Below are positions 1 through 64,000 of a DNA stretch of 64,000 nt, piece after piece; the first letter of the stretch is position 1; every line of letters begins with the position of its first letter. Both the position numbers and the translations under genes were made by a program. Under the pieces are notes generated by a model. That model was not told where the DNA came from, did not search any database, and saw nothing but the letters and a program-made list of their open reading frames with translations. The stretch is from Phyllobates terribilis (Eukaryota): NCBI RefSeq assembly GCF_046119375.1, contig NW_027362773.1, positions 110,608,001 through 110,672,000 of the forward strand. The letters run 5' to 3'.

Positions 1-1422
1 TAGCGTACAAGCGGACAGTAGTGAGGGCTGCGGTCATAGCGTACAAGCGGACAGTAGTGAGGGCTGCCGTAATAGCGTACAAGCGGACAGTAGTGAGGGC
101 TGCGGTCATAGCGTACAAGAGGACAGTAGTGAGGGCTGCCGTCATAGCGTACAAGAGGACAGTAGTGAGGGCTGCCGTCATAGCGTACAAGCGGACAGTA
201 GTGAGGGCTGCGGTCATAGCGTACAAGCAGACAGTAATGAGGGCTGCGGTCATAGCGTACAAGCGGACAGTAGTGAGGGCTGCGGTCATAGCGTACAAGC
301 GGACAGTAGTGAGGTCTGCGGTCATAGCGTACAAGCGGACAGTAGTGAGGGCTGCGGTCATAGCGTACAAGCGGACAGTAATGAGGGCTGCGGTCATAGC
401 GTACAAGAGGACAGTAGTGAGGGCTGCGGTCATAGCGTACAAGCGGACAGTAGTGAGGTCTGCGGTCATAGCATACAAGCGGACAGTAGTGAGGGCTGCG
501 GTCATAGCGTACAAGCATACAGTAGTGAGGCTGCGGTCATAGCGTACAAGCAGACAGTAGTGAGGGCTGTGGTCATAGCGTACAAGCGGACAGTAGTGAG
601 GGCTGCGGTCATAGCGTACAAGCAGACAGTGAAGAGGGCTGCGGTCATAGCAGACAAGCGGACAGTAGTGAGGGCTGCCGTCATAGCGTACAAGCGGACA
701 GTAATGACGGCTGCGGTCATAGCAGACAAGCGGACAGTAGTGAGGGCTGCGGTCATAACATACAAGCGGACAGTAGTGAGGGCTGCGGTCATAGCGTACA
801 AGCGGACAGTAGGGAGGTCAGCGGTCATAGCGTACAAGCAGACAGTAGTGAGGTCTGCGGTCATAGCGTACAAGCGGACAGTAGTGAGGTCTGCGGTCAT
901 AGCGTACAAGCGGACAGTAGTGAGATCTGCGGTCATAGCGTACAAGCGGACAGTAGCGAGGGCTGCGGTCATAGCGTACAAGAGAACAGTAATGAGGGCT
1001 GCGGTCATAGCGTACAGTAATGAGGGCTGCGGTCATAGTGTACAAGCGGACAGTAATGAGGGCTGCGGTCATAGCGTTCAAGCGGACAGTAATGAGGGCT
1101 GCGGTCATAGCGTACAAGCGGACAGTTGTGAGGTCTGCGGTCATAGCGTACAAGCGGACAGTAGTGAGGTCTGCGGTCATAGCGTACAAGCAGACAGTAA
1201 TGAGGGCTGCGGTCATAGCGTACAAGCGGACAGTAGTGAGGGCCGCGGTCATAGCGTACAAGAGGACAGTAATGAGGGCTGCGGTCATAGGAGACAAGCG
1301 GACAGTAGTGAGGGCTGCGATCATAGCGTACAAGCGGACAGTAGTGAGGGCCGCGGTCATAGGAGACAAGCGGACAGTAGTGAGGACTGCGATCATAGCG
1401 TACAAGCGGACAGTAGTGAGGG
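1..1422. repeat. 36-bp minisatellite (TAGCGTACAAGCGGACAGTAGTGAGGGCTGCGGTCA)n, about 39 copies, truncated by the window start
   Basis: Unit read directly. The 12-aa periodic ORFs (RTVVRAAVIAYK) on both strands are by-products of the repeat. Confidence 0.97.
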
Positions 1423-1429
1423 AAGTGAT

Positions 1430-1671
1430 CAGAGTAAAAGAAGAGCTTGTTGATGGTGATATGAAGCGATTTATTGCAGTTATTTATTTCAAATGGTGTG
1501 CAACCAAATATTAAGCTGAGGGTGCCAACAATTTTGTCTGGCCTATTTTTGAGTTCTTCCAATACACACAAAGGAAATAAACATGTGTATAACAAAATAT
1601 GTAATTTTCTGGGAGAAACACTTAATTTTCTGAAACAATTTCAAGTGTGCCAACACTTTCGGCCATGACTG
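1430..1671 (+). mobile_element. Tc1/mariner 3' end fragment
   Basis: Transposase C-terminal tail (KRFIAVI...GCATKY-like, stop at 1514) followed by the terminus ...CAACACTTTCGGCCATGACTG|TA. Confidence 0.75.
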
Positions 1672-1909
1672 TATAACACACAGCTCCCCTCTATATAATA
1701 TACAGACCTCTATATGCAACGTGTATATAATATAGCCCCTATATATAATACACAGCTCCCTATATGCATATAATATGCATCACCTATATTTAACGCACAA
1801 CTCCTATATACAATACAGCCCTATATAATACACAGCCCTTATATATAATACACAACCATTATATGTAATACACATCTCCCTACATATAATACACAGATCC
1901 TTATATATA
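1672..1909. repeat. TA-rich satellite segment (TATAATACACAGCCCC-like, degenerate)
   Basis: Imperfect 16-20 bp units, the same family as 19099-23053. Confidence 0.85.
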
Positions 1910-2323
1910 CAGTACAGACCAAAAGTTTGGACACACCTTCTCATTTAAAGATTTCTCTGCATTTTCATGACTTTGAAAATTGTACATTCACACTGAAGGC
2001 ATCAAAACTATGAATTAACACATGTGGAATTATATACTTAACAAAAAAGTGTGAAACAACTGAAAATATGTCTTATATTCTAGGTTCTTCAAAGTAGCCA
2101 CCTCTTGCTTTGATGACTGCTTTGCACACTCTTGGCATTCTCTTGATGAGCTTCAAGAGGTAGTCACCGGAAATGGTTTTCACTTCACAGGTGTGCCCTG
2201 TCAGGTTTAATAAGTATGATTTCTTGCCTTATAAATGGGGTTGGGACCATCAGTTGCATTGTGCAGAAGTCAGGTGGATACACAGCTGATAGTCCTACTG
2301 AATAGACTGTTAGAATTTGTATT

Positions 2324-2645
2324 ATGGCAAGAAAAAAGCAGCTAAGTAAAGAAAAACGAGTGGCCATCATTACTTTAAGAAATGAAGGTCAGTCAGTCCG
2401 AAAAATTGGGAAAACTTTGAAAGTGTCCCCAAGTGCAGTTGCAAAAACCATCAAGCGCTTACAAAGAAACTGGCTCACATGAGGACCACCCCAGGAAAGG
2501 AAGACCAAGAGTCACCTCTGTTTCTGAGGATAAGTTTATCCGAGTCACCAGCCTCAGAAATCGCAGGTTAACAGCAGCTCAGATTAGGGACCAGGTCAAT
2601 GCCACACAAAGTTCTAGCAGCAGACACATCTCTACAACAACTGCT
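2324..2645 (+). pseudogene. Tc1-A transposase N-terminal half (paired-like HTH, GRPR motif), frameshifted
   Basis: ATGGCAAGAAAAAAG at 2324; ...HEDHPRKGRPRVTSVSEDKFIRVTSLRNRRLTAAQIR... Confidence 0.85.
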
Positions 2646-3444
2646 TGTGGCATCAGCATCTCTGCCCCCTGACAGGCAGAGACGCCGTCCCCCTTACCGC
2701 CGCGCTCCTGGCCCGGCGTCTTCCGGCTCTCTTGCTGCTGCCGGCGCGCGCAGCTTCCCGGGCACTGTGCTTAGGGCGCGCTCCTTCCCTCTTAAAGGGG
2801 CCGCGTGCGCCGTCCTAAGGAGTCCCCGGCCAATGGCCGGAGGACTTCTCATATAAAAGGCACCTCCTCCAAAATGGAGGAGCCCGTGCAAGGTTGTAGC
2901 ATTGTATTCTAAACTCTGCTTCATCCCTCAGGGCCCGCTGCTAGTCTGACTACCAGTCCAGTCCACCAGCCTGACTACCAGTCCGCCAGCCTGACTAATA
3001 GTCCAGTCGGCCAGCCTAGTACACTCTCCAGCCCGACGGTCTGCCTATGGTCCAAACCCGTCAGTCTGTCTATGGGCCAGGCTTGCCTGCCTACCCGGAG
3101 AACGTACCAGTCACCTGCCGTGCCTACCAGCCAGCCTACCTGGAGGCTCCGGGCAGTTACCCGTGGTGTCTGCCAGTCCGTCTACCCGGATCACCCGTCA
3201 GCCTGCCTGCCGTGCTCATCTGCTGTACTGGTCAGTCCCAGCCTTCTGACCCGTGGGAGTCACCTGCTCTCATACAAGGACTGGCCCAGAGTAGCACCTG
3301 GTCCCTCTGCTCGGTCCTTCCCTGGTTCACGGAGTCGATTGAGCCGCCGTGCGACCTTGGTCAGTCCGAGTTGATACCTAGTTACGCCCCTCTGGTCCCT
3401 CCTTGCACCGCAGCACAGAGGTTCCACCACCCGGATCCGTAACA
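2646..3444 (+). repeat. 5' LTR (799 bp) with CCAAT (about 2830) and TATAAAA (2852-2858)
   Basis: Starts TGTGGCATC, ends CCGTAACA, and is co-linear with 9137-10008. Confidence 0.95.
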
Positions 3445-3446
3445 GT

Positions 3447-3456
3447 TTGCACGGGC
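3447..3456 (+). promoter_or_regulatory. Non-tRNA primer-binding site TTGCACGGGC, complementary to LTR 2882-2891 (putative self-priming)
   Basis: No TGG-type tRNA PBS follows the LTR. The 10-mer is a perfect reverse complement of GCCCGTGCAA, 30 nt downstream of the TATA box. Confidence 0.75.
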
Positions 3457-3457
3457 C

Positions 3458-5898
3458 ATGGAACCCGGTGGCCCTCAGGCCCCTTCGCTTGCTGACCTGT
3501 ACCAGGAGGTTTCTCGTGTTATGCACACGCCCGGGCTAAGCGGCGTGTGCGTGGGATTGGTAGTGATTCCACTGGACCGTGCCGGAGAGTGAATGCCTGG
3601 AGGGGCGTGACTAAGTATTCACCCGATCCGACCAGGGTCGCACGACGGCATACGACGCCAGTGCACCAAGGAGGAACCGAGCAGAGGGACCAGGTGCTAC
3701 TCCAGGACAGACCCCGGACACGGCTGTTGACCCACACAGGGGAATACAGGAACAGGCTGGTAGGCTGGCACACAGACTGGAGGGTATAGGCAGGCACGAC
3801 TGGTATGCAGGCAGGCGGGTATGCAGGCAGGGGGGTAAAGGCAAGCACAGCTAGAGTGCAGACAGGGAGGCACTAGCAGGTAGGAACACAGGCGGGATAG
3901 AACCCAGTACACACCGGGACTCAGGAACAATACAGGCAGAGGGTTACAGGCAAGCACAGCTAGAGTGCAGACAAGGCTGAGCAGGGAGGACAGGGCTCTG
4001 TTCACACGGAACAGACAGGAAGGGAAAGACAGAGCCAGATACTCACACAGTATTTGCAGAGACAACAAGCAGGAGTTAGGTACGAGTTCAGACTCTGCAG
4101 AAAAAGGAAGGGAACGGACATAGAGGCAAAACAGGTAAAGGACAGGAGAGAGTTCAGACTGGAACTGAGTGTACGGAGGAGACCGACACTGCAGAGGGAT
4201 ACAGGAGCGGGTCTGGGAATACGGCCCCCAGAGAGGCGGAACGAACAGGCAAGGAGCGTGTTCAGACAGGACAGACCAGACACAGGAGCGGGTCTAGGAA
4301 ATCGGCCACTAGAAGGCGGAGCGAACAGGCAAGGAGCGTGTTCAGACAGGACAGACCAGACACAGGAGCGGGTCTAGGAAATCGGCCACTAGAAGGCGAG
4401 AGGAACAGGCTAGGAGCGTGTTCAGACAGGTCAGACAAGATACAGGAACGGGTCTAGGTAATCGGCCCCTAGAAGGCAGGAGGAACAGGCTAGGAGCGTG
4501 TTCAGACAGGACAGACAAGAGAACACAGAAAGGACTCAGTTCAGACACGGGAACTAATACCGAAAAGCAGGAGACATACAGGACTCAGTTCAGACACGGG
4601 AGCTGATACCGCAAAGCAGGAGACATACAGGACTCAGTTCAGACAGGCCTGGAAATACAGCCTCCAAGAAAGGCAGACAAGGAAACAAAGAACGGGACCT
4701 GGCACCTTCAGAGTGCAAGCACCCACTGAAGGAAACACTATGCTCAGGCAGGGATAGAAGGGAGCTGCTGAGCTATATACCAAGTGACAGACAGCAATAG
4801 GCTGAGGACGCACAAGGGGTGTGACCCACAGCAGGTACAAAAGGCAGGAAGTGATCGGGCGCCGCCCTTAAGCAGCAGAAACAGACACAAACAGACAGCA
4901 TGGAGGGAAGCCAGAGAGACATTCTGGACAGGAGATCAAGTGCGCCCTCTTGCACAGTGGGAGATGGACCACCATGCAAGGACGCCGCCAGGTATGTTAC
5001 ATCTCGTCAGAGATCCCAACAGGAAAGCATCCTGACCTACCTGTGTTCTGTCAACTCTCGCCGGGACACGCTGTCCGTCCCACCTGTGTCCACCTCGAGC
5101 CGAGCGACACCCGCTCTGACGGCGCCTCTGCCTACCAGTGCCACGGCTTCCAGCTCTGGACCCCGGTTCTCTGTGCCTCCTCGTTTTGGGGGTGACCCCG
5201 TCTTATGTCGGGGTTTTCTGAACCAGTGAACGCTGCACTTTGAACTACTGGCACATCAGTTTCCCTCCGACTGGGCCAAGGTGGCGTTCATCATGTCTCA
5301 CCTCACCGGGGAAGCATTGGCATGGCTAAACCCTCTATGGGAGAGAGGGGATCCCCTGGTGTCCAATCTTCCGGCTTTCCTCACTGCCTTCCGGAGGGTT
5401 TTCGATGAGCCCGGACGAAGGACTTCTACTGCCTCCTCATTGCTCCGTCTCCGCCAAGGGAGTCTCACCGTGGGCCAGTATGCCATACAATTCCGTACCC
5501 TCACTTCTGAGCTAGCCTGGAACAACGAGGCCCTGGTGTCCACCTTCTGGGAGGGTCTTTCCGGACGGATTAAGGACGAGCTAGCCGGCCGGGACATTCC
5601 TACCACGCTGGATGACCTGGTGTCACTAGCTACCCGGATTGACATCCGTTTCTTGGAACGTGCTAAGGATACTACCCGGGAGAGAAGATTTCCTCGTCTT
5701 GCTCCTGTTTTCCAGAAACCTGCCTCCTAACCAGCAACTCCCCGGGCACGCTCGCCCGAACCCATGCAGATCGACCATACCAAGATGGTCAAGTCTCGCC
5801 AAGAAACACGCCGAGCCGAGGGGAGCTGTTTCTACTTTGGTAGTAAGGAGCATCTGATCCGTTCCTGTCCGGTGAAGCCGGGAAACGCCAGTGTCTAG
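3458..5898 (+). pseudogene. Gypsy gag (PEG10/RTL1-like capsid plus degenerate CCHC knuckle), interrupted by a solo LTR and by stops/frameshift
   Basis: ATG at 3458 (MEPGGPQAPSLADLYQEVS|RQRSQQ...) rejoins across 3517-5001. Motifs PRFGGDP..CRGFLNQ and AFIMSHLTGEALAW; knuckle CFYFGSKEHLIRSC; TAG at 5896-5898. Confidence 0.9.
3517..5001 (-). mobile_element. Solo LTR (1485 bp) of a related Gypsy family, inserted antisense into gag
   Basis: TG...CA ends, perfect 5-bp TSD TCTCG (3512-3516 / 5002-5006), a U5-like block homologous to the host LTR, and an internal 80-bp repeat x4 at about 4199-4515. Confidence 0.92.
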
Positions 5899-5922
5899 GA
5901 CCGCTCTGAGAGGTCGTCCTAG
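5880..5922 (+). promoter_or_regulatory. -1 ribosomal frameshift signal: slippery G GGA AAC plus downstream stem
   Basis: Heptamer 5880-5886 is in the gag frame, followed by an 8-nt spacer and stem CTAGGAC (5895-5901) / GTCCTAG (5916-5922). Pol is in the -1 frame. Confidence 0.85.
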
Positions 5923-8900
5923 GCAAGAGTAAATCCTCTCCGTTCTTGACTTTATCCGTTTCTATTTCCTGTGGAGAGAACCGCTTCTTTGAAACCGCCC
6001 ACCTGAATTCCGGAGCCGCTGGGAATCTCATTTCTCAGTCCCTTGTAGAGAAGTATCAGATTCCCACCAAACCTCTGGCTGAATCATTGGCAGTCGCTTC
6101 CGTGGATGGAAGACTCCTTCCGGTTACCATCTTGCTCGTCACAGAGCCTGTAACCCTTCAGGTGCGAATGCTGCACTCGGAGAGGATCTCCTTCCATGTG
6201 CTATCCGGACTCTCTCACTCCCTTTTGCTAGGCTTACTCTGGCTGCCGAGACATGAACCCGTTCTGAATTGGTGATCCGGTGAGGTGCTCCGTTGGGGGC
6301 AGGATTGCCATGAGACCTGCTTGGTTCCGGTTTGCCCGGCTCGACCTCAGTCTACTCCGGCTAATTTACCTGGTCTACCGGCACCTTACTGGTCCTATGA
6401 AGATGTCTTCGACAAGAAGGAAGCAGAGACACTGCCACCTCATAGGCCATATGATTGCCCTATCGACCTGGTACCTGGTGCCACTCCACCCCGTGGGGGT
6501 ATCTACCCCTTGTCGTTGGCCGAAACCCGGGCCATGTCAGAGTACATCGAAGAAAATCTGGCTAGGGGATTCATCCAGAAATCTACCTCCCCGGCTGGAG
6601 CTGGATTCTTCTTCGTAAAAAAAGAAAGACGGTTCACTACGCCCCTGTATTGATTATAGGGGACTCAACCAGATTACTATAAAAAATAAATACCCCCTGC
6701 CGCTCATCTCGGAGCTGTTCGACCGCCTTAAAGGCGCGAAGATCTTCACCAAGCTCGATCTTCGTGGGGCATATAACTTGGTCCGGATCCGCCAAGGAGA
6801 CGAGTGGAAGACGGCATTCAATACCCGGGACGGCCACTATGAATACCGTGTGATGCCCTTCGGCCTCTGTAATGCTCCAGCAGTCTTTCAAGAACTAGTT
6901 AATGACATCTTCCGTGACCTCTTATATTCATGCGTGGTGGTGTACCTGGACGACATCTTGGTCTTCTCTCCGGATCTACCCACACACCGGAGGGATGTTC
7001 GTCAGGTCCTGCTTAGGCTCAGGCAGAATCACCTATACGGAAAATTTGAGAAATGCCTCTTTGAGCAGACTTCTCTTCCGTTCCTGGGCTATATTATCTC
7101 TAAGATTGGTCTACGGATGGACCCAGAGAAGGTCTCTGCCGTCTTAAAGTGGCCCTGACCGGAGGGGTTGAAGGCGATTCAGCGATTCCTGGGCTTCGCT
7201 AACTATTACTGCCTCTTCATCCCCCATTTCTCTTCCCAGACTGCACCCATCTCTGCGCTCACCCATAAGGAAGCAAATCCTAAGGAATGGACGTCCGAAG
7301 CGGAGGAGGCCTTCCTCTCCTTAAAACAAGCCTTCTCTTCTGCTGCACCGTCTGGATTGCTACAAACAGTTCTTTCTGGAGGTTGATGCTTCCTCTTCCG
7401 GAGCCGGAGCGGTGCTCACCCAGAAATCTCCGTCCGGTAGAATGGTAACCTGCGGCTTCTTCTCCAAGCTTTTCTCCTCGTCCGAGCGCAACTATTCCAT
7501 AGGAGACCGAGAACTGCTAGCCATCAAATTGGCGCTGGAGGAGTGGCGTTACCTGCTAGAGGGGGATCTGCACCCAGTGGTCATCTACACTGACCACAAA
7601 AATCTGGCATATCTACAGAATGCCCAAAGACTCAATCCGCGTCAGGCCAGGAGGTCTTTGTTCTTCATCCGTTTCAACTTTACCCTACATTACCGTCCTG
7701 CGGACAAGAATGTTACAGCCGACACTTTGTTCCGATCCTTCCTGTCTTACGATCAAGAGGAGGAGCATATGCATATCATCGATCCCTCCAAAGTGATGGA
7801 CGTGGCTCCCTTGGACCTGTCTTGTCTCCCACCCGGTAAGACGTTTGTAGCGGTTCCGGATTGTAAGAAGGTTCTTCACTGGGGTCATTCATCTAAACTA
7901 GCCGGCCATGCTGGCCAGAGGAAGACCTTCCTGCTCATTACCCGGCATTACTGGTGGCCTTCCCTGTGCAAGGATATTGTAGACTTCGTCACGGCCTGTT
8001 CATCCTGTGCCCACAACAAGGTTCCCAGACATATTCCAGCCGGCCGTCTCCTGCCTCTTCCCGTACCTGCTGCCCCGTGGCAACACATTGCTATGGATTT
8101 TATTACCGAGCTCCCTGTTTCTGCCGGTTGTACTTTCATTTGGGTGGTCGCTGACCGCTTTTCTAAAATGGCCCACTTTATCCCTCAGCCTGGTCTCCCG
8201 TCTGCATCTGTGCTGGCTAAGGACTTCATCCATCACATCTTTCGTCTCTACGGCCTTCCCCTCCACATTGTGTCTGATCGCGGGGTCCAGTTTAGTTTGC
8301 GCTTCTGGAGAGCTACGTGTAAGCTGCTGGATGTCTCCCTGGATTTCTCCTCTGCTTATCATCCTCAATCCAATGGCAAAGTGGAATGTATCAACCAGAT
8401 CTTTACCAGCTTCCTCCGGCACTTCGTCAATGCTCAGCATACCGATTGGGTAGAGCTCCTACCATGGGCCGAGTTCTCCTATAACAACCATGAGAGCGAA
8501 TCTTCTTCCAAGTCTCCGTTCTTTGTGGTCTACGGTCAACATCCCCTGATTCCGTTTCCCGTCTCCGCTTCAGTGGACAATCCTGCCGCGGAGTCTCTGG
8601 TCAGCGAATTTTCCACCATTTGGGAGGACACTAGGTCCACACTTCTTCAATCCTCCGAGCGAATGAAGAGACATGCGGACAAGAGACGTCTGGACCCACC
8701 TCAATTCCGTCCGGGAGACAAGGTTTGGCTCTCCTCCAAACATGTTCGTCTCAAAATACTCTCCTATAAGTTGGGTCCACGGTTCATCGATCTATTTGAA
8801 GTCCTCAAGCAAATCAATCCAGTGGCCTAAAAGTTAAAACTCCCGGCCACTTTATGGATTCCCAACTCCTTCCACGTATCTCTCCTCAAACCAGTTGTTC

Positions 8901-9105
8901 TTAATTATTTTTCCGACGATCCAGGTACCTCCCCAGCTCCGGTCTCCGCTGAGGACGTGTATGAGAACATTCTGGCCACCAAGAGGGTAAGAGGAAAAAC
9001 CTTTTTTCTGGTGGATTGGAAGGGGTTTGGCCCAGAGGAGAGAACTTGGGAACCCAGGGAGAACATCCACGCCCCGTTTCTTCTTAAAAAAAAAATTTCA
9101 AGCCT
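5880..9105 (+). pseudogene. Gypsy pol: protease, RT, RNase H, integrase, chromodomain (several stops and frameshifts)
   Basis: PR LNSGAAGN (catalytic D to N); [24 protein letters not shown]; RH ELLAIKLALEEWR; IN HSSKLAGH..CSSC with MDF/SDRG/GKVE; chromodomain ...FLVDWKGFGPEERTWEP (8957-9100). Confidence 0.95.
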
Positions 9106-9121
9106 AAAAAAGAGGGGGCAT

Positions 9122-9133
9122 AAAGGAGGGGGG
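9122..9133 (+). promoter_or_regulatory. Polypurine tract
   Basis: AAAGGAGGGGGG, 3 nt before the 3' LTR. Confidence 0.85.
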
Positions 9134-9136
9134 TAC

Positions 9137-10008
9137 TGTAGCATCGGCGTCTCTGCCCCCTGACAGGCAGAGACGCCGTCTCCCTTACCGCCGCGATCCT
9201 GGCCCGGCGTCTTCCGGCCCTCCTGCTGCTGCTGCCGGCGTGCGCAGCTTCCTGGGCACTGTGCTTAGGGCGCGCTCTCCCTCCATCTTAAAAGGGCCGC
9301 GCGCCGTCCTAAGGAGTCCCCGGCCAATGGCGGGAGGACTTCTCATATAAAAGGCACTTCCTCCAAAATGGAGGTGCCCGTGCAAGGTTGTAGCTTTGTG
9401 TTCTCAACTCTGCTTCAGCCCTCAGGTCCCACTGCTAGTCTCACTACCAGCCCAGTCCACCAGCCTGACTACCAGTCCAGTCCACCAGCCTGACTACCAG
9501 TCCAGTCCGCCAGCCTGAATACCAGTCCAGTCCGCCAGCCTGAATACCAGTCCAGTCCGCCAGCCTGACTACCTGTCTCCGCCAGCCAAGTACACTAGCC
9601 AGCCCGACGGTCTGCCTACAGTCCAAACCCGCCAGTCTGTCTATGGGCCAGGCTTGCCTGCCTACCCGGAGAACGTACCAGTTACCTGCCGTGCCTACCA
9701 GCCAGCCTACCTGGAGGCTCCAGCCAGTTACTCGTGGTGTCTGCCAGTCCGTCTACTCGGATCACCCGTCAGCCTGCCTGCCGTACTCATCTTCTTCAGT
9801 CCCTGCCTTCTGACCCGTGGGAGTCACCTGCTCTCATACAAGGACTGGCCCAGAGTAGCACCTGGTCACCCTGCTCGGTCCTTCCCTGGTTCATGGAGTC
9901 AATTGAGCCGCCGTGCGACCTTGGTCAGCCCGAGTTGATACCTAGTTACGCCACTCTGGTCCCTCCTTGCACCGCAGCACAGAGGTTCCACCACCCGGAT
10001 CCGTAACA
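9137..10008 (+). repeat. 3' LTR (872 bp)
   Basis: TGTAGCATC...CCGTAACA; carries extra copies of an internal 23-bp repeat compared with the 5' LTR. Confidence 0.95.
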
Positions 10009-10745
10009 CTGTTAAGAGGAGACTTTGTGCAGCAGGCCTTCATGGTAAAATAGCTGCTAGGAAACCACTGCTAAGGACAGGCAACAAGCAGAAGAGACTT
10101 GTTTGGGCTAAAGAACACAAGGAATGGACATTAGACCAGTGGAAATCTGTGCTTTGGTCTGATGAGTCCAAATTTGAGATCTTTGGTTCCAACCACCGTG
10201 TCTTTGTGCGACGCAGAAAAGGTGAAAGGATGGACTCTACATGCCTGGTTCCCACCGTGAAACATGGAGGAGGAGGTGTGATGGTGTGGGGGTGCTTTGC
10301 TGGTGACACTGTTGGGGATTTATTCAAAATTGAAGGCATACTGAACCAGCATGGCTACCACAGCATCTTGCAGTGGCATGCTAGTCCATCCGGTTTGCGT
10401 TTAGTTGGACCATCATTTATTTTTCAACAGGACAATGACCCCAAACACACCTCCAGGCTGTGTAAGGGCTATTTGACCAAGAAGGAGAGTGATGGGGTGC
10501 TACGCCAGATGACCTGGCCTCCACAGTCACCAGACCTGAACCCAATCGAGATGGTTTGGGGTGAGCTGGACTGCAGAGTGAAGGCAAAAGGGCCAACAAG
10601 TGCTAAGCATCTCTGGGAACTCCTTCAAGATTGTTGGAAGACCATTTCCGGTGACTACCTCTTGAAGCTCATCAAGAGAATGCCAAGAGGGTGCAAAGGA
10701 GTCATCAAAGCAAAAGGTGGCTACTTTGAAAAACCTAGAATATAA
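10009..10745 (+). pseudogene. Tc1-A transposase C-terminal half (DD34E)
   Basis: LWSDESKFE...VKHGGGGVMVWGCF...[11 protein letters not shown]...[12 protein letters not shown]. Confidence 0.95.
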
Positions 10746-10908
10746 GACATATTTTCAGTTGTTTCACACTTTTTTGTTAAGTATATAATTCCACATGTGT
10801 TAATTCATAGTTTTGATGCCTTCATTGTGAATGTACAATTTTCATAGTCGTGAAAATACAGAAAAATCTTTAATTAAGCAGGTGTGTCCAAACTTTTGGT
10901 CTGTACTG

Positions 10909-11503
10909 TATATTACACAGTCCCTATATAATACACAACCCCTACATAATACAGCACTATACACTACACAATACCTATATCATACACAACACCTATATAT
11001 TGCACAGCTCCTATATAATACACAGATCCCTATAATACACAGCCCCTATACATAATACACAGCCCCTATATATAAAACACAGCTCCTATATATAATACAC
11101 ATCACATACAAATAATACACAGCCCCCATATAGAGCACACACCTCCTATATAATGCACATCCCCTAAATAATACACAGCTGTTATATACAATACACACAT
11201 CCTATATATAATACACAGCCACCTATATGCAACACACAGCCCCTATATAGTACACATCACTATATAATACACAGCCCCTAGATAATACACAGCTCATATA
11301 TACTACACAGCACCTATATAATACACAGCCCCTATATAATACACATCCCTACATATAATACACAGCACCTATATATAACACACAACTCCTCTATAATGCA
11401 CAACCCTTATAATACACAGCTTCTATATAATACACAGCCCCCTATATGTAATACACAGCTCTATACAACACACAGCCCTTAAATATAAAACACACAGCAC
11501 CTA
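10909..11503. repeat. TA-rich satellite segment
   Basis: Degenerate TATAATACACAGCCCC units. Confidence 0.9.
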
Positions 11504-13152
11504 CAGTTATATGAAAAAGTTTGGGCACCCCTATTAATCTTAAGCTTAATGTTTTATAAAAATTGGTGTTTTTGCAACAGCTATTTCAGTTTGATATATG
11601 TAATAACTGTTGGACACAGTAATGTTTCTGCCTTGAAATGAGGTTTATTGTACTAACAGAAAATGTGCAATCTGCATTCAAACAAAATTTGACAGGTGCA
11701 TAAGTATGGGCACCCTTATCATTTTCTTGTTTTAAATACTCCTACCTACTTTTTACTGACTTACTAAAGCACTTTTTTTGGTTTTGTAACCTCATTGAGC
11801 TTTGAACTTCATAGCCAGGTGTATGCAATCATGAGAAAAGCTACTTAAAGTGGCCGCTTGCAAGTTGTTCTCCTGTTTGAATCTCCTCTGAAGAGTGGCA
11901 TCATGGGCTCCTCAAAACAACTGTCAAATGATCTTAAAACAAAGATTATTCAACATAGTTGTTCAGGGGAAGGATACAAAAAGCTGTCTCAGAGATTTAA
12001 CCTGTCAGTTTCCACTGTGAGGAACATAGTAAGGAAATGTAAGAACACAGGGACAGTTCTTGTTAAGGCCAGAAGTGGCAGGCCAAGAAAAAACATCAGA
12101 AAGGCAGAGAAGAAGAATGGTGAGACCAGTCAAGGACAATCCTCAGACCACCTCCAGAGAGCTGCAGCATCAACTTGCTGCAGATGGTGTCACTGTGCAT
12201 CGGTCAACTATACAACGCACTTTGCACAAGGAGAAGCTGTATGGGAGAGTGATGCGAAAGAAGCCGTTTCTGCAAGCACGCCACAAACAGAGTCTGCTGA
12301 GGTATGCAAAAGCACATTTGGAGAAGCCAATTTCTTTTTGGAAAAAGGTCCTGTGGACTGATGAAACCAAGATTGAGTTGTTTGGTCATACAAAAAGGCG
12401 TTATGCATGGCGGCAAAAAAACACAGCATTCCAAGAAAAACACTTGCTACCCACAGTAAAATTTGGTGGAGGTTCCATCATGCTTTGGGGCTGTGTGGCC
12501 AATGCCGGCACCGGGAATCTTGTTAAAGTTGAGGGACGCATGGATTCCACTCAGTATCAGCAGATTCTTGACAATAATGTTCAAGAATCAGTGACAAAGT
12601 TGAAGTTACGCAGGGGATGGATCTTTCAGCAAGACAATGATCCAAAACACCGCTCCAAATCTACTCAGGCATTCATGCAGAGGAACAATTACAATGTTCT
12701 GGAATGGCCATCCCAGTCCCCAGACCTGAATATCATTGAACATCTGTGGGATCATTTGAAGAGGGCTGTCCATGCTCGGCGACCATCAAACTTACTGAAC
12801 TGGACTTGTTTTGTAAAGAGGAATGGTCAAAAATACCTTCATCCAGGATCCAGGAACTCATTAAAAGCTACAGGAAGCGACTAGAGGCTGTTATTTTTGC
12901 AAAAGGAGGATCTACTAAATATTAATGTCACTTTTCTTGTGAGGTGCCCATACTTATGCACCTGTCAAATTTTGTTTGAATGCAGATTGCACATTTTCTG
13001 TTAGTACAATAAACCTCATTTCAAGTCAGAAACATTACTGTGTCCAACAGTTATTACATATATCAAACAGAAATAGCTGTTGCAAAAACACCAATTCTTA
13101 TAAAACATTAAGCTTAGATTAATAGGGGTGCCCAAACTTTTTCATATAACTG
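11504..13152 (+). mobile_element. Tc1-like transposon B, full length (1649 bp) with long TIRs; transposase 11903-12925 has two frameshifts
   Basis: TA|CAGTTATATGAAAAAGTTTGGGCACCCC ... GGGGTGCCCAAACTTTTTCATATAACTG|TA; MGSSKQLSNDLK..., [23 protein letters not shown]. Confidence 0.96.
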
Positions 13153-13290
13153 TATATATAATACATAGTTCTATATATCACACACAGCCCATATATATAA
13201 TACACAGCTCTGATATATAATACAGCCCCTATACAATACATAGTCCTTATATAATACAGCCTCTATATATAATCACAGACCCTATATAAT
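13153..13290. repeat. TA-rich satellite segment
   Basis: Degenerate units. Confidence 0.8.
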
Positions 13291-13771
13291 AAATTCACCA
13301 AAAAAATACAACTACAATTTTATGTTTATTAGTATCATTAAAAATTCAATTGTAACTGACCCTCAAAAAACAAACAAAAAACACCAAAAATGGTTAAAAA
13401 GCTGTAAAGTATTCTCAGCCCAAAAAAAGATTCTCCTAAAGTGGGGAAGGGGGCAATGGTGGGAGTCAATTATCAGTGTAAGGGGACACAAGAGGGTAAT
13501 CACCATTCAATCCCCAAGATCAATGGGCCACCACTACTGTACCTGCTGAGTACAGGGGTGGTAAATAAAAAAATAGGAAATTAATGGGTACTCATTTCCT
13601 AACAGTCAGTTATCTTAATGGCCCAGATACTCAAGAGGATATCAATCATCAAACAATCAATAATACTGTATATAGATCTCAATCTGGCTGTAAATACAGA
13701 ACAAGTGTATGTGTATTAGTAACAAAAACGATTGCAGGGAATATTCCTGCATCTCTCTCCAAACCAGAAAA

Positions 13772-13920
13772 TACCATATTTTTCGGACTATAAGACACAC
13801 TGTATATATATGTGGGGTGTGGGGGGAGCGGTAGCGGTGGAGGAGAGGGGCACAGGAGGCAGCAGCCCCGCGCTGCAGCCTACACTGTCCCCGCTGCTAA
13901 AGAAAATGAATATTCACTGA
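13772..13920. mobile_element. Possible pogo/Tc2-type non-autonomous element terminus (fragment)
   Basis: TA|CCATATTTTTCGGACTATAAGAC resembles pogo/Tigger-like termini; no second end found. Confidence 0.4.
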
Positions 13921-13943
13921 TCCCCACGCCCCCGCTGCTCACC

Positions 13944-15385
<1,442 letters not shown>

Positions 15386-15394
15386 TCACAGCAA

Positions 15395-15844
15395 GCCCTA
15401 TATATAATACACAGCCCCTATATAATACACAGTTCCTATATATAATACACAGCCCATATATACAATACACAGTACCTGCATATAATACACAGCACTTATA
15501 TATAACACACAGCTCCTATATTATACACAGCTCATATATAATAGACAGCTCCTATATATAATACACAGCCTCTATATGTAATACACAGCTTCCTATATAT
15601 AACATGCAGCCCTGGATAAAATACACAGCCCCTATATAATAAATATTCTATATATCACACACAGCCCTTATAATACACATCCATATATTTAATACACAGC
15701 CCCTGGATATAATACACAACTCCTATATATAATACAACCCCTATATAATACACAATCTTATACAATACACAGATCCATATATATAATACACATCCCCTAT
15801 ATATAATACACAGATCTATATATAATATGCTGCCCCTATAGATA
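15395..15844. repeat. TA-rich satellite segment
   Basis: Degenerate units. Confidence 0.88.
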
Positions 15845-17464
<1,620 letters not shown>

Positions 17465-17833
17465 TAATACACAGCTACTATATATCACACAGCCCCTATA
17501 TATAATACACAGCTGCTATACAATACACAGATACCTATTTATAATACGCAGCTCCTATATATAATACACAATACCTACATACAATACACAGCACCTATAT
17601 AATACACAGCCCTATATAATAAAAAACCCCTACAAATAATACACAGCTCCCTATATAGTACACAGCCCTATATATAATGCACAGCCCTATATATAATACA
17701 CAGCCCTAAATATAATACACAGCTCCCTATATACAATACATACATATAATACCTATATGTAACAGACAGCCCCTATATATAATACACAGCCCCTATATAT
17801 AATACACAGCTCCCTATATACAATACATACATA
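17465..17833. repeat. TA-rich satellite segment
   Basis: Degenerate units. Confidence 0.88.
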
Positions 17834-19098
17834 CACTGCTCAAAAAAATAAAGGGAACACTCAAATAACACATCCTAGATCAGAATGAATTAAATATTCT
17901 CATTGAATACTTTGTTCTGTACAAATTTGAATATGCTGACAACAAAATCACATAAAAATCATCAATGGAAATCAAATTTATTAACCAATGGAAGCCTGGA
18001 TTTGGCGTCACCCCCAAAATTAAAGTGGAAAAACACACTACAGGCTGATCCAACTTTTTGACTTTTAAAACAAGCCAAAATGAGGCTCAGTATTGTGTGT
18101 GGCCTCCACGTGCCTGTATGACCTCCCTACAACGCCTGGGCATGCTCCTGATGAGGTTGCGGATGGTCTCCTGTGGGATCTCCTCCCAGACCTGGACTAA
18201 AGCATCCGCCAACTCCTGGACAGTCTGTGGTGCAACGTGACGTTGGTGGATGGAGCGAGACATGATGTCCCAGATGTGCTCAATCGGATTCAGGTCTGGG
18301 GATCGGGCGGGCCAGTCCATAGCTTCAATGCCTTCATCTTGCAGGAACTGCTGACACACTCCAGCCACATGAGGTCTGGCATTGTCCTGCATTAGGAGGA
18401 ACCCAGGGCCAACCGCACCAGCATATGGTCTCACAAGGGGTCTGAGGATCTCACCTCGGTACCTAATGGCAGTCAGGCTACCTCTGGTGAGCACATGGAG
18501 GGCTGTGCGGCCCTGCAAAGAAATGCCACAGAACACCAGGATTGGCAAAGTTGCCACTGGCGCCCTGTGCTCTTCACAGATGAAAGCAGGTTCACACTGA
18601 GCACATGTGACAGACGTGACAGAGTCCCCAGACCTGAATCCGATTGAGCACATCTGGGATATCATGTCTCGCTCCATCCACCAACGTCACGTTGCACCAC
18701 AGACTGACCAGGAGTTGGCGGATGCTTTAGTCCAGGTTTGGGAGGAGATCCCACAGGAGACCATCCGCAACCTCATCAGGAGCATGCTCAGGCGTTGTAG
18801 GGAGGTCATACAGGGACGTGAAGGCCACACACAATACTGAGCCTCATTTTGACTTGTTTTAAGGACATTACATCAAAGTTGGATCAGCCTGTAGTGTGTT
18901 TTTCCACTTTAATTTTGGGGGTGACTCCAAATCCAGGCCTCCATTGGTTAATAAATTTGATTTCCATTGATGATTTTTATGTGATTTTGTTGTCAGCACA
19001 TTCAACTTTGTACAGAACAAAGTTTTCAATGAGAATATTTCATTCATTCTGATCTAGGATGTGTTATTTGAGTGTTCCCTTTATTTTTTTGAGCAGTG
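17834..19098. mobile_element. Tc1-like element E: fold-back derivative with about 470-bp inverted arms
   Basis: TA|CACTGCTCAAAAAAATAAAGGGAACAC ... GTGTTCCCTTTATTTTTTTGAGCAGTG|TA. The transposase C-terminus (SPDLNPIEH...GGHTQY) is present on both strands. Confidence 0.93.
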
Positions 19099-22000
19099 TA
19101 TAATACCTATATATAACACACAGCCCCTATATATAACACACAGCCCCTATATAATACACAGCCCCTATATGTAACACAGCCCCTAAATAATACATACATA
19201 TAATACCTATATATAACACACAGCCCATACATATAACACACATCCTCTATATAATACACAGCCCCTATATATAACACCTCTGGATCAACTTTAGCAATTA
19301 CAGAACTAACAGGTCGAACTTGATGGACGCAAGTCTTTATTCGGCTTTACTAACTATGTAACTATGTAACACACAGTCCCTATATATAATACATACATAT
19401 AATACCTATATATAACACACAGCCCCTATATATAACACACAGCTCCCTATATACAATACATACATATAATACCTATATATAATACACAGCCCCTATATAT
19501 AACACACAGCCCCTATATATAACACACAGCCCCAGTATATAATACACAGCCCTATAAATAATACACAGCCCGTATATATCACACACAGCCCCTATATATC
19601 ACACAGCCCCTATATATAACACACAGCCCCTATATATCACACACAGCTCCCTATATATCACACACAGCCCCTATACATATATATATCACACAGCCCCTAT
19701 ATTATATATATATATATCACACAGCTCCCTATATATCACACACAGCCCCTATATCTCACACACAGCTCCCTATATATCACACACAGCTCCCTATATATAT
19801 ATATATCACACAGCTCCCTATATATCACACACAGCTCCCTATATATAACACACAGCCCCCTATATATAACACACAGCCCCCTATATATCACACACAGCTC
19901 CCTATATATAACACACAGCCCCTATATATCACACACAGCTCCCTATATATATATATATATCACACAGCTCCCTATATATCACACACAGCCCCTATATATA
20001 TCACACACAGCCCCTATATATATCACACACAGCCCCTATATATCACACACAGCTCCTATATATAACACACAGCCCCTATATATATATCACACACAGCCCC
20101 TATATATCACACACGGCCCCTATATATCACACATGACCCCTATATATATATCACACACAGCTCCCTATATATCACACACAGCTCCTATATATCACACACA
20201 GCTCCCTATATATCACACACAGCTCCCTATATATCACACACAGCCCCTATATATCACACACAGCCCCTATATATCACACACAGCCCCTATATATCACACA
20301 CAGCTCCCTATATATCACACACAGCCCCTATATATATCACACACAGCCCCTATATATATCACACACAGCCCCTATATATCACACACAGCTCCCTATATAT
20401 CACACACAGCTCCTATATATAACACACAGCCCCTATACATATATATATCACACAGCCCCTATATATATCACACACAGCCCCTATATATCACATACAGCCC
20501 CTATATATATATCACACACAGCCCCTATATATCACACACAGTCCCTATATATATATCACACACAGCCCCTATATATATCACACACAGCTCCCTATATATC
20601 ACACACAGCCCCTATATATATCACACAGCCCCTATATATATCACACACAGCCCCTATATATCACATACAGCCCCTATATATATCACACACAGCTCCTATA
20701 TATCACACACAGTCCCTATATATATCACACAGCCCCTATATATATATCACACACAGTCCCTATATATCACACACAGCCCCTATATATCACACACAGAACC
20801 TATATATATCACACAGCCCCTATATATATCACACACAGCCCCTATATATATCACACACAGCTCCCTATATATCACACACAGCCCCTATATATATCACATA
20901 CAGCCCCTATATATATCACACACAGCCCCTATATATCACATACAGCCCCTATATATCACATACAGCCCCTATATATATCACACACAGCCCCTATATATCA
21001 CACACAGCCCCTATATATATCACACACAGCCCCTATATATCACACACAGTCCCTATAAATCACACACAGCCCCTATATATATCACACACAGCCCCTATAT
21101 ATCACACACAGCTCCTATATATAACACACACAGCCCCTATATATCACACACAGCTCCTATATATATCACACACAGCTCCCTATATATCACACACAGTCCC
21201 TATAAATCACACACAGCCCCTATATATATATCACACACAGTCCCTATATATCACATACAGCCCCTATATATCACACACAGCCCCTATATATATCACACAC
21301 AGCCCCTATATATCACACACAGTCCCTATAAATCACACACAGCCCCTATATATATCACACACAGCCCCTATATATCACACACAGCTCCTATATATAACAC
21401 ACACAGCCCCTATATATCACACACAGCTCCTATATATATCACACACAGTCCCTATATATCACACACAGTCCCTATAAATCACACACAGTCCCTATAAATC
21501 ACACACAGCCCCTATATATATCACACACAGCTCCTATATATAACACACACAGCCCCTATATATCACACACAGCTCCTATATATATCACACACAGCTCCCT
21601 ATAAATCACACACAGCCCCTATATATATCACACACAGCCCCTATATATCACACACAGTCCCTATATATATCACACACAGCCCCTATATATATCACACACA
21701 GCCCCTATATATCACACACAGCTCCTATATATATCACACACAGCTCCCTATAAATCACACACAGCCCCTATATATATATCACACACAGTCCCTATATATA
21801 TCACACACAGCCCCTATATATCACATACAGCCCCTATATATCACACACAGCCCCTATATATATATCACACAGCCCCTATATATCACACACAGCCCCTATA
21901 TATCACATACAGCCCCTATATATATCACACACAGCTCCTATATATCACACACAGTCCCTATATATATCACACAGCCCCTATATATATATCACACACAGTC

Positions 22001-23053
22001 CCTATATATCACACACAGCCCCTATATATCACACACAGCCCCTATATATATCACACACAGCTCCCTATATATCACACACAGCCCCTATATATATCACATA
22101 CAGCCCCTATATATATCACACACAGCCCCTATATATCACATACAGCCCCTATATATCACATACAGCCCCTATATATATCACACACAGCCCCTATATATCA
22201 CACACAGCCCCTATATATATCACACACAGCCCCTATATATCACACACAGTCCCTATAAATCACACACAGCCCCTATATATATCACACACAGCCCCTATAT
22301 ATCACACACAGCTCCTATATATAACACACACAGCCCCTATATATCACACACAGCTCCTATATATATCACACACAGCTCCCTATATATCACACACAGTCCC
22401 TATAAATCACACACAGTCCCTATAAATCACACACAGCCCCTATATATATCACACACAGTCCCTATATATCACATACAGCCCCTATATATCACACACAGCC
22501 CCTATATATCACACACAGTCCCTATAAATCACACACAGCCCCTATATATATCACACACAGCCCCTATATATCACACACAGCTCCTATATATAACACACAC
22601 AGCCCCTATATATCACACACAGCTCCTATATATATCACACACAGTCCCTATATATCACACACAGTCCCTATAAATCACACACAGCCCCTATATATATCAC
22701 ACACAGCCCCTATATATCACACACAGCTCCTATATATAACACACACAGCCCCTATATATCACACACAGCTCCTATATATATCACACACAGCTCCCTATAA
22801 ATCACACACAGCCCCTATATATATCACACACAGCCCCTATATATCACACACAGTCCCTATATATATCACACACAGCCCCTATATATATCACACACAGCCC
22901 CTATATATATCACACACAGCCCCTATATATCACACACAGCTCCTATATATATCACACACAGCTCCCTATAAATCACACACAGCCCCTATATATATCACAC
23001 ACAGTCCCTATATATATCACACACAGCCCCTATATATCACATACAGCCCCTAT
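19099..23053. repeat. Large homogeneous satellite (TATATCACACACAGCCCC)n, 16-22 bp units, with a ~1.2-kb higher-order duplication
   Basis: Read directly. About 20825-21216 recurs essentially identically at +1200. Confidence 0.97.
19278..19370 (+). mobile_element. 5'-truncated CR1-type LINE 3' tail
   Basis: GGTCGAACTTGATGGACGCAAGTCTTTATTC followed by a (CTATGTAA)n tail, the typical amphibian CR1 3' end. Confidence 0.75.
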
Positions 23054-23500
23054 CTGACGCTGCTGAGTTATGGCCCCGCCCCTGTGTCAGTCAGTGGCCG
23101 CAGTCCAGTAGCAGCCCCTCCCCCTGCCGTCCTCTGCCTACAATCCCCGGCATGCCCTGCGCGCACAGACAGGAAGCCTGTCCCTCCCTCTTCATTGTGC
23201 AGTGCTTAAAGAAAGCGGAAGGAGGAGACGGAGAGGCTTCATTTCGGTGTGAGTCTGTCAGGCGGCTGCACGGTCTCTTTCTGTCATCTCCTGACGCTCC
23301 CGGCTGCCTTCCCCTTCCTGCCTCCGGCTCCCTCTTCGCCTCATCTAACCCACTAACCCGAGAATACACCATGGTGAGTAGAGCGCTCCGGGCGGGCGCC
23401 GCACACTGCCGAGGGTCTACGCCCCAGTGCAGCCGCTCCCTCATGCCGCCATCTTCTGCGACCCCCCCCCCCCCGTCCCCCCCCCCCCCCCCCCCCCCCC

Positions 23501-23542
<42 letters not shown>

Positions 23543-24250
23543 TCAATCGGGCATCTCGTCGTTAGGTGCTACTTTCCCTCAGCCGTTGTATAGGGAGGAA
23601 TGCGCCATAGCGCGGCTTGTCAAGGGAAGGGGCCGGTGTGAGGCGGGTGACCCGGCCGGTGTGTAGGCCTTGGTGGGGGGGAGAAAGTGCAGCGGGCGGC
23701 AGCCTGCTCTTACCGGTGACGTCTCGTGTAGTAACCGAGGCCGGCGGGAGGGGGCGCGCCCGGTGACGCGGTGTGCGGGGACGCGCGCTCTTGTCGAGGA
23801 GATGAAAGGGCGGGAACGGCGCGCGGCGGCCGCTGGGTGTGGCCTGGCGAATTAGAGCGATGGCCCCGCCCCCTGTGTATGGAGGAAGGGGCGGATTGGC
23901 TGAGACGCGCTCCTGCCTCGTACTCTGCTCCGTCCACCTCACAAGGCGCGGCCCCGGCCTGACACTGCGCGCCTCCGGGTGTCAGGGCCGCGTGCGCTGC
24001 CTTCCTTCCTGCCTTGTAGCAATGGAGGCGACTTCCCTTCACCCACAAGAGACGGTCATGGCGGCTCTACCGGCTGTCTAGAGGGGGGGCGGTCGCTTTT
24101 GTCACCGAGACGCCATTCCTGCAGTCTCAGAGCCGACGTCTGGTACTGACCGCGTGATGTGTGGCCGCTGACAGGGGCGGAGCCTGAGCTGTCAGCCCGA
24201 GCTGAGCACGTGACCCCGGGTCAGATACCCAGGGTGATGGCAGGACCAGG
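23054..24250. promoter_or_regulatory. CpG island covering the cofilin promoter, exon 1 and the start of intron 1
   Basis: Abrupt GC/CpG enrichment, GC boxes (GGCCCCGCCCC at about 23072), and it contains the ATG-only coding exon. Confidence 0.88.
23371..23373 (+). CDS. cfl1: Cofilin exon 1 (initiator Met only)
   Basis: ACACC-ATG|GTGAGT: Kozak-like context plus a consensus donor inside the CpG island; phase matches exon 2. Confidence 0.85.
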
Positions 24251-27200
24251 AGGGGACGTTTAACCCTTTTTTTTATTCTGCTCATTGTAAAAAAAAACAA
24301 AAAAAAAACATGCTGACTTTCCAGGTCGGTGCCAATCTTTATATTTTGAGACCTGTAACTTTGCAGGACTTGATACCATTTTTGATTTACCTGTATTCCT
24401 TGTTGGGCTGGGGGAGACAAAAAGCAGTAGTATGTTGTCTCCCACACCACCCCCCATCACCTCCTCGCTCCATACACCTGCAGCAGTCATGGGATGTACA
24501 ATGATCTCCTACACTAAAGGTGTAATGCAAGGAACTGGTGGCCAGTGGGACATCACCTGCTTAGAAGGGATGTCCAGGATTTAACAATTGAGCTAAATAG
24601 TAAGGGGTCCCTGGTGTTGTACCTGAAGCCATCAGCTGATATTCTGTAAGGTATAGGGGCAGAACCAGGGCTGCTCATTACTGCACTTGTCTCATTTAAA
24701 TGATTTGAAGATGAAGTGTAGGCACTGAGTAATGCACAGGACTGCAGATTCAAGCTAATTTAAGAGGGGGTACTAGACCCCCACCACTCTGGTATTGCTG
24801 AGTTCAGTTAGTTCTCAAACATCACTACCCCTTTAATGCTTCAAGGGACTGTCTGATCTGTAACGTTGCTTTCAGATCTTGTCCCAAGTTTATGTGCACA
24901 CATCTGCTGTATGGTATCTGTACAGTCAGTTGCTTAAAGAGGTTATCTGCTACTTTTACACTGATGGCCTATCCTTAGGATAGGTCATGAATGTCTGGTC
25001 TGGGTCTGACACCCAGCACCCCTGCCGATCGGCTTTAATCAGTGGCCAGAAGTACGTACTTGCTGGGCTGGCCGTCTACTTGTAGTGGCTGGGGCTTGTT
25101 TACTGCACATCCGCCTCCTATCGATTTGAATAGGAGGCTGATATGCAGTATCGAGTACTTTTGGCCACCAATAACAGCTGATCGGTGGGGGCGCTGGGTG
25201 TCAGACTCCAGACGATCAGACATTGATGACCTAGCCTAAGGGTAGGCCATCAATGTTAAAGTATTGGACAACCTCTTTAAAAGTTAATGTTTTTTATCTG
25301 GTAACTAGAAATGAGTGAATGGATTCTCTGGACCAGCTGCCATGTTGGTAGTCCATGTTCCACTTAATCAGTGCCTGGTGAACTGCTAACTAATCAGTGA
25401 ACCCCCCCCATGCATACTGATGGTTGTGGGGTTTGGCCAACACCTTAGTGTTCCCCTGATAGTCTGTGAAATGTAAGTTTTTGCAGCAAAAACTGCAATC
25501 CTTGTAATTATGCTGTTGTGAAGAGTTTTGTCTCTTCATACCTAGGAATAAACTTTCCTCATGTCTCTTCCACACAGCTATTGGCCAAATTGCTCAAGGT
25601 GTTTCTTTTATCTTAAAACATCTTGAAATGTCACAATTTATGCAAAACTCAAAGTTGTGTGCAGATTCTGACTTGAAATTTTTACCCCAGTCCTTGCCAG
25701 CTCTTAAGGTGGGTGAAGCTTGCCTGGCAAATTTCTCAAAATGAATGCCACTCTAGTGATGTGAATTGCACTGCAGTCCCTGACTGGAGTAATGTTTTTG
25801 GAGTTGTGCCTTACTCAAAACTGTGTAAAATGTCTTTAATGAATTGGGTCCTAAATTTCTACCTGTCAGAAAATCTTTTTGGCTATGATGGCAGATGAAT
25901 GTTGGCCTCTGCTTAAAGAGAAAGTATTGAGAACAGACCTCAGACTCAAAACTTTAGGCTATTTTTTTGTTGTGTAAAACCCTCATGAGTAACTATAAAA
26001 TCAGTACTCTGCAGTAAAAAAAATTCACTGTTAGTATATATGCCCTGCAGTGATGGTGCTATAGTCACATGGCTGCTGTAGCAAAGCGCTTCAGCTGTGA
26101 TGCTTACATGTAAGATCACTGATGTAGTATAGTGCCATTACTGTCAGACATGTGTATGACCATGAGCTGCAATACCACACACTGAGCAACTTTCCCTCAC
26201 AGGTTGACATAAAGCTGCCAGGTTTTTCTAACTCTAAACAACTAATTCCATCTGATATATAGGTTAGCTGGAAGAGACCGCATGGGTTCTGTTGGTGGTG
26301 ACCATGAATGATACACCTTCTCACTTATACTTGTGGCCCCAATTCATTAAAGCTTTAGTGCCAGAATTAGCACAAGGCTGCACTAAAACTGAGTTCTGGT
26401 GGTCTTGTGCAATTTTCACCCAGCTCTGACAAAGTGGGCAGAGGCATAGCTACCCCTGCTCATCACTCATAACTAGCTTTGGAGGCACACACTTCCTCAA
26501 GACCTCTGTGTAAAGTGCTGGCCTTGCTGAATCCAGTCCTTAATCTTCTGGTACTGGTTTTCTATGTTCCTTCTGCTATTTGGTTTTTTTTTTTCTTTTG
26601 GTAGTTGAGAATTGACTGGACTTGTAGCTTCCAGCTAAGGTGTATGGCCATTTTGTATATTCCAGACGGCTTTGATTCCCCCGATATACAAACTCTCAAC
26701 TTGGACGTGCATGCTTTTGTTTCCAGTGGGCAGAATGGAGTAATCTGCAGCCATACGTCTCTGGCTGCTACTCATCTTCCAAGGGGATGAAAATTGGGCC
26801 TTCAAATTCAATATGCCTGATTCGTTTCCAACCCTTGACAGCCTGTCTTGGGGATGCTCTGCCCCCATGCACACTAGATGGCTCAGCTGACTTGTATAGG
26901 GGGGTGCAAGATGGGCAGCATCCAATCCAGGGTCTTTTGATCAATAAAAGACATTATGTAAAAATACAATGTTTTGACCAATTAATGATCTATATCTAGA
27001 TATATTTCAACCTGTTGTAGGTCTTTATCACATGTTTTATTCTGTCATCATGTTAAGGCTGTGTGCCCACGATGCGTTTTTCATGCATTTCCACAGCGGA
27101 AACGCATCTAAAACGCATGGTGATCCGCACCCCATGGTCCCCAATGGCATTCAGCAATGTCAATGCACATGCTGTGGATTTTTCCGCAGCGTTTGTGCAG

Positions 27201-30200
27201 CGCAAATAAATCCGCAGCATGTTCATTAATTTTGCGGAAGCGCAGCGGAATTGCCGCCTTTGACTTGCATTGAGATGCATAGAATCCGTGTCTGTACATT
27301 TGTACAAGCGGATTATATGCGTCTCTATGTGCAGATGGTACCCAGTTCTGGAGGAGAGGAGACTCTCATCCAGACCTGGGTACCACTGTACCTGTGAAAA
27401 AAAGAATAAAATAAAAAATAATTTATATTCACCTGTCCGGCGGCCCCTGCAGCGCTTATCTTCCAGGACCTGAGATGATGTTGCGGTCATGTGACCGCAG
27501 GCTGTCTCGCGAGATGCCGGCAACCTGGAAGAAGCCAGGACGAGCGCGACAACACACGCGGTGGGGGATCGGGGGTAAGTATAGCTTTATTTTTATGGTC
27601 ATACTATATAAATCCATGCCTTTTGCATGATTTATATAGTATGACCTAGTTGTCAATCACTTTCCAAGTGATGCTATCACCTGGAAAGTGCTTGTCAGTC
27701 CGCATGCGGAAACACATGCGTTAACGCATGTGAATCCGCATGTATTCTGCAGGAAAAACAAATGCACAATCTGCATGCGTTTTTTCTGCCAGGGAGATGC
27801 AGAAATTTTCTGCTTCATTTCTGCATCGTGGGCACATAGCCTAAAAGATACTTTTGTTGATCAAAAGACCATGGATTGTATCCTGATGTTTTCAAAGTGG
27901 GTTCCTTGGAGCGTTTAGGCTTGCATCCTGGCATTGAGTGCTGTTGGTCTTCCTATGTGTATAGGGGGCTTTTGAGATGCAGCTTTGATTTTTTTCTTAG
28001 CTTTGGACATGTTAAGTATGGAAGGTGCCAGTTTCAATGTTTCCAGCAAGTATAGAATATAATTAAAATGCATTGTGCAAGTGGGGTAATTGGAATCTAA
28101 TTTCCTATTCCTGGGACAGATTAGGGGAGAGCAGGGTTGACCTGTCTTGAAAGCAAAGTAATATGACACATATAATGCTGCACTTCCACAACCTGTAACT
28201 ACCACATATTATAAAGTGGATTCTGCTGCATTGTCTGTGCAAGCTGTCATAATGCCAGCATAGCCTAATAATCCTAAGGACAGTCCTGAGTGCCTACATC
28301 CAGCGTACCGTTAGATGACTGGGTATGACTAATGGGATGTGATCTCATGTGGGTGTGGAGATGTGACTGCTGCTACCAATACAATGGGCCCTTTGTATGT
28401 GCCACTATGGTGGGCTACATAACATGGTGGTTTTGAAGACTGCAATTTTTTTTATTTTTTTTTGGCCTAAGAAACCAGTCTTCCATCTTCCTTCTGATTC
28501 TTCACTTTATTTTTTTTCCATTCTCTTCTAGGCCTCCGGTGTGATGGTTGCCGATATTGTCGTTGAAATGTTCAATGCAATGAAGGTTCGCAAGTCTTGC
28601 TCTCCCGAGGAGGCAAAGAAGCGTCTGAAGGCCGTAATATTCTGCCTGAGTCCCGACAAGAAAACAATTATTCCAGAAGAAGGCAAAGTTATCTTAGTAG
28701 GAGATTGTGGTGTTAAAATCACCGATGCCTACAAGTCCTTTGTGGAAATGCTACCCTGTAACGACTGCCGCTATGCCCTATTTGACTGCTGCTATGAAAC
28801 AAAGGAGACTAGGAAAGAGGACCTGGTCTTTTTCTTCTGGTGAGATGCTGAGACCTAAAATTGCACTAGGAGTACAGAAAGTAATCCTTCAAAAAGGAAA
28901 AGATGACCTTTGGCATAAGGCCCTGAAGGAGTCATACCTTGGCAACTTGAGCAATAAATTTGATATCAGTAGGGTAGACAGTACTGCTGGGACCATTGCC
29001 ATTCAGGGGGACATATGGGACCTTAGCTGTTTAGACATTTGACTTAGTTATCTATGGCATACTAAGAGTAAGGGGAAGACCTAGGAAATATAACATGAAA
29101 TGGATATCTTTAGATGCCACATTCTCCAAACAGGAATTAGTGGTTTGACTATGCTAAGCTAAAAAGTTGGTGTAGCAGAGTGCCATGAGGTGGAAACGGT
29201 GCCACCCTGTGGTGGACATCTTTAACAATTTTTTTAAAATGAGTTGTCTGGTCCTCTAAGTCAAAGTGCAGACTTCTGAATCCTGACAATGTGTAGTGTG
29301 CATGCTGTCAGGATTCACTGGTAATGGTGAGAGCAGGTGGTCAGGTGACCACAAGTATGTGATTTGCAAACTTCCAGCCACATTCAGACTAGATGTGCCT
29401 GGCTTATCGCAACACAATTGAATTGGGAGAAGCAGAGTAGGTCTAGTAGGCATGTGGCTACCAGTGAATCACTACAGTGTACATACCACATGGTTTCTGG
29501 ATTCACAAGCCTGCAGTCAGAGTAACTAGAGACTAATCATACCAGACAACTTCTTTTAATGTTAGAAACCATGAATATCCAGGAAGCTTCTGCTTGTATC
29601 TTCCAGCTCCTCTTTGAGTTTGCCACTTGTAACTTCAAGCATATCTTCATTCTGTTTTGTAATTCCTTTCACCATAAATTCCATGGGCACAAAATTTGTC
29701 TGTAGACTGGTTTAGCACTAGTGTTGGTCAGTGCTGTATATTGGTCCCAATAGTGGTAGTCAGTACTTGTATTTGTCCCAGTGAGTGGCTTACTTCCCAG
29801 ACTGTTCAGTATGCAGGGTTAAGTGTATCCAATCCCAGTACCTCCCATTATTTGGAAAAATGGTTGAGGCACTGGTAGGGCCTAGAAAGCTGCTGATTAT
29901 CTACCCAAGGAAGGTAAAGGCTTAAGAATTTTTTAATCAAAGTCAGTATTTGTATATGGTAGATTCTGCACAAAAGTCAGATTTGTAATGCTTTCAGTAA
30001 AAAAACACTTTTGTGGCAAAATCCACTAGTGATTTTTTTTCCATTGTGTGAACCTACCAGGGTACCATATTGTCACATCTGATTTGGGGTCACACTTGTC
30101 TTGTTTGGCAGCACCTCTCCATCCAGAAAGCTACTGGTGGTAGCAAGGGACATGATCATCAATTCTTTCATTTCAAAGAAAAATTGTAACTCCACTTTCC

Positions 30201-31300
30201 CATGTTCATGAGTGTGAACAGTCAATTATTCAGGCTCTCGGAGCACGTGTTTGCACATCTGGTGGATTCCAGCAGATTTTTAAGCCAAAGTCTCCTGAGC
30301 ATCCTAATTCATTCTGCTGCTTTCTACATGCTAAAAATGCAAAGGTGAACTAGCTCTTACAGAAAAGGAACTAGGGAGAGACCACTTGGGCACTTAGTTT
30401 TCTTCATACCGGTGTTCAATGATCTCCCTACACACATCATGCAAATCATTTTCAGGGCTACAATAGCATAGCGTTTACAGTTGATGTAACTTGTGGTAGA
30501 TTATCAGATTTCTGCTTGCAGATTTTTGTAAGATACTAATCAAGTGAACTAGTGCATTCATTGTAATGATGCCATGAGGGTTGAGAGCAGCACAAGACTA
30601 GTGAGGCTGCACCAGTCTTGTTCAGTAGACACATCAATGTATCCCAGTATTGGTTCTTGTGTTTTAGCTGTTAAAGCCAACCCTGCTAAGACACCTTGCC
30701 CTATACTGTTACCAGTGCCTTTTATAGTAATAATCCCAGCTATACATAACACTTTCACATGGTAGAGGCATTTTGGCCAGACACTAAATGCAAACTGCCC
30801 AGTCAGGACTTCCCCAGCACAAACTGGGACCAGTTCAATGTGCATACACCAGTGCTGGTTTGCATTGATGCAACCTTTAGCATCTCGGTACACTCGGACT
30901 TGGAGGATTGTGATTACTCAATAACTGCAACCGATCTGGCATCAATAAAATAAAAATCTTAGACTGTGGAGAATATGGTTTAGATTTCCCAGTACTAAAT
31001 GTGTTTTTGTTTTTTGCAGGGCTCCTGAAGAAGCTCCACTGAAAAGCAAAATGATATATGCCAGTTCTAAAGATGCAATCAAGAAGAAGTTTCAAGGTGA
31101 GTGCCTGAAACTAATCTGTCTAATTGTATTCATATCATTCATGAAAATGAGTGACATATTTTTTTTTTTTTGTCTCTCCCTTTTCAGGCTGTAAGCACGA
31201 GGTGCAGGCAAACAACAGAGCTGACATAAAAGACCGTTGTACCCTGGCTGAGAAACTTGGTGGCAGCACTGTCACCTCTGTGGAAGGAGTACCTGTGTGA
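23371..31300 (+). CDS. cfl1: ADF/cofilin gene, probably cofilin-1: join(23371-23373, 28532-28839, 31020-31096, 31188-31300), 166 aa
   Basis: The 3/308/77/113-bp coding exon pattern is typical of vertebrate cofilins, and all introns are GT-AG. MASGVMV..., [25 protein letters not shown]. Adjacency to an ovol1-like gene favours cfl1 over dstn, although some residues are destrin-like. Confidence 0.85.
24938..25276. mobile_element. T2/Kolobok-type MITE in cofilin intron 1
   Basis: TTAA|AGAGGTT...AACCTCT|TTAA with a long internal inverted symmetry. Confidence 0.8.
27057..27841. mobile_element. PIF/Harbinger-type MITE in cofilin intron 1
   Basis: TAA|GGCTGTGTGCCCACGATGC ... GCATCGTGGGCACATAGCC|TAA. 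Confidence 0.8.
28532..28839 (+). CDS. cfl1: Cofilin exon 2 (308 bp)
   Basis: TTCTAG|GCCTCCGGT ... TTCTTCTG|GTGAG; ASGVMVAD...EDLVFFFW. Confidence 0.96.
31020..31096 (+). CDS. cfl1: Cofilin exon 3 (77 bp)
   Basis: TTGCAG|GGCTCCT ... TTTCAAG|GTGAG; [25 protein letters not shown]. Confidence 0.96.
31188..31300 (+). CDS. cfl1: Cofilin exon 4, coding part (113 bp)
   Basis: TTTCAG|GCTGTAAG...; [37 protein letters not shown]. Confidence 0.95.
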
Positions 31301-32301
31301 AGACCTCATTGCCTCCACTCCCAGTGTCTGTGCCACTTCTTAAAGGGGCTTCCATGTTATGATTCCCCCCCCCCCTTCCCCAACAGGGTCTCCTCTGTTG
31401 CCCTTAAACCCTACACTCCCTTTTGATAAGGGAATCATTCATTCTACAAGCCGGCTTCTCCAAGCCATCACCCTGCCCCAGCAGGCATTAATGTCCCTGT
31501 AGTACGTTTTTTTTTTTTTTTTTTTTTTTTTATTTTGTTTAACTTCCTTCCAACAGAGGCAGCTTTCCATCCTAGTTATGAACTGGTCCTCCTGCCCCTT
31601 CATTCATCACTTGCTTCCTAAGCCGAGTTATTTTGCCAAATGCAACCTGGCATCTTACCCACTTTTTCCCTCACAGCTCAGTGGTTACAAAACTGGGCTC
31701 TATAGATGTGGATATCGTAATCTAGACGTTTAAACATGCAAATTGTGGATCAAACTGCGGCCCATAACGTGCTGCTTGTGGGCTGGCCTCCAACATTCCC
31801 AGAACCAGCTTTTCACTATGTCAGATGAGCGCACCTCCAAATTCACTTTTCTGCAACATTCCTTTTTTTGTTACCCTCCTGGCATTTTGCAGGGTATTAA
31901 GTACTTGTAGTATTGTTAGGAAACCTTTTTAAGAAGCTTGTAACGGCACCTTTATTTGTAAACCTCCAGTAGCACAGAATTCCTTTTAACTTAAGCAGAG
32001 TATAGGACACAGCTCGTTGCTCCAGTCCTACATTCCATATTTCGTTTTTTGAAATAGATGGCCGCACATTAAGTAATTTTTTTTTTGCCAATTTCCTCAA
32101 TTCGATGACCCTTATTTAAACACTTGTGTGTTTAGAGTTGGATCTATTGGAGGGTAAAGAAATAGATGACTGAAGCCTTTCACCGCCTACAACTCCCTTT
32201 CCCCATTCCCCCAACTTTCCTCAGTCACCTGTTCATTGCGGTCTTTAATTCCTTTTGTCTTGCGTTACTAATATGGAAGTCATAATGGCAGATCTGACAT
32301 T

Positions 32302-32315
32302 AATAAACCAATAAA
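32302..32315 (+). terminator. Tandem polyadenylation signals of cofilin
   Basis: AATAAA at 32302 and 32310, followed by the GU-rich TGTCTTGTTTGT. Confidence 0.75.
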
Positions 32316-35300
32316 GGAATCAGTTTCATGTCTTGTTTGTATTTCTTATATTTCCTTATTTGAAATACTGGTAAGAGCAGATTTTCCCAATGACGGGATG
32401 GGTTTTAAATGTTTGGTTGCTAGAAAGGGGCATGGTCCCAAGCCACTTCCATTTGCTGAGGCTGACAGATCCATGGAGAGAAGAATCTTTTGGTCCATTC
32501 AGTGGAGAGGAATTGAGGCTTCTCTTCTCTGGTTGCAATTACTGGGGTAATATGTAGTGAGTTGTTGGGGGTTTTTTTTTTTGGTGGATGCCATAATGCA
32601 GGTTTCCAGTACATCCCCATGACAGCACCTTAGGAGGAGTAATCCCATATCCTGTGTAGGGACAGGAAGCACAAGAAGTTAAAAGCCCTCCCACCCCCAA
32701 CCTCATCAGTGTTTTTCCAGTCCCTACACAGGACAGGGAGTACAGGAGGAGCGCTGGTGCAGGAGCACTGATGTGAAGACAGATACCTCAGGGGGGCCAC
32801 AGCTCTCTCCTTCCCGCCGCCAAGCTTGTCCTGGGCCGACACTTCCTGTCGGGAGTCCCTCAGCCCTCTGGTGTGCTGGAGCCTCCGGGTGCCGCTTCCC
32901 CATCGCCGGGGCTCTCGGTGTCCTGCTACGTGCAGGTCTGGCTTCTCCTGGCTCCGGAACCGCCCGGCGTCGAAAGCGGAAGTTCGGGATGACTACTTCC
33001 GGTGGCGGTTGCGTGGGAAATTCAAACCACAGTGAAGACCAGGGAGCAAGGAAAACGACTGGGCGACCAGGTAAGGCATAGGAAGGGGGGGCTGGGGAGC
33101 ACAAAGACAAACTAACAGCTTGGGCACCCCTAACAGCAAAATGGCAGGGATGTCTTGCCCTGATACCCTCCCTGGATTGCCTCAGTCATGTAAGTGTACC
33201 ATTACCTCCTTTATATGGTTAGTGGAGCTTACTCTTACCAGGCCCTCCATATCTTTTATAGGATCTATCTGGGCAGTTACCACCTCCTTCTAAGAAATAG
33301 AAGGATACAGGGAAAAAAGGCCACAGTAAAATCCAAGAGGTGCCTGGATTGTAATATTAGACTTCCAGACTCCTAAACAAAGCGTCTATGTGCTGAGTGT
33401 AGAGCCTCCATGCTAAAGGAGGAGCACGGGGCTTTATCAAATGAGATGTGTAATATAATCAAAGAAGAAGTTCAGGCTTCTATTCTCTGTAGCCCCCAGG
33501 GGATGAGATGTTTTGTGGTCTTAGAACCCAGAGATCCATGGTTTTTCCTGTTAAAAGCCCATGTGAAGGACATGATACTGGGGGAATGGGAGGATGTGGA
33601 GAAGAGACTATACCACAAGACTTCCGCCCGACTATCTTTTGACCCAGGGGACACTATTCCTAAAATTGACTGGTGGCTAAGGTGGTCAAGAAAACCTCTA
33701 TACCCTTTGAAGACTTGTCAGGACTTAAAGATCCTATGGATAGGAAGGCGGATGGACTTTTGCAAAAAGCCTGGGAAGCTTCAGTAGCAATTATTAAATC
33801 TAATATCGCTGCTACATCTATTGCCAGATCCATGAGAGTCTGGCTAGAGGAGCTAGAAAGTCTCCTACACGATGGCACCCCCAGGGAATCTCTCCTTCAA
33901 TCATTGCCCCTATTAAAAATGGCAACAAATTTTATGGCCGATGCTTCAGCGGAATCAGTCAGATTTGCGGCCAGAAATAATGCGCTTTCCAACTCAGCCC
34001 GAAGAGTTGTTTGGTTAAAACATGGTCTGGAAATACAGCTTCTAAGAACAAACTGTGCTCCATTCCATTTTCAGGGCTCAGGGTATTCGGACCTGTACTA
34101 GATGACTTCCTAGAAAAAGTGTCCGATTAAAAAAGAATGGCTTCCCTGAGGAGAAAAAAGTTTTTCAGAAACAGTTTGCATCGGGTAACTCATCCCTCAA
34201 TACTAACAACTATAGCACAGGGTTACAGGATAGAATTTTCTCAAAATTCCACCTGGCGAGAGGTTCCCCTACCTCTTTCCTGTCTGCAGGCAGACATAGA
34301 GAAGCTGCTGCATCAGGGTTATTGTACCAGTTCCAGAACATGAATAACATCAGGGCCATTACTCCTCCCTGTTTTCAATAAAGAAACCGTCAGGGGAGTT
34401 CCATATGATTATCAACCTGAAACCCTTAAACCGGTGGGTCCACTACAAGATATTCTGCAGGGAATCAGTAAGATCAGCCATCCCTCTAATAGACGCGGAT
34501 GCGGTAATGTGCACCCTGGACCTTAGGGATGCATACTACCACCTGCTGATACATTCCTGAAGTCCGCAATATCTGAGGTTTGCACTACTATCAGGCAGTC
34601 AGATTCTACACTACCAGTTCCAATGTCTTCCCTTTGGCCTGTCATCTGCTCCCAGAATCTTTACAAAGATCATGGCAGAGGTGGTAGCCTGTATCCGTCA
34701 GATATTACCATCATTCCGTACTTAGACGACTCCCTGTTGGTAGCAGGATCTCCTCTAGATATGACGCAACATCTGGAACTTGTCCTACGGACATTAACCA
34801 GCCTGGGTTTGATGTGTGACAACTGGATTTTTCTTTGCTCACAATCTTCCTGGGAGTCCATCTCAACTCCCGAATACGAATATCTTGTCTCCCGGAAGAC
34901 AAGATGCTCTCAATTCCACAAAGGATTCGTTCTTTTGCAAGAGAGAAGAATCCTTCAATTCGGAAGGCAACGAGTATTTTGGGAATCATGACATCATGCA
35001 TCTCCTGTGTCAGATGGAGCCAGTTCCATTCCAGGCCTCAACAGAAATGCATCCTGGAAGTGACAGATGGACATCAGAATTGCCTAGACAGGAAGATGTC
35101 TTTGTCCAGAAACGCCCAGGACTCTCTACACTGGTGGCTCGACCAGAAGAATCTATGGAAGAGTGCAGTGAATTCTGGAACCCTGTATTTTAGTGACCAC
35201 GGACACAAGTCTCTCAGGATGGGGAACTCGAGTGGGAGATTCTTCTCTCCAAGGAACATGGTCCACGGAGATTCAGACCCGATCATCTAATTTTCGGGAG

Positions 35301-35984
35301 CTACAGGCAATCTGGGAAGCCCTACAGAGAAGCCGGGGCGGTCTTAAAAGACAAACATGTAAAAATTTTGTCGGACCACATCACGGCAGTCTTTCATCAG
35401 ACATCAGGGCGGACCAGGACATCCACTTCTCCAGTCCCTGGCCAACGGGATATTCTTAGGTATAGAGAAGATAGTGAGCTCCATTTCAGCAGTTCACCTT
35501 CGGGGATCTGACAATCAGGAGGCAGATTACCTCAGAAGGCTTCAGAATGGGAACTGAAGGAAGAGGTGTTCCAGCAATTAACCCGCAGATCGGGTCAGCC
35601 GCACCTAGACCTTTTTGCATCCAGAACAAATGCAAAGATGACATCTTTCTTCTCTCTCGACCCAGGAGATCATCCTCTGGCAGTGGACGCACTCTCACAA
35701 TATTGGGGAGAGGGCCTAACATATGCCTTCCCACCTGCTCTTCTAATTCCGAGAATGCTGCGATAAATTCAGGAAGATCGGGCGACTGTCCCGTTCTGTT
35801 CAAGGAGAAGTTGGTTCTCCCTTCTACGTCATCTAGTGTTGGAAGACCCAATCATTTTTTCCTTTTCAGGAAGATCTTCTGACGCAAGGTCCACTGTTTC
35901 ATCAGAATTTTCAACAGCTCCAGTTCTCCGCTTGGCTTCTGAAGGGGAGATCCTGAAGAACAAGGACTTATCTGCCTGAGTGAT

Positions 35985-36868
35985 TCAGACTATGAATGCT
36001 AGTAGAAAACCTGTAACCCAGGCCATATATAAAAAAAGTCTGGAGGACCTTTTGTAATTTCCACAGGACGGTAGACACCTCTCAGCCAGACATCCCTGTG
36101 ATCCTTGATTTCTTGCAGGCAGGATTGACGCAGGTCTTAGACCAAGTACCTTGAAGGTGCAGATTGCGGCACTAGGTGCTTTCTTCGACACATCATTGTC
36201 CTCGCATCCCTGGATAATCGGGTTTGTCAAGGCAGTCCAGAGACTTAGGCCTACACAGAATTTCTTCCCCTCCGTGGGATCTGAATCTTGTCCTGAGAGT
36301 CCTTTTCAAACCTGCCTTCGGCCCAGTTAATAATTTGGGAATAAAGAACTTGACTCTGAAAACAGTCTTCTTGGTGGCAATCACCACAGCTAAACGGTTG
36401 GATGAAATCCAGGCTCTATCTGTCGTCAAGCCTTCTATGCAGATTCGGGATGATTGCATCATTCTGAAACTGGATCAAAGTTTCTCTTCTAAGGTGGTGT
36501 CATCGATGACCTTAAACCAAGAAGTGGTTCTTCCATCATTCTGCGAAAACCCTAGGAATCAGAGGGAGGAAGAGTTCCACCATCTTGATGTCCGCAGAGC
36601 AGTGTTGGCCTATTTGGAGGCCACTCGGAACTGGAGATTAGACTCTAACCTTTTTATACAGTTTGGGGGAAAAAATAGAGGCAGGAAGGCTTCAAGACCA
36701 TCCTTAGCTAGATGGGTCACATCCATGATTAATCTAGCATATCTTTCAGAAGGACAGCCTCCCCCTGAAATTATCAAAGCCCATTCCACCAGAGCAATTT
36801 CCACCTCATGGGCAACTAGAGCAGGGGCTACCATTGAACAAATGTTTGCAGAAAGTAGTATGTCCTGA
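35985..36868 (+). pseudogene. DIRS tyrosine recombinase remnant
   Basis: PPWDLNLVL...LKTVFLVAITTAKR..EIQALS...HHLDVRRA..AYL...AHSTRA. Confidence 0.9.
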
Positions 36869-36989
36869 CCATGTGGCTGCGGTACATGACAAGCTAGATG
36901 TTCTCTCACAGCAGAGATCTGCGTTTGGTAGGAAGGTACTTCAGGCAATTATCCCACCCTAAGCTATGAGTTCTTGGGTATACTCCTAT

Positions 36990-37070
36990 GGTGCTGTCAT
37001 GGGGACATACTGGAAAACCGGAATTAGTCTTATCGGTAATGATGTTTCCAGGAGTCCACATGACGGCACC
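36990..37070 (+). repeat. DIRS internal complementary region (ICR)
   Basis: The 5' part is complementary to the left terminus (TTTCCAGTACATCCCCATGACAGCACC) and the 3' part to the right-terminal extension (37258-37311). Confidence 0.92.
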
Positions 37071-38791
37071 CTTATTTCCCTCCCTATATTGCTACTGTAT
37101 GTGATTCTAACATATATGTCTAAGCAGTCTAAAATAAAATTTTGTTGTACCCAGCCAATGTGGTTCTTGGAAAATCACTGAGGAGGTTGGGGGTGGGAGG
37201 GCTTTTAACCTCTTGTGCTTCCTGTCCCTACACAGGATATGGGATTACTCCTCCTACGGTGCTGTCATGTGGACTCCTTGAAACATCATTACCGGTAAGA
37301 CTAATTCCGGTTTTTACATCTATGTATGATGGTCCCAATTTATTTAGACTGGTGTCTTACAGCCCAATAGGTGTGCTGGCATACGATTTGCCTAAAAAAA
37401 AATTGTAACATCCACCTTCATCAATTTTCACCATCTTACAACTTGCCAAAAAAAGTGACTACAGCCAGGAGCTGGTTTACATGTCTGGCTTGGACCAGGG
37501 TCACGTCATGGCCACATGTCTGAACTAAATGCAGGCACATCCACCAACGAGGCCATGGACTGATAAAGCAGACTGAGTCAGTTTGTGCTTGAAGCTTTTC
37601 TGCAGAGTGATGGCTTCAGTAAAACCACAGGATTGTCTTGATCCTGGTTGTTTTGGTGAGGTGAAGGCTGTATAGATGAGGGAAATAATGGTAACAAGTT
37701 CTACAGTCACTTCCAACTTTTCCTTGTGAAGCAGATTCTTCTCCAAAAACTGTTTGCACATACAGAAGCCTTAGGCCGGTTTACAGTGGCAATTAAAATA
37801 GTTGTTACGGCTGCGCAGTTGAGGGTGAAATGGCTTTTCTTGCTGCAATAACAAATGAGCAATTTGAAACGGGGTTTAATTTAAAAGACATCTTTACTTT
37901 TTATTAAGATCACTGATACTCTTTATTTGTAGCACCATACCCAGGTTGTCACTTATAACAGTATCCAATCCCATCCTCTGCACTAAATGCACTGCTGACT
38001 TTACATCTCATGCCCATTACATGCAAATTTCACTATTTCCTGTATTTTGAATAGTATTTGCTGCCGATCCCTCCCAAAAAATACCCTTTATGTCATGTTT
38101 TCACAAAATTTTTTTTTTTTTTTTTTTAAAGTGGATCCTCCTCCAAAAAAGTCAAATACTTTTGTCATAAGATTACTAATATCAGTAGGAAAACACATCT
38201 ATAATGTATTTTTTTTTTTTTTTTTCTTTTTTTTTTTTTCTCTTCTTTTCCCACATCCCCTCCCCGCCTTCACCTAACATGGGAGGGGGGGGGGGGTGAT
38301 TGTCAATTCTCAAAATTAACCAGCAAAAATGGCAAGTGTGAACAAGACCATGTGGGGACAGGGGTGTTGCCTCATGTTGGAAGTGTTGCAAATGTGACAT
38401 ACTAAACTGCTAAAAAAAACAACAAAAATGCCCTAAATTGGGTGTACTTTCATATAGTACCCAATGACATGGCAATTCAGATTAGAAGACATTTAAAGCC
38501 ATATACATGAGCTTAAAATGTAGCACATGGTCTGGTCCCTATAGGTTTCCACTACAGAGCTGTAGGAACTCAATGTGCTCCTCTGGGGCTTATGTATGAG
38601 ACCCCCAAAGTTTGTGTAACAAATGATTAAAAATTGTCCACCCTGATTTAAAAAAAAAAATAAAAAATCAGAATGTCTAAATAGTGGATTAACCATACTG
38701 ATGACCCCCCCCACCTGCTGCTTGTGATTGGCTGCTGAGGTCACATGCCCATGTACAAAGTAAAGAGAATGCTGAAGTGGACAACCCCTTA

Positions 38792-40468
38792 ACCCTGAAG
38801 GTGGTGCGCACGGTAATGTCCAGGCCACCTTTTACAATTCTGACTACTGTCCCTTTATGAGGTAATTACCCTGGAACGCTTCAAAGGATCCCCCTGATTC
38901 TGAGACTTTTTTTTTTCGTGATATATTGTACTTCATGGTAGTGAAAATTTCTTAATGACTTGTATTGCTTTGTGAAAAAATTGGAAATTTGGCAACTTTC
39001 ATTCCCTTAAATCAGATGTCACACAAAATAGTTAATAACATTTCCCACATGTGTACTTTACATCTGCACAATTTTGGAACAAACTTTTTTTTTTTTTTTT
39101 TTTAGGAAGTTAAATTGCTGGTCAACTTAACCATTATCATTTTTTCCAACAATTTACAAAACCCTCTTGTTTTGGACCACATTTGAAGTGACTTGGAGGG
39201 GCCTTTATGACAGAAAATACCCTAAAGTGCCATTCTAAAAACTGTACCCCTCAAGGTGCTCAAAACAACATTCAAGAAGGTTATTAACCCTTCAGATGCT
39301 TCACAGGAATTTTTGGAGTGTTTCACAAATATTACATTAGACCTAACTTTTTATTTTCGCAAGGGTAACAGGATAAAAAGGACCACAAAATGTTGTACAA
39401 TTTCTCCTCAGCATGCCGATACCCCATATGAGGGGGAAAACCACTGTTTGGGCGCACGGCAGGGTTCGGAGGGGAAGGGGCACCATTTGACTTTTTGAAT
39501 GTAAAATTTGCTTGAAAAATTAGCGGATGCTACTTGGGGAGCCCCTAATGTACCTAAAAAGTGGAAACTGCCTACAACTGACCCAATTTTGGAAGCCAAA
39601 CCCCATAAGGAACTTGTCTAGATGTGTGGTGAGCACCCTGAACCCCCAGGTGCTTCACAAAAGTTGATAACGTAGACGTGTGAAAATAAAAAATCAAACT
39701 TTTTCCATAAAAATGATCTTTTAGCCCCAATCTTTTTATTTTCACAAGGGTAAGAGGAGAAAATGGACCTCAAGCTGTTGTGCAATTTCTCCTGAGTACG
39801 CCGATACCCCATATGTGGGGAAAATACACTGTTTGGGCGCATGGCAGAGTACAGAAGGGAAGGAGCACTGTGTGACTTTATGAACCCAAATTTGGCTGGA
39901 ATCGAGAGCGGACGCCATGTCGCGTTTTGAGCCTCTGATGTGCCTAAGCAGTGGAAACCCCCACACAAATCCACAAATTACCCCATTTTGGAAACTAGAC
40001 CCCTCAATGATTTTATAGGGGAACATTTTGAACCCAGAGGTACAACACAGAATTTGATAACATTAGGTCATCATATTGAATAAGTTATCATTAGTCTTGA
40101 GCGCAAGTGCTCGCTACTTGAGTTTGCATCGGGTACTCGGGTATGCACCATGTATTGCGGGTGCTCGAGTGATGTGCTCGTGGCCCCGCCCTGCATGTTT
40201 TGCGGTTATTAGACACCCAAAAAAAACATGCAGGGATCGGTCGTGCATGACTATCAATCCCTACGTGTTTTTTTTTGGGCTGTATAACAGCCGCGGAATC
40301 TATTGAATTCTGCTCCCGGAATGCTGTGATCGACTTCAATCGCAGCATTTCGGGAGTTCATGTGCCGGGAGCGCCCGCGCAGCCTCCGTGTGGGTGCGAT
40401 CGGTGAGGCGTAATAATACGTACTTGGTCATTAAGGCCACGTATTACTCCCCACGTCTAAAAGGAGTT
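38792..40468. mobile_element. Non-autonomous piggyBac-like (TTAA) element with internal ~385-bp direct subrepeats
   Basis: TTAA|CCC start and AAGGAG|TTAA end; 39354-39490 is repeated at 39740-39876; no coding remnant. Confidence 0.55.
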
Positions 40469-41968
40469 AAAGAGGCGCTGTCACCATAAATATGCATTTT
40501 GTAAATGCCACTATTCTGAATCTTGTGGTTTCTTTTTGTTTCTGCACCTCTCTGTTCCTGAGATACGGCCCCTTAATCTAAACGTCTTATTAGCCAAATG
40601 GGTGTGTATTTATACAGATTACTCCCCTTTGGCTAAAAAAAAAAAAGATTAGATTTTATATACAGGGAAAAGGGGCCATATTTCAGGAACATAGGAAAAA
40701 CATTGGATTCTGAACAGCAGCAATTACACCAAGTAACACAGTAGGAGCTAATTTCCTATTATACATTGAACTCGATAATAACATAAAACCTCATGCACTG
40801 TTCTGTTTTCACAAAACTCTACCCCCTTTAAGTACTTTCTGCAGCTCCATGGATCTGGTGTACAAACAGTGATTGTCGTAAATGACTAAGCCAAATTTCT
40901 CAACGGTTTATGCCATTTATTACGCTATTTCAGAGCAACTACACCCAAAAACTGGCTAACGTTTTGTTGTGAAATGACACTTATTATTTTTGTACATAAG
41001 TCACAAACATCACTTATTCAAGAAAGGACGTAGGTGTCTTGGAAAAAAAAAAAGCGTGGAACAAATATATACATTTATGGTGTAAAAATTTTTTTACAAT
41101 GCATGGAAACTTTTGCATTGGCAGGTAATGCCTTTGTCTCAGGCTCTTATCTAACATTGGGCTGAAAAAGTTGTGCTGGCGTCATTTGCGACAAATATAT
41201 AGTTAAAGGTGCAACAGTCCAGCAATATACAGTGGCAGAGATGATAAGGGTGCTAAGGATTTGCCATAAAATACGGCATTTTTTGATGAACATGGTGTGC
41301 AATACTGTATACGATGACCTTTTCTTGACGTGTGGAATATATTGGTCCTTTAAATTGATAAGGACTCTTTACGCCTCTCTTAATAGGCACTCTGGACTCG
41401 TATGCCTTTTAATAAATTGGGAGTATCCTCACTGTCCGTATGCCTGAAGATAATTTTCCTGGCAGAAATTATAGTCAGTCGTCCCACCTCATTCTGCTAT
41501 GAGGGGCTAGATTGTCAGAAAAAAAAATTAAAATCCTCAAATTATAGGGGAAAATTATGGCATAATCCATAATTTGACTTCTTTTAAGCCAAAAAAAAAA
41601 AAACAAACTGGTGCCGGGGCAGTGATAAATGTTTCCCACTATTTCTACAATCCATTCTTCAGTACTTGTGGTTCTTTCCTGGCTGGACATGCTCCCTGGT
41701 GGACTAGAGGTTACAGGGAATGTCAATTAATGGATCACCTAGAGAATGAATCTCTTCCTTGTGGTCATTACTATAGAATTATCGATTATTTTTCATTCAT
41801 GGTGAACTATAGCGGTAGATATTGGCCAACAATTCAGTGCATACACGCCTATGTATCCTGGTAGGTAAGTGGGCTACTTGACATGGTACAGGTTGGTTAA
41901 GCTGCATGCTTGGCAGTAGGTGCTGGTAGACGCTGTTCTTTGAAATGACCCCCATTAATAATACTGTC

Positions 41969-52439
<10,471 letters not shown>

Positions 52440-52757
52440 CTTGTCTAGTTTGTATCTCCGAAGTGTACAGTGAGAATGGATTCTAATTTTCTTGAAATAC
52501 CATTTGGTGGAATGTTTTCCAAGAGCACAATAAAGTTGATGATCATAAAATTTTAAAATTGGAACACAATATCAAAAGATCTTATTAGAGTTGTCCAGGA
52601 ACGTCTTTCAAGACTGTAGCAAATTGAAAATGAGAGGTCCACTTTGTCCTGTTGTTGAGTATCCAGTGTTTCTTGATTGATGATGGAACTTCACCGTGTC
52701 TATGTCCAAAGATGAAGAACCAACTCAAGAAAATAACAAGTCCATGGATGACAGATT

Positions 52758-53033
52758 TGACGTCACTCTGTATAACCTGAAGATAAGACTATGGGTTTTT
52801 GATTGAGTCGTGAAATACCAGATTTGTCCTATTTGATCTCCAGAAAGTCTACTTAGGTGAGCATCAAAAACTTCTGGGAGTCTTCAGTATGATTGCTCTT
52901 CCAAAGCTGGAATATACATGGATGAAGCGTGAGTGTCTTCTGTAAAAGAACCAGTTGTGAAATAACGGTGGGGGGAGGATCCTCTGTATTATTATTTTTT
53001 TTCATCATCTTCTTTCAACCTGCTGAACCGGTT
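52758..53033 (-). promoter_or_regulatory. Candidate ovol1 proximal cis-regulatory cluster: CRE (52758-52765), OVOL site (52963-52968), GRHL palindrome (53026-53033)
   Basis: TGACGTCA, CCGTTA (minus strand) and AACCGGTT lie within 280 bp, 0.3-0.6 kb upstream of the ATG. Motif matches only. Confidence 0.5.
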
Positions 53034-53976
53034 TTAGAACCGCTTGGAGTGAGGTGGAAACGCTTCAGGGAGGAGATGAAGATTGGTAAGGTGGGGACAT
53101 GGCTTCTGGGTGGGAGAAAGAAAGGACCCACACCCTGACCTGCACATACATTTCCACATGAAAATCAGGTAGCTCTTGTTAGGAGTATGTGCATGAGCCT
53201 GTTAGAAGGGTGTGTGTATTTTTGTGGTGTGAAAACAGTGACACACAGTTGCGCAGTGTCTGTATGTAGGACACGTAACTGTCATCTCTTAACGCTCTAC
53301 AGTCGTCTGACATGAGCCTGCAGCTCATTCTAGCACTGGTGTCCCATCTATTACAGAAGTACAAAGTTGGCCATTCCTCCTCCATGTAGAGATCTAGAGA
53401 CCACCAATCCACCTTCAACTCCTCTGCCAGAAAAAAACACCTATCCCCTCGTTACTTCTCTGCCTCTCCCAATCCCTTCCTCGCCCAGATTACACAAAAA
53501 CTTTAGTGCAAAATATTAACAATGACTTACAAGGCAGTTCATAACCTATCATTTTCATTAGAGTTGAGAAATTTTTTTTGCAAGTCTGGAGTTCATATTG
53601 GTACTCCTTGGTAGTTGGACCATTGCAGTGCAAACTTCATCAGCTGGCACTCGAATGTCGGCATCTTATGCGCCTCTTGTGATTACTTGATTACCGCAAT
53701 GTCATGACATCATGACTTCACACACATCATGAGACCCAGTAATCAAGAGAGGAACCTAAAATGCCGGTATTCGGGTGCCAGCTGCACTTCCCTTCTCTGG
53801 CTGCCAAGGAGTTTTAATGTGGACACTGAACTAGGGTCCTTCAAATCTTTTAACTCGACTCTACCCTCACTTAATCTTCAGCTTCCTCCTCACAAATAAT
53901 CTCCTGTCCTCGCAAGACAACTTTCTCTGCTCCTCACAAAACCAACCCCAAAACTGCTACCATACACCCCACATAC

Positions 53977-54637
53977 TGTTACGGATCCGGGTGGTGGAAC
54001 CTTTGTGCTGTGATGCAAGGAGGGACCAGAGGGGCGTAACTAAGTGCCTACCCGGACTGACCCTGGTCACACGGCGGCTTAGTCGACTCCGTGAACCAAG
54101 GAGGGACCGGGAAGGTGAACCAGGTGCCACTTTGGGACCGACCTTGTGTGAGAGCAGGCGACTTCCACGGGACTGATGGCCGAAGCCGACAGGCACAGCA
54201 GATGAACACGGCTGGTAGACAGGCAGGAGATGCGGGTAGACAAGCAGGCGGGCACAGCAGATAGACAGGCAGGTGGGCATGGCTGATAGGCAGGTGGGCA
54301 CAGATGATAGACAGGCAGGTGAGCACGGGAACCTGAGGGCTGGAGAGAGTATTAGTACAGAAACAACAACGCACAGGCACCTCCATATTGGAGTAGGTGC
54401 CTTATATAAGGGCAGTCCTCCGGCTATTGGCCGGGGAATCTTTAGGACGGCGCGCGGCCCCTTTAAGAGGGAGGGAGCGCACGTGCGTGTGCCCTAAGCA
54501 CAGTGCACGGGGAACTGCGCGTGGTGCGCGCACCCCGGGCAGATGCAGCAGGGGAGCCAGAGGATGCCGCACCGGGACTGCGGCGGTGAGGGGATTGGCA
54601 TCTCTGCCCAGCAGTAGGCAGAGACGCCGACGCTACA
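53977..54637 (-). mobile_element. Solo LTR (661 bp) related to the 2646-10008 Gypsy LTRs, co-oriented with ovol1
   Basis: TGTTACGGATCCGGGTGG...GACGCTACA, perfect TSD CATAC; retains CCAAT (about 54427) and TATATAA (about 54405). Confidence 0.95.
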
Positions 54638-54907
54638 CATACCTTGGAACCTCACTACTCTAATACACCAAATTCTCACCTACTATATAAACATTTGAAA
54701 GCAACCTGTAAACCCAGGTTTTCAGACTACCTACAGACTAAATAAAACCCTGCTGCCAACAGACTGCCATATGATCAGCTTTTACGCTTATCTACTGTCT
54801 CTTTCCCCTTCCACATGTAGTTTGTAATCCCTCATGGGTGTGCTGTTTCCTCATGGGTTGAGTCCATCCTTTCCATTTATTATACTTGTCTTCTACCTTA
54901 TGTTATA

Positions 54908-56574
54908 CAGCGGGTCAAATAAGTATTGAACATGTCACCAATTTTCTAAGTAAATATACAGTACAGACCAAAAGTGTGCCAAGAGTGTGCAAAGCAGTCA
55001 TCAAAGCAAAAGGTGGCTACTTTGAAGAACCTAGAATATAAGACATATTTTCAGTTGTTTCACACTTTTTTGTTAAGTATATAATTCCACATGTGTTATT
55101 TCATAGTTTTGATGCCTTCAGTGTGAATGTACAATTTTCAAAGTCATGAAAATACAGAAAAATCTTTAAATGTGAAGGTGTGTCCAAACTTTTGGTCTGT
55201 ACTGTATTTCTAAAGGTGATATTGACATGAAATTCTCACTAAATGTCGGCAACAACCCATCCAACCCACACAGGCAAAGAAATCAAACCATAGATGTCCA
55301 TAAATTATGTGTAATAATGAGAAATGACACAGGGAAAAAGTATTGAACACACTTACTGAAATGTAATTAATATTTCATACAAAAACCTTTGTTGGTGACA
55401 ACAGCTTCAATACTCCTCCTGTATGGAGAAACTAGTCGTAGGTATTGCTCAGGTGTGATTTTGGCCCATTCTTCCACACAAACACTCTTCGAATTCTGAA
55501 AGTCCCGTCGGCTCCTTCTATGAACTCTGAGCTTTAGTTCCTTCCATAAATTTTCTATTGGATTCGGATCAGGTGATTGCCTGTGTCATTCTAGCAGCTT
55601 TATTTTCTTTCTCTGAAACCTATTGAGAGTTTCCTTGGCTGGGTGTTTGAGATCATTGTCTTACTGAAATGACCACTCTGGTTTCATCTTCATCATCCTG
55701 GTAGATGGCAGCAGATTTTTTTCAAGAATGTCTCAGTACATTTGTCCATTAATCTTTCCTTTAATTATATGAAGTTTGCCAGTGCTGTATGCTGAAAAAC
55801 AGCCCCACACAATGATGTTCCCACCACCAAACTTCACTGTTGGTGTGGTGTTTTTGGGGGGTTTTGCAGTGCCCTTTGGCCTCAAAACATGGTGTCTATT
55901 ATGGAATCCAAAGAGTTAAATTTTGGTCTCATCTGACCAGACTATATTCTCCCAGTATTTCACAGGCTTGTGTAAATGTTGTTCAGCAAATTTTAAACGC
56001 GCTTGAACATGTTTTTTGTTCAGCCATTAAATCTTGCGTGGTGAGCATGCATACAGGCCATGGAGGTTGAGTGAATTACTTTTAGTTTTCTTTGAAAAAT
56101 TTTTACCTGCTGATTCCAGGTCTTTCTGTAGCTCTCCAAGGATGGTCCCTGGCTCTTGGACAACTCTTCTGATAATTCTTTTCACTCCTTTGTCTTAGAC
56201 CTTGTGGGGAGCACCTGGTTGTGGCCGCTTTATGGTGAAATTATGTTCTTTCCACTCCCCGGATTATGACCCCAACAGAGCTCACTGGAACAGCCAGTAG
56301 TTTAGAAATTCTTCTGTAACCAATGCCATCAGTATATTTTGCAACAATAAGGTTGCAAATGTTTTGAGATGGCTCACTGGTTTTACCCATCATGAGATGA
56401 TTCTTGTGTGGCACCCTAGTAGTGAGACACCTTTTTATAGGCCATCCGTTGAACCAGCTGATATTATTTTTCACTAAGTGGCAGGATTGCTTTCTAATTA
56501 CTGTTAGATTTCAGCTGGTGTCATGACTTTTCATGGCTTTTTGCACCTCTCTTTCTTCATGTGTTCAATACTTT
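54908..56574 (-). mobile_element. Tc1-like transposon G, decayed
   Basis: TA|CAGCGGGTCAAATAAGTATTGAACA, partial inverted end GTGTTCAATACTTT; MMGKTSEPSQNICNLIV... Confidence 0.88.
54959..55204 (+). mobile_element. 246-bp internally deleted Tc1-A family element nested in the TIR of Tc1-G
   Basis: TA|CAGTACAGACCAAAAG joined directly to the transposase tail and an intact right end ...GGTCTGTACTG|TA. Confidence 0.9.
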
Positions 56575-57633
56575 GACATTTAACTAATGACATGGATGGA
56601 ATATATATGTATATCTGAGATTAACATCTGAACAGTGTAGATGAAATTACTGTAATTCCAGTGGATAGCTAACAAAGTGGTAGTGACTGTAGGAAAGCAC
56701 CGTACCCCTCCACTCAGCATGAGGTTTCTTTTAGGATGATCTTATTTTCGGTCCAAGTGCTGTCTGTGAAAAAAAACGAAGAGCACTTGGATCAATGTTA
56801 TTCAATTAGGCTGTTCAGATGACCGTTTTTTTCACATTTACTCATGTCTGCGTGAAAAATAAAAATCTCAGCATGTGCTAGTTTCTTCCTTATTTCAGAT
56901 GAGACTCACTCATTCAAGTCTGTGGATGCACAAAAAAACGGATTAACCGCATAGTATCCAATTTTCATGGATACATTGTGCTTTTTCACCCTTGTTTTTG
57001 TAAATTTTATTAACTACTGATGTATAAAAACGGATGAAAGATCATCTAGTTATTTTTTTCTGGATGAAAATCAAAAGATTTTTTTTTTTTATATGCTCAT
57101 GTGAACTAAGTCTAACAGGTAATGTTTTATATTAGATTGGATTTGATAGCTGTATGTTGTTCTCCATCTTGTCATTGCTAAATGCATGGCAGGACATTTA
57201 TAATTCGATGAAGAACAGAATCTCCAGGAACAAGTACAAACCTGGGAATATAATGAGTCACTGAAATAAAACCATAACTCATCTATAATAAGTCATCAGA
57301 TCAAAGCAGTTATCTATCACCTTCTGCCAGAATAAACACCGGGACACCTACACTGTATACTAATAGGCACAACTCAATCACAGCCTGGCATCATAGGCAA
57401 CATTCAACTTCACTGCCTGATCAACACATTGCCGCATAAGGAAAAAAACGAGCAAAATATAGAATAAAGCAGCAATAAAAAGAAAGTGAACCGCACTGAA
57501 AATCTGTTATGGCTACAGAATTAGTTTTTTTTTTTTTTTAGAAATAAAGAATAAGACCAGAATCATGCGTAAAACCCGATTCATAATTTGTGCTTTTTTG
57601 GTCTAGTTTTTGGTGTTTTCCATTTGCGCTTAA

Positions 57634-57998
57634 GACTATATTCACACGCAACATTTTTGCAGTATTTTTTTTTCAGCAGCTAACACCATAAAAAAATGGT
57701 ACATTCAAAATGCCTGTTTCTTGTTTTTTTTTATGCGGATTACTTGTGGGATTTGTCTACAGTATGTTTAATTAAGTGGGTTTTTTTGTTTTGTTTTTTC
57801 TACCAAAAATGCTGGAAAAAGAATAGTCATGCTGCAGATTTAAAAAACACTGTAATCTTCCAATTCAGTCGGAAAAAAAAAACGTGTGAATGAGATTACT
57901 GAAATCTCATAGGTTTTGCCGGTACTACAAAAAAAAAAAAAAAACAGTTTATAATTTGCATAAAAAAAGGATCAAAAACGCAATGTGTGGACATAGCC
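57634..57998. mobile_element. Harbinger-type MITE
   Basis: TAA|GACTATATTCACAC ... GTGTGGACATAGCC. Confidence 0.6.
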
Positions 57999-58001
57999 TC
58001 A

Positions 58002-58612
58002 GGGTATGTGCTCATGTTAAGTATTAGCTGTGTTCTTGTCGCAATTTTTGAATCATTTCCTAGTGCCAGCAAATGTATGAAATGCTTGAAGTCTCATGCA
58101 CACGTTGCTTATTTTTTCCTTGCAGATTTAAGGCTATCTTCAAACGTTGTGTTTTTGCTGCATTTTTTTTCTGCAGGCAAAACCTGCTCTCTTGCCGGTA
58201 AAGAAGCAGCTTCAAAAAAGCAGGTTTTGCTGAGTTTTTGCTGCGTATTTGCTGCGTTTTTATAGTCTCATGTGCATGCTAATAAAGTTTAGTGTCCTCA
58301 AAAAAAAATCATGCAACTTCCTTAAGGTTTTGGCACCAAAAAAGCAGTAAAACCTGATGCCTGCGTTTTTTGCTGCGTTTTTGCACTTACTCGTTGCTTT
58401 CTATGGGTGAAAAAAACGCTGCAAAAACACTGAAAGAAGTGACATGTTGCAATTTGCAAAAACAGAGCAGTTTTCCAAATCAGTCAGGAAAAAAAACAAC
58501 AATGTATGTGGATGAGATTTCTGAAATCTCATAGCTTTTGCTGGTACTGTAAAACGCAGCTTAAAAGTTGCATAAAAAAAACGCAGCAAAAACGCACCGT
58601 GTGAACATAGCC
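58002..58612. mobile_element. Harbinger-type MITE abutting the previous one
   Basis: GGGTATGTGCTCA ... GTGTGAACATAGCC|TAA; shares a GAGATT(T/A)CTGAAATCTCATAG block with 57634-57998. Confidence 0.62.
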
Positions 58613-59360
58613 TAAAGCAACTTCAAATCTGCAGCATGTCAATTCTTTCAGCTTTTTTCACCCATACTAATGCATGGGAAAAAATGCAAGTAAAAACCCA
58701 CGTATTTTACGCTGTTTTTCCTGCCAAGAGACATGTTTATGGTGTAAAAATGTCCGTTATTTCCTCCCCCACTGAACTTAGCCATAGCTTTTTTTTTCCT
58801 TTTGAATTACACCATTTATTTTATCATGTATGAATATACTGGAAAACAGGAAAAGAAAAAAATCCAAGTGCATTGAAATAGTGATTAAGACAATACCAAA
58901 TTTAAATTTTTTTTAAAGATTTTAGCAACTAAAAAATTTCAGAACTCTGAACAAAAAAAAAATTGGAACAACATGGTCTTCTGCAGTGACTGACAGTGGC
59001 ATTTAAATGGCTAAACAGCAGCAATCAGAACCAGCTCTGCTCACTGCTATTACAGTTTGATGCCAGCTGTCCAACACAGACACCATCTTGATTCCCATCA
59101 AGCACATTAGGGGCTTCCTTGGTCAGTGATTACACAGGGAGCTGCCAGCAGCAGATCTTGATGATTTGCCTAAGTGCTTTCAGCGATGCAGAACCTTCCT
59201 CATTAACATGTCTACCCGCCTTGTGATTTCCATCATTGCATGACTTTTCCATCATTGCACGACTTTTCCTTCATCGTGTTGCAATTTCAATGTTGAGGAA
59301 TGTAAAACAGCGATGTTAGCAAAAAAAATCTATTAAAGCAGCAAAAGGTATTTGCATTAA

Positions 59361-59693
59361 AGCAGATCTGTCACCAAATTTCACAATACAAACTGCATAC
59401 AGTATTAAATAAATCCTTTTGACTTCAAGAGGCTGGTGTACTTACACTGAAAATCCATGTCACAATGGCTGTGTAGTCCTTTTTTTTTTTTTTTTTACAG
59501 TTTTCCTGTCTTATATTCAAATGAGTATTTTCTTCAGATCTATAAAATAAATGCTCATCTTCATATCTGAATTATTTAGCTATACTGACAAGGTATTTTT
59601 TTTTCAACGCATGTACACCAGCCTCATCAGATTTAAGACATCTATTTGTTATTGTATGAAGTTTGAATTGTAAAATTTGGTGACAGAACTGCT
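59361..59693. mobile_element. T2/Kolobok-type MITE
   Basis: TTAA|AGCAGATCTGTCACCAAATTT ... AAATTTGGTGACAGAACTGCT|TTAA. Confidence 0.82.
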
Positions 59694-60439
59694 TTAAAAC
59701 TGCAAGTCCCAACACAACCGTTAGTTTACTGCCGACTACATGGGCGCAGTATAGTCAGAATATGGCCTGGAGTATGCAAATCGCATACTTGCAGTCACAT
59801 GACCGCCCCCTCCTGGCGAATCATTACAGCGTGAGATGTGAGGCTTTACAAGTCTGCAATCACATAGAGCGACTGCAGACTTGTAGCCTAAGGCCGGACA
59901 ACCCCTTTAAATATCAGGAGCAGAACCCTGCAACAGCTGTTGTTCTTAGTGGGGGTCCGCTCGATGACAAAAAGCAGAGGAAGCAAGCATAGACATGGAT
60001 GTAACACACAGACAATATTAACGTCAGGATTTACATTGTCTACACTGATATTTTTAAATGTTCATTTGCTGCCTAAATACAAAGATAAGCAACATTCTAA
60101 ATATTCTCCATTAAAAATGTTCTAACATTTTGCTGCCCCAGTGTCTGCAATTCCTTTATCTAGCTCAACGCTTTGCAAAAATGTTACAAATCCGTCAGCG
60201 CTCCTGCTCAGTTCTAATGGCTCTTGGCTATCATCCTCCCTTCTCTTAGTATTAGAAATAACAGCAGGGAGGTGGTTGTACCAGAACTCCAAGGTATGAA
60301 GAGGGGAGAAAGTATATTTACAGTTTCAGGGAGGGTAGAGAAAACAAACTATTGAAGAGGAGGAAAGTGCATGAAGTGGAAATAAGTAAAATACTGGAGC
60401 CTTGTTGATGCGGGAACTAAAGAATACACAGACGGCACA

Positions 60440-61601
60440 TCTAGCTCATATTACTGGGAGAGGCAGAGTTATCATATCCAGCCTTTATTACCGGGAGAGC
60501 CAGAGTTATCATATCCAGCCTTTGTTACTGGGAGAGACAGCGTTATCATATCCAACCTTTGTTACTGGAAGAGACGAAGTTATCATATCCAGCTTTTATT
60601 ACTGGGAGAAACATAGTTATCATATCCAACCTTTATTACTGGGAGAGGCAGAGTTATCATATCCAGCCTTTATTACTGGGAGAGACAGAGTTATCATATC
60701 CAGCCTTTATTACTGGGAGAGACAGAGTTATCATATCCAACCTTTATTACTGGTAGAGTCAGTTCTTATATCCAGCCTTTATTACTGGGAGAGACAGTTA
60801 TCATATCCAGCCTTTATTACTGGGAGAGACAGAGTTATCATATCCAACCTTTATTACTGGTAGAGTCAGTTCTTATATCCAGCCTTTATTACTGGGAGAG
60901 ACAGTTCTCATATCCAGCCTTTATTACTGGGAGAGACAGAGTTATCATATCCAGCCTTTATTACTGGGAGAGACAGAGTTATCATATTTAACCTTTATTA
61001 CTGGGGGAGACAGAGTTATCATATTTAACCTTTATTACTGGGAGAGACAGGGTTTTCATATTCAGCTTATATTACTGGAGGAGACAGAGTTATCATATCC
61101 AGCCTTTATTACTGGGAGAGACAGAGTTATCATATTTAACCTTTATTACTGGGAGAGACAGGGTTTTCATATTCAGCTTATATTACTGGAGGAGACAGAG
61201 TTATCATATCCAGCCTTTATTACTGGGAGAGACAGAGTTATCATATCCAGCCTTTATTACTGGGAGAGACAGAGTTATCATATTTAACCTTTATTACTGG
61301 GAGAGACAGGGTTTTCATATTCAGCTTATATTACTGGAAGAGACAGAGTTATCATATCCAGCCTTTGTTACCAGGAGAGACAGAATTATCATACCCAGCC
61401 TATATTACTGGGAGAGACAGAGGTATCATATCCAACCTTTATTACTGGGAGATACTGAGTTATCATATCCAGCCTTTATTACTGGAAGATATAAAGTTAT
61501 CATATCCAACTTGTATTACTGGGAGAGACAGAGTTATCATATCTAGCCTTTATTACTGGGAGAGACAGAGTGATCATATTCAGCCTTTATTACTGGGAGA
61601 G
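60440..61601. repeat. 37-bp minisatellite (ACTGGGAGAGACAGAGTTATCATATCCAGCCTTTATT)n, about 31 copies
   Basis: Read directly. Confidence 0.96.
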
Positions 61602-62642
61602 ACACTCCCACAAGAGGAAGATCTGAAACTGGTATCAGGCTGCAAATGTGGCACCCCAGGGGTCTGGTTTCCACAGTAACAGCAATGTTATGTCTGAGAG
61701 CAGGTGGGAGGTCTCTTGGTCAGGAATCCTATGCATGCCACACCTCCTGCCCAGTCCTGGGAGGGGAAGGACTTCCCCTATATAAACCTGGGGCTGAGGC
61801 AGGGTTAGTCAGAAGAGTAGAGAGAAGAAGAGAAGCAGTAATAGGAAAGAAAGATCAGGAGCTCTGTGGGAGTCGTGCTAAGAGGAGGTCAGGGCTGGAA
61901 GCTGTAGAGCTCGCCCTGATTGAAGATTTCTTACCAGACCCGGAGTCCGAGGCTGTGGGGACTAACTCCTACCCAGCAGCAGAAACCGACCGGCAGGGGA
62001 TTTCAGGTTCTCTGGCCCAGAAACCCGAAGGCTCGGTCACAAGAGTGGGACCAGCACCGCCGTCGTGGAGCGGAAGCTACTAGAAGGCCCCGAGTCACCG
62101 GCCATACGGGTGAGCACCACACGGTACACTCAGGGACGTGGGCTACCTTTACCCGCCTCTAGCAAGGTAGCCAGAAGAGTACAATTAGTTGGGGAGGCCT
62201 ACAACTCCGCCTGGCCAAGGGGGATCCCATCAGCTCAAGGACTGACCAGGCCCCGACCGCTAGCCAGTACTCCGGGAGGGTCTATCTTTGTCACCAGTAA
62301 AGACCCTGAACTACACCGCATCGTCTCTGAGTGATTCCTGCTACCCCCATCATCCACGTCGGCTGCCCTGAGGCCATACCCCTCCCGTTGGGGGTTATAC
62401 CATCCACGCTGCACCATCCTTCCACCGGCCTCAGCGGTCTGCCCTGCAGCGGCAGCTCCATAGCTGCATTCAACGGGTGGCGTAGTCGTCCTACATCTAC
62501 TGCTAATATACCGCCACTTAGTCTGACTCCCTGGGCACGGACCGGGTCACCGCCACGAGACTACTACCCCTATCAGATCCGGCTCCGGGTAGTCCCTGCG
62601 TGCGCAACGCTACATCACATAGGCCCAGGGCGCGTCAACTTT

Positions 62643-62660
62643 TGGCGTAGTCGGCAGGAT
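62643..62660 (+). promoter_or_regulatory. Primer-binding site complementary to the tRNA-Ser 3' end
   Basis: TGGCGTAGTCGGCAGGAT is the reverse complement of ATCCTGCCGACTACG-CCA (vertebrate tRNA-Ser end, from recall). Confidence 0.85.
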
Positions 62661-63027
62661 CTCGTGCCCGCAACCACCGGGTACTGCGTGCCTGAAAAAG
62701 ACTGTTCAAACTTACCAGTGGTGAAGATTCCCGCCATCCGGCGCCATCTTTTGCCTTCTTCCCGCCATCCGTGGAGTTTTCCCGCCGTTGGACGCCATCT
62801 TGAAGACGCCGCGCGGGAAGAAGAGGGGCGTGGACTCCGAAAGCGCGCGAGAACTGAAGCTCCGCCTCACGTCCAGACGTCGCGTAAGGTCCTGGAAGGA
62901 GCCCAGCAGACGCTGACGTCACAGGAGCGCGACGGAAGGTCCTCAACCCTGACGATCCACTGCGGAGCCGCGGCCTACGGAAGAGGATCATCGCAAGGTA
63001 GGCCACGGTCCACTAGGGGGGAGGAAG

Positions 63028-63963
63028 ATGTCGGATACGGAGGAGAGCTTCACTGCCTCAACCCCCGCCAGCGCCACCGCTGCTGCAGTCATGCCTTTCA
63101 CCATGCCCTATATCCCGGGAGCGGCCTGGCTACCCCAGTACTCAGGGGAGTCACATACTCTGCATGACTTTAGAGAAAAGCTGGATAGCCTCTTCCAGGT
63201 GTACCCCCTCACAGAAGAGCAAAAAGTGAGCATCCTGGTGGCCCAATTAACTGGGGCAGCCCAAAGGGAGGTAAAGTCCTGGCCACCTGGGGGGAGGACT
63301 GTCGCAGGGATACTAACCCGGCTGAAGGACACCTTTGATACCCGCACCTCAGCCGAGATCAAGCTTAGATTCTACGGGTGCAAGCAGCGAGCACAAGAGA
63401 GTACAAGGGACTATGCACTAAACCTACAAGAGGCCCTGAGAGCCATTAAGCAGACTGACCCTGACGGCGTGGGAGACGAGGACCGGCTGTTGACTGAACA
63501 ATTTATAGAGGGTTTATATTGCAATGCCCACCGAACCCAGTTGCGGGCAATGGCCTTACAGGACCCTCATCTGGGATTTGCACAGTTCAAGGACAGAGCC
63601 ATCCGGGTGCTCCGAGAACCGGCACCAGGTGGCGTTGTGACCCACAGACGCCCCACTACCACTTACCACCAGGAGGCGGCGCCCTTGTCGGCAGGGCCTG
63701 TGGGAGCTGATGCGCAGGCTTTGAACAATGACCCGGCTCCCGACCTGCACCATCAGGTCCAAGAGCTAGCTAAAAGCGTTGCTGCGCTAACCCGAACTGT
63801 GCAGTCTTTACAGGTTTCTACTCCAGGGAAGATCCAGCTGGCATCCGGACCGGAGGACATCCCGTGGCGCCGACCAAGGAGGACCCCACCGGCCAGAGGA
63901 AGACCCAGCGACCGATACAACGAGGACGGACAACCTATCTGCCGCCGCTGCAATCAACCCTGA
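63028..63963 (+). pseudogene. Gypsy gag (311 aa) with a premature TGA inside the zinc knuckle
   Basis: LPQYSGE..., LTGAAQREV, E....Y...L capsid motifs; CRRCNQP*HMARYC. Confidence 0.85.
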
Positions 63964-64000
63964 CATATGGCAAGGTACTGTCCTTTAAACTGGCACAACC

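Follow-up and report, generated by a model that had tools for sequence, protein, structure and literature searches.

Probable Tf1-type self-priming of a chromodomain Ty3/gypsy lineage in Phyllobates terribilis, with covarying primers and candidate priming scars in the genome

A lineage of Ty3/gypsy retrotransposons in the genome of Phyllobates terribilis very probably primes reverse transcription in the manner of Tf1, with the first 10 nt of its own RNA. The lineage was traced from one element in a 64,000-nt stretch of DNA (contig NW_027362773.1, positions 110,608,001 to 110,672,000), referred to here as the window. An earlier note on this DNA had inferred that the family of this element is self-priming, and the inference is now supported by seven covarying pairs of primer and primer-binding site (PBS) and by error hot spots in a second family. 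Self-priming itself is an established mechanism, which has been proven for Tf1 and which published work regards as a general trait of the Tf1/sushi group. The window family is an added member of this known self-priming group, with unusually good genomic support.

The window element is inserted on the forward strand between target-site duplications that differ by one mismatch (CTGCT, 2641–2645, and CTGTT, 10009–10013). The element belongs to a family designated A. Its 5′ LTR (2646–3444) begins with TGT and ends with ACA, and its 3′ LTR (9137–10008) is immediately preceded by a polypurine tract. The gag frame starts with the ATG at 3459 and is interrupted after 3516 by a 1,485-nt solo LTR of another family, family B, on the reverse strand (3517–5001, duplication TCTCG), which the earlier note had overlooked. 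The remaining gag, protease, RT, RNase H, integrase, SH3 and chromodomain sequences (5002–9136) are broken over several frames. Pfam matches gave the Ty3/gypsy order protease-RT-RNase H-integrase between the LTRs, together with the 5-bp duplication. The chromodomain (PF00385) at the integrase's C-terminal end passed the cut-off (E 1.2e-9) and a match to SH3_Tf2-1 fell slightly below it. Since the coding domains are spread over several frames the copy is dead, and since its LTRs are only 88–91% identical it is an old insertion. Other genomic copies carry gag without the nested LTR, and the joint 3511/5002 was present in contigs of all four public runs. The host site of the element is a copy of a Tc1/mariner transposase (Pfam DDE_3 and HTH_Tnp_Tc3_2; 2400–2645 and 10009–10745), and a related piece lies at 54969–55207. 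The window also holds a reverse-strand solo LTR of a subfamily designated A2 (53977–54637, duplication GTATG) and tandem arrays at 26–1500, 11000–23000, 47248–47484 and 60342–61669, with units of 36 nt, 20–22 nt, 29 nt and 37 nt.

As the earlier note had described, a tRNA-type PBS starting with TGG is missing behind the 5′ LTR. The LTR is followed by a GT spacer, the 10-mer TTGCACGGGC (3447–3456) and a C. This PBS is exactly complementary to GCCCGTGCAA at 2882–2891, 30 nt after the TATA box TATAAAA (2852–2858), and the same 10-mer is retained in the 3′ LTR (9376–9385). The 10-mer GCCCGTGCAA is the predicted self-primer and would form the 5′-terminal 10 nt of the transcript. In families A and A2 an inverted repeat lies between the TATA box and the predicted RNA start and overlaps the first primer bases (2859–2884 and 9353–9378 in the window element).

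Relatives of the element were collected from the same genome (10.57 Gb), and they yielded seven primer types: GCCCGTGCAA in family A, GCCTGTGCAA in subfamily A2, GCCTGAGCAT in family B, GCTAGAGTAT in family C, GCTTGAGTAT in family D, GCCTGAGTAT in family E and GCTTGTGTAT in family F. Each type matches at 10 of 10 positions with its own LTR only, and every PBS is 10 nt long and placed 2 nt past the LTR. The primers differ at up to 5 of the 10 positions, and the letters of the PBS change whenever those of the LTR change; the comparison of PBS and R start across subfamilies that the earlier note had proposed thus gave seven pairs with different letters. All seven primers start with GC. The LTR base directly before the primer (position −1, the first primer base being +1) is usually T, and the PBS is followed by C, with one exception among the PBS read. 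A TATA-like box lies 28–30 nt upstream of the primer in families A to E, and the family F primer stands behind a TA run. The seven primers do not represent seven independent origins, since they are descended from one ancestor.

At 29 other family A loci the PBS could be read in 24 and was exact in 18. Both sites were exact in 10 of the 18 copies in which both were read, and the others had scattered changes, as is expected for old copies. The 30-nt TATA spacing was the same in 22 of 23 family A matches. In subfamily A2 a PBS was present at 8 of 29 loci, and in seven of the eight it was TTGCACAGGC, opposite the R start GCCTGTGCAA. This compensating change of one base pair is weak evidence taken alone, there being a CpG on both sides. 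The solo LTR at 53977–54637 does carry GCCTGTGCGTT at the equivalent position, as the earlier note had reported, but the co-varying PBS that the note had predicted from it, AACGCACAGGC, was found in none of the eight copies. The prediction went wrong because GCCTGTGCGTT reflects a 3-nt loss at the R start that is private to this LTR, its relatives reading GCCTGTGCAAGGTTG.

The PBS of family B was forecast from the nested LTR before any copy of that PBS had been seen. In this reverse-strand LTR the predicted primer GCCTGAGCAT (4749–4740) lies 30 nt behind a TATA box at about 4779 and predicts the PBS ATGCTCAGGC, which was exact in 14 of 14 PBS-bearing ends among 29 family B LTRs. Four further primers came from distant families, whose gag and RT are 38–46% and 65–67% identical, respectively, to those of family A. 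At short loci of the distant families (DUF4939) the pairing was exact in 10 of 30, and 19 of the 30 gave no PBS call; at long loci of families C, E and F it was exact in 11 of 19, two had 8–9 of 10 bases and six gave no clear call. Family E has many dispersed copies (L128, L129 and L138 among them) with long open frames and LTRs that are 99.5–100% identical, and has therefore moved recently.

Family B is very young and non-autonomous. Its copies have LTRs of 1.3–1.6 kb with tandem repeats around an interior of about 2 kb that holds a broken piece of gag, and at least 6,340 LTR matches were found genome-wide (copies L031–L060, L152 and L153 among them). Its U5 is about 80% like that of family A and its primer is different. 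An enzyme-less passenger of this kind can keep its own primer, since the primer travels on the RNA itself.

The predicted folding of the leaders was variable. In the 635-nt leader of the window element the primer helix was part of the minimum-energy fold, with a mean probability of 0.95. The same was true of 8 of 12 whole leaders, with a mean probability of at least 0.9 in seven. The helix was missing from the predicted fold of four of the 12 (two of family C, one of family D and that of family F) and had a probability of 0.04 in a fifth leader of the 12; the leaders in which it failed are AU-rich (C, D and F). In the window element the U5 stretch GGTTCCA (3420–3426) can pair with 3460–3466, a possible flanking duplex of the Tf1 "pretzel" type. 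Candidate duplexes of 5–9 bp between U5 and the region behind the PBS could be drawn in eight leaders. Compared with shuffled sequences, these were significant (P<0.05) in two of the eight by strict pairing and in none of the eight when G-U pairs were allowed. The three-duplex "pretzel" of Tf1 is hinted at here, no more.

The young copies of family B also carry an excess of sequence changes at both ends of the primer. Genome-wide, T stands at −1 in 5,740 family B LTR matches and another base in 600; the first 100 listed of these 600 comprise 82 G, 18 C and no A. At the single control position, a T at −5, there were 0 variants genome-wide. Private changes in U3 occur at 0.18% per site, from which about 11 variants would be expected, and all five private changes at a T in U3 were T>C. 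In an unconditioned set of family B LTRs, G at −1 was seen in 2 of 29, both from one element. The G at −1 was unclustered on trees of 37 and 65–67 elements (11 changes against a shuffled mean of 11.0), although these trees are poorly resolved. Furthermore, copies with G and with T at −1 share otherwise identical haplotypes, and most of the −1 variants listed represent both LTRs of one element. We therefore conclude that the −1 change recurs during copying. In the old family A, G accounted for 15 of 30 independent events at −1, a modest excess, with a 17-copy cluster on contig C3 counted once. This cluster, 17 same-strand family A LTR matches within 795.0–830.0 Mb that have one rare variant in common, suggests a segmental amplification. 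In subfamily A2 there was no excess at −1 (G in 10 of 44 events), and the 5′ LTR of the window element itself has A there.

At the other end of the primer, 56 family B matches genome-wide have a base other than T at +10 (42 A, 13 C and 1 G). Most of these variants occur in both LTRs, and the PBS was unchanged in six of six readable copies. They are partly clustered on the tree of the R region (6 changes against 9.4 in shuffled data). Immediately after the primer, at +11, 9 of 60 (L154–L213) and 8 of 29 (L031–L060) family B LTRs have an additional A, which is unclustered on the trees. The changes at +10 and +11 both fit the addition of one surplus base at the end of a cut template. The changes at the two primer ends are likely scars that show where the RNA starts and where it is cut. 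Copying of the cap by reverse transcriptase is a known behavior, and the G at −1 is probably a copied cap, which would put the RNA start at the first base of the primer. Nothing on point regarding cap-copy scars or amphibian self-priming was found in the literature searched, although subscription journals may differ, and neither was any paper on self-priming of gypsy elements in Xenopus.

Exact-pattern searches revealed aberrant integrated copies in which an LTR end plus PBS runs directly into inverted U3, at five family B places and one family A/A2 place. Solo LTRs flanked by perfect 5-bp duplications make up three of the six (L127, L149 and L150, on contigs C1, C5 and C10); they read U3, G, primer, an inverted U5/R piece, primer, R and U5; the inner junction is common to L127 and L150. 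The other three are on contig C1. In L151, of subfamily A2, LTR, spacer and PBS are followed by inverted U3, and two U3 ends lie inside a CCTAC duplication. L147 has the same order and is cut short at one end. L148, of family B, is an inversion in which R-U5 of the 5′ LTR is turned around between primer and PBS and 17 nt of U3 are duplicated. In four of the six the junction base is C instead of the U3 base. These copies are consistent with template jumps by strands that ended with the PBS plus C; they are no proof of the model, since the junction C could be genomic.

In the mechanism that we propose, the 10 nt with which the capped RNA is predicted to begin would anneal to the PBS. Cleavage between bases 10 and 11, which by analogy with Tf1 is likely the work of the element's own RNase H, would free this 10-nt primer, and its extension would give minus-strand DNA. 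Some minus strands would run as far as the capped RNA end and acquire a C opposite the cap ahead of the first transfer. The changes at +10 and +11 would have arisen as errors at the template end left by the cut, and the constant C behind the PBS may be the complement of the cap, fixed at plus-strand transfer. We infer that +1 is the capped RNA start. A contig beginning near 2882 was not counted as an RNA start, since contigs of the four public runs cannot show starts.

Other explanations of the pairing were weighed. Matches of 10 bases do arise by chance within 1.5 kb, and a loose scan gave several in unrelated places. The chance of a given 10-mer in an 11-nt window is about 1e-5, however. This figure applies to each family; both sites have a fixed position, and the seven sequences differ. 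An accidental match confined to one old copy is refuted by the pairs in families A2, B and the distant families, and we regard it as vanishingly improbable. A host tRNA half or another small RNA might prime instead, the match to the LTR being incidental. Stretches of tRNA-Lys(TTT), the sole tRNA type compared, match 6–8 of the 10 primer bases, 7–8 at best (19 variants and one odd copy), and half-tRNA priming is known in copia lineages (PMC6317226). That source reports it in copia only, however, and the own LTR matches 10 of 10 bases in all seven types, with the PBS shifting along with the LTR. Furthermore, each of the seven PBS types starts with TTG, ATG or ATA and none with TGG, so that no mature tRNA 3′ end fits. 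The agreement of each of the seven PBS with its own LTR, behind a TATA-like box, rules out chance and makes tRNA priming very unlikely. The pairing of the 5′ end with the post-LTR site might also be structural, serving packaging, dimer formation or translational control at the gag ATG 2 nt beyond it, with priming by another route. The gag ATG does lie directly behind the PBS in A, A2 and B, and covariation by itself is evidence of pairing and not of priming. No alternative primer site adjoins the LTR, however, and the primer length and the 2-nt offset are constant; errors gather at +10/+11, the expected end of a cut template, and the aberrant copies are fused to inverted U3 exactly at the 10-mer. 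We therefore consider a purely structural role very improbable.

Even with self-priming correct, the G at −1 might not be a cap, which we think possible if unlikely. It could come from untemplated addition, from copying of the C behind the PBS or from a few successful sub-lineages shuffled by recombination. Tf1 RT readily adds untemplated bases (PMC3185545, PMC3035444), the C behind the PBS is genomic in all families and its copying would perfect an 11-bp inverted repeat, and support on the LTR trees is low. However, G is found in the two LTRs alike and on haplotypes that differ from those of T copies in nothing else, which points to the first strand transfer. The RNA start would lie at +1 under untemplated addition too, as it would in the copied-cap reading.

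The best RT relative of solved structure was Ty3, and the sole gag relative of solved structure was PEG10. Among the matches listed, the closest RT relatives were frog proteins (70–92% identity), followed by fish, fungal and plant elements. In an RT tree of 42 pieces (38 of 120 listed matches, picked by host and including no named Tf1/sushi reference, plus four from this genome), 24 vertebrate rows, with the window element among them, and 3 fungal rows grouped together (99/89), apart from the plant chromoviruses. Tf1 has a primer of 11 nt, unlike the predicted 10-nt primer here, which has G first and is supported by genomic evidence. The vertebrate Tf1/sushi group, sushi-ichi and its kin, was reportedly treated by Butler et al. 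in 2001. Like that group, the lineage described here is a vertebrate chromovirus with self-priming predicted from sequence and an RT that falls in a clade with fish, frog and fungal elements. The layout of the RT tree is that of the fungi/vertebrates cluster, which has been equated with the Tf1/sushi group (bioRxiv 10.1101/2022.12.06.519325), and the end of the LTR agrees with the motif CNTNACA of Sushi elements (PMC3601003). Self-priming has been described for, or as common to, this group in yeast and vertebrates (PMC6317226, bioRxiv 10.1101/2022.12.06.519325). The self-primed chromoviruses Tf1/Tf2 of Schizosaccharomyces pombe, Tj1 and Tosmo1-3 (PMC4600332, PMC5341516, bioRxiv 10.1101/2022.12.06.519325) are likewise chromodomain Ty3/gypsy elements with a post-LTR PBS complementary to the predicted RNA 5′ end and without a tRNA site; in Tf1/Tf2 the primer is cleaved by the RT/RNase H of the element (PMC5341516, PMC4600332). 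Self-priming has also been predicted for Tcn1-clade plant chromoviruses, by at least 10 complementary bases 0–5 nt after the 5′ LTR (PMC6317226). The element described here follows the same rule, whereas the hosts of the Tcn1 clade are plants and the prediction there is by complementarity alone. Seven covarying primers in one genome, an enzyme-less passenger with its own primer and error scars at the two primer ends were not found in the literature searched, and the scars and the fusion fossils are the part for which no counterpart was found there.

We see the chances as evenly balanced that the genome records priming at single-base resolution, the scars at −1 (from cap copying) and at +10/+11 (from the cut) mapping the two ends of a vertebrate self-primer with no RNA data. 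If this is true, about 1 in 12 family B copies would derive from a minus strand whose synthesis had continued across a primer left uncut, as far as the cap. Priming would therefore often involve two co-packaged RNAs acting in trans, or a double jump. The C that follows the PBS of all seven types would also be accounted for by cap copying, and integrated copies such as L127, L149 and L150 would represent fossilized minus-strand DNA with the primer linked to it. Vertebrate self-priming, in the accessible parts of the literature searched, rests on complementarity alone. Covariation over seven primers together with scars at the two primer ends provides independent genomic support in an animal, and offers a cheap test for other families that are claimed to be self-priming and have young copies.
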